Shown: one piece after another, positions 1-64,000 of the stretch
Numbering within the stretch: the stretch's first letter is position 1
How the letters are laid out: each line of letters starts with the position of its first letter
Origin: an uncultured Cryomorphaceae bacterium
GTDB taxonomy: Bacteria > Bacteroidota > Bacteroidia > Flavobacteriales_D > Cryomorphaceae
Direction: 5' to 3'
DNA length: 64,000 bases
Assembly (NCBI GenBank): GCA_963836915.1
Contig: CAWILH010000002.1
Location: 19,010 to 83,009 of the forward strand
Notes under the pieces: model-generated
What the model was told of the DNA's origin: nothing
The model's input: the letters and a program-made list of their open reading frames with translations, nothing else
Databases searched by the model: none
Translations under genes and position numbers: made by a program

Positions 1-114
1 ATTGACAGAACAAAGGATTTTATTAAACAGATTGACAACGTAGATAACGGACTGAAAAACCTTGAACGGCTGAGAAATTGGATAATCGAAAATGAAAACT
101 TGCTACAACAATGA
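1..114 (+). CDS. C-terminal fragment of a gene truncated by the window edge (last gene of the preceding cassette)
   Basis: Frame 1 is open from base 1 (IDRTKDFIKQ...NENLLQQ) to TGA at 112-114. The stop overlaps the inverse core of the first attC-like hairpin. Confidence 0.6.
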   Translation: MDRTKDFIKQIDNVDNGLKNLERLRNWIIENENLLQQ

Positions 115-235
115 ATAACACAAATTGCGGAATACCTTCCAAAAATGCCATTTTTGAGTACCTTTAAAATTACCTTTTTAACTGATAAATTCGAGTTTCC
201 AAGCCGCAACTTGCGTTATTCGGGACGTTGTGCCT
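102..235 (+). other. attC-like recombination hairpin 1
   Basis: Inverse core GCTACAAC (102-109), 3-nt spacer, arm GAATAACACAAATTGCGG pairing with CCGCAACTTGCGTTATTC, 5-nt spacer, core GTTGTGCCT (227-235). Confidence 0.75.
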
Positions 236-349
236 CATTGTGAAAAGCCGACCGCACAAACAGCACATTTGGTTTTTGCCGATACACAAGCCAACGCTTC
301 AAAAACCAAAAGAGCTGTTTTTTGCCAACGCTTGACGGAATAAAATTTG

Positions 350-357
350 TACCTTTG
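350..357 (+). promoter_or_regulatory. Bacteroidota -7 promoter element
   Basis: TACCTTTG matches TAnnTTTG, 14 nt upstream of the ATG at 372. Confidence 0.6.
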
Positions 358-371
358 CGTTTATTAAAAGT

Positions 372-743
372 ATGACAAGATTTTTATACATAGCATTACT
401 TACTCTAATTGGTTTTATTACGACACCAACAGACACCTATGCTTGTGGGTCAAAATCTGAAAACACAGAAAATACTATCAATAAACAGTCAGATTCCAAA
501 ATGGAAAAAAAAGATTGTTGCGATAAAGAAAAAGGACAATGTGGTAAACACGGAAAAGATTGTGACGGAAACTGCGGTAATCCCGCTTGTCATTGTCCTA
601 CTAATTGCACAAACTTTACAATCCCTTTTTTTGACGGACTTTCCCAAGTTAAAGTAGTCGTTAGAAAACCGAATTTTTACTATCAAGATACCTATTATTC
701 ATCAGGGTTTCTTTCCATTTGGCTACCGCCCAAAATAGGCTAA
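372..743 (+). CDS. Cys-rich exported hypothetical protein, first gene of the heavy-metal cluster
   Basis: N-terminal hydrophobic segment and a central Cys/His-rich tract (DCCDKEKGQCGKHGKDCDGNCGNPACHCPTNC). Confidence 0.7.
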   Translation: MTRFLYIALLTLIGFITTPTDTYACGSKSENTENTINKQSDSKMEKKDCCDKEKGQCGKHGKDCDGNCGNPACHCPTNCTNFTIPFFDGLSQVKVVVRKPNFYYQDTYYSSGFLSIWLPPKIG

Positions 744-834
744 TTTCTTGCCCTGACAGCCATAGGTCTGTCCATACGAGAGCATTACCTTGCTTTCGCA
801 ATCAAATATTTTCAAGGACTTAAAATTTAAAAAA

Positions 835-1698
835 ATGAAATCAATAAAAATATTGATGGCAATTACTGTATTGCTATCGTTCACAGCGTTAAACGCTCAA
901 ATCAAAAACGCTAAAACCGAAAGCGTAAAAATTTACGGTAATTGTGGTATGTGCGAAAGTACCATTGAAAAAGCAGGAAATGTTAAGAAAGTAGCCGAAG
1001 TAGATTGGAATAAAGATACCAAAATGGCTACACTTACTTACGATGCGAGTAAAACCAATCAAGAAGAAATCTTGAAACGTATTGCATTAGCCGGTTATGA
1101 CAGTGACCAATTTCTTGCACCTGATGATGTATATGACAAACTTCCTGGATGTTGTCAATACAACCGAGTAAAAAAATCGAAAATGGCAAAATCAGAAGTT
1201 ATGGAAGACCATTCTATGCACAATCACAATGGAACAAAGGACAAGCCAACAGAAACAAAGCAAGAAGTAAATCAACTGAAATCAGTTTTTGATAACTACT
1301 TTTCTCTAAAAGATGCTTTGGTAAAATCTGACGGAAATTTGGCTTCTACCAAAGCCAAAGAATTACTTGCTTCAATTAAAGCTGTAGAAATGGGGAAACT
1401 CACAACCGAAGAACATATGGTTTGGATGAAAGTAATGAAAGACTTGGCTTTTGATGCCGAACATATCGAAGAAACCAAAGATGCGGGGCATCAGCGTGAC
1501 CATTTCACGAGTTTGTCAAAAAATATGTACGAACTGATAAAGGTTTCCAAATCTGAAACGCCAGTTTACTATCAGTATTGCCCAATGTACAATGACGGCA
1601 AAGGTGCAAATTGGTTGAGTAAAGAAAGTGGAATTAAAAACCCTTACTATGGCTCACAAATGCTCACTTGTGGAAAAACGGTTGAAACAATTGAATAA
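835..1698 (+). CDS. HMA-domain + DUF3347 periplasmic metal-binding protein
   Basis: Signal peptide, GNCGMC metal-binding motif, His-rich linker, and C-terminal YCPM...NPYYG..MLTCG typical of DUF3347. Start set at ATG 835. Confidence 0.85.
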   Translation: MKSIKILMAITVLLSFTALNAQIKNAKTESVKIYGNCGMCESTIEKAGNVKKVAEVDWNKDTKMATLTYDASKTNQEEILKRIALAGYDSDQFLAPDDVYDKLPGCCQYNRVKKSKMAKSEVMEDHSMHNHNGTKDKPTETKQEVNQLKSVFDNYFSLKDALVKSDGNLASTKAKELLASIKAVEMGKLTTEEHMVWMKVMKDLAFDAEHIEETKDAGHQRDHFTSLSKNMYELIKVSKSETPVYYQYCPMYNDGKGANWLSKESGIKNPYYGSQMLTCGKTVETIE

Positions 1699-1719
1699 TA
1701 ACAATAAAAAATTAAGAAA

Positions 1720-2346
1720 ATGAAAAATATCAATTTAAAATTAATGATTGCCTTATTAAGCGGAAGTTTAATTATGGCAAGTTGCGGAAATAATTCCAAA
1801 TCGGAAAACGATTCCCATCAGAATGAAGAAGGAATGGAACACGACCACTCCAATCACGAGCACGGAGGTACAGAAGAAAACAGAAATGTATCTGCCAATA
1901 TCGGGGAAATGAAGGGCGATATTTCTATTGTTTTAAGCGATTATTTTGCTTTGACAGAAAGTCTTGTTCAGGATGATGCAGCTGCTGCAGCAGAATCGTC
2001 TGAAAAGTTAGTGACTTCCTTAAAGGGATTTAAAGGTTCCAGACTTTCAGAAGATGAACAAAAGGAAGTGAATGATATTTTGGAAACTGCCATTGAAAAT
2101 GCAGAACACATTTCCGAAAATGCGGGGGAGATTAGTCATCAACGGGAACATTTGGTTTCTTTAAGCACAGACATTAAAGATTTGATAGCCATTATCGGGA
2201 CTTCTCAAAAATTATATGAAGCTTTCTGTCCAATGGCTAATAATAATAAAGGAGCCATTTGGATAAGCAACAAGGAAGCAATAAGTAATCCATATATGGG
2301 AACTAAAATGCCAACGTGTGGGAAAGTTCAAAATGTTATCAACTAA
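1720..2346 (+). CDS. DUF3347 lipoprotein (metal cluster)
   Basis: Lipobox MASC, His-rich segment, FCPM...NPYMG..MPTCG motif. Confidence 0.85.
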   Translation: MKNINLKLMIALLSGSLIMASCGNNSKSENDSHQNEEGMEHDHSNHEHGGTEENRNVSANIGEMKGDISIVLSDYFALTESLVQDDAAAAAESSEKLVTSLKGFKGSRLSEDEQKEVNDILETAIENAEHISENAGEISHQREHLVSLSTDIKDLIAIIGTSQKLYEAFCPMANNNKGAIWISNKEAISNPYMGTKMPTCGKVQNVIN

Positions 2347-2850
2347 ATGATGAAGTGGTTGAAAAGAATAGCGATTCTTTTGGTGGTTATATTGGTCGGG
2401 GTGCAATTTATCCCGACTGATATTAACCAACAGGATTACATCCCAAAAGCTGACATTCGCTATATTTATGATGTTCCGGGAAACGTAATGAATATTTTGC
2501 AAACTTCCTGTTACGATTGTCATAGCAATAACACCAAGTATCCTTGGTATAGCAATTTGCAACCTATGCGATTGTTAATGGATGGACATATTCGTGAAGG
2601 AAAGGAAGAACTTAACTTCAATGAATTTGGTAATTATTCCCAACGTAAACAAAAAAACAAACTGGACAGAATTTCAAAACAGGTTAAGGCAGATGAAATG
2701 CCCTTGCCTTCATATCTTCTGATGCACAGTAACGCAAAACTTTCTGATGATGATAAACAAAAAATTATTAATTGGGTAGAGACCCGACTTAAACAAAATG
2801 AATTTGATCCCCCCGCAAGTTACCAGAACGTAAATCCATTACGTTGCTGA
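2347..2850 (+). CDS. Heme-binding (cytochrome c-like, Haem_bd) protein; C-terminus extended by IS1595
   Basis: CYDCH heme motif and distal EMP. The native end KQNE-stop is restored if the IS is removed. Confidence 0.85.
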   Translation: MMKWLKRIAILLVVILVGVQFIPTDINQQDYIPKADIRYIYDVPGNVMNILQTSCYDCHSNNTKYPWYSNLQPMRLLMDGHIREGKEELNFNEFGNYSQRKQKNKLDRISKQVKADEMPLPSYLLMHSNAKLSDDDKQKIINWVETRLKQNEFDPPASYQNVNPLRC

Positions 2851-3797
2851 CATCTAGTTTTGAAGAAAAAACAAGATGAATATACTCAGATTTATGGAAG
2901 AGTTTCCAAATAACGCGGCTTGCCAAGCTCATTTCAAGCTTCAACGAGAGCAGGAAGGAGTAAAATGCAAAAGGTGTAAAGGCATGGATCACTATTGGCT
3001 TGCGAGTAAGGATCAATGGGAATGCAAAGCTTGTGCTTTCCGCACCACGCTTAAAAGTGGAAGTATTATGCACGGTTCAAAAGTCGATTTTCATACGTGG
3101 TACACAGCAATGGCGTTTATGACATTCAGTAAGAAGACTATTTCGGCGATGGAGCTTCAGCGCCAGCTGGAGCACCCAAAATACGATACCGTATGGCGAC
3201 TGATGCATAAGATTCGGGATGCAATGGGTCAGCGCGACGCCCTTTACCATTTAGAAGGAGCTGTTGAATTTGACGAAGGGTACTTTGAAAAAGCGACTTC
3301 AGAAAAAATAAAACTTAAGCGGGGCAGGGGTTCACAAAGGCAAATGAATGTAGCCGTGATGGCTGAATCTACACCACTTGAAGACATTGAAACAGGTGAA
3401 AAGGGTAGCCATTGCCGATATTTTAAAATGCAAGTGCTAAATGATCACAAAGCTGATACTGTAACCGAACTTGTTGAAGATAACTTTGATGAGTCTTGCA
3501 TTGTGTTTTCAGATAAAAGCACCAGTTACGTTGATATAGCTGATCATGTAGAGGTGCACGTTACAGAAAAATCTGATAGGCATACCACTAAAACAACATT
3601 GAAATGGGTGCATATCGCAATAAGCAATGCAAAACGAACCTTGCTCGGGGTATTCCATAAGATAAAGGGAAAGTATTTGCAGTCATACTTGAATGAATTC
3701 TGTTACAAGCTGAACCACAGGTACTTTGGAAATAGAGTTTTTGACCGGTTAACGCTCGCAGTGGCTAAAACCTACTGGTAAGATATGGGGGGATCAA
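2804..3797 (+). mobile_element. IS1595-family insertion sequence
   Basis: Terminal IRs TTGATCCCCCC..TTACCAG / CTGGTAA..GGGGGGATCAA. Flanking direct repeat AAAATGAAT at 2795-2803 and 3798-3806. Confidence 0.9.
2876..3781 (+). CDS. IS1595-family transposase
   Basis: N-terminal Zn ribbon (CKRC, CKAC), VEFDEGY, FSDK..SY, YLNEFCY motifs. Confidence 0.92.
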   Translation: MNILRFMEEFPNNAACQAHFKLQREQEGVKCKRCKGMDHYWLASKDQWECKACAFRTTLKSGSIMHGSKVDFHTWYTAMAFMTFSKKTISAMELQRQLEHPKYDTVWRLMHKIRDAMGQRDALYHLEGAVEFDEGYFEKATSEKIKLKRGRGSQRQMNVAVMAESTPLEDIETGEKGSHCRYFKMQVLNDHKADTVTELVEDNFDESCIVFSDKSTSYVDIADHVEVHVTEKSDRHTTKTTLKWVHIAISNAKRTLLGVFHKIKGKYLQSYLNEFCYKLNHRYFGNRVFDRLTLAVAKTYW

Positions 3798-3809
3798 AAA
3801 ATGAATAAA

Positions 3810-4451
3810 ATGAAATATATCCCTGCATTAGGTTACGATTTTTTAACAGCCTACTACGATATGGCAATAAAAATCACTATGCCCGAAAAGAAGTTCAGAA
3901 GGCTTTTGGTCGAAGAAATAAACCCACAAGCAAACGAACAGATTTTAGAGTTTGGTTTTGGTACAGGTCAAAATTTGCTTTTGGTACACAAGGCGAACCC
4001 AAATACAAAATTAGAAGGTTTGGATATTGACCATAAAGTAAAAGCCATTGCCGAGCATAAATTGGCAAAAGATAATATTGAAATCCCATTGCACTTGTAC
4101 GATGGTAATGTTTTGCCTTTTGCCGACAATAGTTTTGAAAAAGTTTACAGTTGCTTGGTCTTTCATCAATTAGATGCTGAAACGAAACTGAATTGCCTTA
4201 AAGAATTGCATCGTGTTATGAAACCCAACGGAAAACTCATTATTGCCGATTGGGGTAAAGCACAAAACAAATTGATGCGATTAACTTTTGGTTTAGTTCA
4301 GTTATTAGACGGTTTCAAAACTACCAATGATAATGTTAAAGGATTGATGCCCAATTTTATTTCAAAGGCAGGTTTTGAAGATGTAGTGGTAACAAACTCT
4401 ATCAATACAGCAATTGGCACATTTTCTTATTTCAACGCAATTAAAAAATGA
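3810..4451 (+). CDS. Class I SAM-dependent methyltransferase
   Basis: ILEFGFGTG motif I and GLDID motif. The ATG at 3801 lies in the IS target duplication, so the native start is 3810. Confidence 0.85.
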   Translation: MKYIPALGYDFLTAYYDMAIKITMPEKKFRRLLVEEINPQANEQILEFGFGTGQNLLLVHKANPNTKLEGLDIDHKVKAIAEHKLAKDNIEIPLHLYDGNVLPFADNSFEKVYSCLVFHQLDAETKLNCLKELHRVMKPNGKLIIADWGKAQNKLMRLTFGLVQLLDGFKTTNDNVKGLMPNFISKAGFEDVVVTNSINTAIGTFSYFNAIKK

Positions 4452-4461
4452 AATTTCTCAA

Positions 4462-6721
4462 ATGGATAATCAAAAAAATATTTTTAAAAAACTGTTGCCG
4501 ATAGTTGTTTTACTATTGGTAACTACAAACATATTCGCCCAAAAAGTGGTGCGATATGACCTTTACGTAAAAGATACCATCGTTAATTTTACAGGAAAAG
4601 AAAAAAGGGCAATTGCCGTAAATGGGCAAATTCCTATGCCAACGCTCACGTTTACCGAAGGCGACACGGCAGAAATTTACGTACATAACCAACTTAAAGA
4701 AGGTACATCCTTGCATTGGCACGGTTTGTATTTGCCTAATAAAGAAGACGGTGTGCCTTACTTAACCCAAATGCCCATTGAACCAAATACAACACACGTT
4801 TATCGTTTTAAAATCATACAAAACGGAACACATTGGTATCATAGCCACAGCGGACTTCAAGAGCAAATAGGAATGTACGGTTCTCTGATTTTGAAAAAAA
4901 GAGAAGACGACCCTTCTTTCAGAAAAGGTATTGACGATTTGCCAACTGTTCCTGTCATTTTAAGCGAATGGACAGACTACAATCCAGATAATGTACACCG
5001 TATGTTACACAATGCATCGGATTGGTTCGCAATTAAAAAAGGAACAACTCAAAGTTATGCTGAAGCCATTAGAGAAGGACATTTCAAAACGAAAGTTACT
5101 AACGAATGGAAACGAATGTTAGCAATGGATGTGAGTGATATTTATTACGATAAGTTTCTTATCAACGGAACATCAGAAAGTCAACTATCACAATTCAAGG
5201 CGGGTGATAAAGTAAGATTGCGAATTTCAAACGGTGGTGCATCGTCCTATTTTTGGCTCACTTATGCAGGTGGAAAAATAACCGTAGTTGCCAATGACGG
5301 AAATGATGTAGAACCTGTGGAAGTGGATAGATTGATTATAGGCGTTTCAGAAACGTATGATGTAATCGTTACAATTCCAGCAGAAAATACGTCTTACGAA
5401 TTTTTGGCTACACCCGAAGACCGCACCAAGTCGGCTTCTATCTATATTGGTTCAGGCATCAAACAGTTGGTAAATCCATTACCAAAATTGAAATATTTTG
5501 AAGGAATGAAGATGATGAACGATATGATGAAAATGAATGGGGATATGAAAGATATGGGTATGAATATGAGCCTGCAACAAATGGATATGAACACAGTAAT
5601 GTATCCTGAAATTACGGGCGAAAAGAAACCTATGAAAATGGATAAAATGCCAGAAATGGATATGGAGAATATTGAACGATTCCAATCACGGTTCAGGAAA
5701 TACGGATATTGTAACCCTCAATTACGCTATGTTGAAATCACCTACAATAACAACGTTGCCAAAAGATGCACCAATCAGGGAATTAAGGTTTGAATTAACA
5801 GGCAATATGAACCGATATGTGTGGAGTATGGACAATAAAGTGCTTGCTGAAACCGATAAAATATTGATTAAAAAAGGAGAAGTTGTAAGAATTACAATAT
5901 ACAATAATTCTATGATGCGACACCCTATGCACTTACACGGTCACGATTTTAGAGTTATCAATGGGCAAGGCGATTATGCACCACTCAAAAACGTATTGGA
6001 TATTATGCCTATGGAAACCAATGTAATTGAATTTGAAGCCAATTTAGAAGGCGATTGGTTTTTTCATTGTCATATTCTCTACCATATGATGGCAGGAATG
6101 AACCGTGTTTTTAGTTATGAAAACCAAGCTCCAAATCCGTTGTTGCCTGACAAAAAATGGGCTTACAAAAAATTACAGCGAGAAAGCAACGCTTTGCATT
6201 TTATGGCACAAAATGACTTTGCAACCAACGGAAATGACGGAATGGCAATGCTGCAAAATGCTCGATGGAGTTTTGGGACAGAATGGCGTTTGGGATATAA
6301 CGACAGACACGGTTACGAGAGTGAAACGCACATTGGTAGATATATTGGAAAAATGCAATGGCTGCTGCCCTTTGTTGGATTTGATTGGCGTTACAGAAAA
6401 TTAGGACATAACGAAGTAGAAACAAACCTATTCGGACAAAAAAATACCAAAGACAACCGTACACAATTCAGTCTTGGTGTTGCCTACACTTTGCCAATGC
6501 TTTTAATTTTGCAAACCGAAATCTATCAAGATGGAAATGTAAGAATTCAATTAAGGAGAGAAGATATACCCATATCAAAAAGGTTTAGAGCCACATTTAT
6601 GGTAAATACTGACAAGGAATATATGGTTGGACTAAATTATATAGCAAGTAAAAATTTTGGATTTAAAACACATTACGATAGTGATATGGGATTTGGTGTA
6701 GGATTGACATTGAATTATTAA
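4462..6721 (+). CDS. Multicopper oxidase with C-terminal CopB-like barrel region; one frameshift near 5670
   Basis: LHWHG, WYHSH, HPMHLHGH and FFHCHILYH copper motifs are split over ORFs 4414-5793 and 5672-6721. Met-rich linker. Confidence 0.9.
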
Positions 6722-6838
6722 AGCCAACTCAGTAGCAATACACATTACCAAGTCGCACAAGGCGACACACAAACCAAAACTTGGCAAAGAGTATGGCTAC
6801 CCCAACGCTGACTGACAAACTGAAAAAAGAAACAACGA

Positions 6839-6851
6839 AGGCACAACATTG
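6839..6851 (+). other. Left part (inverse core) of attC-like site 2, split by IS110
   Basis: AGGCACAAC is the exact reverse complement of GTTGTGCCT at 227-235. It continues after the IS at 8090. Confidence 0.75.
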
Positions 6852-6899
6852 AACTGTGGTAAAATCCAAGAAAATTGGTGACTTTTTAATGTGTTTTTT

Positions 6900-7877
6900 T
6901 TAATTCAATTGCGGTTTTATACTTCTATAATTTTGGTCATAGATCAGTCCGGATTTTGCAATGGCAAATGCTTGTTTCATCAACTTATTTGCTACCGCTA
7001 TTAATGCCAGCTTTTTACACTTCCCTTTGGCCAAGATTCTTTCATAAAGTTCCCTACATGTTTTATTGGATTTACAGGCGTTAAAACTACACATGAACAG
7101 GAGATTTCTGAGCTTTGGGTTGCCCTGTTTGCTGATTCCTGATCTTCCTCTTACACTGCTACCAGATCGTTTTTCAACTGGAGTCATCCCTATGTAACAG
7201 GTAAATTGTTTGGCACTCTCAAACTTTTTGAAACCATCGCTCAGAACGATCATGAACATAGCGGTACTTTTTCCTATTCCTGGAATAGTCTGAAGCCTTG
7301 AGAACAGATCAGCTTCATTTTCTTCAATCAATTTTTTTAACTCTCTTTCCAGTTTCTTGATCTGGGTGGTTAAATCTGAAATAGTTTTTTCCAGAGGCTT
7401 GATCAGTATACTTCTGTGCTTAGCTGATTTGTGCTCCATGGCATGTAATCTGTTCTTGATCATGGTTCTACCCTTTATGAGCAAATCTATATTCTCGCTT
7501 ATTATGCGGCTTTCTTTTACATACTTTGATGAAGGCCTATAAGCTTTAAGCTCATGCTGACGTGCATATTTACATATCATCTCAGCATCGGACTTGTCGG
7601 TCTTGATGCGCCTGAGATTCATTTGAATGAAGCGCTTGATCACAAGCGGATTTACAACTGAAACAAACACTGATTCAGCGTATAGAAAATCTGCCAACTG
7701 GGTGTGGTATACTCCCGTAGCCTCCATAACAAAACAACCCTTTCTGTCTATTTCTTTTAAGAAAGATTTAAAACCTTTTAGATCGTTTGTGAACTGAAGA
7801 TACCTACCTTCTGCATCCATCACATCAAATACATCCTTGGATATGTCTATCCCGTAATAATTACTAAATTTATCCAT
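6900..7877 (-). CDS. IS110-family recombinase/transposase
   Basis: GIDISKD, VMEATG, KTDKSDA (DEDD) motifs; TIPGIG and RSGSS (catalytic Ser region). Start at ATG 7877. Confidence 0.95.
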   Translation of the reverse strand: MDKFSNYYGIDISKDVFDVMDAEGRYLQFTNDLKGFKSFLKEIDRKGCFVMEATGVYHTQLADFLYAESVFVSVVNPLVIKRFIQMNLRRIKTDKSDAEMICKYARQHELKAYRPSSKYVKESRIISENIDLLIKGRTMIKNRLHAMEHKSAKHRSILIKPLEKTISDLTTQIKKLERELKKLIEENEADLFSRLQTIPGIGKSTAMFMIVLSDGFKKFESAKQFTCYIGMTPVEKRSGSSVRGRSGISKQGNPKLRNLLFMCSFNACKSNKTCRELYERILAKGKCKKLALIAVANKLMKQAFAIAKSGLIYDQNYRSIKPQLN

Positions 7878-7894
7878 AATACTTAAGTTTGGAA

Positions 7895-8065
7895 GAACGG
7901 ATCTACTGCTATCCAACAACCTGGAAACAGGCTCTAAAAGGCCTAACGAACTGTTCAGATTAATAGTAGAAAAAGAGAGGGGACTTTCAATGTTGACGGG
8001 TTTAAATCCTCGTGTATAAGCTAGTCTTATTCCTCTCTTTCGTTCTTTTATTTATAGTCGCTAAT
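7895..8065 (-). ncRNA. Putative IS110 bridge RNA (boundaries approximate)
   Basis: Two stem-flanked loops. Stem 7972-7980/8032-8040 encloses segments matching the target (7988-7995, 8013-8019). Stem 7902-7907/7965-7970 encloses segments matching the element ends (7948-7954, 7917-7922). Confidence 0.8.
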
Positions 8066-8086
8066 TTAATGGATTGTAAACTTAGG

Positions 8087-8210
8087 TTGCATATAGCTTA
8101 TGGCGGGATTGTCCTCTATTCGAGATATGATCTTTGAATCAGGATTATCCTGGGATGAAAGTTTTATCTTCGGAAGCCGCCACTGCGCCAAGCGCCAAAA
8201 CGTTAGGCAC
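8087..8210 (+). other. Right part of attC-like site 2
   Basis: 8089-8183 is 82/95 identical to 12651-12745 (manual count). It ends in core GTTAGGCAC (8202-8210); the 3' arm is degenerate. Confidence 0.7.
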
Positions 8211-8218
8211 CATATAGA

Positions 8219-8800
8219 ATGTCAAGATATATCAGTTTAGCATATCAGTTCTTTAATTTAACTCGCGAGACCATTAATGAAATGGAAAAGCAAGGAAATG
8301 ACCTCGATATTTTTTCTGACGGTGAGATGACTGATGATGAGTCTTGGGAGAATTATGAGAATGAAACTAGATGGAGTGATCAAAACATTGGTGTTCCGAC
8401 ATTATTCAATTTCTATCACGGCCTAGAATTGCTGATGAAAGGGTTAATCGAGAGATCGGGGTATCAATTGAAGTCTAATCATAAGCTAACAGAACTCCTT
8501 GCAACAGTAAAAGAAATACCTGAAGTAACCGATAGTTTAATAGAAGCTTTGGAAATACATCTTTATGATGATAATCCATTTTTCGAATTCTTTCAAGAGA
8601 ATGGAGGTAACGTGGACAAGTACTTTGAGCTTCTGAAATATCCTGAATCTAAAAATGGAGAAAAATTCAACTTTCAGTTTATACGTGGACGTGAAAAAGA
8701 AGGATTAAAGAGACTTTCAACAATAAGAGATGCAACAATAAAACTTAAAGAAGAAATTATCCTCATGATTAAAAAAACAAAGACGTTAGGCGCCATTTAA
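8219..8800 (+). CDS. Cassette gene, HEPN-like hypothetical protein
   Basis: FYHGLELLMKG...NHKLTELL...LLKYP pattern resembles HEPN-fold proteins. ATG lies 17 nt after the core G. Confidence 0.5.
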   Translation: MSRYISLAYQFFNLTRETINEMEKQGNDLDIFSDGEMTDDESWENYENETRWSDQNIGVPTLFNFYHGLELLMKGLIERSGYQLKSNHKLTELLATVKEIPEVTDSLIEALEIHLYDDNPFFEFFQENGGNVDKYFELLKYPESKNGEKFNFQFIRGREKEGLKRLSTIRDATIKLKEEIILMIKKTKTLGAI

Positions 8801-8801
8801 A

Positions 8802-15928: not shown

Positions 15929-17719
15929 TCAAATCTCCCTTAAAAATCCCGGTTTATTCTTTCGGTCATTGATGCGGGCGGCGGCGTTTACCAAACCTAC
16001 ATGGCTATAAGCCTGCGGGAAGTTGCCCCACATCGATCCATCGCGCTCATCCACATCTTCGCTCAGAAGCCCTACGTGATTGCTATAGCTTATTATTTCT
16101 TCAAAGGCTTCCATGGCATCATCCACGCGGCCTACACAGGCAAGCGCTTCGGCGTACCAGAAGCCGCAGATGAGAAAGGTCGTCTCGGGCTCGCCAAAAT
16201 CATCGGCCTGCTTATAGCGGTAGAAGAGTCCCTTGCCAGCCCGCAGGTCTTTCTCCAGAGCCTTTAGATGATCCTTCGCCCGGTCAGAGTGGTGGGGGAT
16301 ATAGCCCATGATGATGAGCTGGAGTGTGCTGGCATCCATATGTACATCGCCTATGCCACGGGCGTAGGCCTTGCGGTCGGTGAGGTAACACTTGCTGATC
16401 AGAGCATCTGCGCGATCTATCAATTTTTGCGCACGCACTTGGAGCGGCTTGTTCTCGAGCTTTTGGGCTATCAAGCGCGCGGCATTGCTTCCCGCCCATT
16501 GAAAAAGGTTGGTATAGGCGTGCTGGTAGGCCAAGTTTCGAAACTCCCATATTCCCGCATCGGCTTCATCGATGGTCATCTCGATTTTATCAAGCACTGA
16601 ACTCACCAGCCGGTCGGTCTCCGCGCCAGGATGATCTTTGAAGCGATCATCCACATAGAGCGGTAAGATTGCCAAGAGTATCTGCCCATAAACATCATTT
16701 TGAATGTGGGTATAAGCATCATTTCCAGTTCGCACGGGCGTATTGTCAAGATAGCCCGGCAGGTCGTGCTCCAATTCGGTGAGTACCGCTTCTCCTCCTA
16801 TCCCGTACAGTGGCTGTATGCGCTTCCCATCGGCCAGGGGTATGTTGGTGATGTACGAGAAGTACTTCTCCATCTCTTCAAAATGGCCTATATTATTGAA
16901 GGCATTTAGGGTATAATAAGTGTCCCGCATCCAGCAATAGCGGTAATCCCAGTTGCGCGTGCTTCCCGGCGATTCGGGCAGCGATGTGGTGGGCGATGCG
17001 ATGATGCCGCCGGTATCTTCGTACTGACAGATCTTCAGCGCCAGTGCAGAACGTATCACCGCTTCTTGGTAGAGCGGGCCTATACTGGTAGATTTCACCC
17101 AGCGCTGCCAATAATTGCGCGTGCGCGTGAGAAAGGTCTCGCAGGTCTCTTGCAGGGCACCTTCGAGCGGCACACCGTACGAAAGGATCATATAGCAGGT
17201 CTCCCGAAGCACAAATTCGGTTCCATCCAAAATATAGCTCAGCGGAATATTGGTGGTAAGGCGCAGCGATTCTTCCAGCCCACTATAGCGTATATGATTG
17301 CTGCCCCGCTCCACATCCAGCTCTTTTTTACCATAATCGCCTACGGGCAGGCAGGTGGCCTTCACGCGTGGGAATCCATCTACCGGCTCTATCTTCCGTA
17401 TCAAGAACGCCGGCCGGTAGTACCGGTCATTTTGCATAAATCGCGGTGCAAAGTCGGTGACGCGGTAGCTTCCATCGCCAGTGCTTATCAGCGTGGTAAG
17501 GATGTTGGTATTTGAAACATACTTCTGGTTGCATTGATAGTCTTTTGCAGCAGGCTTTATGCTAAATTGACCGCCCTTTTGCCCCGCTATCAATTCGCCA
17601 AATACAAAAGTGCTGTCGAAGCGCGGCAGGCACATCCATGTTATATTGGTGTCGGTGCCGATCAGCGCCAAGAAAGCGCAATTGCCAATAAGTCCGTAAT
17701 TGTATTGATGTTTTGCCAT
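15929..17719 (-). CDS. Glycoside hydrolase family 15 (glucoamylase/trehalase-like)
   Basis: TTSLPE..G..RNWDYRYCWMRD, GIWEFR and GNFPQAYSH motifs. Confidence 0.93.
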   Translation of the reverse strand: MAKHQYNYGLIGNCAFLALIGTDTNITWMCLPRFDSTFVFGELIAGQKGGQFSIKPAAKDYQCNQKYVSNTNILTTLISTGDGSYRVTDFAPRFMQNDRYYRPAFLIRKIEPVDGFPRVKATCLPVGDYGKKELDVERGSNHIRYSGLEESLRLTTNIPLSYILDGTEFVLRETCYMILSYGVPLEGALQETCETFLTRTRNYWQRWVKSTSIGPLYQEAVIRSALALKICQYEDTGGIIASPTTSLPESPGSTRNWDYRYCWMRDTYYTLNAFNNIGHFEEMEKYFSYITNIPLADGKRIQPLYGIGGEAVLTELEHDLPGYLDNTPVRTGNDAYTHIQNDVYGQILLAILPLYVDDRFKDHPGAETDRLVSSVLDKIEMTIDEADAGIWEFRNLAYQHAYTNLFQWAGSNAARLIAQKLENKPLQVRAQKLIDRADALISKCYLTDRKAYARGIGDVHMDASTLQLIIMGYIPHHSDRAKDHLKALEKDLRAGKGLFYRYKQADDFGEPETTFLICGFWYAEALACVGRVDDAMEAFEEIISYSNHVGLLSEDVDERDGSMWGNFPQAYSHVGLVNAAARINDRKNKPGFLREI

Positions 17720-17817
17720 TTTTGGTTCTTTGGTGGATTAGACCTATTTTAAGCGGTTTGGTTCTCTAGTTCTCTCACAGTGGGGTAGAATTGGTTCAGG
17801 CTATTCTGCCAATGTTT

Positions 17818-19338
17818 TTAACGTCTTTTAATTCCCAATACGCCAAGAATCCCACGGGTCACTTCACGCACCACCGTTCGCGTCACCGAGCTTGCCATGA
17901 TGGTTTCAAAAGTGCTTTTTTTAGTTCGCGAGGTACGGGTGGTTTTTACCACTTCCACTTCTTTCGCTTTGACTTCTTCGGCTTTCGCCAATTTTGCGGT
18001 AAGCAGCTCGTAGGCGCTCTCCCGATCTACTTCCTGATTATATTTCGGTATGAGCTGGCTCTTTTTGAGCACCTGTTCGATCTCTCGATCGGTAAGGATA
18101 TCCATGCGCGATTGAGGCGCTTTCAGTAGCGTGTGTACCACCGGTGTGGGTCGTCCTTTCTCATTGAGCAATGTGATGAATGCTTCTCCTATACCCATGG
18201 CGGTGAGCAGTTGATCGGTCTCGTAAAACTCCGTGATGGGGTAGTTTTGAGCTACTTGCCTTATGGCTTTACGATCATTTGCCGTAAAGGCGCGCAAAGC
18301 ATGTTGCACTTTCATACCGAGCTGCCCGAGCACATCATCGGGTATGTCGGTGGGCAATTGGGTACAGAAAAAGATCCCCACGCCCTTCGATCGGATCAGT
18401 TTTATGATGGTTTCCAATTGGTCGCGCAGGGCTTTCGATGCTTCTTCAAACATCAGGTGGGCTTCATCAATAAAGATCACGAGTTCAGGCCGCTCGGCAT
18501 CGCCCCTTTCGGGAAATTTCTCGTAGATCTCGGCCAGCAGACACAGCATAAAGGTTGAAAATAATGCCGGCTTGCTCTGCATATCGGCCAGCCTGATCGT
18601 GCTTATCATCCCGCGGCCATTGGCATCGAGACGCACCAGATCGTTTACATCGGTACTTACTTCGCCAAAAAAACGCGACGCACCCTGCTGCTCCAGCGCC
18701 AGCAATTTTCGCATGATGGCACCCACGCTACTGGTGCTTACCAGCCCATACGAGCGCTGCACTTCATCTTTGGCCGCACCGGTGATGTGTTGCAGGGCAG
18801 CCCTGAAATCCTTTATGTCGAGCACGGGTAGGTGGTGATCATCGCAGTATTTGAAAGTAAGCGCCACAATACCTTCCTGTGTATCGTTGAGCCCTAGAAT
18901 CTTGCTGAGCAGTACGGGGCCAAACTCGCTGATAGTGGCACGCAGCCTTACTCCCGGCTCATCGGAGAGTGACATAAGCTCGAGCGGGAAGGCCAGCGGT
19001 AGCCAGCTTTCGCCAATCTTGGCGTGGCGCTCATCTATTTTGGGATGCGGATTTCCCCCCGCAGCCAGTCCGCTCAGGTCGCCCTTTATATCCATCAATA
19101 ATACCGGCACTCCCGCCTTTGAGAGCCCTTCGGCAATTCCTTGCAGCGTCTTGGTCTTGCCCGTGCCGGTGGCTCCCGAAATGAGTCCGTGGCGGTTGAA
19201 CATACTCAGGGGCGCGCGCACTTGGAGGCCTTCTACCGCTTCGCCTTCGTGCATGGCGCCGCCCATCAAAATAGAATCTCCTTTGAAAGTATATGCGGCT
19301 TTTATAGCTTCCGCAAAGGCGGTTGAATCATTACTCAT
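17818..19338 (-). CDS. DUF853 / HerA-like ATPase (YjgR family)
   Basis: NRHGLISGATGTGKT Walker A, FIDEAH Walker B, RSKGVG..FCTQ. Confidence 0.9.
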   Translation of the reverse strand: MSNDSTAFAEAIKAAYTFKGDSILMGGAMHEGEAVEGLQVRAPLSMFNRHGLISGATGTGKTKTLQGIAEGLSKAGVPVLLMDIKGDLSGLAAGGNPHPKIDERHAKIGESWLPLAFPLELMSLSDEPGVRLRATISEFGPVLLSKILGLNDTQEGIVALTFKYCDDHHLPVLDIKDFRAALQHITGAAKDEVQRSYGLVSTSSVGAIMRKLLALEQQGASRFFGEVSTDVNDLVRLDANGRGMISTIRLADMQSKPALFSTFMLCLLAEIYEKFPERGDAERPELVIFIDEAHLMFEEASKALRDQLETIIKLIRSKGVGIFFCTQLPTDIPDDVLGQLGMKVQHALRAFTANDRKAIRQVAQNYPITEFYETDQLLTAMGIGEAFITLLNEKGRPTPVVHTLLKAPQSRMDILTDREIEQVLKKSQLIPKYNQEVDRESAYELLTAKLAKAEEVKAKEVEVVKTTRTSRTKKSTFETIMASSVTRTVVREVTRGILGVLGIKRR

Positions 19339-19745
19339 TCTAAAATTTTAATCATTATTTAACCCTGTTTTTAATTAGGTTCTAGTCAGAATATTAAAAT
19401 CATTCTATTCTTGTATGCCCGATTTATGCACGGACTTCCTGTCGCGGCGAATTTAGGAATTTTGGTTTTGCCTTAAGCCGGGTGGGTGAAAACTTGTCGG
19501 GTAAATAATCTGAAGCCCTTCAAGGTCGAACCCCTGCAGAACCCCGCCAAAGAGCATCTGCACGTCCATTTTGGGAAGCTCATACTTGTGGCATTATCGG
19601 CCGCCCGCACAGGGTCGAGCCTGTGAACCGGCTCTAGTCATAATGGGAAGCTATTTCTATTTTTGCGGAAGCAATACCGTCTTCACGGTTGTCCAAAAGA
19701 TGATTACGATTAAAACCATTCTTCTATATTTGAGCTTCAAAAAAA

Positions 19746-21809
19746 ATGATAGAACCCATGACTAGCTCCTTCCTAAAAATTTCTGGTATCGCTGTAAGCA
19801 TCCTGTTCCTGACTTCCTGTGGTGATCAGGGCGCAGAGAAAAGCGCTGCCGAGACGGCCGACTCTACCGCTGCCGACGACTTTATGTATATGACGGAGCA
19901 GTTTGACGATATCAAAATCATACGCTATCAAATTCCGGCGTGGGATGAACTCTCGATGAACAATAAGAAGTTGGCCTACTACCTTACCCAAGCCGGACTG
20001 GCCGGAAGGGATATGATGTACGATCAAAATTACCGCCATAATCTGGTGATACGAAGAACACTGGAAGACGCTTACCGCGCGTATGAAGGCGATAAGGAAG
20101 CTGCCGACTGGAAGGCTTTTGAGACCTACCTGAAGAAAATCTGGTTCTCGAACGGAATCCATCACCACTATTCCCATGATAAATTTGAGCCGGGATTTAC
20201 ACGTGAATATTTAGGCAAATTGATGGAAGCTAGCGGCGGTAAGTTGTCGGAAGAAGTGCTGAATGTGATCTTCGATCCGTCCATCGATGCTAAAAAGGTC
20301 ACAAAGGATGCTACCAAGGATCTGGTTTTGGCCAGCGCTATTAATTTTTATGGCCCGAATGTGACCACCGCCGATGTGGAGAGCTATTACAAGAAGCTGA
20401 TGGCCGATAAAGACCCGGAGCGGCCTATATCTTATGGGCTTAACTCACGATTGGTAAAAGACTCTACCGGCACGCTATCTGAAAAGGTATGGAAAGTAGG
20501 CGGGATGTACAGCGCTTCATTGATAAAAGTGATAGGGTGGCTGGAGAAGGCAACGAGTGTAGCTGAGAATCCGCAGCAGAAAGAAGCGCTTGAGCTTTTG
20601 ATCGAATATTACCGTACGGGGGATCTTAAGAAATGGGATGATTATAATATCGCTTGGGTGAAGGATACGACCAGCACAGTAGATTATATCAATGGGTTTG
20701 TGGAAGTGTATAATGACCCGCTCGGCTACCGAGGCTCTTATGAGAATATCGTTGAGATTCGTGATCTGGATGCATCCAAAAAGATGAAGGTGATCGCCGA
20801 GAATGCACAGTATTTTGAAGATGTATCGTCTATCATGGATGAGCATAAAAAGAGCAAGGTGGTAGGGATATCCTATAATTTTATCAATGTAGCCGGCGAA
20901 GCTGGAGATGCTTCTCCATCTACCCCTATTGGTGTAAACTTGCCCAATGCCAACTGGATACGTGCGGAGCATGGATCTAAATCGGTAAGTCTGGGTAATA
21001 TCGTAGGCGCCTATGATAAGGCTGGTACATCCGGATTTTTGAAAGAATTCAGTAATGACAGCAACGAGATCATGCTCTCTAAGAAATATGGGAAGCAAGC
21101 CGATAAATTGCTTACCGCACTACACGAGGTCATCGGCCACGCTAGCGGAAAGATCAATCCCGGAGTTGGCACTCCGAAGGAAACGATGAAGAACTATTCT
21201 TCTACCCTTGAAGAAGCGCGTGCCGACCTCGTAGCACTCTACTATATGCTCGACCCGAAGCTTATCGAAATGGGAGTAATGGACGACCTTGACGTGGGGC
21301 GCCATGCCTATGATGACTATATCAAGAACGGCCTTATGCTTCAGCTGCGCCGCTTAAAGGCAGGCGAGATCATCGAAGAAGACCATATGCGAAACCGGCA
21401 GTTAAATGCTTCATGGGCATTCGAAAAGGGCGAAGCTGAAAATGTGATCTCTCAGGTGAAGCGCGATGGAAAGACCTATTTTGAAATCAATGATTACGAT
21501 AAGCTGCGAACCATCTTCGGCGATCTGCTACGGGAGATTCAGCGCATAAAATCTGAAGGAGACTTCCCGGCAGCGCAGGCGCTGGTAGAAGATTATGGCG
21601 TACAGGTAGATCAGGCAATCCACGCTGAGATGCTCGAGCGCTCGGCACAGTTTGACAGTGCACCATACGGTGGCTTTATCAATCCGCGCCTAGTGCCGGT
21701 TGAAGAAGATGGTTTTATAACCGATATCAAGGTTGAATACCCTACCGATTTTGCAGGTCAGATGCTGGAGTACGACGAAAAGTACACCACGCTTCCGGAT
21801 GTGAATTAA
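19746..21809 (+). CDS. Dipeptidyl peptidase III (peptidase M49), lipoprotein
   Basis: HEVIGH (HEXXGH) and EEARAD zinc motifs, GINLPN-like GVNLPN, lipobox LTSC. Confidence 0.93.
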   Translation: MIEPMTSSFLKISGIAVSILFLTSCGDQGAEKSAAETADSTAADDFMYMTEQFDDIKIIRYQIPAWDELSMNNKKLAYYLTQAGLAGRDMMYDQNYRHNLVIRRTLEDAYRAYEGDKEAADWKAFETYLKKIWFSNGIHHHYSHDKFEPGFTREYLGKLMEASGGKLSEEVLNVIFDPSIDAKKVTKDATKDLVLASAINFYGPNVTTADVESYYKKLMADKDPERPISYGLNSRLVKDSTGTLSEKVWKVGGMYSASLIKVIGWLEKATSVAENPQQKEALELLIEYYRTGDLKKWDDYNIAWVKDTTSTVDYINGFVEVYNDPLGYRGSYENIVEIRDLDASKKMKVIAENAQYFEDVSSIMDEHKKSKVVGISYNFINVAGEAGDASPSTPIGVNLPNANWIRAEHGSKSVSLGNIVGAYDKAGTSGFLKEFSNDSNEIMLSKKYGKQADKLLTALHEVIGHASGKINPGVGTPKETMKNYSSTLEEARADLVALYYMLDPKLIEMGVMDDLDVGRHAYDDYIKNGLMLQLRRLKAGEIIEEDHMRNRQLNASWAFEKGEAENVISQVKRDGKTYFEINDYDKLRTIFGDLLREIQRIKSEGDFPAAQALVEDYGVQVDQAIHAEMLERSAQFDSAPYGGFINPRLVPVEEDGFITDIKVEYPTDFAGQMLEYDEKYTTLPDVN

Positions 21810-21815
21810 ACTTTA

Positions 21816-21900
21816 GAGTCGTGAGTCGTGAGTCTCGATTTGAGTCGAGAGAGGTGAGTCGCGAGTCTCGAGGTGAGTCGGAAATATTGAGAAGTGAGTC
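21816..21900. repeat. Degenerate 7-mer tandem repeat (GAGTCGT-like)
   Basis: GAGTCGTGAGTCGTGAGTCTCG... immediately after the DPP III stop. Confidence 0.7.
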
Positions 21901-21991
21901 GGAAGTATTGAGCCATGCGAAGAGATGCTGAATAGGTGGTGAATTTTCCGATACATTCGGGACGAATCTAGACTCACAGGTGAGCTGATGG

Positions 21992-22453
21992 TGTTCCTGG
22001 ATGATGCTGATCGAAGATAGACCCCGCGGGTTTTTGAAACCCGCGGGGTCTGAAATGTATGATGGTGCTTGCGAACAAATAGAAGCGCAGCGCATCACAC
22101 AAGGCTCACAGCATTTCATTTGAAATTTGTATCGATACATATGAAGGCATCACCGCGCTGAGCTTGCCAATCCGTAAAGAGATATTTTGATGTTGTTCCT
22201 GCATGATGCTGATCGAAGATAGACCCCGCGGGTTTTTAAAACCCGCGGGGTCTGAAATGTATGATGGTGCTTGCGAACAAATAGAAGCGTAGCGCATCGC
22301 AAGGCTCACAGCATTTCATTTGAAATTAGTACCGATTCAAATGAAGGCATGACCGTGCTGAGCTTACCAATCCATAAAAAGATATTTTGATGTTGTTCCT
22401 GCATGATGCTGATCGAAGATAGACCCCGCGGGTTTTAAAAACCCGCGGGGTCT
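21992..22453. repeat. ~200 bp tandem repeat (2.3 units), each unit with a 33 bp REP-like palindrome
   Basis: Units start at 22001, 22203 and 22403. AGACCCCGCGGGTTT-N3-AAACCCGCGGGGTCT at 22019-22051, 22221-22253 and 22421-22453. Confidence 0.92.
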
Positions 22454-22580
22454 CGTAATGGGAGACGCTCTGGATGACAAGAGCCGTCCGGAGACAAAAT
22501 CCGATGTGAATCCTAGGCCTACCAAAATGGAACGACCATCTGGGAGTCCGTATGGAAAACCAAGCACCGAGCACCAAAAA

Positions 22581-23585
22581 CTAAAAACTCCCTCTCTCGA
22601 GACCCAGCCATTCCAAGGCGGCGCCGTGCAAGAGTTTTTCTTTGATGCCATTGGTATAAGGCATGGACTTGATCAAGGTGCCGGGCGCAAGTTCGCCGAG
22701 GGGGAAGGGATAGTCGGTGCCGAGTGCGATGCGGTCAGCGCCAAAGATGTCGACCACAAAGTCGAGTGCTTTAGGGTCGTGCACGAGTGAGTCGATCCAA
22801 AATTGGCCGATATAATCACGCGGGTTTATGGCATTGTCTATCGCGCAAAGGTCGGGGCGCACATTGAAGCCATGCGCTATGCGGCCTATGGTGCTCGGGA
22901 AAGATCCGCCGCCATGTGCGAAGGAGACGCGGAGCTTTGGCAGTCTCTGAAAAATACCGCCAAAGATCATGGAACATATGGCAAGGCTCGTCTCTGCTGG
23001 CATTCCCACCAACCAGGGCAGCCAGTACCGCTCCATTTTTTGCTTGCCCATCATGTCCCAAGGATGGACAAATACCGCCATATCAAGATCCTGACAGGCT
23101 TCAAAGAAGGGAAAAAGGTTGGGATCATTTAGGTTCCAATCATTCACATGGCTGCCGATCTCGACCCCGGCCAGACCAATACTCTTGCACCGCTCCAGCT
23201 CTTCTATGGCCATATCGGGTTCTTGAAGGGGCACCGTGCCAAGGCCAACGAACCGTTTTGGATAGCGGACTACAATCTCGGCAATATGATCGTTTAGAAA
23301 TTTGGATACTTCGAGGCAATCATCGGGCTTGGCCCAATAGCTGAACATGACAGGAACGGTACTGAGCACCTGAACATCTACGTGGTGCTGCCTGCACTCC
23401 TTGAGCCGGGCTTCGGCGTCCCAGCAATTATCTTCGATCTCCCTGAAAAACTTATTGTCCATCATCATCCGCGCGCAGCAGGGCTTGTGATGATCAAGGT
23501 GAATAAAACCACCATAACCGAAACGTTCCCGAAAGTTTGGGATATTTTCCGGAAGGATATGGGTGTGAATATCAATGGTAAACAT
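22581..23585 (-). CDS. Amidohydrolase, 2-amino-3-carboxymuconate-6-semialdehyde decarboxylase (ACMSD)-like
   Basis: IDIHTH, VFVHPW, AHGGGSFP and GTDYPFPLGE motifs. Confidence 0.88.
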   Translation of the reverse strand: MFTIDIHTHILPENIPNFRERFGYGGFIHLDHHKPCCARMMMDNKFFREIEDNCWDAEARLKECRQHHVDVQVLSTVPVMFSYWAKPDDCLEVSKFLNDHIAEIVVRYPKRFVGLGTVPLQEPDMAIEELERCKSIGLAGVEIGSHVNDWNLNDPNLFPFFEACQDLDMAVFVHPWDMMGKQKMERYWLPWLVGMPAETSLAICSMIFGGIFQRLPKLRVSFAHGGGSFPSTIGRIAHGFNVRPDLCAIDNAINPRDYIGQFWIDSLVHDPKALDFVVDIFGADRIALGTDYPFPLGELAPGTLIKSMPYTNGIKEKLLHGAALEWLGLERGSF

Positions 23586-24558
23586 AGCCCGATCGGATCA
23601 AATTGGCGTATTCTTTGGCGAAATAAGTGAGTATGATGTCGGCTCCGGCGCGCTTAATGCTGTAGAGTGTCTCTACCATTGCCTTGTCGCCATCGAGCCA
23701 GCCTTTTTCTACAGCGGCCTTTTGCATGGCATATTCGCCACTTACATTATAAGCCGCTATGGGCAAGGTGCTTACCGCTTTCAGCTCAGCGATTACATCG
23801 AGGTAGCAAAGGGCGGGTTTTATCATGAGCATATCGGCGCCTTCTTCTTCGTCGAGTAGCGCTTCACGGATGGCCTCAAGGCTATTTGCAGGATCCATCT
23901 GATAGGTTTTCTTATCGCCCGACTTGGGCGCAGACTCCAGCGCGTCGCGGAAGGGGCCGTAGAAGGCACTGGCATATTTGGCCGTGTAGGCCATGATGCT
24001 GGTGTGGGTATAGCCTTCGCGGTCCAGCTCGTGACGGATGTGGCCTACACGGCCATCCATCATATCGGATGGGCCTATAATGTCGATACCGGCCTGCGCC
24101 TGTGCTACCGACATTTTGGAAAGTATGGGAAGGGTGGGATCGTTTACGATCGCGCCATCTACTACCAGCCCATCATGCCCATCAGAACTGTAGGTGTCGA
24201 TGGCGACATCACTCATCAAAACCACTTCGGGGAAGCGGCTTTTCACATCACGGATGGCATCGAGGTAGAAATTATCTTCTGCGTGGGAATAGCTGGCGTA
24301 TTGATCTTTTAGCTTTTCGGCGACAGCCGGAAAAAGAACGAAGTTATTGATGCCAAGCCCCATGCAATAATCGATCTCGCTCAGCAGCTCTCTCCGTCCC
24401 AGCTGTGCCTGTCCAGGCAGGGACTTGATAGGGTTTCGCGCTGACTGATCGGCAGTAATAAATAAGGGATAGATCAATTGATCAAGGCGCAGGGTCGTCT
24501 CGCGCACCAGACTTCTGATACCGGGAGACTTTCTATTTCGGCGCGGTCTATTGATCAT
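23572..24558 (-). CDS. hemB: Porphobilinogen synthase
   Basis: SSDGHDG, PSDMMDGRV, KYASAFYGPFRDA and MIKPA motifs. Confidence 0.97.
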   Translation of the reverse strand: MINRPRRNRKSPGIRSLVRETTLRLDQLIYPLFITADQSARNPIKSLPGQAQLGRRELLSEIDYCMGLGINNFVLFPAVAEKLKDQYASYSHAEDNFYLDAIRDVKSRFPEVVLMSDVAIDTYSSDGHDGLVVDGAIVNDPTLPILSKMSVAQAQAGIDIIGPSDMMDGRVGHIRHELDREGYTHTSIMAYTAKYASAFYGPFRDALESAPKSGDKKTYQMDPANSLEAIREALLDEEEGADMLMIKPALCYLDVIAELKAVSTLPIAAYNVSGEYAMQKAAVEKGWLDGDKAMVETLYSIKRAGADIILTYFAKEYANLIRSGYVYH

Positions 24559-25039
24559 TCTTGGTGTACATCTCCATGGTGGTGATGAGCTCTTTTATCT
24601 TTTGGCTCACTTCATCAAGCCTGTTGCTGTATGCATTCTGTAAATCCAGAATCTCCTGATCGCTCATCGACTTTAAGGTAGCTTCATTCTGATGGTCGTG
24701 CGAGTGCAACGCACCATCACGATGATCGTGCTCCATACCGGGCACGCCCACCACCGAAGATTCCCAAGACGACAATAGCTTAAAACCACGGTCGAGGCTG
24801 CGCGCCATCGATTTATATGCTTTATAATTCACATCGTTCTCTCCGATAGATTCCATTCTGGCATTCACCTTCACCCGCTGCTCTTCCAGCACATTGTAGA
24901 TAGAGTCATGGTTGCTCATCATCTTATTATTTATGGCGGCGGCTTCTTTGAGCTTTCTGTTTTCGCTGCGGCCACCGCAAGCTACCATGATGATAGCCAG
25001 CAAGGCAATCGATGCGAACTTTAAGCTTTTTAATTTCAT
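24548..25039 (-). CDS. Hypothetical lipoprotein
   Basis: MKLK..lipobox MVAC; helical, with a His-rich patch. Start set at ATG 25039. Confidence 0.7.
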   Translation of the reverse strand: MKLKSLKFASIALLAIIMVACGGRSENRKLKEAAAINNKMMSNHDSIYNVLEEQRVKVNARMESIGENDVNYKAYKSMARSLDRGFKLLSSWESSVVGVPGMEHDHRDGALHSHDHQNEATLKSMSDQEILDLQNAYSNRLDEVSQKIKELITTMEMYTKNDQ

Positions 25040-25041
25040 AC

Positions 25042-25290
25042 TTACTCTTTCTTTTTTGGAACGGGATCCCATCCATGTGCGCCCCAGGGATGGCATTTGA
25101 CTATTCGCTTTAGCGCCAGCCAGCTGCCCTTAAATGGACCCCATATTTGAATAGCGGTGATGGCGTAGCTCGAACAGGTGGGTGCAAACCGGCAATTGGC
25201 TCCGAATAGCGGAGAGATGATCGCCTGATAGCTCCTGACCAAAAATATGAGTATGCTGCCCATCAATTTCACAGCGGTGAATTTACACAT
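25042..25290 (-). CDS. yidD: Membrane protein insertion efficiency factor
   Basis: [31 protein letters not shown]. Confidence 0.93.
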
Positions 25291-25345
25291 TATGACCTAG
25301 AACTGGGGTAGTCTATGGTGGGAAATCTACGCTGGCATGCTTTTC

Positions 25346-26548
25346 TTAGATATTCAGTTTTTTCGCAATCTCCTTAGGTATAGCATCTTTGTGAAGGTAA
25401 ATGTTCATGGTCTTAAGCTTCACATAGGCTTCACTGGCAAAGAAATAGCCATCCAGCCCATTATAATCCGTACCCCAAGAGTTCTTTACGATGTAGTACT
25501 TATCGCCATTTTGATCTTCCATTATTCCAGTCACCTGCATGCCGTGGTCATCGGTGGTATCCCAATCATCAAAACCTTCCTGACGCATTTCCTGCGTTAC
25601 CTTCATTTGTGGTACCGGCTGCTCAAAGGCGTTGCTTATTTTTTCTGCTCCTGCATCACTGAAATTATTATTGTCTTTTCCTTTTACGTCTATGGTAGAT
25701 TCATCTTCTGGAAGTAATGCCAAGCCTTCGCGAAATGCAAACCCTTTTTCCGAGACATCGGCACCCCAGGCGAAAGAATATCCACCCATCACGGCACCAT
25801 CCATCACCTTCATCAGGTCTTCGAGGGGTAAATTATAGCTCTGCACGTGCAACCAATTATCGGGAATTTCGAGCATAAATGGTTGGTAGAAATCATGGTG
25901 CGTATAGCTGGTGAGCGATATGTAATCGTCCATATCAAGATCGAGCTCTGCGGCATAAGACTTTGGTGTATACTGCTTTCCATGGTATTCAAAAGACTCA
26001 GGCATCTCTCCCAGATACGCATCTACCACGGCATCATAGCCATCCTTCCAGCGGGGGGTGAGCTTCTTTTGCTTGTTTTCAACCACGGCTTCTACATAGG
26101 CCGTCAAGATATTGTCAAGCTCGGAATGATTATGCTCATCGGCTCCATAATTAAGGCCGCTATAGACTTCTTCGGGCACTATACCATATTTTTTCCAGAT
26201 ATGTGCAATGTCTACAAATGCTCCGCCAGCACCAAAATTGGTTTTGCCATGCATCCTCACGTAGCGCTCGGCTTTCTCCTTATAGGTATGATTTACGATA
26301 TACATCTCGCTCAGGTTCTGCTCGCCCTTGCCGCGGCGTATGAGTTCGCTCTCAAAGAAGGCGAGCGCAGAGAAACTCCAGCAGGTACCGGTGCGGTATT
26401 GATTTTGCACTGGGGTGGCTTCCACTTCTTTTACCACTCTGAAGTCGTAACCGCTTTCGGGTTTCAGTTTTATTACCTCGCCATCTTGGGCTATTGAGGT
26501 GAGCGCTGCCATGGCCGCTGTGATGGTGGCAATGAAATTAATTTTCAT
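25346..26548 (-). CDS. C1-family cysteine aminopeptidase (aminopeptidase C-like)
   Basis: QYRTGTCWSFS, DDHGM and VKNSWG catalytic motifs; signal peptide from MKINF. Confidence 0.9.
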   Translation of the reverse strand: MKINFIATITAAMAALTSIAQDGEVIKLKPESGYDFRVVKEVEATPVQNQYRTGTCWSFSALAFFESELIRRGKGEQNLSEMYIVNHTYKEKAERYVRMHGKTNFGAGGAFVDIAHIWKKYGIVPEEVYSGLNYGADEHNHSELDNILTAYVEAVVENKQKKLTPRWKDGYDAVVDAYLGEMPESFEYHGKQYTPKSYAAELDLDMDDYISLTSYTHHDFYQPFMLEIPDNWLHVQSYNLPLEDLMKVMDGAVMGGYSFAWGADVSEKGFAFREGLALLPEDESTIDVKGKDNNNFSDAGAEKISNAFEQPVPQMKVTQEMRQEGFDDWDTTDDHGMQVTGIMEDQNGDKYYIVKNSWGTDYNGLDGYFFASEAYVKLKTMNIYLHKDAIPKEIAKKLNI

Positions 26549-26650
26549 GAAATAGGTTTTTAAATTGGATGCGCAATATACGAAAAGCTGATTGTGCTGC
26601 TTCCGCAAAATTTGGCGCCGACCTAAACCAAAAAAAGTAATTTTGACCCA

Positions 26651-28268
26651 ATGGAGATTGAAGCAAAGAAGGCCATAACTTTCTCAAAAAGCCTGATAGC
26701 GTATAAGGACACTGGATTTTTCTCGCCGTTGGTGCTCGATTATATAGATGATAATAAAGCCCTTGCACCATTTTATGGTCGCCGGCCGCAGCTCCATTCT
26801 TTTGAAGGGCAGCTTGAAGATAAAGCGAGATCTTACCGCCATCGAAAGGTTTTGGTAGATGCCCTGACCGACCAATATGAGCGCTCAAAACTGAAAGCTC
26901 CCGCAATAGAAAGATTAAAAAATGAAAATTGCTATACCGTAACCACCGGCCATCAGGTATGCCTATTTACGGGGCCGCTTTATTTCTTTCACAAGATTCT
27001 CAGTACGCTCAAAAGCTGCGCACTTCTTGGGCAAAAGTATCCTGAGCATGATTTTCTACCTGTATTTTGGATGGCCACCGAAGATCATGATTTTGAAGAA
27101 GCCAATCACTTTTACCTTGACGGCAAAAAGGTGGAGTGGGAGAGCGGCCAGGGCGGCGCTGTGGGAAGGATGACCACCGTAGGGCTGGAGCAAATAGCGG
27201 CAGAGCTGAAATCAGAATTTGGGATCGGCTTCCGTGCGGCTGAGCTCCATAAGTTCTTTGAAGATGCATACGTAAAAGGAAAGCATATCACCGAAGCTAC
27301 GCGGCGCTTCGTTGCACAGTCTTTTCGGAAAGCTCGGTCTGGTGTGTATCGATGGTGACGATCCTGATCTGAAGCGACTTGCAATCCCGATTTTTAAAAA
27401 AGAAATATTCGAGCATACTGCCGATACCGCGATACGTGCCACTACTACCGAACTTGAAAAACTGGGCTATAAATCTCAGGTTCATCAGCGCGAAATCAAT
27501 CTCTTCTACCTAGCTGATGAGCTGCGCGAGCGCATTGTAGAAGACGGCAACGGCTATGCGGTGCTCAATACGTCCCATCGGTTTACCAAAAAGGAATTGC
27601 TCGCCGAGCTCGAATCAAACCCCGAGCGCTTCAGTCCCAATGTGGTTTTGCGACCGGTCTACCAAGAGCTCATTCTTCCAAACCTGGCCTATATCGGCGG
27701 TGGTGGGGAGTTGGCGTATTGGTTTCAGCTGAAGGGTGTTTTTGAAGCTTTCGAGCTTCCTTTTCCCATAATTATGTTACGTAATTCGGCACTTCTCATT
27801 CCATCGGCGCTAGCCCAAAAGATGGAATCCCTAGGGATAAAAGCAGCCGATCTGTTCACCCCGGCCATCGATCTTGAGAACGTTCTGATACGCGATAATA
27901 CCAATCTCACACTGGATCTTGACAGGGAGCGTGAGCAGCTTGAAGCTACCTTTCTGGAGATGGAAGGGCGCATGCGCGAAATAGACCCGAAGCTGGAGCG
28001 ATCGGTGCAAAGTGCCTGGGCACGCACCGATCGGATGATGCGAAACCTAGAGAAAAAGATGTTGCGGGCTGAGCGCAAAAAGCAGGAAGTGATCATGGGA
28101 AGGCTTGAATCGGTGCGCGAGCTGTTGATGCCCCGCGGTGGATTGCAAGAACGTAATCTCAACTTTGCTCCGCTTTATATATGGTTTGGAGCCGGATTTA
28201 TAGAAAGCCTTTTGGAGCAATTCGATCCCTTTGAAGCCCAGTTTGCCGTTTTTACGGAATTAAGCTAA
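26651..28268 (+). CDS. bshC: Bacillithiol biosynthesis cysteine-adding enzyme; frameshift near 27312
   Basis: VTTGHQ, FWMATEDHDFEE, FSPNVVLRP, YIGGGGELAYW and LQER motifs over two ORFs. Confidence 0.92.
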
Positions 28269-28300
28269 TATCGGGTAAGGATTGTAATTCAGCTTCTACC

Positions 28301-28591
28301 TTAATAGTCGACTTCCACTTCTCCATTCGGTCCTTTCGGTACCGACATCCAATGGCTTACATCGGCAAAATAATGGTTGCTCTGCCCTTCGCCCAGCCAG
28401 AAATGGGCGCCAAATTTTTCGCGCTTCGGATTTTTCACCCCAAAAAAGTCAGCTGCAAAGCGCAAGAAGATCACGGGTACATATCGGGTCTGGCCGGTCT
28501 TTCCCGGAAGGTAGATCATGTTTTTGGGCAGGAAGGCCACTACGCGCTCCCCATCTTCCGGCAATCGATCTTCAACAGAAATCCAAGTCAT
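28301..28591 (-). CDS. DUF551-like small protein
   Basis: WISVEDRLPE...VSHWM..P pattern. Confidence 0.75.
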   Translation of the reverse strand: MTWISVEDRLPEDGERVVAFLPKNMIYLPGKTGQTRYVPVIFLRFAADFFGVKNPKREKFGAHFWLGEGQSNHYFADVSHWMSVPKGPNGEVEVDY

Positions 28592-28594
28592 CTC

Positions 28595-29299
28595 TTAATT
28601 TATCTTTTCGAATATAAGGCAATGCTGCCAAGGCAAGTTTCCAATATTACGAACTAATTTAAAGCCTGCCGCTTCCATTTCTTGCACGGCCTGCTGCTCG
28701 CTCATCTTATGTACTTCCTTGATCGGTACGGTTTTATCTTCGGCCCTGAACTCGATCAAGTAGATGGTGCCGTCGTCCTTTAGGGCGCTACTGATGCTCG
28801 CCATCATCTCTTTCGGAAAGCTAAATTCATGGTATACATCTACCATTAACACCTTGTCCATTTTGCCGGAAGGCAAGTTAACTTCTGTCTCTGAGCCCTT
28901 GATGAGCTTTATATTGTCCACTCCTTTTCGCCCAGCCCGCTTTCTTATTTCGGTGAGCATCTCTTCTTGAATATCTACTGCATATACTTCGCCTTCAGTA
29001 AGGTAGGTGGCCATTTTGAAAGCGTGGTATCCCGATCCGGCTCCTATGTCGGCTACACGGTCGGATGGTTTCAGGTTCATGTTTTCGATAAGGAGCGCTG
29101 TATTTTCTTCTTCATCGCGCTCGCTTCTATTCAGCCATTCTATACCTGCGTAGCCCATTACGGGTGCTATCTCACGTCCCATATACCACTTTCCCGATCC
29201 TTGCGGGTCGCCGGTTTTCTTAGTATATTCTTGGTTTTCTTGCGAATGTGCGCAGCCGGTAGTGGTAAGTAGGAGAATGAAAAATAAATTTTTGATCAT
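28595..29299 (-). CDS. Exported class I SAM-dependent methyltransferase
   Basis: VADIGAGSGY and AVDIQ motifs; signal/lipoprotein N-terminus from MIKNLF. Confidence 0.88.
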   Translation of the reverse strand: MIKNLFFILLLTTTGCAHSQENQEYTKKTGDPQGSGKWYMGREIAPVMGYAGIEWLNRSERDEEENTALLIENMNLKPSDRVADIGAGSGYHAFKMATYLTEGEVYAVDIQEEMLTEIRKRAGRKGVDNIKLIKGSETEVNLPSGKMDKVLMVDVYHEFSFPKEMMASISSALKDDGTIYLIEFRAEDKTVPIKEVHKMSEQQAVQEMEAAGFKLVRNIGNLPWQHCLIFEKIN

Positions 29300-29402
29300 A
29301 GGGTTCTTTTTGCAAACTTCCGCCAAAGGTATCCAGTTTTGAATTAATTTAGCGTTGCCAGATCAATCGAAAAGGTGCTCCTTTGTGGACTTTTAAAATA
29401 GT

Positions 29403-31407
29403 ATGATTAAAACTTTATTTCTTTCCAGCTTTGCTGCGGTTGTTTCGCTTACTGCGTATTGCCAGCCTTGCGAAGGTGGCCTTGCCGGCAACTTTCCGTG
29501 TGATTTTGTAGATCAACTCTCTTTTATTTCCAGAAATGATTTTGACTGCGAAGAGATGCTCGATCTATGGGGGTGAGACCAGTCCCGTGACTGGCCGTGA
29601 ATATGCATTGGTGGGGGGTAGTGATAAGACGGTTTTCGTCGATATGACTACGCCAAATCACCCCATCTATCTGGGTTTTCTACCCACGGCCACCATTGCT
29701 TCGGGATGGCGAGACCTAAAGGTCATTGGTAATTATGTTTATATCGTTTCGGAAGCTATCGGCCATGGCCTTCAAGTATTTGACCTATTGAGAATTGAAA
29801 ACTTGTTGGCTACCGAAATCCCAGTAGAATTTGATGCCGATGCCAATTATACTGATTTTGGTAACTGCCATAATGTGGCTGCCGATACTGCCAATGGGTT
29901 CATCTACGCTATAGGCTCAAATACGGTGGGCGGCGGCCTGCACATCTTAGATATAAGTGACCCCATGAATCCGGTGTTTGCAGGCAGCAGTTCGGAAGCG
30001 GGATATGTGCACGATGCGCAGATTATGACCTATACCGGCCCTGATGCAGATTATTTCGGAAGGGAGATCTGTGTAGGATTTAATGAAGATCGGCTGGTGG
30101 TGTATGACGTGACCGAAAAAACGGATATCATCGTGGTTTCGCAAAGTTTTTATGACTCTACGGGCTATACCCACCAAGGTTGGTTTACCGAAGATTTTCG
30201 ATTTCTGATCAGCAATGACGAAGTCGATGAGCTCGAATTTGATGCCGGCACCCGCAGTTTTATTTGGAATATGGAAGATCTCGACAATCCCATCTTCATG
30301 AATTCTGTCCAGCTTGGCACGGCTTCCATTGATCATAATTTATACATCAACGGCGACATGGTTTATATGTCCAATTATACCAGTGGTCTCCGCATTTTCG
30401 ACTTGCTTGATATTGCCGAAGGGCATCTTGAGCCATTCGGTTTCTTTGACGTGCTTCCGCAAACGGATGGGCCGTTCTTCTTTGGCACGTGGAGTAATTA
30501 TCCATATTTCGAGAGCGGGTTTATCCCTGTCTCGGGAATTTCTTCGGGACTGCATATCGTCAAGGCCAACTTCTTTGAACTGGAGACTGATCTGATCCTG
30601 GCTTGCGCCGAAAATTCGGTCAGCTTTGATTTTGATGTCAACCGACGACTGAATGGTGAAGTGAGCTATGCAGTGGAAATGGCTCAGCCAGCAGGGTTTG
30701 AAGTATCGCTTACCACCGGAACTTCCGATGGAGCCCCCTTTGCCAACACGGCAAGTTTTTCTGGCCTCTCGGCTTTGGCCAATGGCAATTATCCGGGCGA
30801 TGTGGTGATCACGTATGGCAGCCAAACCGTGAAGCTACCTTTCGTGATCGTCAAAAATGAGACGCTCGATGATTTTGATCTACCCGTTTTGCTCAGTCCC
30901 GAAGATGGGAGCCTCGTACCCGATCAGGAAGTGACCTTCACCTTTGATGACCCCACCCCCGGCTATGTGAAATTGCAGATCGCTACGGATGAAGAATTTG
31001 GCAATATCGTTTACGAAGCGCAGCTGTTTGGATCAAATGGCTCGGCAGCGGTGAGTTTGCCTTTCGATCTTTCCACTTATTTCTGGCGACTTGCAGAGCC
31101 ACAGGCCTGTGGTGGAGAGAGCTTTACCGATCCATCCATGTTTACGATCGATATCACAGCGAGCTTAGAAAGCTACCCCACTAGCACGATCAAGCTCTAT
31201 CCAAACCCTGCGAGCGATTTCTTGATCATAGAAAGCGAAGAATCCTTGCAGCATCTGAGAATATTTGATGTCAGCGGTCGCACTGTGTTCGAGCGGCTTA
31301 CACCAAAAGGCCAAGATCGATTTCAACTCGAACTTCATAATTTTGATCCCGGTATCTATTTTATGACTTCCAGCAGCGGCGTGGGGTTGAAGTTTGTAGT
31401 GCAGTAG
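29403..31407 (+). CDS. Choice-of-anchor B family protein with T9SS C-terminal sorting domain; frameshift near 29577
   Basis: Signal peptide at 29403, LWG(W)T.P.TGREYALVG, HDAQ, YTHQGW, HNLY motifs; C-terminal LYPNPA. Confidence 0.88.
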
Positions 31408-31434
31408 GGTTTGCGCATTTACCCTTTTTGCGAG

Positions 31435-31779
31435 TCAAAACTCATTAGCTTTCAAATAGTCTTTTAACCATTCTTGACGTTGCTTAATATTTAGTATTGT
31501 GTCATATACATTGATATGAAGCTTATTGGTGCGGCCACTGTTTGACCTAAAATAGGGAATTGGTAAATGCTCGGAAGGAGGCTGAGAAAGAAGTAAATAT
31601 CCGAAAGGAATGTAAACTTTCCTCGAAAAATCTTCCAATTGCTTTACCGTTGGTTTCGTTTCTCCTTCTATCCATTTAGTTACTTTTGGATTCTTGTCGA
31701 CAAATTCAGGTAACTCATACCCAGCCCGGTCGATGGCCCAAGTCAGCATTTCTGGTCGCACTTCTATTCTCGTGGGCAT
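31435..31779 (-). pseudogene. N-terminal XRE HTH part of an ImmA/IrrE-type protein, peptidase domain absent
   Basis: WAIDRAG...WIEGETKPTVKQLEDFSR...PFGYLLL pattern; stops after 114 aa with no HExxH. Confidence 0.65.
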
Positions 31780-32389
31780 GTCGCAAATATATGTATTCTT
31801 AAAGCGCCGCTTCGGTTTTTGCTAAGTGACAAGTTCGAGATGATTCGTTACAGCAATACCGCCTTGCTCAGCCATCGCCCCTAAATCGAAAGATTAATTG
31901 ATAGTCGTCGCCATTGGTTAACGCAAAAAGATAGATTTCATCTAAATTCTCATATGGCAGGTCAAGGTGAGAATCACGCAAGTCCAATTGGTATTTCCTT
32001 CGAGTTCACCGGTATTCACAGCCTATATTATTTGCCACTGCCTTGATCCGTAATCTAAATGTTCACATCATCCAGATTTTTGGTAAACTTTTCAAAATCA
32101 AAGTTGACTCCACCTGATTTTGAGCCACACGGCCAATTTTCCGTTCTTGATGTTAGCTGCTAGAGGGCTCTCGTCATTAAGTATGGTCGCCGATAAGCGT
32201 TCAACTACTTGCGCGGAAACTTGAAAGGTGGTTGCAAGAAATAGCGCGAAGGTAGTAATGGCTGTAGTTCTCATATTCTGTTGGTTTTTAAAGAAATACG
32301 CAAAGTCAGCTATGTAAATACTTCGCCTGCCTTAGCGAGGCCATGGAATTTCTCTCGCGTTACGAATTATTCGCTTGGCTACACCACCC

Positions 32390-33601
32390 CTAAGGCGACT
32401 GCAACGGTGCCGGAGCGCTGGAATGAAAATGCTCTTGGATCCTTGCGGTATACTGATCCAAGAGTTCGCGCACTCTTTCTGGACTCTCGCTGGCTACGAT
32501 AAGCCCGATATGCCATTTTTTGCTCATTCGCCATACCAATTCTGGATCGTTGAAGCCGGAAGTATCAGGATGCTCATAGCGGCTTAACGATACAACGATT
32601 CCGGCATGCAGCTTTTTATCTTTGGGCGGGGCATAAGATTCATTGCGCGCCATGGCCACTTCTACATGTGCCCACTCGGCCCAAAGGTTTACGCCGCTGG
32701 CTTTTTCTACCATCTCAGCGAGGTTGGCACCGCCCACGCGCGATGAGGTCTCAAGAAAAAGGTATTCGCCTGTCTCATTGGAGCGGATGAATTCGGTATG
32801 CGAAGCCGAGTACTGCATGCCAAATGCCTTTAGCACTTTTTTATTGAGCGCCGTGAGCGCCTTGTTTGACTCATCTTTCGCTTCAAGCGTAACCGACCTG
32901 AATATACCGCCGCCATGCGCCACGTCAAAGGGAGTATCGAGGTAGGCCGATATGCGGGCGAAGGCTACCTTCCCTTCCGAAGTTATGGCATCGGCGTGAA
33001 ATACCTGGCCCGGAGAGAATTTTTCTAGCAGGTAGCGGTGGCGGTCATCGCCCAGCTCTTCGAGTACCTGCCATAGTTTTTCTTCGGTGGCTATCTTTTT
33101 TATCCCCACGGCCGATGCTTCCGATCGCGGTTTGATCATCCACGGAGCGCGTACTTTCTGGCAGTATTCCTTTACCATGGCATCATTGAAAAGCGGGGTA
33201 AAGGCTGGCACGGGAATCCCTTCCAGCTGGGCTTTTACGCGCATGGCGAGCTTATCGCGGAAGTACCGGCTGGTGGTATCGCCCATTCCTGGTATCCGGA
33301 AATTTTCGCGTAAAGCGGAGACCTTTTCTACATCAAAATCATCTAAAGCTACGAAGCGGTCAAAGGCTATGCCGCGCATCTTGAAGGCAATGGCGCGGAT
33401 TAAGCTTTGCATATTCCACTTTCCGCTATGCTCTTCGTCCATATAATAGACATCTTCTAGCGCTTCCCAAGGCCAAGGTTCATCTCTCAAATGGAGCGAT
33501 GTGACAAGGTATACTTTATGGCCGCTTGCCTTGCAGGCTTTCATAAAGTCGGCTCCTTTAAAATAGGACGATACGCATAAAAAGGTGATGCTCTTTTTCA
33601 T
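32390..33601 (-). CDS. ATP-grasp domain protein
   Basis: FRDKLAMR, MIKPRSEASAVGIKK, LLEKF, HTEFI..FLETSSRVGG. Confidence 0.88.
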   Translation of the reverse strand: MKKSITFLCVSSYFKGADFMKACKASGHKVYLVTSLHLRDEPWPWEALEDVYYMDEEHSGKWNMQSLIRAIAFKMRGIAFDRFVALDDFDVEKVSALRENFRIPGMGDTTSRYFRDKLAMRVKAQLEGIPVPAFTPLFNDAMVKEYCQKVRAPWMIKPRSEASAVGIKKIATEEKLWQVLEELGDDRHRYLLEKFSPGQVFHADAITSEGKVAFARISAYLDTPFDVAHGGGIFRSVTLEAKDESNKALTALNKKVLKAFGMQYSASHTEFIRSNETGEYLFLETSSRVGGANLAEMVEKASGVNLWAEWAHVEVAMARNESYAPPKDKKLHAGIVVSLSRYEHPDTSGFNDPELVWRMSKKWHIGLIVASESPERVRELLDQYTARIQEHFHSSAPAPLQSP

Positions 33602-33610
33602 AATGGATGA

Positions 33611-35014
33611 TTAATAAGAAGCAATATCAGCATCTTCTGAGAGTTTGGTTAAAAAATCGCTTAAAAGTTGCACGCCAAATCCAGTGGCCGATTTGGTTTT
33701 GTAAAATGGGCTGTCGCCAAATGACATTCCGGGCATATCGATATGCGCCCAAGCGGTATGGCCATTAGTAAAGAATTGGAGAAATTTTGCGGCAGCTATT
33801 GAGCCGGCCACTGGCTTGAGCGGCAGGTTGGACACATCGGCCACGTCGCTGTGTATATAGGAGTCGTAATCACTCCAGAGCGGCATCGGCCAGAGTTTAT
33901 CTCCGGTCTTAAGGCCAGATTCCTGTAGGCTTTCGGCCAATTTTTTATTGTCGCTATAAAGCGCTGCGGCTTCCATGCCGAGCGCCCGCACGGAACTGCC
34001 GGTGAGGGTGGCCATATCGATCATGATCTTCGGCTTCAGGTTTTGGTTGCTCCAGCTCAGGCCATCGGCCAGTGCAAGGCGTCCTTCAGCATCGGTATCG
34101 ATCACTTCTATGGTTTTGCCGGAGTGCGACTCGATGATCTCGCCAGGGAGTACAGCATTTGCATCCACGCTATTCTCTGCCGAAGGCACGATGGTAGCGA
34201 TATTTAACTTTAGCTTAAAGCGCGCGGCCAGTTCTATCGCACCCAGCATAGCGGCCGCACCGGCCATATCGCTCTTCATATAATGCATATTGGTGGAGCC
34301 CTTGATCGAGATTCCACCGGTATCGAAGGTGATCCCTTTTCCTACCAGCGTCACATCTACTTCTTGCGAATCGGGGCGGCCATTGTATCGGCTTACGATA
34401 AATGCCGACTCATTGGCGCTGCCTCGCCCCACGGCATGAAGGGCAAATAATTTTCCCTTGATGATGTGATCTTCATTCCACACTTCGCAGCTAAAACCAA
34501 ATTTTTTGGCCGACTGCCTTGCCATAAGGCCTATCTCGTGGGGCGTTTTTAGATTCGGCGGCAGGTCTACCATTTTCATTACCCACATCTGTACTTCCGC
34601 TTCGGCGGTGGCGCGCTCGATGGCGTGAGTTAAATCCTGTTCGGCATCGATGTAAAGCACCAGTTTAGACCTCTCGGGTCGGTGGCTTTCAGAAGGCCTG
34701 ATGGCATAATCGGCCAGCGCCACTCCGCGAAGTGCGGCCGTGAGCACATCGGCACGCAGGGAGGTGACGAGCACGGGTTCGCTGCCCCAATACTTTCCGG
34801 TTTTTTGCCTGAGCAGTCGAAATTTAGCAGCTACCGCATTTAGGTTCCATTCTTTCGAGATGCAGAAGTGAATCTCACGGTGGCCATCATTGGTCTCCAC
34901 CAGCCATTCGCCCGGTTCAATTTCGGTGTAGGGCGGTTTTGACTTATCGGTATCGTACTGACAAATAATTCGGCAGGTGGCCTTTAAATCTTTCTTGAAT
35001 GCTTTAAAAATCAT
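33611..35014 (-). CDS. M17 leucyl aminopeptidase family protein
   Basis: VGKGITFDTGG, MKSDMAG, DTDAEGRL, DMATLTG and WAHID motifs. Confidence 0.93.
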   Translation of the reverse strand: MIFKAFKKDLKATCRIICQYDTDKSKPPYTEIEPGEWLVETNDGHREIHFCISKEWNLNAVAAKFRLLRQKTGKYWGSEPVLVTSLRADVLTAALRGVALADYAIRPSESHRPERSKLVLYIDAEQDLTHAIERATAEAEVQMWVMKMVDLPPNLKTPHEIGLMARQSAKKFGFSCEVWNEDHIIKGKLFALHAVGRGSANESAFIVSRYNGRPDSQEVDVTLVGKGITFDTGGISIKGSTNMHYMKSDMAGAAAMLGAIELAARFKLKLNIATIVPSAENSVDANAVLPGEIIESHSGKTIEVIDTDAEGRLALADGLSWSNQNLKPKIMIDMATLTGSSVRALGMEAAALYSDNKKLAESLQESGLKTGDKLWPMPLWSDYDSYIHSDVADVSNLPLKPVAGSIAAAKFLQFFTNGHTAWAHIDMPGMSFGDSPFYKTKSATGFGVQLLSDFLTKLSEDADIASY

Positions 35015-35907
35015 GAGTTTGAATTAAAATACAGCCAGTGCACGGCTTTTGAAAATTCTTGTCGCCAATAGTATTCGCTATGCGTTCCGTCCGAGTTAAG
35101 GGATACGTGCACGTGGATATTCTCGTAGTCCTTATTATTGCCTAGCAAGATATTCTTGAAGCGCAATAGATTGGGCAGATGGTTTGCACTTTCCCTGCCG
35201 CCGGCATAAAAATAGAGGTGCACCGGGATCTCTGGATTGAAATTTCTCGCTTGCTGAAATATTTTTGGAGCTATCCAAAGGCTGGGCGAAAAAATCATCA
35301 GTCTACTGAAAGTCTGCTGATGATTGAGCCCTGCAAAGAGACTGATCAGACCCCCCATAGAGCTGCCGCCCATACCGGTATGCTCGCGCTCGGGCTTGGT
35401 ACGAAAGCGCTTATTCACGTAAGGCAATAAGGTCTCTTCCATAAACTTTAGGTAGAGCAGGCCTTGCCCTTTTCCGATCTTAGGGTTAAAATAAGGAAGG
35501 TACTCGGTAATGCGGTCTTCACCGCCGTGATCGATGGCTATCACGATGAGTTCTGAATGGCCTTCATGTGCCAGCTTTTCCAATTCTTGGTCTATGGCCC
35601 AATTCCCGAAGGGGGCATGTTCATCATAAAGGTTTTGACCGTCATTGAGATAGAGCACGGGATAGCGCTTCTCACTCTGGTAATAGTCATGTGGGAGCAA
35701 TGCAGCTATGCGCCGCTTGCGCCCAAGTTGGGGTATCTCATAGGCTTCTTCGATTATTTCTACTATCGGGGCTAGGCTGGAGGTCACTTCCACAGAATCA
35801 AAATTAAAAGACACGAATGTACTTGAATTGAAAGTGCCGTACAACCGGTTTTTTGAACATTCTGGGCATAACGTGGCTCGAAAAAGGTTGTAGACCGCAG
35901 GAATCAA
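35011..35907 (-). CDS. Alpha/beta hydrolase, putative esterase (true start probably ~35787)
   Basis: YPVLYLNDGQN, GGSSMGG nucleophile elbow, terminal His (GTHSE). Confidence 0.85.
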   Translation of the reverse strand: MIPAVYNLFRATLCPECSKNRLYGTFNSSTFVSFNFDSVEVTSSLAPIVEIIEEAYEIPQLGRKRRIAALLPHDYYQSEKRYPVLYLNDGQNLYDEHAPFGNWAIDQELEKLAHEGHSELIVIAIDHGGEDRITEYLPYFNPKIGKGQGLLYLKFMEETLLPYVNKRFRTKPEREHTGMGGSSMGGLISLFAGLNHQQTFSRLMIFSPSLWIAPKIFQQARNFNPEIPVHLYFYAGGRESANHLPNLLRFKNILLGNNKDYENIHVHVSLNSDGTHSEYYWRQEFSKAVHWLYFNSNS

Positions 35908-35981
35908 GGGGCGGGAAGAGGCCGTCGCGAGATGAATATAAAAGTCTCAATCGCTTCGGGCCGATATCATGTCAATTTTTA

Positions 35982-35989
35982 TACATTTG
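35982..35989 (+). promoter_or_regulatory. Bacteroidota -7 promoter element
   Basis: TACATTTG upstream of the ATG at 36035. Confidence 0.5.
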
Positions 35990-36034
35990 GTCGGTATTAA
36001 AAGGTGGTATTTAACAAACTAGATTCAAAGGAAA

Positions 36035-36487
36035 ATGCAAGACAATATTCTTCCCGGTAGAGGGCTGGGGGAACTCATTTTTGGAATGACGCGCAGCGAT
36101 GTCAAGAAATTGCTTGGCGAAGCTGACGAAATAGAAGCTGGAGAAGAAAACGACGATCTGGAATATTGGCATTATGATGATCTGGAAATTTCGCTTGTTT
36201 TTGATGCCACCGAGCATAATAAGTTGAGCACCATAGTATGTGCAAATCAGACAATGACGCTTTATGGGGAGAAATTGGCAGATATGTCTAAGGATAATCT
36301 GGTAGGCCTGCTAAAGCGAAAAGGGCATAAAGCGCTCACCTTTACCGAAGATTTTGATGAAGATGTACATCTGGAAACCATCGAAGCCGACGATATTGAA
36401 ATGTTGTTTTGGCTTCGCGAAGGCGGCCTTACCGAAGTGCAGTTCGGGCCATTCTTTGTAGACGAAGGCACGATCAGTTGGCCATAA
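36035..36487 (+). CDS. Conserved acidic hypothetical protein
   Basis: 150 aa ORF, ILPGRGLGELIFGMTR..V pattern, has its own promoter motif. Confidence 0.7.
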   Translation: MQDNILPGRGLGELIFGMTRSDVKKLLGEADEIEAGEENDDLEYWHYDDLEISLVFDATEHNKLSTIVCANQTMTLYGEKLADMSKDNLVGLLKRKGHKALTFTEDFDEDVHLETIEADDIEMLFWLREGGLTEVQFGPFFVDEGTISWP

Positions 36488-36497
36488 AAAGGGAGTA

Positions 36498-37190
36498 ATG
36501 AGAGCTACAGGGCTATTTATTTTGTTCTCGCTTTTCTCAAGCTGGGCATTTGCTCAAGAAGAAGCGGGAGATAGAAAGCCCGGCCGTAGCGATTATTATA
36601 CCATAGCGCCATTGGCAGCCATCCCGATTTCAGAATACGCTTCGGATGATAGGTTATCGCGCGATGCAGGCTTTGCCCAGCAGGGATTTGGTATCGAACT
36701 TTCCTACGCCGAATTCTTGACCAATTCCCCAGCCTTTATTCATTTAAACCTTGGTTTTTTTGCCAATAAAACTGTGGGCTATTCCGATGCCGTTGCTTAC
36801 GCAAATAGTATCTCTGGCAATGACTATTCCGTAGATAGAGATCCGTTTTTTCTTAATCTTCCCATCACGGCCGGTTTGGGTTTGGGTACGCAAACTAGAA
36901 TGCACGATGTCTATCTCAAAGTGGCCGGTGGTCTCAACATTACCAAGCTCACCGAAGCTACGATCAACGTAGAAAGGGAGGCAAAGCCTTATTCTTCTAT
37001 AGGCTTCAGCCCCTGTTTCGGGAGTGAGATAGGCTATATTTACAAAGGTGTATTCAATGTGGCGGCGTCTTATTTTAACTCACCGAATGCTGTTTTTAAT
37101 ATCAAAGAAGGCAGCCGCGACTTTAGTTTAAACTCCAATTATACCATCGAAGTGATCCATATCAAGCTGGGGATAATCTTGGGGTATTAA
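36498..37190 (+). CDS. Outer-membrane beta-barrel-like protein
   Basis: Signal peptide, alternating beta strands, C-terminal aromatic residue (GIILGY). Confidence 0.65.
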   Translation: MRATGLFILFSLFSSWAFAQEEAGDRKPGRSDYYTIAPLAAIPISEYASDDRLSRDAGFAQQGFGIELSYAEFLTNSPAFIHLNLGFFANKTVGYSDAVAYANSISGNDYSVDRDPFFLNLPITAGLGLGTQTRMHDVYLKVAGGLNITKLTEATINVEREAKPYSSIGFSPCFGSEIGYIYKGVFNVAASYFNSPNAVFNIKEGSRDFSLNSNYTIEVIHIKLGIILGY

Positions 37191-37282
37191 TTGGCAGTCA
37201 AAGATTTCGTTTGATTCAAATACCTTTCGAAGTCTCCAACGGTCAATATCATCTTACCTGTCGCCTTGCCAAATTATAGCTG

Positions 37283-37988
37283 TTAAGCCCTTATCCTTTT
37301 TGACTTCTTGAGATAGCGCGTACCGAGATAGATCAAAAGTAAAATCGGTAAGGCCAGGAAAAGTGGCCATTTATAGGCTTCGTAGGCATCTTGTGAAGGC
37401 AGGCGATAGAGCGTTTTTAAAATCACAAGTACCGCACCCGAGAGCCAGATATAGGCAGAAGTATATTCCTTTACGATGACCCGCGCCCAGTTAAATTCCA
37501 TGGAGCCCATGGTTTCGCTCAAGCCCTTCAGCTTTGGAAACCAACGGTTGGTATCGGCGCAATACCGGTCAAAGGCTTCCCCAAATTTATTCCTGAGAAA
37601 ATTCTCTTCGGCACGTATGATGGCCTGATAGAAAATGATAAAAAGTGGCGAGAGTATCAGGTTGAACAATAAGGTATTGCTCATTATGCCCAAGCCGACC
37701 AAGATCAAAACGTTTCCGACATAGAGCGGATTTCGCGTATGCGCAAAAAGCCCAGTGGTTATAAGGTCTTCTGCGTATACCCTGCGGTTTTTCCCACCCC
37801 GTATGATGTATTTAAGGCCGATGGTGGCTATCCGGCATATTTGCCCGATAAGGGCTACCAAAAAACCTAAGACCAATGCTACCTTATAATTCCCAAAAAG
37901 ATGTGGGCCGGGGACGAAAAGAAATAGATAGAAAAAGAGGGAAGAGATAATTGCGATAGTGAAAGATGAAATTGCCGAATTTTACCAT
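37283..37988 (-). CDS. Isoprenylcysteine carboxyl methyltransferase (ICMT/PEMT)-family membrane protein; frameshift near the 5' end
   Basis: LITTGLFAHTRNPLYVGN and AEENFL motifs. The N-terminus MVKFGNFIFHYRNYLFP starts at 37988 in another frame. Confidence 0.8.
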
Positions 37989-37993
37989 TGTCT

Positions 37994-38722
37994 TTATTTC
38001 ACTGCGATGATGCCGCAGAAGTTATACCATTTAAAAAATACGTCTACCAATCGGAACCCACAGTCTTTCAGCAGCTTCTTATTTTCTTCGAGCTTATAGG
38101 GGATCAGCACATTTTCCAGCGCTTCCCGCTTCTGCGAAATCTCCATATCGCTGTAATTATGCCGCCGTTTCATATCGTAATAATACTTAATAAAGAGACG
38201 GTTGAATAGAGAATCTTCGCCCAGTACTTTTTCGGTAAGGATGAGACATCCATTTTCGTTCATGCCATCATAAAGCTGCTGCACGAGCTGCTGCCGATAG
38301 AGCGGGCGTATGAATTGAAGCGTAAGGCAAAGGTTTACCACCGAAGCATTTTCTATCGAAATGCCTTCGTTCAGGTCGGCGTAATTCAATTCAAAATCGC
38401 GGGTCACTCCGCTCTCGTGCATTTTGTTCTCGCATTTTTTCAACATTTCTCTTGAGTCATCGAGCCCGATGAACTTTACACCTTGGTCTACGGTCTTGTC
38501 GAGTAGCAAGAGGGATGCACCGGTAGAGCATCCGAGGTCGTAAAGATTACTTCCGTATACGGCAAAGTCTTTTCCAATCTCGGCAATCATACGTTGTATT
38601 TCGGCATAGAATGGAACCGATCGCCCCACCATGTCGTCAAAAACAGTGACTACTTCGCTTCCAAATTTGAAGTCGGAAGCTTCGCGGGGCTGGTTAAAGA
38701 CTTTATCTTCATTAAGATCCAT
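37994..38722 (-). CDS. cmoA: Carboxy-S-adenosyl-L-methionine synthase-like
   Basis: F.F...V..VFDDMV.RSVPFY, YDLGCSTG, TLQFIRP..R, KREALENVL motifs. Confidence 0.85.
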   Translation of the reverse strand: MDLNEDKVFNQPREASDFKFGSEVVTVFDDMVGRSVPFYAEIQRMIAEIGKDFAVYGSNLYDLGCSTGASLLLLDKTVDQGVKFIGLDDSREMLKKCENKMHESGVTRDFELNYADLNEGISIENASVVNLCLTLQFIRPLYRQQLVQQLYDGMNENGCLILTEKVLGEDSLFNRLFIKYYYDMKRRHNYSDMEISQKREALENVLIPYKLEENKKLLKDCGFRLVDVFFKWYNFCGIIAVK

Positions 38723-38960
38723 ATTCGAAATTTTTGCGTGAATTGCTCTGATTTTTGACGAAGAAACCAAGCTTTTATGGGTTTCATGGACAAAGAAGCG
38801 CGAAAGTTATAATTATTTACGGAAGGGTAGCCCCTAATATTTTAATCGAAAGCCGTTTGGGTAAGTCAAGGCTGCCCGAAAGAGATCAAATGATCCACGA
38901 GTGGAAGAATTATATTGATTACTATCCATCGAATCGCTTTGAGAGTTCTATTTTCGCCTT

Positions 38961-39371
38961 ATGGAAATGAGCGTAAGCATTAATCAATTGGATCAAAACA
39001 ACCATTTTGAAGCTAGGGGTGCACAGGGTAGCACCGTGGCTATTGACGGGAGTGAAGCGCATAAAGGGATGCGCCCCATGGAATTATTGCTCACTGCAGT
39101 AGGCAGCTGCGCCGCATTTGACGTGGTGCACATTCTAAAAAAGCAAAAAATCGAACCCGAGGGGCTCAAAGTAGATGTGAGCGGCTCTCGGGTAGAAGAA
39201 GGTGATGCCAAGCCATTTAAGGCAATCCATATCGTTTTTACTTTGAAGGGAACGATAGATGAAGGCAAGGCGCAGCGCGCGGTAAAATTGGCTGTTGAGA
39301 AATACTGTTCGGTGGCCGAGACACTCGATAGGGCCGTGAAAATAAGCTTTGACCTTAAACTTGAAGCGTAG
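38961..39371 (+). CDS. OsmC/YhfA family protein
   Basis: PMELLL..VGSC and EKYCSV motifs. Confidence 0.9.
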   Translation: MEMSVSINQLDQNNHFEARGAQGSTVAIDGSEAHKGMRPMELLLTAVGSCAAFDVVHILKKQKIEPEGLKVDVSGSRVEEGDAKPFKAIHIVFTLKGTIDEGKAQRAVKLAVEKYCSVAETLDRAVKISFDLKLEA

Positions 39372-39398
39372 AAAAAGGTTGAATAGCGGTAATCTGTT

Positions 39399-40247
39399 TT
39401 GCCATTTACAAAGCCCATTATGGATGAATTTTTTCTAACAGAACTCTACAAGAAAAATCAAAGCTGCGCATCTTGCCCTTCCGAGGCTCAGGTTTCGAGT
39501 TTTTTACACGGGCTGCTGGCCATGCTTTTTCCCAATTTTGATAAGCGGTCTTTTGGGTCATTCGAAGATTTTCAGGCTTTTAGTAGATCGCTAAGGGTAG
39601 AGTTATTGGCGCTCGTTAAAGGCAGCGGGCTCACAGCGAATGAAAAGGCAGAAACTGCGGTTGCTGAATTTTTCAATGTGCTGCCTTCTGTGAGCGAAAA
39701 GTTGCAGCAAGATGTGGAAGCAATGTTTCAGGGCGACCCGGCGGCAAAATCCCAAATAGAGATTATCCGCACCTATCCCGGGTTCTATGCCATCGCGGCC
39801 TACCGCATAGCCCATCAACTGACCGTGCTCGGCATTCCGCTCCTTCCGCGCACTATCGCCGAATTGGCGCATACCCGTACAGGGATCGACATCCATCCCG
39901 GCGCCACCATAGGCCTACATTTCTGTATAGATCACGGCACCGGAGTGGTGATCGGTGAGACGACTACCATAGGCAATAATGTAAAGATCTACCAAGGTGT
40001 CACCCTAGGTGGGCTCAGCGTAGATAAGGCCGATGCGCTAAAAAAACGCCACCCAACGATAGAAGATGATGTGGTGATCTATGCCGGCGCGACCATTCTG
40101 GGCGGCGAAACTGTAATAGGCCGCAACTCGGTGATCGGGGGCAATGTATGGCTCACCCGCAGTGTGCCCCCGGGCACGAAGGTCTATTATAAGGCGGCGC
40201 TCACCAATAACGATGGTGAGACGGACATTATAGAATTCAAATCATGA
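39399..40247 (+). CDS. cysE: Serine O-acetyltransferase
   Basis: [31 protein letters not shown] hexapeptide repeats; adjacent to cysteine synthase. Confidence 0.92.
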
Positions 40248-41128
40248 ATATAATCGATCTGATCGGCAATACGCCGCTGGTAGAAATCAAGAATATTTGG
40301 CAGAAGCCCGGCATCAGGCTCTACGGCAAACTAGAAGGCCATAATCCCGGTGGTAGTGTGAAAGACCGCGCCGCTTATGGGATGCTGCGGGGAGCACTCG
40401 ATCGCGGTGACATTAAGAAAGGCGATAAATTAATAGAAGCGACCAGTGGAAATACCGGTATTGCCCTAGCCATGATAGCGGGGCAGCTGGGGCTGAAAAT
40501 GACCCTTATAATGCCCGAGAGTGCCACCGAGGAGCGAAAACAGTGTATGCGTGCTTTTGGCGCCAAGCTCATCCTTACGCCCGAAGCTGGCACCATAGAA
40601 TACTCACGCACCTTGGCGCAGGAGATGTCGGAGAAAGAAGACTATTTCATGCTCGATCAATTCTCAAATGACGATAATTGGAAGATGCACTACCGCACCA
40701 CAGGGCCGGAGATATGGAAGGATACCGATGGAAAAGTCACCCATTTCGTAAGCTCCATGGGCACCACGGGAACGATCATGGGCGTGTCCCGATTTCTGAA
40801 AGAGCAGAATCGCGACGTGCGGATTATCGGAACCCAGCCGAAAGAAGGCTCCCGGATACCGGGCATCCGAAGGTGGTCACCCGAATTTCTGCCCAAGATA
40901 TTTGAATCCAGCAGAGTAGATCGCACCATAGAAGTAAGTGCCGACGAGGCCGCTACGATGGCACGCCGACTGGCGCGCGAAGAAGGGGTTTTCTCTGGTA
41001 TGAGCAGCGGCGGGGCGCTAACCGCTGCTATCAAGTTGGCCGAAAATATAGATACCGCCACCATCGTATTTATCGTTTGTGATCGCGGCGATCGCTACCT
41101 AAGCTCAGGACTCTTCGATGCCGATTAG
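40244..41128 (+). CDS. cysM: Cysteine synthase B
   Basis: [14 protein letters not shown] (PLP Lys), [21 protein letters not shown]. Confidence 0.92.
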
Positions 41129-41657
41129 GCAAGAGGATATCATCACGCATAGCCATAAGCTCCCTGTTGGTGAGTTGATCATGGGGTCTCTAGATCGCGA
41201 GCTCTGTATTTGTGATTGGCGTTACCGTGCAAAGCGCGAAGCCATAGACCGTCGGTTGCAAGATGCCAGCGGCCGGTGTTTTAAAACCGGTAGTAGCGAA
41301 GTGATCGAGGAAGGCATCGCACAGCTCGCGGAATATTTTGCTGGGCAGCGGCAGGAATTTACGATTGCGCTGCGGCCCATCGGTACCGATTTTCAAAAGA
41401 AGGTTTGGAAAGCACTGCGTGCCATTCCATTTGGTAAAACCATCACCTACGCCGGGCTTGCATCGTCCATGAATAGTAGCAGCGCCATTCGGGCGGTCGC
41501 TGCGGCCAATGGAGCCAATGCGCTTTCGATTTTCATTCCCTGCCATAGGGTCATAGGCAGCCAGGGAAAATTGGTGGGATATGCCGGCGGCCTTTCGGCA
41601 AAGAAAATTCTGCTGGAACTGGAAGGATCAGCAAATCAGATGGAGCTGGAGTTTTGA
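41118..41657 (+). CDS. ogt: Methylated-DNA--protein-cysteine methyltransferase
   Basis: GTDFQKKVW and IPCHRVI motifs. Confidence 0.93.
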   Translation: MPIRQEDIITHSHKLPVGELIMGSLDRELCICDWRYRAKREAIDRRLQDASGRCFKTGSSEVIEEGIAQLAEYFAGQRQEFTIALRPIGTDFQKKVWKALRAIPFGKTITYAGLASSMNSSSAIRAVAAANGANALSIFIPCHRVIGSQGKLVGYAGGLSAKKILLELEGSANQMELEF

Positions 41658-41667
41658 TGAATTGGGT

Positions 41668-42406
41668 TCATGCCTTCCCATTCCAAATTTTCCAACTTTC
41701 TTCCGCTTGGATGTTGAGCATGCTCAAGCCATTGATAGCCGTGGCTCCCATTTTTCTGCCTTCGGCCATAAATTTTGTCTCCGCAGGATTATAAATCAGC
41801 TCATAGAGCAGGTGCGCTTCGCTGAGGTGCTGGTAGGGCAGGGCGGGAGCTTCGTCTACGCTCGGGTAGGTACCCACGGGGCTCGTATTTACGATGAGTC
41901 TAAAAGCCTTCATCGCATTGGCATTTAAATCTTTATAGCTCAACTGGTTGGGCTTTGAAGGGGTCCGGCTCACGAAGGTGGTGCCAAGGCCTAATTGCTC
42001 AAGCACGTACGCTACCGCCTTCGAAGCACCGCCCGTGCCAAGTATGATCTGCCCTTTCCATACCATGCGTTAGGAAGGGTTTCAGGCTATTGCCAAAGCC
42101 AATCACATCGGTGTTGAAACCAAACTTTCGTCCTTCCGATATTTTGATGGTATTGACCGCCCCAATAGCCGCGGCTACGGGGTCAACTTCGTCGAGAAAA
42201 GGAATGATCTCTTCCTTATACGGGATGGTAACATTGAGACCGTGGAGATTGGGATTTTCTTCAAAAACAGTATTGAGATCAACTATTTCGGCCAACTCAA
42301 AATTGGAATATTTTGCGTCAATGCCTTCTTTTTCAAATTTTTTCTCAAAAAAAACCTTAGAGAAGGAGTAGCCCAGCGTTTGGCCGATAAGGCCATACTC
42401 AAGCAT
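41668..42406 (-). CDS. aroE: Shikimate dehydrogenase; frameshift near 42055
   Basis: YSFS, NVTIPYK, GAVNT, NTD, ILGTGGA, NTSPVG and LIYNP motifs split over two ORFs. Confidence 0.92.
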
Positions 42407-43349
42407 CGGTAGATTTTTTGGCTGCAAAGCGATCTAGAAAATACAGCAGCGCCGCCCCGATCAAGGTCATAAGTAAGGCCAGCCCCAGCTGCGATGGCTC
42501 GCCTGTGATGTCTACATAGTTATGCGGAAGCACATTCTCTTCTACGATGGGTATGGTCTTCTCATTGGCTTCGCCGGCGTGTTTGGTCACAGCTTCCAAA
42601 ACGTTCTTCCAGGGCCATATTTTGTTGAGAGAGCCGAGGAGAAATCCGGCCAGGAGCGCAGTGGTAAGATCGTGATACCGCTTGAACATAAACTTAAGGA
42701 AGCGGCTGAAAACTAGCAGACCGGAGATGCAGCCGAGCATAAATATTCCGATCGATTGCACGTCGCGGTCATTCACAGCATTGAGAATAGTGAAATAAGA
42801 CCCCAGCAAGATTAGGATGAAGCTCCCAGAAATGCCCGGTAAAATCATGGCGCAGATTGCGATAGAACCGCTTAAAAACAGGTACCATTGCGAGCCGGGT
42901 TCTGTGACGGGTGGCAGGTCAGTGATAAGCCAAGCTATGATGGCGCCAGCTATAAATGCGAAGTAGCGAGAGCCGGTCCACGTATGCACCCTTCTGGCTA
43001 CCAGCGGAATACTTCCGATAATGAGCCCAAAGAAAAAAGACCAAGTGGGTATGGCTTCCGACTCAAGCAGGAAGCTGATGAGCTTGGCGAGTGAAAAGAT
43101 ACTTATGGCGATACCCAAGAACAGGGCGAGGATAAAATTTCCGTTTATGGCCTTCCAAAATACTTTTGGCCCCTTGCTGAAAAGCAAACCGATGGTCTGA
43201 AAATTAACCCCGCTAATGGTCTCAATAAGCTCTTCGTAAATACCAGTGATAAAGGCAATGGTGCCGCCACTTACACCGGGCACCACATCTGCCGCGCCCA
43301 TGCCTACGCCCTTAAGGCTTAGGAGCGCGTAATCTTTGATGGATCGCAT
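42399..43349 (-). CDS. DUF368 membrane protein (undecaprenyl-phosphate translocase family)
   Basis: MGAADVVPGVSGGTIA and MILPGISGS repeated motifs. Confidence 0.92.
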   Translation of the reverse strand: MRSIKDYALLSLKGVGMGAADVVPGVSGGTIAFITGIYEELIETISGVNFQTIGLLFSKGPKVFWKAINGNFILALFLGIAISIFSLAKLISFLLESEAIPTWSFFFGLIIGSIPLVARRVHTWTGSRYFAFIAGAIIAWLITDLPPVTEPGSQWYLFLSGSIAICAMILPGISGSFILILLGSYFTILNAVNDRDVQSIGIFMLGCISGLLVFSRFLKFMFKRYHDLTTALLAGFLLGSLNKIWPWKNVLEAVTKHAGEANEKTIPIVEENVLPHNYVDITGEPSQLGLALLMTLIGAALLYFLDRFAAKKSTDA

Positions 43350-43667
43350 CTAGACTACTTCTATGGATGAGTCAATATCTTTGGCCCAAGCCGTAATGCC
43401 ACCCGTTAGGTTGTGGAGATTGCTATAATCTTTTTGTCCTTCCAGCGCCGTGATCGCAGCAGCAGAGCGGGCTCCACTACGGCAGTGGATCACCACTGCA
43501 CAGTCTTTCCTAATCTCATCAGCGCGCTCTATTATCTCGGCCATGGGGATATGGTGGCCGCCGATGGTTCCGGCTTCCACTTCATGGATTTCACGCACAT
43601 CTATGAGTTGATGTGGAGTGCGGTCGTCGCGCATTTTTTTCAATTCTGCTGGACTAATATTGTTCAT
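43350..43667 (-). CDS. Rhodanese-like domain protein
   Basis: LIDVRE, HCRSGARS and NLTGGI motifs. Start at ATG 43667. Confidence 0.9.
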   Translation of the reverse strand: MNNISPAELKKMRDDRTPHQLIDVREIHEVEAGTIGGHHIPMAEIIERADEIRKDCAVVIHCRSGARSAAAITALEGQKDYSNLHNLTGGITAWAKDIDSSIEVV

Positions 43668-43678
43668 GGGTTCAAGTT

Positions 43679-44464
43679 CTAAGGACGGAACACTTCGCTC
43701 ATTTCTGCGGGGAGATGTTCGAAAAAGGTATCTCCGCGCAGGCCTATTCGCAGGGTTTCCAGTGGAATGACATCGCTTGGAGCTATATTTCCCAGATTTA
43801 CGTTGGCGCCTATCAGCTTGATGAACCATACCTGCTGTGTTTTTTGGGGGGCTTCCCAGATGATGTCTTCTGATCTAACCTTAGACAGGATTTTATTTAC
43901 CAGCAGCACATGGGCCGTTCCATTGGGGCGGTAGATCCCCACATTTCCGCTTTCACGTGCCTCGGCGATCACTTTCCAAGAACCTGCGCGCAGCTCGGTA
44001 TCCATCATTTTCACCCATTTGCCTGGGGCTATGAGTATTCCTTCTTCTTTTGAGCCTACTTCAGAAAGTACCGTAAAATCTTTGGCCAAGGTAGCGATGT
44101 ACTCTAATTTTTGATCGTGGGGCAGGTGTATGCTTCCATCCGATACTTCTACCATTCCCAAGTCGAGATCGGAGAGCAGTTTTCGGAAGGCATCAAACAT
44201 ATTTCGGGCGACGAATGCTTCAAATAGTGTTCCCCCAAGGTAGACCCGCAAATCGTGGGCGTGGTAAAGTTTTATTTTTTCCTTGAGATTTTTGGTGAGA
44301 TAGGACGTACCAAAACCCAATTTTACAAGATCTGTAAGCTCTTCGTTGGCATCAATAAAAGATTCTGCTTCGCTGATGCTCAAGCCTTTATCCATCACCA
44401 TAGTTTGACCATTGGATCGCGGTCTCACCGTTCGCTCTGGGAGAAAAGGGAGTTCAAAATTCAT
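43679..44464 (-). CDS. comA: Phosphosulfolactate synthase family
   Basis: KPR..G.TMVMDKG-like N-terminus, KLGFGT, VEVSDG, EVGSK, IAEARESG, NLGNI. Confidence 0.9.
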   Translation of the reverse strand: MNFELPFLPERTVRPRSNGQTMVMDKGLSISEAESFIDANEELTDLVKLGFGTSYLTKNLKEKIKLYHAHDLRVYLGGTLFEAFVARNMFDAFRKLLSDLDLGMVEVSDGSIHLPHDQKLEYIATLAKDFTVLSEVGSKEEGILIAPGKWVKMMDTELRAGSWKVIAEARESGNVGIYRPNGTAHVLLVNKILSKVRSEDIIWEAPQKTQQVWFIKLIGANVNLGNIAPSDVIPLETLRIGLRGDTFFEHLPAEMSEVFRP

Positions 44465-44465
44465 C

Positions 44466-45881
44466 TTAGCTTTTGGCTTGTGTGTATAATTCAATTAAGG
44501 CCACAATATTGGGAAATTGAATTGATTCAGGAAAGATGTTCAAGAAATACTTACTCCCTTCGGGTTGTTTATGAAGGCAGTCGGTTAGCAGTTCGGCGGC
44601 ATTTTCTAGCTCGCCCCTTTGCAGCAGCAGCTTTACGATATGCCAGTGCAGGTCTTGGGCTTCCTTCACCGTTGCGATCCCATCCTTTAGGGCTTGTATG
44701 CCTTCGCCGATATTATAAAGCATCACCTTGACTTCAGATAGGGCGATCCAAATCTCTTCGTCGCTTTCAAAATTTTCTGACATGTGGAGATAAGCCTGCT
44801 CTGCTTCCCGCAAATAACCCGCTTTTACCAAGGTCTCGGCATATATATGCCAATTGTCCATGTTAAGCTCGTCATAATCCAGCGCTTCCCGGTAAAGTTT
44901 AAGGCTGGCCGTGAAGTTGATTTCGTTTTCCCGTACTGCGCCTAGCCCCATCAAGGCATCCACGTATTTGGGATCGAGTGCCAAGGCGCGCATATAGTTT
45001 TTCTCTGCGTGATCCCAAGATTCGAGTCGCTCGTAGCATTCGCCGATAGCGGCATAGACCATTGGATTACTCTCATCGTGTAGCAGTGATTGTGTATAGG
45101 CGTCTATTGCAAGGCCATCTTCATCGCAGCTGGTATGCAGGTTTCCCTGAAGGATGAATGCATTTGTAAAATCATCTTTTATGGCAAGGCAAAAGCCGAC
45201 AGACTCTAGCGCTTTCTCAAAAAGCCCTAGCTTTTCGAAGCAGATGGCCAAATTATACCACCCTACAAAGCTGTATGGGTTTTCATTGAGATAGGCATTA
45301 AAATAGTCGACGCCCGTCTCTACGTCTTGCGCCATATCAAAGCAATAGCAAAGTTCAAATAGGCTGGCTTCGTGGTTGGGGTTGATTTCCAAAGATTGGA
45401 TAAGGCTCTGAATAGCACCTTCATAGTCTTCTACCATCTCTTGCTCAAAGGCTAGATCCAGAAAGATGTCTTCCTTATTTTCAGAAGAAGAGTTTAGCGC
45501 TTTCAAGAGACAAGACTTAGTGCCTTCATGGTCGCTAAGGTTGCGATGCACTACTGCCTTGAATAGGAGCATCTCGGTATTGGTAGGCTCGGCGGCTTCA
45601 AGAAAATCCAGGATCTCCATCGCCTTCCGGGGGCGCTTACCTATAAGCAGGGTCTGTGCCTTCTTCAGCAATAGCGCCGAGCTTTTTGGAAAGAGCTCAA
45701 GACCGTGGGTCACTGCTTTTCTCGCTTTTGCATGCATACCGATCTCCAGATAATGGTCGGCTAGGGCTTCTATCTCTTCAACATCAAAAAAATACGACTC
45801 TTTGGTACGAAGCATGTCTTCGAACTTTGTGATCAGGGCCGGATCGGACTCGTCAAAAAAATTGTTGGAATACTCTGTCAT
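44466..45881 (-). CDS. Tetratricopeptide repeat protein
   Basis: Multiple TPR-like helical repeats; N-terminal YFFDVEE motif. Confidence 0.9.
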   Translation of the reverse strand: MTEYSNNFFDESDPALITKFEDMLRTKESYFFDVEEIEALADHYLEIGMHAKARKAVTHGLELFPKSSALLLKKAQTLLIGKRPRKAMEILDFLEAAEPTNTEMLLFKAVVHRNLSDHEGTKSCLLKALNSSSENKEDIFLDLAFEQEMVEDYEGAIQSLIQSLEINPNHEASLFELCYCFDMAQDVETGVDYFNAYLNENPYSFVGWYNLAICFEKLGLFEKALESVGFCLAIKDDFTNAFILQGNLHTSCDEDGLAIDAYTQSLLHDESNPMVYAAIGECYERLESWDHAEKNYMRALALDPKYVDALMGLGAVRENEINFTASLKLYREALDYDELNMDNWHIYAETLVKAGYLREAEQAYLHMSENFESDEEIWIALSEVKVMLYNIGEGIQALKDGIATVKEAQDLHWHIVKLLLQRGELENAAELLTDCLHKQPEGSKYFLNIFPESIQFPNIVALIELYTQAKS

Positions 45882-46475
45882 AGTTCGTTTTCGGTGCGGT
45901 CATTGTCAAATTTATGAAAAGCCGCACCCATTGGCCACTGGCAAAAAAATTGTTTTTAACAAGGAAATGCACAAAAGATCAATCCCGGTTTGCACAATCG
46001 CTATTGCTTAGGCTTTGCAAAGATACACTTTTATGAAAGTGAAGCGACAAGTCTTGTGGCTGGTCTCGAGACGCAAATCTCAAGTCGCTAACCGCGGGTC
46101 TAGTGTATTGAGCCGCAAGGGGAGAGTCTCAGGTATGAAGGGGTTGATAGGAGACGTGGTGAGGTGTAAACCCGCAGAAAAATTACAGGAATGGATCAGT
46201 TACCTGATGGAAATGTGGAGTTATAAATTGTGAAATTTTCTCAGATGAAGCGTCGACGGTTGTGAAGTGGCAAGGGCCATCGCAAGCAAGCAAGTTCTAT
46301 CCGTCGGTTGTTTTGTGTAAGCATTGAACGGAGATCATAGCTGGTGTGAAGGACGCAACTGCATTTTTTAAGTATCAATGCGCCGCGCGGTATCGGCCAG
46401 TGAGACAAGAATCCTAAGGATTTAAATTTCTCTCTATATTATGATAATTTTGCGGAAGCACTAAAAAACAAAAGC

Positions 46476-47864
46476 TTGACATTAATTAAATCTATTTCTG
46501 GTATCCGGGGCACTATTGGCGGAAGCCCTGGCGATAATCTCACGCCCATAGATATTGTAAAATTTGCTTCCGCTTACGGCAAAATGCTCGTTGATTCTAC
46601 TGGTAGTGACCGCTGCAGTGTGGTGATAGGGCGTGATGCACGGCCCAGTGGCCAGATGGTAAGCGAACTGATAAGCGCTACACTCGCTGGGCTGGGAGTA
46701 GATGTGATAGACCTTGGCCTAAGCACCACGCCTACGGTAGAGCTTGCCGTGCCGCACGAAGGTGCCACGGGGGGAATAATCATCACGGCCAGCCACAATC
46801 CGGTGCAGTGGAATGCGCTTAAATTGCTCAATGCCAAAGGGGAATTCATCTCGGACGCTGAAGGTAAAAAAGTGATAGCTCTTGCAGAATCGCTCGTCAT
46901 AGAATTTGCTCCGGTAGAGAAATTGGGTCATTACCGGGAAGAACCTTCGTATATTGATTTCCATATTAAGAAGGTGCTGGCCTATCCCTTGGTAGATGTG
47001 GATGCTATACGGAACGCAGATTTTAAAATAGCCGTAGATGCGGTAAACTCAAGCGGTGGTATAGCCGTGCCAGCGCTACTTAAAGCGCTGGGGGTGAATG
47101 ATGTGGTAGAGTTGTACTGCAAGCCTACGGGTATATTTCCGCATAATCCAGAGCCGCTGCCAGCACATTTAGTTGATCTTTGCGAAATGGTGAAGACCGA
47201 AAAATGCGATCTTGGTATTACGGTAGATCCTGATGTGGACCGCTTAGCTTTTGTGAGTGAAAATGGAGAAGTATTTGGCGAAGAATATACCCTCGTAGCC
47301 GTGGCCGATCTGGTGATGAGCCAGCGGAAGGGGGCCGCTGTATCCAATCTTTCATCTACACGCGCACTCAGCGATGTGGCAGCGTGGCATGGTGGCAGCT
47401 ATCGCGCATCGGCTGTAGGGGAAGTCAATGTAGTGGCTGCCATGAAAGAGACTAATGCCGTGATAGGCGGCGAGGGAAATGGTGGGGTGATCGTACCCGA
47501 TTTTCACTACGGGCGCGATGCCTTGATAGGGATCGGGCTCTTCCTTACCCATTTGGCAAATTTTAAAGGCACCGCTTCGGAGCTGAAAGCGACTTATCCG
47601 GCTTATGCGATCTCTAAAAATAAGGTAGCCCTCACGCCCGATCTTGATGTAGATGCGCTGCTGGAAGATGTGGCTCAAAAATTTTCGGAAGAGAAAGTGA
47701 ACCGGGTAGATGGGGTCAAAATAGATTTTAAATCTGGCTGGGTGCACCTGCGCAAGTCCAATACCGAACCCATCATCCGCATATACGCGGAGAGTGCTAC
47801 CGAGGCCGAAGCAAACGAACTGGCTGAGCGCGTGATACATGAGATAAGTGCTACAATTTCTTAA
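46476..47864 (+). CDS. glmM: Phosphoglucosamine mutase
   Basis: SISGIRG, TASHNP, DPDVDR, GGEGNGG, RKSNTEP..RIY. Confidence 0.93.
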   Translation: MTLIKSISGIRGTIGGSPGDNLTPIDIVKFASAYGKMLVDSTGSDRCSVVIGRDARPSGQMVSELISATLAGLGVDVIDLGLSTTPTVELAVPHEGATGGIIITASHNPVQWNALKLLNAKGEFISDAEGKKVIALAESLVIEFAPVEKLGHYREEPSYIDFHIKKVLAYPLVDVDAIRNADFKIAVDAVNSSGGIAVPALLKALGVNDVVELYCKPTGIFPHNPEPLPAHLVDLCEMVKTEKCDLGITVDPDVDRLAFVSENGEVFGEEYTLVAVADLVMSQRKGAAVSNLSSTRALSDVAAWHGGSYRASAVGEVNVVAAMKETNAVIGGEGNGGVIVPDFHYGRDALIGIGLFLTHLANFKGTASELKATYPAYAISKNKVALTPDLDVDALLEDVAQKFSEEKVNRVDGVKIDFKSGWVHLRKSNTEPIIRIYAESATEAEANELAERVIHEISATIS

Positions 47865-47885
47865 TTTTGCCTTTTCGATAATACT

Positions 47886-49022
47886 ATGAAAGCTTACCTT
47901 GATAATGCCGCCACCACTCCCGTAGCTCCCGAAGTGGTAGAAGCCATGTTGCCCTATCTCACCGAGCATTTTGGCAATCCTTCCAGCACGCACCAATTCG
48001 GCCGTAAGGTAAAGTCGGCAGTAGAGACGGCCCGTAAATCGATCGCAGCTCATCTCAACTGCTCGCCTATGGAGATCTGTTTTACATCGGGTGGAACCGA
48101 AGCAGATAATATGGCGATAAATGGAGCCATTAATGAGTTGGGCGTCAAGCATATCATATCTTCTGAGATTGAGCATCATGCCGTATTGAATACCGTAAAG
48201 CATTGCCATGCTAAAGAAGGGCTACAACTCAGCATGGTGCGGCTCAATGAATTGGGTCATATAGATTTGGCCCACCTTGAAGAGCTTCTGGCTAATGCCA
48301 ATGAAAAAACACTTGTTACGCTGATGCACGCCAATAATGAAGTGGGCACGATGCTCGATCTGGTCGAAATAGGACAGATCTGTGCAGCTCATGGCGCTTT
48401 TTTTCATTCCGATACGGTGCAGACGATGGGGCATTATTCTTTTGACCTTTTGCACACTCCCGTTCATTTCATTACCGGAGCGGCGCATAAATTTCACGGC
48501 CCGAAGGGTGTCGGGTTCCTTTATATTGATAAGTCGGTACATATCGGGCCGATGTCCTTTGGCGGAAGCCAAGAGAGACAGCTCAGGCCGGGCACTGAAA
48601 ATGTTTATGGCATCGTAGGAATGGCCAAGGCACTTGATCTGGCCTATGAAGATTTAGATAGCCATGCCAGCCACATCCTAGGCTTGAAGGGATATATGCG
48701 CGAGCGATTAAGTGAATTGCTGGATGGGGCGGTCACCAATGGATGCCAAGAACGATCGCTTTGCACGGTCTTGAATGTGCAATTTCCGCCCACCGATAAA
48801 GCGGCCATGTTGCTCTTCCTGCTCGATATAGATGGTATAGCCTGCTCTGGAGGAAGCGCTTGCTCCAGCGGCAGCAATCAAGGCAGCCATGTGTTGCGAT
48901 CACTCGGCACGGCCATGGACAGGCCTAGTATCCGGTTCTCATTCAGCCGATACACCACCCGGGAAGAGATAGATTTCGCCATTGATAAGGTGGTGGGACA
49001 TTTTCAAGGGGTTACAGTTTAG
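47886..49022 (+). CDS. Cysteine desulfurase (IscS/NifS class V)
   Basis: YLDNAATT, SGGTE, HANNE, AHKFHGPKG, SGGSACSS. Confidence 0.94.
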   Translation: MKAYLDNAATTPVAPEVVEAMLPYLTEHFGNPSSTHQFGRKVKSAVETARKSIAAHLNCSPMEICFTSGGTEADNMAINGAINELGVKHIISSEIEHHAVLNTVKHCHAKEGLQLSMVRLNELGHIDLAHLEELLANANEKTLVTLMHANNEVGTMLDLVEIGQICAAHGAFFHSDTVQTMGHYSFDLLHTPVHFITGAAHKFHGPKGVGFLYIDKSVHIGPMSFGGSQERQLRPGTENVYGIVGMAKALDLAYEDLDSHASHILGLKGYMRERLSELLDGAVTNGCQERSLCTVLNVQFPPTDKAAMLLFLLDIDGIACSGGSACSSGSNQGSHVLRSLGTAMDRPSIRFSFSRYTTREEIDFAIDKVVGHFQGVTV

Positions 49023-49032
49023 GTTTTGGGTT

Positions 49033-49067
49033 TTGAGCCTTGAGCCTTGAGCCTTGAGCCTTGAGTT
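49033..49067. repeat. 7-mer tandem repeat (TTGAGCC)x4 plus a partial copy
   Basis: Perfect copies at 49033, 49040, 49047 and 49054. Confidence 0.9.
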
Positions 49068-49453
49068 ATTTGTTTTTGGTTATTTTAAAACTTTTTCGAT
49101 GAGCGGAGCGAACATAGAATAAGCTCACTTTTGGCTATTGACACTTGAGAAACTGACTAAAAATTTCGGTATTTGGTTCTACGCATCAGCACCGTACCTT
49201 CGCATTCCTGTATTCTGAGAAGTACTTTTAGAAGTCACCCTCTAAAAATTCATCACACCTCTACTGTACCATTCCGAGAATAAATACGTTGAAAAAAACA
49301 ACGTACATACTTCAAAACCCCTTCCTGTCTAAAGATTTGAGCGCGACAAGATGCAATGGTGTGTTTATAGAAGATAGTGGTATTCTTCCTATTCAGAAAA
49401 GTAGCGTCTTACTCCATTTAAAAATTAAAAACTTCAGTACCACTTACCCTTGG

Positions 49454-49521
49454 CTCACCACTCACCACCCACCACTCACATCTCACCACTCAAAACTCAC
49501 AACTCACAACTCACAACTCAA
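49454..49521. repeat. Degenerate 7-mer tandem repeat (CTCACAA/CTCACCA)
   Basis: About 9-10 units directly past the stop of ORF 49523-50959. Confidence 0.85.
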
Positions 49522-49522
49522 A

Positions 49523-50959
49523 CTACTCCTCAGTATTCTTCTCTTCAAAAAGCTCGGGGTCGAAACCGAAAAGCCGATTTTTCTTGATCATCACATCGAC
49601 GTAATTGGGTACCATTTTTTCCCAGCCCGACTCACCATCCTTGATAAGTTTTAATGCCGAACGGCTCTGTATGGCTAGCACTTCGGGGTCGAATCCTTCG
49701 AGATCGCTTATGCGGCCGTTGTAGATCAGATAATCGTAAAGTGGTCGCATACGTGGATGCACAGGCATATTCTTGCTCGTCATAATCTCCGTATCGGTCT
49801 CGCCCTTGTTGGGGTAGAGATAGACTTTCAAGTCACGGGTAAAGAGTATTCCAAAGGCTTCAAGAATACCGCCGTTCAGGTCGCGGTAGTACTTTTCGTC
49901 AAAAAGCTCTATCATATTATTCACCCCCATGATGAGTCCCATGCGGCGACTGGTAAAGGTTGAGAAGTATTGAATGAGCTTATAATATTCCTGATAATTG
50001 GAGATCATAACCGTCTGCCCGAGCGAGCATAATATATCGGCACGATCTATAAAATCCTGTTCGTCGATGTCGCCATCGGCACGAAGGTTATTTAACGTAA
50101 TCTCAAAGAGCACCTGCAGATTATCGGCATCTACGCGGGCTTCTTCTACGAATGCGTTGTAACCATTGATGATCATGTCGATATTTACTTTCGTGACCGG
50201 TCTAAAGCTTCCGCGAATGGCCAGGATATTCTTTTTGTAGAGCAGGTCGGCCGGTTGCAGATTCTTGCCGTCGGGGCTAAAAATTACCGCATCGGTCATT
50301 CCGTTCTTAACCAGTTGAAGGCTGAGCAACCGATTATCTACGGTATCAAAATCGGTGCCCGTCATGGAGACCATATCTATTTCGATATGATCGCGCGTGA
50401 GGTTATCGTAGAGTGATTTTAGGTATTCCCGTGGATTCTGAAAGTAAAAATAGCAACCATAAAGCATATTAACGCCGAGCACACCAATGGTTTCTTGCTG
50501 CATGGCCGCTTCATTTTCATTGAGCTGCACATGAAGGATCACTTCATTTGGAGCCTTCTCGGGACTGGTCTGAAATTTTATGCCCAGCCAGCCGTGGCCT
50601 TTAAAGCGCTTTCGGAAATCAATGGTAGCCACGGTATTGGCAAAGGAGAAAAACTTTTTAGAAGGGTGCTTTTCGCGATCGAGCCGCTCTTCGATCAAGC
50701 CGTATTCGTGGTTGATCATCCGGCGAAGGCGTGTTTCACACACGTACCGATTATTCTCTTCGCGGCCGTAGATGGCATCGCTCACATCCTTGTCGTATGC
50801 CGACATTGTTTTGGCGATAGTACCCGAAGCACCTCCCGCCCTGAAAAAGTGCCTCACCACTTCTTGACCTGCTCCGATCTCGGAAAACGTTCCATAGATG
50901 GTAGGGTCTAAATTCATTCTAAGCGCTTTCTGCTTCGCGGAGAGTATTACTCGTTCCAA
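49523..50959 (-). CDS. Conserved Bacteroidota protein with a nucleotidyltransferase-like C-terminal region
   Basis: YGTFSEIGAGQEV N-terminus; RGSFRPVT resembles the GSFxP motif of NadD-like folds. Confidence 0.7.
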   Translation of the reverse strand: MERVILSAKQKALRMNLDPTIYGTFSEIGAGQEVVRHFFRAGGASGTIAKTMSAYDKDVSDAIYGREENNRYVCETRLRRMINHEYGLIEERLDREKHPSKKFFSFANTVATIDFRKRFKGHGWLGIKFQTSPEKAPNEVILHVQLNENEAAMQQETIGVLGVNMLYGCYFYFQNPREYLKSLYDNLTRDHIEIDMVSMTGTDFDTVDNRLLSLQLVKNGMTDAVIFSPDGKNLQPADLLYKKNILAIRGSFRPVTKVNIDMIINGYNAFVEEARVDADNLQVLFEITLNNLRADGDIDEQDFIDRADILCSLGQTVMISNYQEYYKLIQYFSTFTSRRMGLIMGVNNMIELFDEKYYRDLNGGILEAFGILFTRDLKVYLYPNKGETDTEIMTSKNMPVHPRMRPLYDYLIYNGRISDLEGFDPEVLAIQSRSALKLIKDGESGWEKMVPNYVDVMIKKNRLFGFDPELFEEKNTEE

Positions 50960-51250
50960 AAGGTAGGGGACTAATTATTTCGTGCCAAAATTAAGGTCTT
51001 TATTAGAAAGAACAAGTTTTCAACCTTGCTTTCTTTTGTGGAGACGTCGAGGGACTACTATGCCATGCGTCGAGGTGCTCATCTTTGCCCCGCGCGATGA
51101 CACCAAAGACAAAACGTTTTTTGGCGTTGGCATATTGCCAATCATCAATTATCGATCAACAATTTCCATTGTCAATTATCCATTGTCCATTGTCAATTTG
51201 TCCCGTACTGAAATAAGTTGACCATTTTTCACCCTAAACCGGATAGAAAA

Positions 51251-51670
51251 ATGGCAAGTAAAAAGTCGATTGGAGTAAGATCCAACCCAAGAAGAAATCG
51301 CGTTTTCAGTGATAGCTTTAAGCTCAAGAAGGTTAGAGAGTTGGAGCTAAATCAAACCAGGGTTTGCGATATTTGTAGAGAATACGACGTAAGCTCTACA
51401 GCAGTCTACAACTGGGTTGATAAATTCTCCGTTCTTAAGACGCAAGGAGTGCGACAAATAGTTGAGCCAATGAGTGATACCGCCAAATTAAAAGCCCTAA
51501 GAGAGCAAATCGCTGAGCTACAGAAACTGCTGGGACAAAAGCAGGTAGAGATTGAATTTAAGGACAAACTCATTGAGGTTGCGGAAGAAATGTATGGGGT
51601 AGACATAAAAAAAAAGCTTGGCTCCACACAGTCATCTGGTTCAGGGAAAACAAAGACAAACACAGACTAA
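51251..51670 (+). CDS. IS3 OrfA (HTH)
   Basis: FSDSFKLKKV, ICREYDVS...VYNWV HTH, then a coiled coil. Start at ATG 51251. Confidence 0.88.
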   Translation: MASKKSIGVRSNPRRNRVFSDSFKLKKVRELELNQTRVCDICREYDVSSTAVYNWVDKFSVLKTQGVRQIVEPMSDTAKLKALREQIAELQKLLGQKQVEIEFKDKLIEVAEEMYGVDIKKKLGSTQSSGSGKTKTNTD

Positions 51671-51672
51671 AA

Positions 51673-52551
51673 ATGCGTTTGATCTATCAATTTGCTAAAA
51701 CAAGCAGGCAAAATATTCATCAGAGGTATCAGCGATTGCTGAACAAAACCGATGAGTGGTGCCAGATTGAATACCTGCTGCACGAACTCCGCGATGATCA
51801 CCCAAAAATGGGTGCTGTGAAAATGCATTCCATGCTCTTACCCGATTACATCGGACGCGATCGATTCCTCGCACTCTACCGCGATATGGGCTTCTGTATT
51901 AAAAGGAAACGGAATTTTAAGAGAGCTACCGACAGCAATGGGGTGATACGATTTCCCAACTTAGTTGACTCTATCAAGTTGACACGTGTCAACCAAGTTT
52001 GGGTGAGCGATATCACCTATTATCAGCTTGGAGAACGATACTACTACATGACCTTTATTCTCGATCTTTTCAGCAGGCTTATTGTCGGTTATAATCTGAG
52101 CAAAAGGCTCTTAACTACCCATACAACAATACCCGCTTTTAAGATGGCCTGGAAGGATTACAACCAGGATCAACAACTCATCTTTCACTCTGATGGGGGT
52201 GGACAATACTATAGCAAGAAGTTTTTACAGATAACCAAGGGGCGGATTATCAACAGTATGGCTGAATCTGTATACGAGAACGCACACGCCGAACGCATAA
52301 ATGGCATCATTAAAAACGAATACTTAAAACCTTGGAATCCCCAGGATTTTAGCCAGTTGTGGACAAAACTCAAACAAGCCGTTCACAACTACAACCATCT
52401 TAGACCACATAGGAGCCTGAAGCTCAGAACCCCGGCTGATGTACACTTCGGTTATCAACAAAAACCCGGGTTACTAACAAAGAAAAAAGAAGCAAAAAAG
52501 AAAGAGTTACATTTAATAACACATAGTGAGAAAATGGTCAACCGTATTTAG
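51673..52551 (+). CDS. IS3 OrfB DDE transposase
   Basis: WVSDITY, ILDLFSR, FHSDGGGQY, AERINGIIK and YNHLRPH motifs. Confidence 0.94.
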   Translation: MRLIYQFAKTSRQNIHQRYQRLLNKTDEWCQIEYLLHELRDDHPKMGAVKMHSMLLPDYIGRDRFLALYRDMGFCIKRKRNFKRATDSNGVIRFPNLVDSIKLTRVNQVWVSDITYYQLGERYYYMTFILDLFSRLIVGYNLSKRLLTTHTTIPAFKMAWKDYNQDQQLIFHSDGGGQYYSKKFLQITKGRIINSMAESVYENAHAERINGIIKNEYLKPWNPQDFSQLWTKLKQAVHNYNHLRPHRSLKLRTPADVHFGYQQKPGLLTKKKEAKKKELHLITHSEKMVNRI

Positions 52552-52561
52552 TATTGGGACA

Positions 52562-52652
52562 GTCAATTATCCATTGTCAATTATCCATTGTCAATTATCC
52601 ATTGTCAATTATCCATTGTCAATTATCCATTGTCAATTATCCATTGTCAATT
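52562..52652. repeat. 14-mer tandem repeat (GTCAATTATCCATT)x6.5; further copies left of IS3 (~51166-51198)
   Basis: Perfect units at 52562, 52576, 52590, 52604, 52618 and 52632. Confidence 0.95.
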
Positions 52653-52677
52653 CTAACCCCTACTTTCGCAATTCGAT

Positions 52678-53439
52678 ATGAAACTCACTTTTCTCGGTAC
52701 TGGAACTTCTCAGGGCGTGCCTGTAATAGGTTGCGAATGTGAGGTATGCCAATCTGCCGATCCGAAAGATAATAGGCTTCGTACTTCGGCCATGCTGCAG
52801 TTTGATGGGAAGGCGATTGTGATCGACACCGGTCCCGACTTTCGGCAGCAGATGCTGCGTGCAAAACCAGAGCATGTTGATGCCGTGCTATTTACGCACG
52901 AACATAAGGATCATATCGCGGGGCTTGATGATATTCGTCCCTTTAATTTTAAGTCAAAAAAGGCGCTCGATATCTATGCGACCGAGCAGGTACAAGTGGC
53001 ATTGCGGAGAGAGTACCACTATGTATTTGCTGAGAAAAAATACCCCGGTATCCCGCAGTTGAACTTAAATACGATTACTCCCGGCCATGATTTTCTGGTG
53101 GAAGGAATCGGGGTGATCCCCATATCGGTATTGCATTATAAAATGCCTGTGCTCGGTTTTCGGGCAGGAGACGTGGCATATATCACCGATGCCAACTTTA
53201 TAGCACCCGAAGAAAAGGATAAACTCAAAAATCTAGATGTTTTGGTGCTCAATGCCCTGCGGCTTAAGGAGCATATCTCACATTTCAACCTTCGCGAAGC
53301 CATGGCCTTGGTAGAGGAGCTAAAGCCAAAGCGGGCTTACTTCACTCATATCTCCCACCTTATGGGCAGGCATGAAGCCGTAAGCCATGGCCTTCCGGCA
53401 AATGTGCACTTGGCGTATGATGGCCTGGTGGTGGAGTAG
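52678..53439 (+). CDS. MBL-fold metallo-hydrolase (PhnP family)
   Basis: LGTGTSQGVP, IDTGPDFR, THEHKDH..G.DD, FTHISH. Confidence 0.93.
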   Translation: MKLTFLGTGTSQGVPVIGCECEVCQSADPKDNRLRTSAMLQFDGKAIVIDTGPDFRQQMLRAKPEHVDAVLFTHEHKDHIAGLDDIRPFNFKSKKALDIYATEQVQVALRREYHYVFAEKKYPGIPQLNLNTITPGHDFLVEGIGVIPISVLHYKMPVLGFRAGDVAYITDANFIAPEEKDKLKNLDVLVLNALRLKEHISHFNLREAMALVEELKPKRAYFTHISHLMGRHEAVSHGLPANVHLAYDGLVVE

Positions 53440-53523
53440 GGCGTACACCCCAAAAGCAACTGGAGAAAACGAGCGGTTGCAGCGACGCAGCTCCTATCTC
53501 GGCTGCCCATAATTTTTAAAACC

Positions 53524-53545
53524 AAAGCCCGTAGAAACGGGCTTT
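53524..53545. terminator. Probable bidirectional rho-independent terminator
   Basis: AAAGCCCGT-AGAA-ACGGGCTTT, a perfect 9 bp stem between convergent genes. Confidence 0.7.
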
Positions 53546-53619
53546 AGATTTCTCGGAATGCGACTTGCCATCTTAGCTATAGGCAATAATGTACTGCACT
53601 GGGATTTAGCTTTATTAAA

Positions 53620-53724
53620 TTAACCGTTCTTGGCCTTCTTCAACCGCTTTTCTTCCTTTTTTTCCTTGGGCGACTTCGCCGCTTCCTTCTTTACGCTTTT
53701 CTTAGCGTCTTGACCTTTAGCCAT
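53620..53724 (-). CDS. 34 aa Lys-rich small protein (below the ORF-track cutoff)
   Basis: MAKGQDAKKSVKKEAAKSPKEKKEEKRLKKAKNG*, with an A-rich leader typical of Bacteroidota. Confidence 0.7.
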   Translation of the reverse strand: MAKGQDAKKSVKKEAAKSPKEKKEEKRLKKAKNG

Positions 53725-53742
53725 GATGATTTGTTTTTAGTG

Positions 53743-54024
53743 TTAGGTTCTGCTTTTGCCGGCTGGATGATTCTCCAATAGCTGCCAAAGCGGATGTAAA
53801 TTAAATGCTTTTTTTCTTATTGAGTAGGTATGAACGGCTGACGCCAAGAACTGAAAATGAACATCTGCATTCTCTACTTCACCTTCTTCGGTAATATTGG
53901 ATACAATAGTCGTTATAATTTCATTGTATTCTGACTGGTTTTGTCTATCCGTTATGGATTCACGCGCCGAATCCAATCTAGATCTTTCGATATCTCCCCA
54001 ATTTTGCCGGAAGGCCGCGCCCAA
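53743..54024 (-). CDS. Hypothetical protein (start uncertain)
   Basis: Only ORF filling the gap downstream of the radical SAM gene; no motif recognised. Confidence 0.3.
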   Translation of the reverse strand: MGAAFRQNWGDIERSRLDSARESITDRQNQSEYNEIITTIVSNITEEGEVENADVHFQFLASAVHTYSIRKKAFNLHPLWQLLENHPAGKSRT

Positions 54025-54087
54025 AAAGCTGAGCTCGATACCGCCCGGCTCCCGGAAACCGCATTTGCCGAAATGCCTTGAAAAACC

Positions 54088-56283
54088 TTAAACCACCAGC
54101 AGGCCATGGTATTTCAACTGTTCTATGGGTTTTGAAAACCAGAACAGCTCGAAGTTGTCAAATTGGCTCTCAAAAACGGCCTTGAGCGATTCCACGGTGA
54201 TGGGCTTCCCGCTGCGTGGCGATAGGCGTGGAAGGGTGAGCTCCAGCCATCGGCCCGGCGCCCTGTCAAGCATGATCTGAAAGGTATCGCGCTTATCGTG
54301 AAAGGTAAGTTGAAGGTTTTCAAAAGTCCTGCCCTTCTTGTTTTTAACGACTTCGGTCGCCCTGGGTATACTGCCGAGCCACAGTACCTTGGCGCCCGCC
54401 TTCAGGGCAAAGTCGGGTTCGGAATCCAAGCAGCGCAAGATATAATCGCTGGCCATGGAAGTGTCGGGGATACTGAAATCGAACCAGTCTTGTAGGGGCA
54501 ATCCGAAGCCGATGCCATGCATAAAGTTGAAAAGCGACTTCTTCAACCCATAGCTGAATTGAGTATGGTCTATGCCGGTGCTATCGGTAAACTCGACATC
54601 ATTATTGGCAAAGGTGATCTCCTTATAATGGGGGTAGATGCCGTAATCGCCTGGGTGGAGCCCCACGGGGCTATGGGCGGTAAGGGCAAACTGGTGCCAG
54701 AAACCGGATTGTAAAACGCCTTCTTCAAAAAGTTGGCGCACCATCTCTAGGCTGTCTACCGTCTCTTGCACCGATTGGGTGGGGTAGCCGTACATCAGGT
54801 AGGAGTGCACCATGATATTGGCTTCGGTAAAGTTTCGGGTCACGCGTGCCACCTGCGCCACGGTCACGCCTTTATCAATTAATTTCAAAAGCCTATCGGA
54901 AGCCACTTCGAGCCCACCAGAAATGGCGATACAGCCCGATGCCTTCAGCAAGTGGCATAGGTCGCGGGTGAAGTTCTTCTCGAAGCGGATATTGGCCCAC
55001 CAGCTCAGGGTGAGCCCCCGTTTTAAGATCTCGAGCGCCAGCGCCTTCATCAATGCCGGCGGGGCGGCTTCGTCTACAAAATGGAATCCCGTCTCGCCAG
55101 TCTGCTCCATGAGCGCTTCCATGCGATCGGCCAAAAGCTGCGCTGCGACCGGTTCGTAGAGCTTTATATAATCGAGCGAGATATCGCAGAAAGTACATTT
55201 GCCCCAGTAGCAGCCATGCGCCATGGTGAGCTTGTTCCAGCGGCCATCGCTCCAAAGGCTGTGCATGGGATTGGCTATTTCGATCACCGAGATATACCGG
55301 TCGAGCTTCAAGTCCGAATAGTCGGGTGTGCCGACAGCGCTCTGCTTATAATCTGGCCGTGGGCTGGTATTTTTATAAACTACTGCTCCATCTTCCAGTA
55401 CGTAGGTGCGCTTTAGCTCGGGGGGGTCGAGCGCGCCATTGCTACAGGCATGGTGCGCCAGCAATTCTATGGGCAGCTCCCCATCATCGAGCGTGATGAA
55501 GTCGAAGAACTCAAAGACCCGCGCATCTTGCAGCGATCGCAACTCGGTATTGGCAAAGCCCCCGCCCATGGCCACTTTCACTTCGGGGCAATGGGTTTTG
55601 ATGTATTGGGCGCATCGGAAGGCGCTGTATAAATTGCCCGGAAAGGGCACCGAAAAGCATACCAGCTTGGGCCGTACCGCTTCTACTTCGGCATGGAGCA
55701 GTTGCAGTGTGATGGTATCGATGTGAGTGGCGGTGCCAACCAGGCTTTCGTAGAGCTCGTCAAACGAATTGGCGCTGCGCCCGAGGCGCTCGGCATAGCG
55801 GCTGAAACCAAAATTCGGATCCACGCATTCTACGATAAAGTCCGATAGGTCTTCCAAAAATAAGGTAGCCAGGTACTTGGCCTTGTCCTGCATCCCCATG
55901 GTGCCAAATGCATAATCCATATCGTCGAGCGCGTCAAAGCGCGAAGCGCGCGGCAGGAAGTGATCGGTGCATATCTGCCGTGCGAAAGTCAGGTTTTTGC
56001 CCTGCAGGAATAGGATAATGTCATCAATGATGAGCAGATAATCGTTGCGCAAGGCATAGATGCGTTGGCAGTTTGCCGATGTAATACCATTGCTTTGTGA
56101 TGCTTCCGCAAAAAGATATTCGAAGCTTTCACGGGTAAAGAGCTTCAGGATTACTTCAATCCCCAAGTCCATTTGACAGGCCGGGATGCCCTTGGTATTC
56201 AAGAATCCTTTTAAATAGGCCGTGGCGGGGTAGGGCGTATTCAACTGGGTAAAAGGAGGGGTGATGAGAAGTAGGTCTTTCAC
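54088..56283 (-). CDS. B12-binding-domain radical SAM protein
   Basis: CYWGKCTFC (CxxxCxxC), GGGFAN, FVDEA, SGGLEVAS. Confidence 0.9.
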   Translation of the reverse strand: MKDLLLITPPFTQLNTPYPATAYLKGFLNTKGIPACQMDLGIEVILKLFTRESFEYLFAEASQSNGITSANCQRIYALRNDYLLIIDDIILFLQGKNLTFARQICTDHFLPRASRFDALDDMDYAFGTMGMQDKAKYLATLFLEDLSDFIVECVDPNFGFSRYAERLGRSANSFDELYESLVGTATHIDTITLQLLHAEVEAVRPKLVCFSVPFPGNLYSAFRCAQYIKTHCPEVKVAMGGGFANTELRSLQDARVFEFFDFITLDDGELPIELLAHHACSNGALDPPELKRTYVLEDGAVVYKNTSPRPDYKQSAVGTPDYSDLKLDRYISVIEIANPMHSLWSDGRWNKLTMAHGCYWGKCTFCDISLDYIKLYEPVAAQLLADRMEALMEQTGETGFHFVDEAAPPALMKALALEILKRGLTLSWWANIRFEKNFTRDLCHLLKASGCIAISGGLEVASDRLLKLIDKGVTVAQVARVTRNFTEANIMVHSYLMYGYPTQSVQETVDSLEMVRQLFEEGVLQSGFWHQFALTAHSPVGLHPGDYGIYPHYKEITFANNDVEFTDSTGIDHTQFSYGLKKSLFNFMHGIGFGLPLQDWFDFSIPDTSMASDYILRCLDSEPDFALKAGAKVLWLGSIPRATEVVKNKKGRTFENLQLTFHDKRDTFQIMLDRAPGRWLELTLPRLSPRSGKPITVESLKAVFESQFDNFELFWFSKPIEQLKYHGLLVV

Positions 56284-56430
56284 TATTCAAGCTGGGCGTT
56301 GGGGCAAAGGTACTTGAAAAAAGAAGGGTTTTTTCGCGACAGCCCGATCTGTGAAGTACTTGCGATAAATTCATCCGCCGCATACTTCAAGCAAAGTTTT
56401 CAACTCAAATACCATTGCCGACCTATTCGA

Positions 56431-57345
56431 TCAGAATTTGCTTTCGCTCAATTCTTTGACCTTGGCAGTCCAGCTATCCAAAATCTGCATTTGAAGATCC
56501 CGGTCGGCGGCGGCATAGGGGCCGGTGAGCATTTTAAGGGTGGTGCGCTCCGTGTCCTTATCTTCGAGCAGCAGGAGCTTCTCAGAATAATTGCCCTTGT
56601 CGTAGTCGTTTTGGATGTAGAAATTACCGTAATTCATATCGCCAAACGAGCTGGTCACATTTCCCGAAAGGGCACACCAATAATTAAAATTGGTAGATGC
56701 GCGCCAGTCGATAGGGAGTATTTGGCCATTGGCGACCGTAGGCTGCAGTGCATCTGCATACCGCGGTGAGGTGATCACATCCCATAGCTTGGCCTTGGGG
56801 GCATCGATCTCGATATCATTCATGATAAACCGCGATCGGGGGAGCTTGGCCACCGCTCCGCTGTCCATCATGCTTACTTCGCCCAAGCGGGCGCTGCCAT
56901 TGCCGCCATTCAAGAAGCGGAAGCCGACGATGGAATCATTGGAGACGGTAATTGCTTGGATCAGGATGATGATCTCCTGCCTGCCCGAATGGGATGGTTC
57001 AATGGTGGCCAGCCGCGGCATCGTCATGTCCAAGGGGCGTGCATCGGGGTACAGGGCAGCATCTACGTAGATGAGCGATTGCCCGCTGCGGGTTTCTTCT
57101 TCGGTGGGCATCCGGCCATTTATCACGGGCACCGTTTCCCAGTCTTGGATGTCCACGGCCGGAAATCCGATCAGATTATCAGGGCAGTACCACCCGCCAT
57201 AGCCATGGGCCCTGATCTTTTGGGTCACTTGCTTTTCAGCTACCGCCTGAGCATTTTCGCTTTGTGCGGGTTTCTTGTTTTGGACGCAAGCCGAAAGGTA
57301 GAGCAAACAGTACATGCCAAGTGTTTTTGAAATCGTATTTTTCAT
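56431..57345 (-). CDS. Hypothetical lipoprotein
   Basis: LSAC lipobox, YGGWYCPDN motif. Confidence 0.75.
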   Translation of the reverse strand: MKNTISKTLGMYCLLYLSACVQNKKPAQSENAQAVAEKQVTQKIRAHGYGGWYCPDNLIGFPAVDIQDWETVPVINGRMPTEEETRSGQSLIYVDAALYPDARPLDMTMPRLATIEPSHSGRQEIIILIQAITVSNDSIVGFRFLNGGNGSARLGEVSMMDSGAVAKLPRSRFIMNDIEIDAPKAKLWDVITSPRYADALQPTVANGQILPIDWRASTNFNYWCALSGNVTSSFGDMNYGNFYIQNDYDKGNYSEKLLLLEDKDTERTTLKMLTGPYAAADRDLQMQILDSWTAKVKELSESKF

Positions 57346-57476
57346 GGGTTTTATTTATAGGCCTAAAGTAGGTTGCCACCCATCGGGGCAGATACAAATA
57401 GTGTAAATTAATGTAAATCCACTGTAATTTATCTGAAGTGGGGCGGGGAGCGGTTTTATTCGCCTAGCTTTGCTTC

Positions 57477-58349
57477 ATGTTGGTTCATTTATTCAGAAGA
57501 TACATCTTCTTGTTTATTGTATTTCTTTGGTTTTCACCAAATGTGGGTGCCGTAGGGGCAGATCAAGGCATCACCGTTTTGCTGCGGAGCATAGGCCACC
57601 AGTTTCTTTTGGAAAGGGGCGATTCCATAACGCCCGTGCTGCCACTTACGATAGTCGATGGAAGGTATTCGATGCCTTTTGAGACAGCATTCTCGTACGA
57701 ACCCGATATGCTGACCATTGCGGCGATGAAGGTTATGGAGCTCCACTCCATTGGCGGAAGCCTGATCATAGAAGTGCAGGCCTGCGAAAAAGAAGAAGTG
57801 CTGCATAGCTTTAAGGCCAGCCTTGCTGATGGCGGGAGTATGCTGCCCTGTAGTGGGCGCGTGCTGCCACGGGGCTGTTACGTGTTTTATTTTACGCCGA
57901 TAGGCATCACCGGCATCACTCAGCCGGCTGGGCTGGCCGATAGTCCGGGACTTGGCTATGGCTACGCCCTTATTGGCCTGCTATTGGCGGCAGCCGTAGC
58001 GCTGTACCTGATTCGTATGAAGCGAAGCGCTGGCACGGGGCAGGGGCTGATCGCCATCGGCCAATACAGGTTCGATCAAAAGGCGATGCTCTTGATGCGC
58101 GAAGCTGAGTCGGTAGCCCTTTCGGGCAAAGAGTCGGAGCTACTCTACCTGCTCTGCTCCAATGAGAGCAAAACGCTAGGGCGCGACCATATCCTGAGCG
58201 TGGTGTGGGGCGATGCCGGCGATTATGTGGGCCGGACGCTTGACGTTTTTATCTCCAAACTGCGCAAAAAGCTGGAAGATGACGCTGCCGTGAAGATCAT
58301 CAATGTGCGCGGGGTGGGGTATAGGTTTGTGGTTCACGCGGGCTCGTAG
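57477..58349 (+). CDS. Membrane-anchored regulator with C-terminal OmpR-type winged HTH
   Basis: N-terminal signal/TM, extracytoplasmic domain, TM (GYALIGLLLAAAVALYLI), then LSGKESELL...RTLDVFISKLRKK...NVRGVGYRF. TAGCTTTG promoter motif at 57465-57472. Confidence 0.88.
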   Translation: MLVHLFRRYIFLFIVFLWFSPNVGAVGADQGITVLLRSIGHQFLLERGDSITPVLPLTIVDGRYSMPFETAFSYEPDMLTIAAMKVMELHSIGGSLIIEVQACEKEEVLHSFKASLADGGSMLPCSGRVLPRGCYVFYFTPIGITGITQPAGLADSPGLGYGYALIGLLLAAAVALYLIRMKRSAGTGQGLIAIGQYRFDQKAMLLMREAESVALSGKESELLYLLCSNESKTLGRDHILSVVWGDAGDYVGRTLDVFISKLRKKLEDDAAVKIINVRGVGYRFVVHAGS

Positions 58350-58366
58350 ATGTTGCTGGGTTAATA

Positions 58367-59098
58367 TCAGTGCGGTTTTCGGCCAGCGTTTTTCTTCCTA
58401 AGCTTTGCGATCGTGATAGGTATAAAGTCAGTAAGATAATCGGTGCTGAGCTCTTTGCGCACGCAAAGTAGGAAAACATACCATACGGTGGCAGTGGCCA
58501 CGAGCATCTCGCCGCCGTCTTCAAAAAAAGCGAGAAATTGATTTAGCAACTTTCCGGGGTGAATGGCTATGTGCAGCATATCGATCACCACGCCAAAGAA
58601 GAACAGGGCGATAATAAGCAGCAACAGATCATGAGACATTCTCCTGAAGGCAGCCGAGCCACGGTAATAAGCGAATAGGAGCAGGGGAAAAATCCCGAGA
58701 CCTGCGGTGGCTGTCACTGCGAGCTCTCCGATATCTTGCGGTCGCAACCCAAAGGGAGGTATGAAGTCGATATGAGCCGCGATGCGATTGCCAAAGTTCT
58801 CGTGAATCTGTAATGCATCATCAAAAAGAATATAGGAAAAGACCAAAAGCCATCCTATATAATTTATTGATTTCCGCTGGAGCGTAAGCGTTGCGAGCAA
58901 AATGATGATCCAAAACCATTTGATGTATTGGTACATTTCGGGAAAGCTCTCATCGCTGTCTACCAGGAGCAACGTGTTTTTGGGATCGGGAGAAAATACA
59001 GTATTTATGTGAATAATAAAAAATACCAGATCCGTGCAGAAGAGCATGGTCAGCAGAATTGAAGCAGTGGGAACGTAAAATTTCTTGATGTATTCCAA
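58367..59098 (-). CDS. Multi-pass membrane hypothetical protein
   Basis: About six hydrophobic segments; DDALQIHE and EDGGEM motifs. Confidence 0.75.
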   Translation of the reverse strand: MEYIKKFYVPTASILLTMLFCTDLVFFIIHINTVFSPDPKNTLLLVDSDESFPEMYQYIKWFWIIILLATLTLQRKSINYIGWLLVFSYILFDDALQIHENFGNRIAAHIDFIPPFGLRPQDIGELAVTATAGLGIFPLLLFAYYRGSAAFRRMSHDLLLLIIALFFFGVVIDMLHIAIHPGKLLNQFLAFFEDGGEMLVATATVWYVFLLCVRKELSTDYLTDFIPITIAKLRKKNAGRKPH

Positions 59099-59684
59099 TA
59101 GATTGGTTTATTGGCTTAAGCCGCTTTGCCCCTGCTGGCTTTTACAATGGGAGCGCCTTGGTAAGTGAAAAAGAGCCCAAAGTTAACCAAAAGTTAATTG
59201 TTTATTTCTTAACCAATAGCTTGTCAGGGTGTTTCTGGCCAAATGAGACCAAAACATATTTGGATTGGACTAGGGTGGGACGGCAATGATTGAAAATGGA
59301 CTATGGACTGTTTAGTACGGGAAATCTTCTACCAGTGGAGAGAAATCGACTTAGACGAGAAAAAAATTAAGTATGGACTTTGTATCTTCCATCACGGAAA
59401 TACCCCAATCGCTCGCGTCTCGTACCCAAATTGAAAATCTAATATCACCGGATTACGGTTCTCTAAACTCTTGGTCGTTCACCTTTGGCCGCATAAGCCA
59501 TGGGTTTCACGTTAATTCCAATAGCTTGCCCAGACCATGTTGGGGACGATATTGAATTTAAGACAATCAGGCGGACATTGAATCATTGGTTATCAGTTTT
59601 TTACATTCCGAAGAACAAACTCACGGCTCAGAAGGCGCAATTGAAAACTAAAATTCCGACCTTTGCCGCCCCAAAAAAGGCCGA

Positions 59685-64000: not shown

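Follow-up and report, generated by a model that had tools for sequence, protein, structure and literature searches.

A cluster of six genes, the last of which encodes a multicopper oxidase, lies near the left end of a 64,000-nt stretch of an uncultured Cryomorphaceae genome (the whole stretch analysed, referred to as the window) and is framed by two matching 9-mers. The locus raises the question of whether such an operon is carried between chromosomes as one cassette and, if so, by which recombination system. The first-pass annotation had proposed a single cassette bounded by the 9-mers. Both were located: GTTGTGCCT is at 227-235 on the + strand and AGGCACAAC, the reverse complement, occupies 6839-6847, with no further exact copies of either in the 64-kb window. 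An inverted 9-nt match arose in 9% of trials with shuffled intergenic stretches of the same sizes, and the match by itself is weak evidence. The gene content described previously was confirmed from open reading frames and Pfam matches, and the parts of the cluster are as follows.

227-235, + strand: predicted R' box GTTGTGCCT, first 9 nt of the copper cassette and reverse complement of its own R''
236-345, + strand: A+C-rich conserved leader with hairpin 258-278 / 300-320, then T6
350-357, + strand: TACCTTTG, which fits the Bacteroidota -7 promoter consensus TAnnTTTG, 15 nt 5' of the first ATG
372-743, + strand: ORF for a small Cys-rich protein of 123 aa, hydrophobic at its N-terminus
835-1698, + strand: HMA + DUF3347 protein (PF11827, 1.9e-26; PF00403, 3.1e-05)
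1720-2346, + strand: DUF3347 protein (PF11827, 7.1e-20)
2347-2850, + strand: Haem_bd (haem-binding-domain) protein (PF14376, 1.4e-48)
3801-4451, + strand: class I SAM-dependent methyltransferase, intact ORF (Pfam Methyltransf_11, Methyltransf_25)
4462-6721, + strand: three-domain multicopper oxidase, frameshifted (Cu-oxidase_3, Cu-oxidase and Cu-oxidase_2 over two ORFs)
6722-6838, + strand: conserved trailer with an inverted repeat forming hairpin 6732-6753 / 6779-6800
6839-6847, + strand: predicted R'' box AGGCACAAC of the cassette's own attC

The Cys-rich protein matches no family in Pfam or NCBIfam, and an identical protein is encoded on 11 further contigs. The PF00403 match of the 835-1698 protein scores 24.7 bits, slightly below the 24.8-bit cut-off. 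The methyltransferase has the same N-terminus as in L002 (L-numbers are labels of comparison loci), and the oxidase, which in the window is divided between ORFs at 4414-5793 and 5672-6721, is an unbroken protein of 752 aa in L001, L002 and L092. A role of the cluster in copper tolerance is inferred. The inverted repeat of the leader spans 21 nt and is 90% complementary. Leader-like copies of 80-88% identity start other cassettes in L001, L010, L013, L036, L081, L092, L096 and L097, with compensatory changes in the stem; that the hairpin insulates or terminates transcription is a guess. Trailer-like copies (75-76% identity) lie directly 5' of R'' in cassettes of L013, L096 and L097. The TAnnTTTG motif is plausibly the cassette's own promoter, an inference from sequence for which activity has not been shown: a second version of the cassette, in L092, has the matching motif TATCTTTG at the corresponding place, and contigs from RNA runs, which possibly include DNA, span only 469-6786. 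Given the promoter-like motif and the conserved leader and trailer hairpins, the cassette probably is independent of an array promoter.

The boundaries of the cluster were defined against copies of 98-99.9% identity that reside in differing surroundings. Alignments with L001, L002, L003 and L005-L009 start at 226/227, and this left edge recurs in both the L001 and L002 types of surroundings with upstream sequences that are unlike. At the right edge, similarity of the window to the cluster copies stops at 6848-6851. The end at 6847 that had been proposed is the inner R'' box, and the cassette end lies 113 nt beyond: R'' in the intact copies (L001, L002 and L095) is followed by AATG, a 113-nt hairpin and CTAACC|GTT, the site scores 99-104 bits under covariance model R1, and the cassette with its six genes totals 5.7 kb. 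Among the copies, three left neighbours are all joined at |GTTGTGCCT and two right neighbours are joined past the cassette's own attC at CTAACC|GTT. The position |GTT marks all of these junctions exactly, and they are base-exact even where the surroundings contain no insertion sequence. The single-cassette proposal is thus supported, with one left junction in three surroundings and one right junction in two, as is the accompanying claim that the cluster has no internal recombination site: R1 gave no match inside it, nor inside the cassette in L001, L002, L092 and L095. The 9-mers are read as attC boxes of the integron type, R' and R''.

It might be objected that the 9-bp repeat arose by chance and that the cluster is an ordinary copper operon of the chromosome or of an island; any movement would then be owed to insertion sequences, homologous recombination or a conjugative element. 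The frequency of the match among shuffled sequences, the four insertion sequences in or near the region and the low G+C content of the first 10 kb (36% compared to ~48% in the remaining window) could be cited in support. This explanation is scarcely tenable. It is contradicted already by the exact junctions, which persist in IS-free surroundings, and by a 9-mer rule that also holds for the neighbouring units; moreover, both IS elements in the cluster and its attC are missing from other copies, and no match to the cluster was found among 72,556 plasmid records.

The interpretation as an integron-type cassette places the cluster within a general layout in which each cassette starts with G|TTRnnnnn (R'), continues with one or several genes and finishes with its own attC-like site. 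The site comprises R'' (nnnnnYAAC), a spacer of 1-5 nt, a long stem, a variable loop, the return arm and a spacer of 5-9 nt with a final C. The first 9 nt of a cassette and its own R'' are reverse complements, and this rule links neighbouring cassettes in L002, L010, L011 and many more loci. Among 88 sites, lengths ranged from 77 to 187 nt (median 136), AAC and GTT were invariant within the consensus GCnnMYAAC ... C|GTTR, and two adjoining bases, an A that follows AAC and a C that precedes GTT, were each kept in 81. Joint pairing (G-T) of these two conserved bases is possible on the bottom strand only, and the bottom strand gave the stabler fold at 68 of the 88 sites, compared to 18 for the top strand (p = 2.6e-10). 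Each of the 17 predicted stem pairs showed compensatory changes; complementarity had been part of the selection of sites for the structure statistics, and the covariation counts therefore are not fully independent. The L arms pair without gaps over 18 bp at the median and 10 bp at the 10th percentile, which leaves no bulged base near the R box; the extrahelical bases that determine strand choice and orientation in integrons were not found in the folded bottom strand. By stem-finder scoring, the asymmetry of the sites derives from unequal spacers, mostly 2-3 nt versus 5-9 nt. The sites fulfil the integron attC criterion of an imperfect palindrome with R'' (RYYYAAC) and R' (GTTRRRY) boxes, inner L boxes and a variable loop.

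The array in the window extends from before position 1 to ~15.1 kb. Across the entire window, R1 matched 101-235, 8073-8210, 9526-9658 and 12639-12771, all on the + strand, and the model also recovers window sites that were left out of its training, including that at 101-235. The two sites that flank the copper genes are as follows.

101-235, + strand: attC-like site of the preceding cassette (R1, 56.5 bits, E 1.3e-11)
8089-8201, + strand: right-hand remnant of an attC (R1 match 8073-8210, 26.6 bits)

The first site consists of R'' CTACAAC, an AATG spacer, the stem 113-130 / 204-221, a CGGGAC spacer and R' GTTGTGCCT, with the crossover at 226|227 and a bottom strand predicted to fold at -22.9 kcal/mol versus -15.9 for the top. 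The remnant is unlike the attC on intact copper cassettes: the site at 12639-12771 is similar to its left arm (86% identity to 12651-12745), a site of another type is similar to its final ~25 nt, and the following cassette begins at 8202 (GTTAGGCAC). R'' AGGCACAAC has been seen with one hairpin in L001/L002, a different one in L096/L097 and a third in the window, which implies that the hairpin does not always travel with its cassette or that other rearrangements have occurred.

No recombinase of the array type is present in the window, where the sole integrase-like gene (11633-12480, frameshifted) adjoins an IS91-type Y2 transposase and has the wrong orientation. In L001 the cassette is preceded by sequence that is neither attC nor obvious attI, and no recombinase gene was found in the 20 kb examined around that copy. 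In related genomes, arrays begin ~100 nt past a conserved gene for a 377-aa XerA-like tyrosine recombinase on the same strand, and the enzyme was found across Bacteroidota directly upstream of such arrays. In 82 loci (1.03 Mb), all 115 R1 matches were on the recombinase strand and 114 were downstream of the gene; of the inverted 9-mer pairs, 72 of 173 downstream had a hairpin after them, compared to 3 of 178 upstream. The catalytic residues of the recombinase do not vary, XerA and VchIntIA are its nearest structures, and the protein has an extra N-terminal domain of ~70 aa. It lacks the IntI-specific domain: profile positions 107-276 align with VchIntIA 9-178 and positions 295-374 with 239-318, which leaves 60 VchIntIA residues opposite 18 profile positions (~42 residues missing). 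This comparison was performed with the recombinase of related arrays, as that of the window would lie outside it. The recombinase scores 214 bits on TIGR02249 (cut-off 265) and 223.6 on NF040815 (XerA / integron integrase; cut-off 220). Loci L002 and L010, with recombinases 98% identical and upstream genes in common, show no difference through attI and diverge from ACAAG|TTA on. An attI layout common to 31 loci, ...TATA(A/T)AC(A/T)A|GTTR ~100 nt after the stop codon, is conserved across orders, and attI-like regions contain species-specific repeats and palindromes. An attI beside the recombinase gene, which in integrons is the place of cassette entry, is present.

That this recombinase is the acting enzyme is an inference, and two other assignments were weighed. 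If the units were ordinary integron cassettes mobilized by a canonical IntI encoded elsewhere, the XerA-like gene would be a mere conserved landmark or insertion hotspot. Dozens of genomes, drawn from several orders, nevertheless have arrays that begin ~100 nt past that gene and on its strand, each with an attI-like region; no canonical intI was found in any comparison locus; and the gapless stems (median 18 bp) lack the extrahelical bases recognised by the IntI-specific domain. A canonical IntI is therefore improbable, despite the classical R''-L''...L'-R' layout with YAAC/GTTR boxes and G|TT crossover, the sub-threshold TIGR02249 score of the XerA-like protein and the report of In0 elements (IntI without attC sites) in Bacteroidetes (10.1101/2022.02.28.482270). 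A housekeeping Xer protein acting on double-stranded DNA at dif-type modules, such as those of IMEX or Acinetobacter pdif, with hairpin potential that is merely incidental, also would accommodate some observations: the recombinase is nearest to XerA in sequence, aligns to it without interruption and without the IntI insertion, is strongly conserved phylum-wide as a housekeeping gene would be, and is accompanied by palindromes in attI regions. Sites of 77-187 nt are not 28-bp dif-like sequences (11-6-11), however, and their stems covary amid sequence drift, they fold preferentially on one strand, they all are co-oriented instead of alternating, and the pairing of the first 9 nt with the cassette's own R'' is sensible only where a site folds within a circle. 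An Xer/dif origin is considered similarly improbable.

The XerA/IntI-like recombinase is the likely enzyme, and it is concluded with good confidence that the copper cluster is one cassette of an integron-type array, recombination being inferred. In the proposed mechanism, the recombinase would act on the bottom strand in its folded form, and this single-strand reaction also is inferred. Strand exchange would occur at the G|TT of R', and two neighbouring sites would excise a circle, which for an intact cassette would have the junction …CATATACTAACC|GTTGTGCCTCATTG… and would integrate at attI, ~100 nt past the recombinase gene. For the window array, that gene would precede position 1.

The window copy of the cassette is damaged and probably has lost both mobility and oxidase production. 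Four insertion sequences occur in or near the region, two of which disrupt the cassette or its attC.

2804-3797, + strand: IS1595-family insertion sequence, 994 bp, transposase 2876-3781 (PF12762, 3.4e-24)
6849-8088, - strand: IS110-family element (NCBIfam NF033542, 218 bits; cut-off 140)

The first meets the IS1595-family criteria of transposase, terminal inverted repeats (29 nt) and target duplication (9 bp, AAAATGAAT, at 2795-2803 and 3798-3806). It is missing from every other copy, and the joint 2794>3798 is present in five runs. Comparison of C-termini with L002 places the end of the intact Haem_bd gene at ~2805, the final 15 codons being new sequence from the element. The oxidase gene has a +1 frameshift near 5673 (window ATTGAACGATTCC versus ATGGACCATTCC in L002), and of the five runs whose contigs cover this place, four have one letter fewer. 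The second element, inserted in the attC directly past R'', meets the IS110-family criteria of DEDD transposase (6900-7877), long non-coding region (211 nt upstream, 7878-8088) and site-specific insertion. It occupies the spacer between R'' and L'', with TT at each junction and ends defined to within ~2 nt; it does not occur in other copies, and other runs read ATGTATATAAAAAATAGGCGAG after 6848. Its upstream region contains the 7- and 8-mers CAACATT and TAGCTTAT; both agree with the target as reconstructed and may be guide-like, although this is suggestive only. There was no Rfam match, and no second copy of the element was found for comparison.

The earlier contention that the system moves large operons is supported by the cargo of related arrays. 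Among the cassettes of the L002 array are one with a mercury-resistance (mer) operon and one with three genes, and the L010 array has a 6.2-kb cassette with TetR and ABC-efflux genes. Restriction-modification operons are among the cassettes >2 kb in recombinase-linked arrays; 24 of about 82 cassettes exceed this length, and the majority still are of classical size (0.4-1.5 kb). The copper cassette is ~3 times the length of the largest reported integron cassette, the 'largest known cassettes' being '~2 kb' and cassettes in general said to 'rarely contain promoters' (Cury et al. 2016, PMC4889954). The evidence leans, by no wide measure, towards a widespread and unrecognised counterpart of integrons in Bacteroidota and Ignavibacteria, with a XerA-like enzyme that has a novel N-terminal domain and no IntI-specific one, and with hairpins without extrahelical bases, that transfers self-expressed operons of up to ~6 kb between chromosomes. 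No published description of the system was found in the literature, and standard integron detection would miss it because the tools need an IntI C-terminal profile and attC sites <4 kb apart. If this is correct, whole copper, mercury, efflux and restriction-modification operons are shuttled routinely.

In common with classical integrons, above all the sedentary chromosomal ones and the 'inverted integrase' group, the system has a co-oriented cassette array beside a tyrosine recombinase gene and attI. Its sites are imperfect palindromes of ~60-190 nt in the order R'' (YAAC), spacer, L'', loop, L', spacer and R' (GTTR), carried at the cassette 3' end with a G|TT crossover; the bottom strand folds better, sites within a genome are alike and arrays are riddled with insertion sequences. 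In the 'inverted integrase' group of integrons, intI has the same orientation as its cassettes. Unlike integrons, the recombinase has no IntI-specific domain and an extra N-terminal domain of ~70 aa, stems are long, gapless and without extrahelical bases, and many cassettes are multi-gene, up to 6.2 kb. The IntI-specific domain is reported to be needed for activity (Messier and Roy 2001, cited in PMC9668308). The association of the window IS110-family (DEDD) element with a cassette recombination site, in the spacer beside R'', recalls the IS1111-attC group of the IS110 family, whose members insert into integron attC sites, but its long non-coding region upstream of the transposase is the IS110 layout; the two layouts are contrasted in PMC11187229. 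Like toxin-antitoxin cassettes of the Vibrio superintegron (PMC8618304), the copper cassette carries a promoter, here putative, and multiple genes, whereas the former have two small genes in ~0.5-1 kb and the latter six genes in 5.7 kb. With XerCD/dif-dependent elements (IMEX) and the pdif modules of Acinetobacter plasmids the system shares a Xer-like recombinase, modules between short inverted sequences and the possibility of multi-gene metal- or drug-resistance cargo. The sites of those modules are 28-bp, double-stranded, dif-like and alternating, whereas the present system has long covarying hairpins in one orientation and a dedicated attI.

The first-pass annotation had placed the copper operon between two inversely matching 9-mers, GTTGTGCCT at 227-235 and its reverse complement AGGCACAAC at 6839-6847. 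The pair is genuine, with no other exact copies in the window. One-mismatch copies of the 9-mer occur in the window at chance level, and an inverted match of at least 9 nt arose in 9% of trials when both intergenic stretches were shuffled. Taken alone, the 9-mer pair is weak evidence and is not significant. The gene content also was as described: a Cys-rich protein of 123 aa, HMA-DUF3347, DUF3347 and heme-binding (Haem_bd) proteins, an IS1595-family transposase, a methyltransferase, and a multicopper oxidase present as two ORFs. An identical Cys-rich protein is encoded on 11 further contigs. The whole cluster without the insertion sequence, and with an intact oxidase of 752 aa, is found in unrelated surroundings at two loci from other assemblies, L001 (135 kb) and L002 (429 kb), and a metagenome scan provided a further L001-type contig (L095). 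The synteny check that had been proposed for both ends gave sharp breaks: similarity to the window begins at 226/227 in every copy and stops at 6848-6851. The left flanks are wholly different up to the G of GTTGTGCCT, with three distinct left neighbors. On the right side, L001 and L002 are identical for 113 nt past AGGCACAAC and then split exactly between CTAACC and GTT, with GTTATCGCT after the split in L001 versus GTTGTAATG in L002. The cassette without the insertion sequence also is present in contigs of seven public runs, and ATGTATATAAAAAATAGGCGAG follows position 6848 in the four DNA runs. Thus, the proposed left boundary at 227 was retained, but 6847 belongs to the inner box (R'') of the recombination site, and the intact cassette extends past this box, giving a length of 5,734 nt (L002 9856-15589).

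In L001 at 9615-9855, and likewise in L095, the sequence before the copper cassette (ending in GGTGTTTAGCCTTTA ahead of GTT) is neither an attC nor a typical attI. The L001 cassette adjoins three tandem SSB genes on the opposite strand, and no recombinase gene is located within the 20 kb examined near it. No match to plasmid records was obtained for window positions 1-10,500 or to Rfam for positions 1-13,000, a tRNA scan found none, and PADLOC returned no match for the small cassette proteins.

The 113 nt that follow AGGCACAAC constitute a long imperfect hairpin with arms TATATAAAAAATAGGCGAGAT and ATCGCCTACTTTTCATATA. Its elements are arranged as in an integron attC site: the R'' box (...YAAC), a short spacer, the L'' arm, a variable loop, the L' arm, a spacer and the R' box (GTTR...), with the crossover before or within GTT as in its integron counterpart. 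In a circularized cassette, with TTTTCATATACTAACC joined to GTTGTGCCTCATTGTG at the junction, the initial 9 nt (GTTGTGCCT) would base-pair with AGGCACAAC, which explains the inverted repeat noted initially. The site set comprised 88 distinct sites of 77-187 nt (median 136), chosen in part by complementarity. Every one of these sites has AAC and GTT; A follows AAC and C precedes GTT in 81/88 sites each, and together these two bases can pair (G-T) on the bottom strand only. The more stable fold was that of the bottom strand for 68 sites versus the top strand for 18 (Wilcoxon p = 2.6e-10), and compensatory double changes were apparent at all 17 of the 17 predicted stem pairs in an alignment of 38 sites. 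Arm pairing is gapless (median 18 bp), and the extrahelical bases of classical attC sites therefore are absent. As the set was selected partly for complementarity, an independent check was added in which inverted 9-mer pairs alone were identified and the presence of a hairpin next to them was then assessed. Downstream of the recombinase gene, 72 of 173 such pairs were followed by a hairpin, versus 3 of 178 upstream. The covariance model of the attC-like sites (R1), trained on sites from other loci only and on none from the window, detected four sites in the 64-kb window, all on the plus strand (101-235, 8073-8210, 9526-9658 and 12639-12771), and none beyond 15 kb.

The L002 array starts directly after a gene for a 377-aa tyrosine recombinase and on the same strand. 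In L010, a complete 3.38-Mb genome, the recombinase is 98% identical to that of L002 and is preceded by the same upstream genes, with wholly different cassettes. Past the stop codon the two loci remain identical until they split between ACAAG and TTA, which, as judged from sequence comparison, marks the attI site. The first cassette begins ~100 nt after the recombinase stop codon. The putative attI regions share a common plan in which species-specific inverted repeats are followed by TATA(A/T)AC(A/T)A immediately before GTTR. The recombinase family, at 50-69% identity, extends across Flavobacteriales, Cytophagales, Chitinophagales, Bacteroidales MAGs and Ignavibacteria. When 82 loci (1.03 Mb, both strands) were searched with R1 at E <= 1e-4, all 115 matches were on the recombinase strand and 114 were downstream of the gene; a rule-based finder identified 82 cassettes in 295 kb of downstream sequence versus 3 in 672 kb upstream. 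The sole R1 match upstream of a recombinase gene (L011 9290-9422, 45.7 bits) has the same orientation. About a quarter of contigs (21/83; L012-L091) end no more than 300 nt after the recombinase gene, which suggests that assemblies break where the strain-variable array begins.

The recombinase is not a classical integron integrase. Among proteins of solved structure, archaeal XerA proteins match it best in sequence and align contiguously, and the IntI-specific region of VchIntIA (residues 179-238; 60 residues) corresponds to only 18 profile positions in the recombinase. The protein falls below the cut-off of an integron-integrase model and just above that of a 'XerA / integron integrase' model. 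An AlphaFold model generated from an alignment (pLDDT 79.9) predicts a Xer-like core with an extra N-terminal beta/alpha domain of ~70 residues, and VchIntIA and XerA were the joint best fold matches to the whole of this model. Modeling from the single sequence gave a poor structure (pLDDT 53), and the N-terminal domain was not fold-matched on its own. In classical integrons, the IntI-specific domain reads the extrahelical bases of attC, as in the VchIntIA-attC structure, and so the absence of this domain from the recombinase fits the absence of those bases from the sites. The XerA-like recombinase would excise and integrate cassettes by acting on folded bottom-strand sites; this mechanism rests on inference from anatomy and comparative data, no recombination having been observed. 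The integrase-like gene at 11633-12480 in the window was rejected as the array recombinase: it is frameshifted, is located beside an IS91-type Y2 transposase gene, has 55% G+C and is oriented convergently to the cassettes.

The six genes of the copper operon form one cassette because R1 finds no internal site, as the annotation had held: there were no matches at 236-6847 in the window nor inside the cassette of L001, L002, L092 or L095. Adjoining units are chained by the rule that the first 9 nt of a cassette are the reverse complement of its own R'' box, with successive starts as follows:

L002: 3981, 6803, 9856, 15590, 16273
L010: 11236, 17439, 19235
L011: 11253, 12043, 14289, 15491

The rule is true also in the window for the 8202-9650 cassette and for the unit from 9651 to ~10360, which contains an insertion. 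Of ~82 distinct cassettes, with a median length of 1.1 kb, 24 are longer than 2 kb. The largest confirmed examples include a TetR and ABC/MacB-type efflux cassette of 6.2 kb in L010 (11236-17439) that has no internal R1 match, the copper cassette of 5.7 kb and its second version of 6.0 kb (L092), which bear out the earlier proposal that the system moves large operons. Overall, the original observation was confirmed and its interpretation is supported with amendments. L002 also possesses a three-gene cassette, a restriction-modification cassette and, at 16273-20372, a cassette leading into a mer operon (ArsR-type regulator, MerT-HMA, MerB and MerA). GmrSD-type and restriction-modification genes also occur as cassettes.

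The copper cassette and the remainder of the array in the window are interrupted by insertion sequences:

2804-3797: IS1595-family element with a 9-bp duplication (AAAATGAAT), at the overlap of the heme-binding and methyltransferase genes
~6849-8088: IS110-family element, transposase on the minus strand, directly after R'' in the R''-L'' spacer
8202-9650: two-ORF cassette
following the 8202-9650 cassette: cassette encoding a 185-aa protein
~10.4-12.6 kb: inserted IS91-type unit, 55% G+C within an array of 36% G+C
10501-11433, minus strand: IS91-family Y2 transposase
11633-12480, minus strand: frameshifted tyrosine recombinase beside the Y2 transposase
12639-12771: complete attC, detected by R1
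12763 to ~15,075: last cassette, interrupted by an IS4-type element
13331-14554: IS4-type transposase (DUF4372 and DDE_Tnp_1) in the last cassette

The IS1595-family insertion extends the heme-binding gene by 15 codons. The oxidase gene has a +1 frameshift near 5673 which is not present at that place in the other copies checked, and the attC remnant beyond the IS110-family element (8089-8201) differs from the hairpin of intact copies. Both mobility of the window copper cassette and oxidase function probably have been lost. The remnant is a hybrid that is 86% identical to 12639-12771 through the arm and loop; the last ~25 nt (TGCGCCAAGCGCCAAAAC) are of another site type, and its outer stem is unpaired as a result. 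The hybrid could have arisen by recombination between two IS copies or by a rearrangement at R'', and the choice between them is undecided. A second copy of the IS110-family element was found neither by exact-protein look-up of the transposase nor in the comparison loci, and the element ends rest on one copy. The upstream non-coding region of the element holds CAACATT and TAGCTTAT, matching both sides of the reconstructed target. This match hints that the element may be an RNA-guided insertion sequence with such sites as its targets, which would parallel IS1111-attC in classical integrons.

A 25-nt junction-like sequence (AAAACGTTAGGCACCATATAGAATG) at 8197-8221 is repeated with 84% identity at 8780-8804 between both ORFs of the 8202-9650 cassette, and the repeat resembles a scar left when two cassettes fused through attC loss. 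The R'' box of the last cassette deviates slightly (CCTGCTAATC), and an attC was not detected beyond this cassette. The window beyond 15 kb is ordinary chromosome with ~48% G+C, and the nearest named relatives of the proteins encoded there are from Cryomorphaceae.

On sequence alone, the Bacteroidota -7 motif is matched by TACCTTTG at 350-357, and TATCTTTG occupies the equivalent place in L092. Contigs from one transcriptome run span 469-6786 with nothing outside, which would fit a transcript limited to the cassette; the evidence is weak because the contigs may include DNA. A role in copper handling is inferred from protein domains only. The first ~110 nt and the last ~117 nt of the cassette (window 236-345 and 6722-6838) each include a conserved hairpin, and these leader and trailer elements recur in corresponding positions of other, unrelated cassettes. 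The window copies had no Rfam match. The elements are A+C-rich with hairpins of the CACATTTGG...CCAAAAGAG type and CCAACGC motifs, and recur in mostly large cassettes:

L001: 15599-15705
L010: 19244-19338
L013: 16694-16774 and 19677-19769
L096 and L097: further copies

Locus L092 (135-6130) bears the same copper operon, with 98.5% identity over window positions 263-6791, between other ends (GTTGGCAGC...GCTGCCAAC) and with another attC, and in L096 and L097 the GTTGTGCCT...AGGCACAAC ends enclose different genes (107 aa and 1214 aa). These swaps indicate that cargo and cassette frame are exchangeable, for which there is no tested explanation. One copper operon in two frames, and one frame with two cargoes, provide rare evidence from nature on the long-standing question of how cassettes are assembled.

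The literature searched held no account of such arrays or of the recombinase as their partner, and unsearched papers may exist. In Bacteroidetes, where earlier only In0 was recorded, IntegronFinder 2.0 identified one complete integron, in Salinibacter ruber (10.1101/2022.02.28.482270). If the present system works without the IntI-specific domain and extrahelical bases, it would bear on the recognition of folded DNA by integrases and on the origin of integrons from Xer-like recombinases. A platform that moved whole operons under their own control would give metal resistance, and possibly resistance of other kinds, a direct path between flavobacteria from the environment, fish and animals. Published accounts present integron cassettes as small, with mostly one gene and no promoter (PMC4889954, PMC8618304), the largest being about 2 kb (Cury et al., PMC4889954), with one ORF per cassette and sometimes two or none (PMC8618304). 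This small-cassette view shapes both search tools and ideas of what integrons can spread; a platform that shuttles complete self-regulated operons, if true, would represent a different scale of gene transfer.

Follow-up and report, generated by a model that had tools for sequence, protein, structure and literature searches.

An IS110-group insertion sequence with a predicted bridge-RNA-like left end, from a family found at attC-like palindromes in marine Bacteroidota

Insertion sequences of the IS1111-attC group (ISPa21, ISKpn4, ISPst6 and ISPa25) are said to insert into attC, as Tetu & Holmes in 2008 and Post & Hall in 2009 reportedly described. The seekRNA was shown by Siddiquee et al. 2024 (PMC11187229), and the IS110-group element IS621 has been described by Durrant et al. 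2024 (PMC11208160) and by Hiraizumi et al. 2024 (PMC11208158; structure 8WT6). Together with ISPpu10 and ISPa11, IS621 belongs to the IS110 elements that target REPs, with guide-RNA-read, site-specific insertion into repeated intergenic palindromes. Here we analyse an IS110-group element in a stretch of 64,000 nucleotides, hereafter the window. It shares with IS621 a DEDD and serine recombinase of ~325 aa, a long non-coding left end upstream of the gene, a predicted RNA with two internal loops (target, then donor) whose 3' sides complement the core and right arm (6-8 nt), and a promoter that is predicted to be split between the ends. It is unlike IS621 in protein sequence (identity ~30-35%), in an RNA that matches neither Rfam nor another model, in a crossover trinucleotide C-N-N (CAA in the window copy) in place of the CT dinucleotide, in the last position of both left guides, which is not matched here (48% and 22%), in a Bacteroidota-type promoter motif (-33/-7), and in its target, an attC-like palindrome as opposed to the REP of E. 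coli.

The element is an intact IS110-group insertion sequence (features in Table 1). Its left end would be transcribed into an RNA of ~170 nt that probably guides the recombinase. Internal loop 1 of this RNA would read the target, and internal loop 2 would likewise read the element's own joined ends (ACAGUUC.., ..AGGUUG). In marine Bacteroidota, attC-like imperfect palindromes stand between gene cassettes of the same orientation, and one fixed point of these palindromes would be the natural target of the family. This point would have the conserved inverse-core box (..CAACA on the ORF-sense strand) on one side and the variable arm on the other. Of the two target guides, the right one would be pinned on the conserved box, whereas the left one would be re-programmed from lineage to lineage to follow the variable arm.

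Table 1. Coordinates of the element, its predicted RNA and the attC-like sites in the window
Feature	Position	Strand	Remarks
IS110-group insertion sequence body	6852..8086	-	1,235 bp; 1,238 bp counting one core copy
CAA (TTG on +), right junction	6849..6851	-	element's own core trinucleotide; complements UUG ends of right target and right donor guides
CAA, left junction	8087..8089	-	target-derived position
Recombinase gene, 325 aa, DEDD RuvC-like domain and Tnp domain with SGSS serine	6900..7877	-	from Pfam, NCBIfam and IS621
Left-end non-coding region with predicted bridge-RNA-like ncRNA	7878..8086	-	209 nt; structured part ~8041-7903
Target-module closing stem, 5' strand GAAAGAGAGG	8032..8041	-	pairs with 7971-7980; helix 1: 10 pairs, 5 compensatory
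Left target guide (LTG) CUUAUACAC	8012..8020	-	5' side of loop 1, left-flank sense; may reach 8010 (...ACGA)
Hairpin between target guides	7999..8009	-	helix 3: 3 pairs, 3/3 compensatory
Right target guide (RTG) CAACAUUG	7988..7995	-	exact reverse complement of CAA+TGTTG, 8/8
Left donor guide (LDG) ACAGUUCGU	7946..7954	-	first 7 nt = right-end ACAGTTC
Hairpin between donor guides	7928..7945	-	helix 5: 5 pairs, 4 compensatory
Right donor guide (RDG) AGGUUG	7917..7922	-	reverse complement of CAA+CCT of right end-left end joint, 6/6
Bacteroidota-type -7 box (TAnnTTTG-like) TAAGTTTA	8077..8084	-	very start of left end; predicted promoter part
TTG in right end	6867..6869	-	putative -33 element once ends join in circle
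Inverse-core-like (RYYYAAC-type) box GGCACAACA of occupied site	6840..6848	+	right target arm in element orientation
Rest of occupied attC-like site, degenerate	8090..8211	+	ends GTTAGGC (8202-8208), 10 nt before ATG of ORF 8219-8800
Unoccupied site 1, GCTACAAC...GTTGTGC	102..233	+	predicted crossover between 110 and 111
Third attC-like site, GCCTAAC-A-TCA-CCTAAGAAAACATGCGG ... CCGCACGTTTCTTAG-CCATGGC-GTTGTGT	9528..9656	+	read directly, folded
Short fourth palindromic site, ..CAATAAC-TAAGTATTCGTCCC...GGGATGAATATCTTG-TTGACG	10220..10277	+	after ORF 9653-10210; weakest of four; read directly, folded

A preliminary description of this DNA had placed an IS110 element at 6849-8089, and all the features that it described are present where it put them. 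The recombinase carries the Pfam domains PF01548 and PF02371 and scores 218 bits against NCBIfam NF033542, 'IS110 family RNA-guided transposase' (cut-off 140). Its closest solved relative is IS621 (8WT6; E 1.1e-36, full-length alignment), with which D11, E52, D94, D97 and S238-S241 align, residues that are invariant in 43 homologues; the IS110 identity is thus borne out. The gene is followed by 48 nt of non-coding end downstream of the stop codon; upstream, on the minus strand, the non-coding end previously given as 210 bp is present and measures 209 nt. No inverted repeat between the element ends is reported. The source genome (4.29-Mb contig) holds at least four full-length and two partial copies, and among PLSDB plasmids only relatives below 42% identity were found. 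Exact-match protein searches with the copies P0001, P0123 and P0127 and with the window ORFs gave no hit.

Both ends of the element can be placed exactly. In element orientation (minus strand) the left junction reads ...GCTATATG-CAA|CCTAAGTTT, with the CAA at 8089-8087, and the right junction ...CCACAGTT-CAA|TGTTGTGCC, with the CAA at 6851-6849. Similarity to the relatives L001 (85% aa) and L003-L007 begins at CCTAAGTTT, exactly at CCTAAG, and stops at ...CCACAGTT(CAA/CAT), exactly at ...CAGTTCAA/T. A close relative seen in three runs, organism A, matches the window over ~331-6848 at ≥99% identity and then continues without the element as ATGTATATAAAAAA..., so that its unoccupied site ends at 6848. 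The CAA-less left flank of L001 had prompted us to consider CCT as the core, with the element running to ...TGTTGTG|CCT; this boundary was rejected because organism A has GGCACAACA without the element and unoccupied sites read ...ACGG|TGTTG.

The CAA/TTG core, earlier described as doubled at both ends, is indeed doubled in the window copy, but this does not hold as a family-wide duplication, since the three nucleotides to the left of the left end come from the target in most relatives and differ from those at the right end. The right-junction trinucleotide tracks the 3' ends of the right target and right donor guides in relatives (CAA-UUG, CAT-AUG, CTA-UAG), and in unoccupied sites the three nucleotides corresponding to the left junction directly abut TGTT. 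In most relatives the crossover trinucleotide is CTT at the donor end as against CGG, CGT or CAT in the target, and the UUG of the right target guide fits the crossover trinucleotides of most relatives through G-U pairs only. Given crossover nucleotides that are unlike in donor and target and a fit through G-U pairs only, the 'core' behaves unlike the CT core of IS621.

The left-end region folds in the same way across the family. A consensus from 29 non-redundant relatives has five helices with 27 pairs, in which 98% of cells are paired and 18 of the 27 pairs show compensatory changes (104 compensatory cells); none of 500 shuffles did as well, and slid controls reached 46-58% paired. Searches of Rfam at the gathering cut-off and at E≤10 returned no family for either the ncRNA or the attC-like site. 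Structure covariation across the family, together with the covariation of guides and flanks described below, supports a left-end RNA of the IS621-type two-loop layout, in which the target loop precedes the donor loop and a small hairpin separates each guide pair, as had been proposed. A single strand rule appears to apply to each loop, in agreement with the rules in PMC11208160: the 5' side would be left-arm sense, and the 3' side would complement the core and right arm.

The guide matches described earlier are all present. In the first loop lie UUAUACA (8019-8013) and the 8/8 right target guide; in the second, ACAGUUC at 7954-7948 is identical with right-end 6857-6851 (7/7) and is followed by the 6/6 right donor guide. 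In shuffled left ends the 8-mer, 7-mer and 6-mer have chance probabilities of 0.0046, 0.014 and 0.029, respectively, and all three exact guides in this order were found in none of 200,000 shuffles. In a comparison of guides with insertion sites across homologous copies, the check that had been proposed for the guide reading, the left target guide fits its own left flank at 7.41 of 9 positions across the family, as against 5.48 ± 0.16 for permuted pairs (0/10,000). Lineage-specific left guides such as UAUGCACAG, UAUACCAGU, UUUAUGAGG, UUUAGCCAU, UUAACCG and GAUAUGCGU fit their own flanks. The left donor guide likewise covaries with the right end, ACAG, UCAG, UUAG and AUAG each fitting their own. 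The right target guide is far less variable, CAACA against TGTTG/A being nearly invariant in the family, with variants such as AAACA against TGTTT in L035 and ..AAUG against CAT-TGTT in L005 and L007. The right donor guide is AGGAUG in L005-L008, with core CAT; it was left out of the statistics because its regex extraction was unreliable.

The register of the left target guide is less settled. It differs by 2 nt between L003-L007 and the group of L001, L093 and the window copy, and one fixed register, tried for all subgroups, fails to fit them all. L093 and L001, the nearest relatives that share this guide, pair best in a register displaced by 2 nt (TTATACACG-N|TGTTG), and L093 reaches 9/11 in this +2 register. 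The guides had been said to specify a 13-mer. The right target guide and the family covariation uphold the guide reading, but with this 2-nt shift the exact 13-mer is uncertain; candidate versions of the target are TTATACACGT|TGTTG and TTATACAT|TGTTG, and the window's own reads GCTATATGCAA|TGTTG.

About 45 relatives lie at the same point of an imperfect palindrome of 65-190 nt with RYYYAAC...GTTRRRY ends, and the left flanks of the family carry a conserved palindromic element of ~150 nt. Site lengths run from ~60 to 190 nt, typically 130-190 nt, with a variable centre. The site arms covary between sites, and a second pair of complementary boxes lies inside them (102-233, 9528-9656 and family sites). 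At loci outside profile building (L083-L085 and L090-L092) the site ends at the left junction. In the window, the occupied target reads GCACAAC-A|TTG... on the plus strand, where an RYYYAAC-like box closes an imperfect palindrome on its ORF-proximal side. Together with the GTTAGGC end, the near-invariant CAACA guide and the relatives at the same point, this agrees with its previous interpretation as an attC-like inverse core. A conserved small ORF (MYKNN...) beginning at the target was also considered, but this reading was dropped on seeing the palindromic structure and covarying arms.

An nhmmer profile from which window sequences were left out recovers unoccupied site 1 (E 1e-6), whose minus strand folds into a long, imperfect hairpin (-23.0 kcal/mol, z -4.5). 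The 11/13 matches reported at the occupied site and at 106-118 are arithmetically right and site 1 is real, but 2.06 occurrences of the 13-mer with ≤2 mismatches are expected in the window, so that the match at 106-118 means nothing alone; as a target finder in the window the 13-mer by itself performs at chance level. Neither GGCACAAC nor the 18-mer flank is repeated within the window. The same ~120 nt as the third site occur in other contexts in metagenome X1; its arm sequence differs, and it would therefore be no target for the left guide of the window copy.

The window copy itself fits the family picture only on one side. Its left target guide matches its own left flank at 5/9 positions, the count given earlier, or 6/11 in the shifted register, which equals the background of non-cognate guide/flank pairs. 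The description of the element as an RNA-guided cassette-site specialist thus suits the family (~45 relatives) but not the left half-site of this copy. The occupied site has the attC-type palindrome only in part: its uninterrupted form would read GGCACAACATTGCATATAGC, 8090-8211 aligns with the left-flank element of the family although the site HMM covers no more than its final ~50 nt (5.5 bits), and the reconstituted site folds poorly (z about -1.1). It looks degenerate or hybrid, resembling a hybrid of two sites. The 14 nt at its inverse-core-like box, ACGAAGGCACAACA, recur beside another copy in metagenome X1, next to unrelated DNA.

It is quite possible, if somewhat doubtful, that the window copy is a dead or trapped relic, placed by recombination between copies or by deletion and not by guided insertion, in which case its flanks would tell nothing of its guides. 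The non-cognate left flank and the failure of the reconstituted site to fold as one palindrome are what such a history would leave behind, the source genome holds several copies, and the identity with organism A stops exactly at the crossover point and not at the GTTRRRY end. However, the element retains an intact ORF, its catalytic residues and every guide and stem, the right half-site matches 8/8, and half-matched insertion is documented for IS621 (bioRxiv 10.64898/2026.08.31.748434), so that guided but sloppy insertion explains the same facts. A copy with a perfect right and a non-cognate left half-site most likely arose from half-matched insertion or from later recombination between copies.

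The palindromic sites are co-oriented with short ORF units, the next ORF beginning ~10 nt past the GTTRRRY box. All 55 nhmmer matches, unoccupied sites and short arrays among them, lie in the element's orientation. The four sites of the window array are on the plus strand with plus-strand ORFs, and arrays elsewhere hold three sites (L002 and L016) or two (L090). The profile finds sequence-similar sites only and misses window sites 3 and 4 and the 5' half of the occupied site; array lengths are therefore underestimated. Insertion at the same point of palindromes that are co-oriented with short ORF units suggests that the sites are attC-like, and the label of attC-like cassette-site specialist holds for the family.

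That the same RNA-guided IS110 instead reads REP/BIME-like repeats or the sites of another recombinase, and not integron attC, seems unlikely to us; the element would then be a REP-type specialist like IS621 or ISPpu10. In its favour, no integron integrase was found within ±10 kb in eight genomic contexts (L083-L092). The window contains a single tyrosine recombinase gene (11633-12480; TIGR02249 best at 142 bits, cut-off 265; IntI4 2A3V, E 5e-25), which is frameshifted, stands at the wrong end of the array and is immediately followed by an IS91 transposase, to which it is coupled. A region of 63 aa in IntI4 is reduced in it to 30 aa, a loss of ~33 aa. All arrays are short (2-4 sites), the unit between window sites 1 and 2 is a 6.6-kb 'cassette' with several genes, and integrons are reported to be rare in Bacteroidetes (PMC9024848). 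Against it stand the RYYYAAC...GTTRRRY-type ends with covarying arms and variable length and centre, and the better folding of the element-sense strand, antisense to the ORFs (25 of 30 sites, p 7e-5). The sites also lie between co-oriented ORFs with ~10-nt spacing to the next, in units of 0.6-2.7 kb (L002, L016 and L090), and nhmmer found none in the ~50 kb of housekeeping DNA of the window, unlike genome-wide REPs. REPs, moreover, measure 20-40 nt, whereas the sites here are longer and lie at cassette junctions in mobile-element-rich DNA.

Reading of the loop and flank matches by protein, as subterminal repeats or a hairpin-DNA preference with no guide RNA involved, would suit a target that is itself a structured palindrome, but it is highly improbable, as the stems between the guides stay paired through the 104 compensatory cells while the loops carry specificity, the left guide changes together with flanking DNA outside the element, and IS621, the nearest homologue with a solved structure, is RNA-guided and shares this loop order and these strand rules.

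The ends of the element may also hold a promoter. Bacteroidetes promoters have a -33 TTG consensus. With a -7 consensus taken from PMC9723704, joined right and left ends contain TTG-N20-TAAGTTT[GA] in 39 of 51 relatives, as against 2 of 51 for the integrated left junction. Only circle joining would assemble this promoter of the Bacteroidota type (TTG-N20-TAAGTTTR), at a joint that we predict to read ...CCACAGTTCAA|CCTAAGTTT; no circle junction was seen in the contigs. The model would further imply that the RNA is made, that the recombinase binds it and that a circular intermediate exists; a search of RNA-seq runs found none that contains the element.

Bridge RNAs and attC-targeting IS1111 elements are both known, so the mechanism is not new; among the papers searched, none ties bridge RNAs to attC. 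The IS1111-attC group resembles the present family in its DEDD recombinase, in what is described as one-orientation insertion at one end of the attC sites of gene cassettes, and in a short element-borne RNA that sets the target. Its ncRNA, however, lies downstream of the gene and it has subterminal inverted repeats, and it is found in Proteobacteria that carry class 1 or Pseudomonas/Xanthomonas integrons, not in marine Bacteroidota with longer sites. With an upstream ncRNA and only 48 nt past the stop codon, the present element is like that group in target choice but is not a member of it. That an IS110-group family, and not an IS1111 group alone, is specialised on cassette recombination sites points to convergent 'safe harbour' use. 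An element lodged between the inverse core and the partner arm would be expected to inactivate its site, and cassette arrays may thereby become frozen. The more than 60 members of the present family form a natural data set in which one guide is fixed on a conserved box and the other tracks a variable arm, and thus a natural experiment on guide evolution and on tolerance of mismatches or half-matches. They also reveal that attC-like cassette junctions of one family are widespread among marine Flavobacteriia and Cytophagia, in a phylum from which integrons are rarely reported.

It is conceivable, though improbable, that these Bacteroidota arrays have no working integron integrase and that it is the IS110 bridge recombinase, or recombination between its copies parked on the inverse-core side of every site, that reshuffles their cassettes; were this so, the system would amount to an RNA-guided counterpart of integron cassette exchange.

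A separate observation concerns the DNA beside the element. The part of the window shared with organism A is a common copper-resistance unit of 6.5 kb (≥99% identity) that ends exactly at the crossover at 6848 rather than at the opposite end of the site, where the canonical G|TT lies, which, next to a hybrid-looking occupied site, may hint at reshuffling by IS110.

The IS110 element is 1,235 bp long and occupies the minus strand of the window at 6852-8086, with 209 nt of non-coding DNA upstream of the recombinase gene and 48 nt downstream. Its protein scores 218 bits against the NCBIfam model 'IS110 family RNA-guided transposase' and aligns over its full length with the IS621 recombinase (PDB 8WT6; E 1.1e-36), the catalytic D11, E52, D94 and D97 and the SGSS serine motif being kept. 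The element is multi-copy in its genome, one 4.29-Mb contig carrying no fewer than four full-length and two partial members of its protein cluster. Similarity to the related loci L001 (85% aa) and L003-L007 (71-83%) has its precise left limit at CCTAAGTTT and its right limit after ...CCACAGTT-CAA/CAT. Indeed, three sequencing runs of organism A, a close relative, carry window ~331-6848 at at least 99% identity, lacking only a 1,003-bp IS1595 insertion, and then continue into ATGTATATAAAAAATAGGCG with no IS110. This IS-free sequence confirmed the element coordinates of the preliminary description, and ruled out an alternative boundary with core CCT.

The four guide motifs reported for a putative bridge RNA were all found as described in the left end of the window copy, and the three exact matches occurred in the observed order in none of 200,000 shuffles of that end. 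We collected 80 related loci by a metagenome scan, with extra contigs added by look-ups, and aligned the left ends of 29 non-redundant relatives (protein identity about 48-85%), for which RNAalifold predicted five helices. Paired cells made up 98% of this alignment, with compensatory change at 18 of 27 pairs (104 cells); none of 500 shuffles matched these values, and pairing fell to 46-58% in a slid-partner control. In IS621, the target loop precedes the donor loop, each loop's 5' side carries left-arm sense sequence and the 3' side is complementary to core plus right arm (PMC11208160). The window element's predicted RNA shows the same loop order and strand rules, so the proposed IS621-type layout agrees with the published one, on a fold conserved across the 29 left ends.

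Features of the window's IS110 element, its predicted RNA and its target site
Feature	Position	Strand	Remark
Recombinase ORF	7877-6900	-	325 aa; Pfam DEDD_Tnp_IS110 + Transposase_20
Left target guide UUAUACA	8019-8013	-	matches left target arm, partial fit
Right target guide CAACAUUG	7995-7988	-	reverse complement of CAA+TGTTG
Left donor guide ACAGUUC	7954-7948	-	identical to right end
Right donor guide AGGUUG	7922-7917	-	reverse complement of CAA+CCT
Helices 1-2			closing stem and second stem, enclosing internal loop 1
Hairpin within internal loop 1			predicted by RNAalifold
Stem enclosing internal loop 2			predicted by RNAalifold
Hairpin within internal loop 2			predicted by RNAalifold
Occupied site	GCACAAC 6841-6847 ... 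GTTAGGC 8202-8208	+	ATG at 8219

Guides were expected to covary with insertion sites across homologues, and the left target guide (9 nt on the 5' side of loop 1) does so: over 44 distinct pairs its mean agreement with the 9 nt flanking the element on the left was 7.41/9, against 5.48 +/- 0.16 after permutation, with 0 of 10,000 permutations reaching the observed value. Guides matching their own flanks include UAUGCACAG in L031, UAUACCAGU in L008, UUUAUGAGG in L055, UUUAGCCAU in L061, UUAACCG in L015 and GAUAUGCGU in L017; at the last guide position, agreement with the flank is just 48%. The right target guide is nearly invariant (CAACA against TGTTG/A; AAACA against TGTTT in L035), and the left donor guide tracks the right end across relatives (ACAG, UCAG, UUAG, AUAG). 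The 3' trinucleotides of both right guides follow the right-end trinucleotide in several subgroups (UUG-CAA, AUG-CAT, UAG-CTA), with no simple fit in the large CTT subgroup. L072 contributed no right flank, since CTGTCTCTTATACACATCT (Nextera adapter) directly after TGT marks an assembly artefact. The element is thus an IS110-group member with a bridge-RNA-type guide, and an RNA-guided mechanism appears well supported by these comparisons.

A conserved element of some 130-190 nt, starting ..(G)CCTAACG-GTTTTGTGTATGA.. and ending ..AGCAATTAATTATACACGG at the junction, forms the left flank in about 45 loci, and the right flank starts TGTT(A/G)GGC/GTGC.... The site ends are inverted repeats, varying in sequence among sites with complementarity kept. 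On the ORF-sense strand the order is an RYYYAAC-like box, an arm, a variable centre, an arm and a GTTRRRY-like box, the next ORF beginning ~10 nt further on. A site profile built without window sequences detected an unoccupied site (site 1) at 90-248 (E 1e-6) and others in L002, L008, L013, L016, L025, L033, L058 and L064; all 55 of 55 matches lie in the element's orientation. Beyond the profile-building set, L083-L085 and L090-L092 have a site terminating at the left junction. L002, L016 and L090 show an alternation of sites and co-oriented ORFs, the units being 0.6-2.7 kb long. Two more sites in the window, recognised by eye and with other arm sequences (9528-9656 and about 10220-10277), bring it to four co-oriented sites, which share the + strand with + strand ORFs. 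Of 30 sites folded as single strands, 25 (p 7e-5) are more stable on the ORF-antisense strand, an asymmetry that attC bottom strands are expected to show. Therefore, from site structure, arrays and folding, the element is inserted between the inverse-core-type box and the adjoining arm; the invariant right guide carries that box sequence, and the attC-like inverse-core target first suggested for it holds. In unoccupied sites the left arm directly adjoins TGTT, so the 3 nt left of the element derive from the target and the 3 nt at its right end from the element. The window copy does carry at either end the CAA described as duplicated, but this is no general duplication.

We term these sites "attC-like" because eight genomic contexts show no integrase gene within 10 kb of the element, the window's one IntI-like gene is frameshifted and integrons are reported as rare in Bacteroidetes (PMC9024848). 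That gene, a tyrosine recombinase at 11633-12480 (-) scoring best with an integron-integrase model and IntI4, is Xer/IntI-like and frameshifted (frames 11633-12139 and 11947-12480), with ~33 aa missing from the IntI-specific region; it is coupled to an IS91 transposase and located at the array's wrong end. The same points keep a REP-like identity of the sites as a rival, although Bacteroidetes are nonetheless among listed integron carriers (PMC8618304). The recombinase may be an accessory of the IS91 element, whose Y2 HUH transposase (-), directly downstream, is split into two frames (10501-11433 and 11208-11726).

Within the attC-like reading, the window copy is itself unusual. Its right half-site is perfect (8/8), and its left flank fits the left guide at 5/9, as already counted, which is the level of unrelated guide/flank pairs. 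L093 and L001 share this guide, with flanks TTTTATACACGT and CTATACACCG up to the junction, and fit best in a register advanced by 2 nt (9/11 and 7/11; window 6/11), whereas L003-L007 keep the unshifted register (flank TTTATACAT). The exact 13-mer that the guides were said to specify is therefore insecure. Of the occupied site's left part, just the last ~50 nt can be aligned to the profile, the reconstituted site shows no single-hairpin fold (z -1.1 vs -4.5 for site 1), and identity with organism A ends precisely at the crossover point. Half-matched insertion is documented for IS621 (bioRxiv 10.64898/2026.08.31.748434); the window copy probably arose either in this way or by post-insertion recombination of copies.

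In 39 of 51 loci the joint of right end and left end yields TTG-N20-TAAGTTT[G/A], compared with 2 of 51 at integrated left junctions. The TTG would serve as a -33 promoter element. The second motif resembles TAnnTTTG, the flavobacterial sigma-A -7 box (PMC9723704), and the joint would form a putative promoter paralleling that of IS621. In its choice of target the element is like the IS1111-attC group, but its predicted RNA lies upstream of the gene, which places it outside that group (PMC11187229). Our literature search found no connection between bridge RNA and attC.

Several further observations concern the sites and their surroundings. The third attC-like site (9532-9651) recurs at 85-90% identity on two short contigs of metagenome X1, with unrelated DNA on both sides, and is thus a repeated unit in that community. 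Between site 1 and the ORF at 372-743, a 21-nt inverted repeat (258-320; 90% complementary, 21-nt loop) may be a terminator or other small palindrome. Cassette-like units within ±10 kb of the IS in L090/L091 encode a Thoeris-like set (ThsB-TIR, SIR2), a PIN-domain protein and an AAA_15/21 ATPase, and L083 has a Gp49/HI1420 toxin-antitoxin pair, content typical of sedentary integron arrays. Left ends of L044/L045, L053, L060 and L080 carry short GC-rich hairpin insertions within guide loops, for example CCCGAAGCCTCGGG replacing the right target guide and GCCAGTGCTGAGCGCAGTCGAAGT or similar in the right donor guide region; such guides may be inactivated or host a tiny nested element. In L006, ~900 nt left of the IS, positions 309-391 match group II intron domains V/VI in Rfam at 38.1 bits, just under the gathering score of 40.

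Window 1-15000 is a metal-resistance island rich in mobile elements (IS1595, IS110, IS91 and an IS4-like DDE transposase at 13331-14554), with genes for HMA/DUF3347 proteins, a haem-binding protein, a methyltransferase and a multicopper oxidase; housekeeping genes begin near 15.9 kb. The stretch at 2795-3797, holding the IS1595-family transposase (ORF 2876-3781), is skipped in 3/3 organism A runs, 9 bp fitting either side of the joint, and looks like a recent insertion in the window genome. The multicopper oxidase (4414-6721) comprises two overlapping ORFs (4414-5793 and 5672-6721), and at 5673-5678 the organism A contigs show 1-nt deletions and substitutions relative to the window, pointing to a frameshift or sequencing error in one of the two genomes at the ORF junction.
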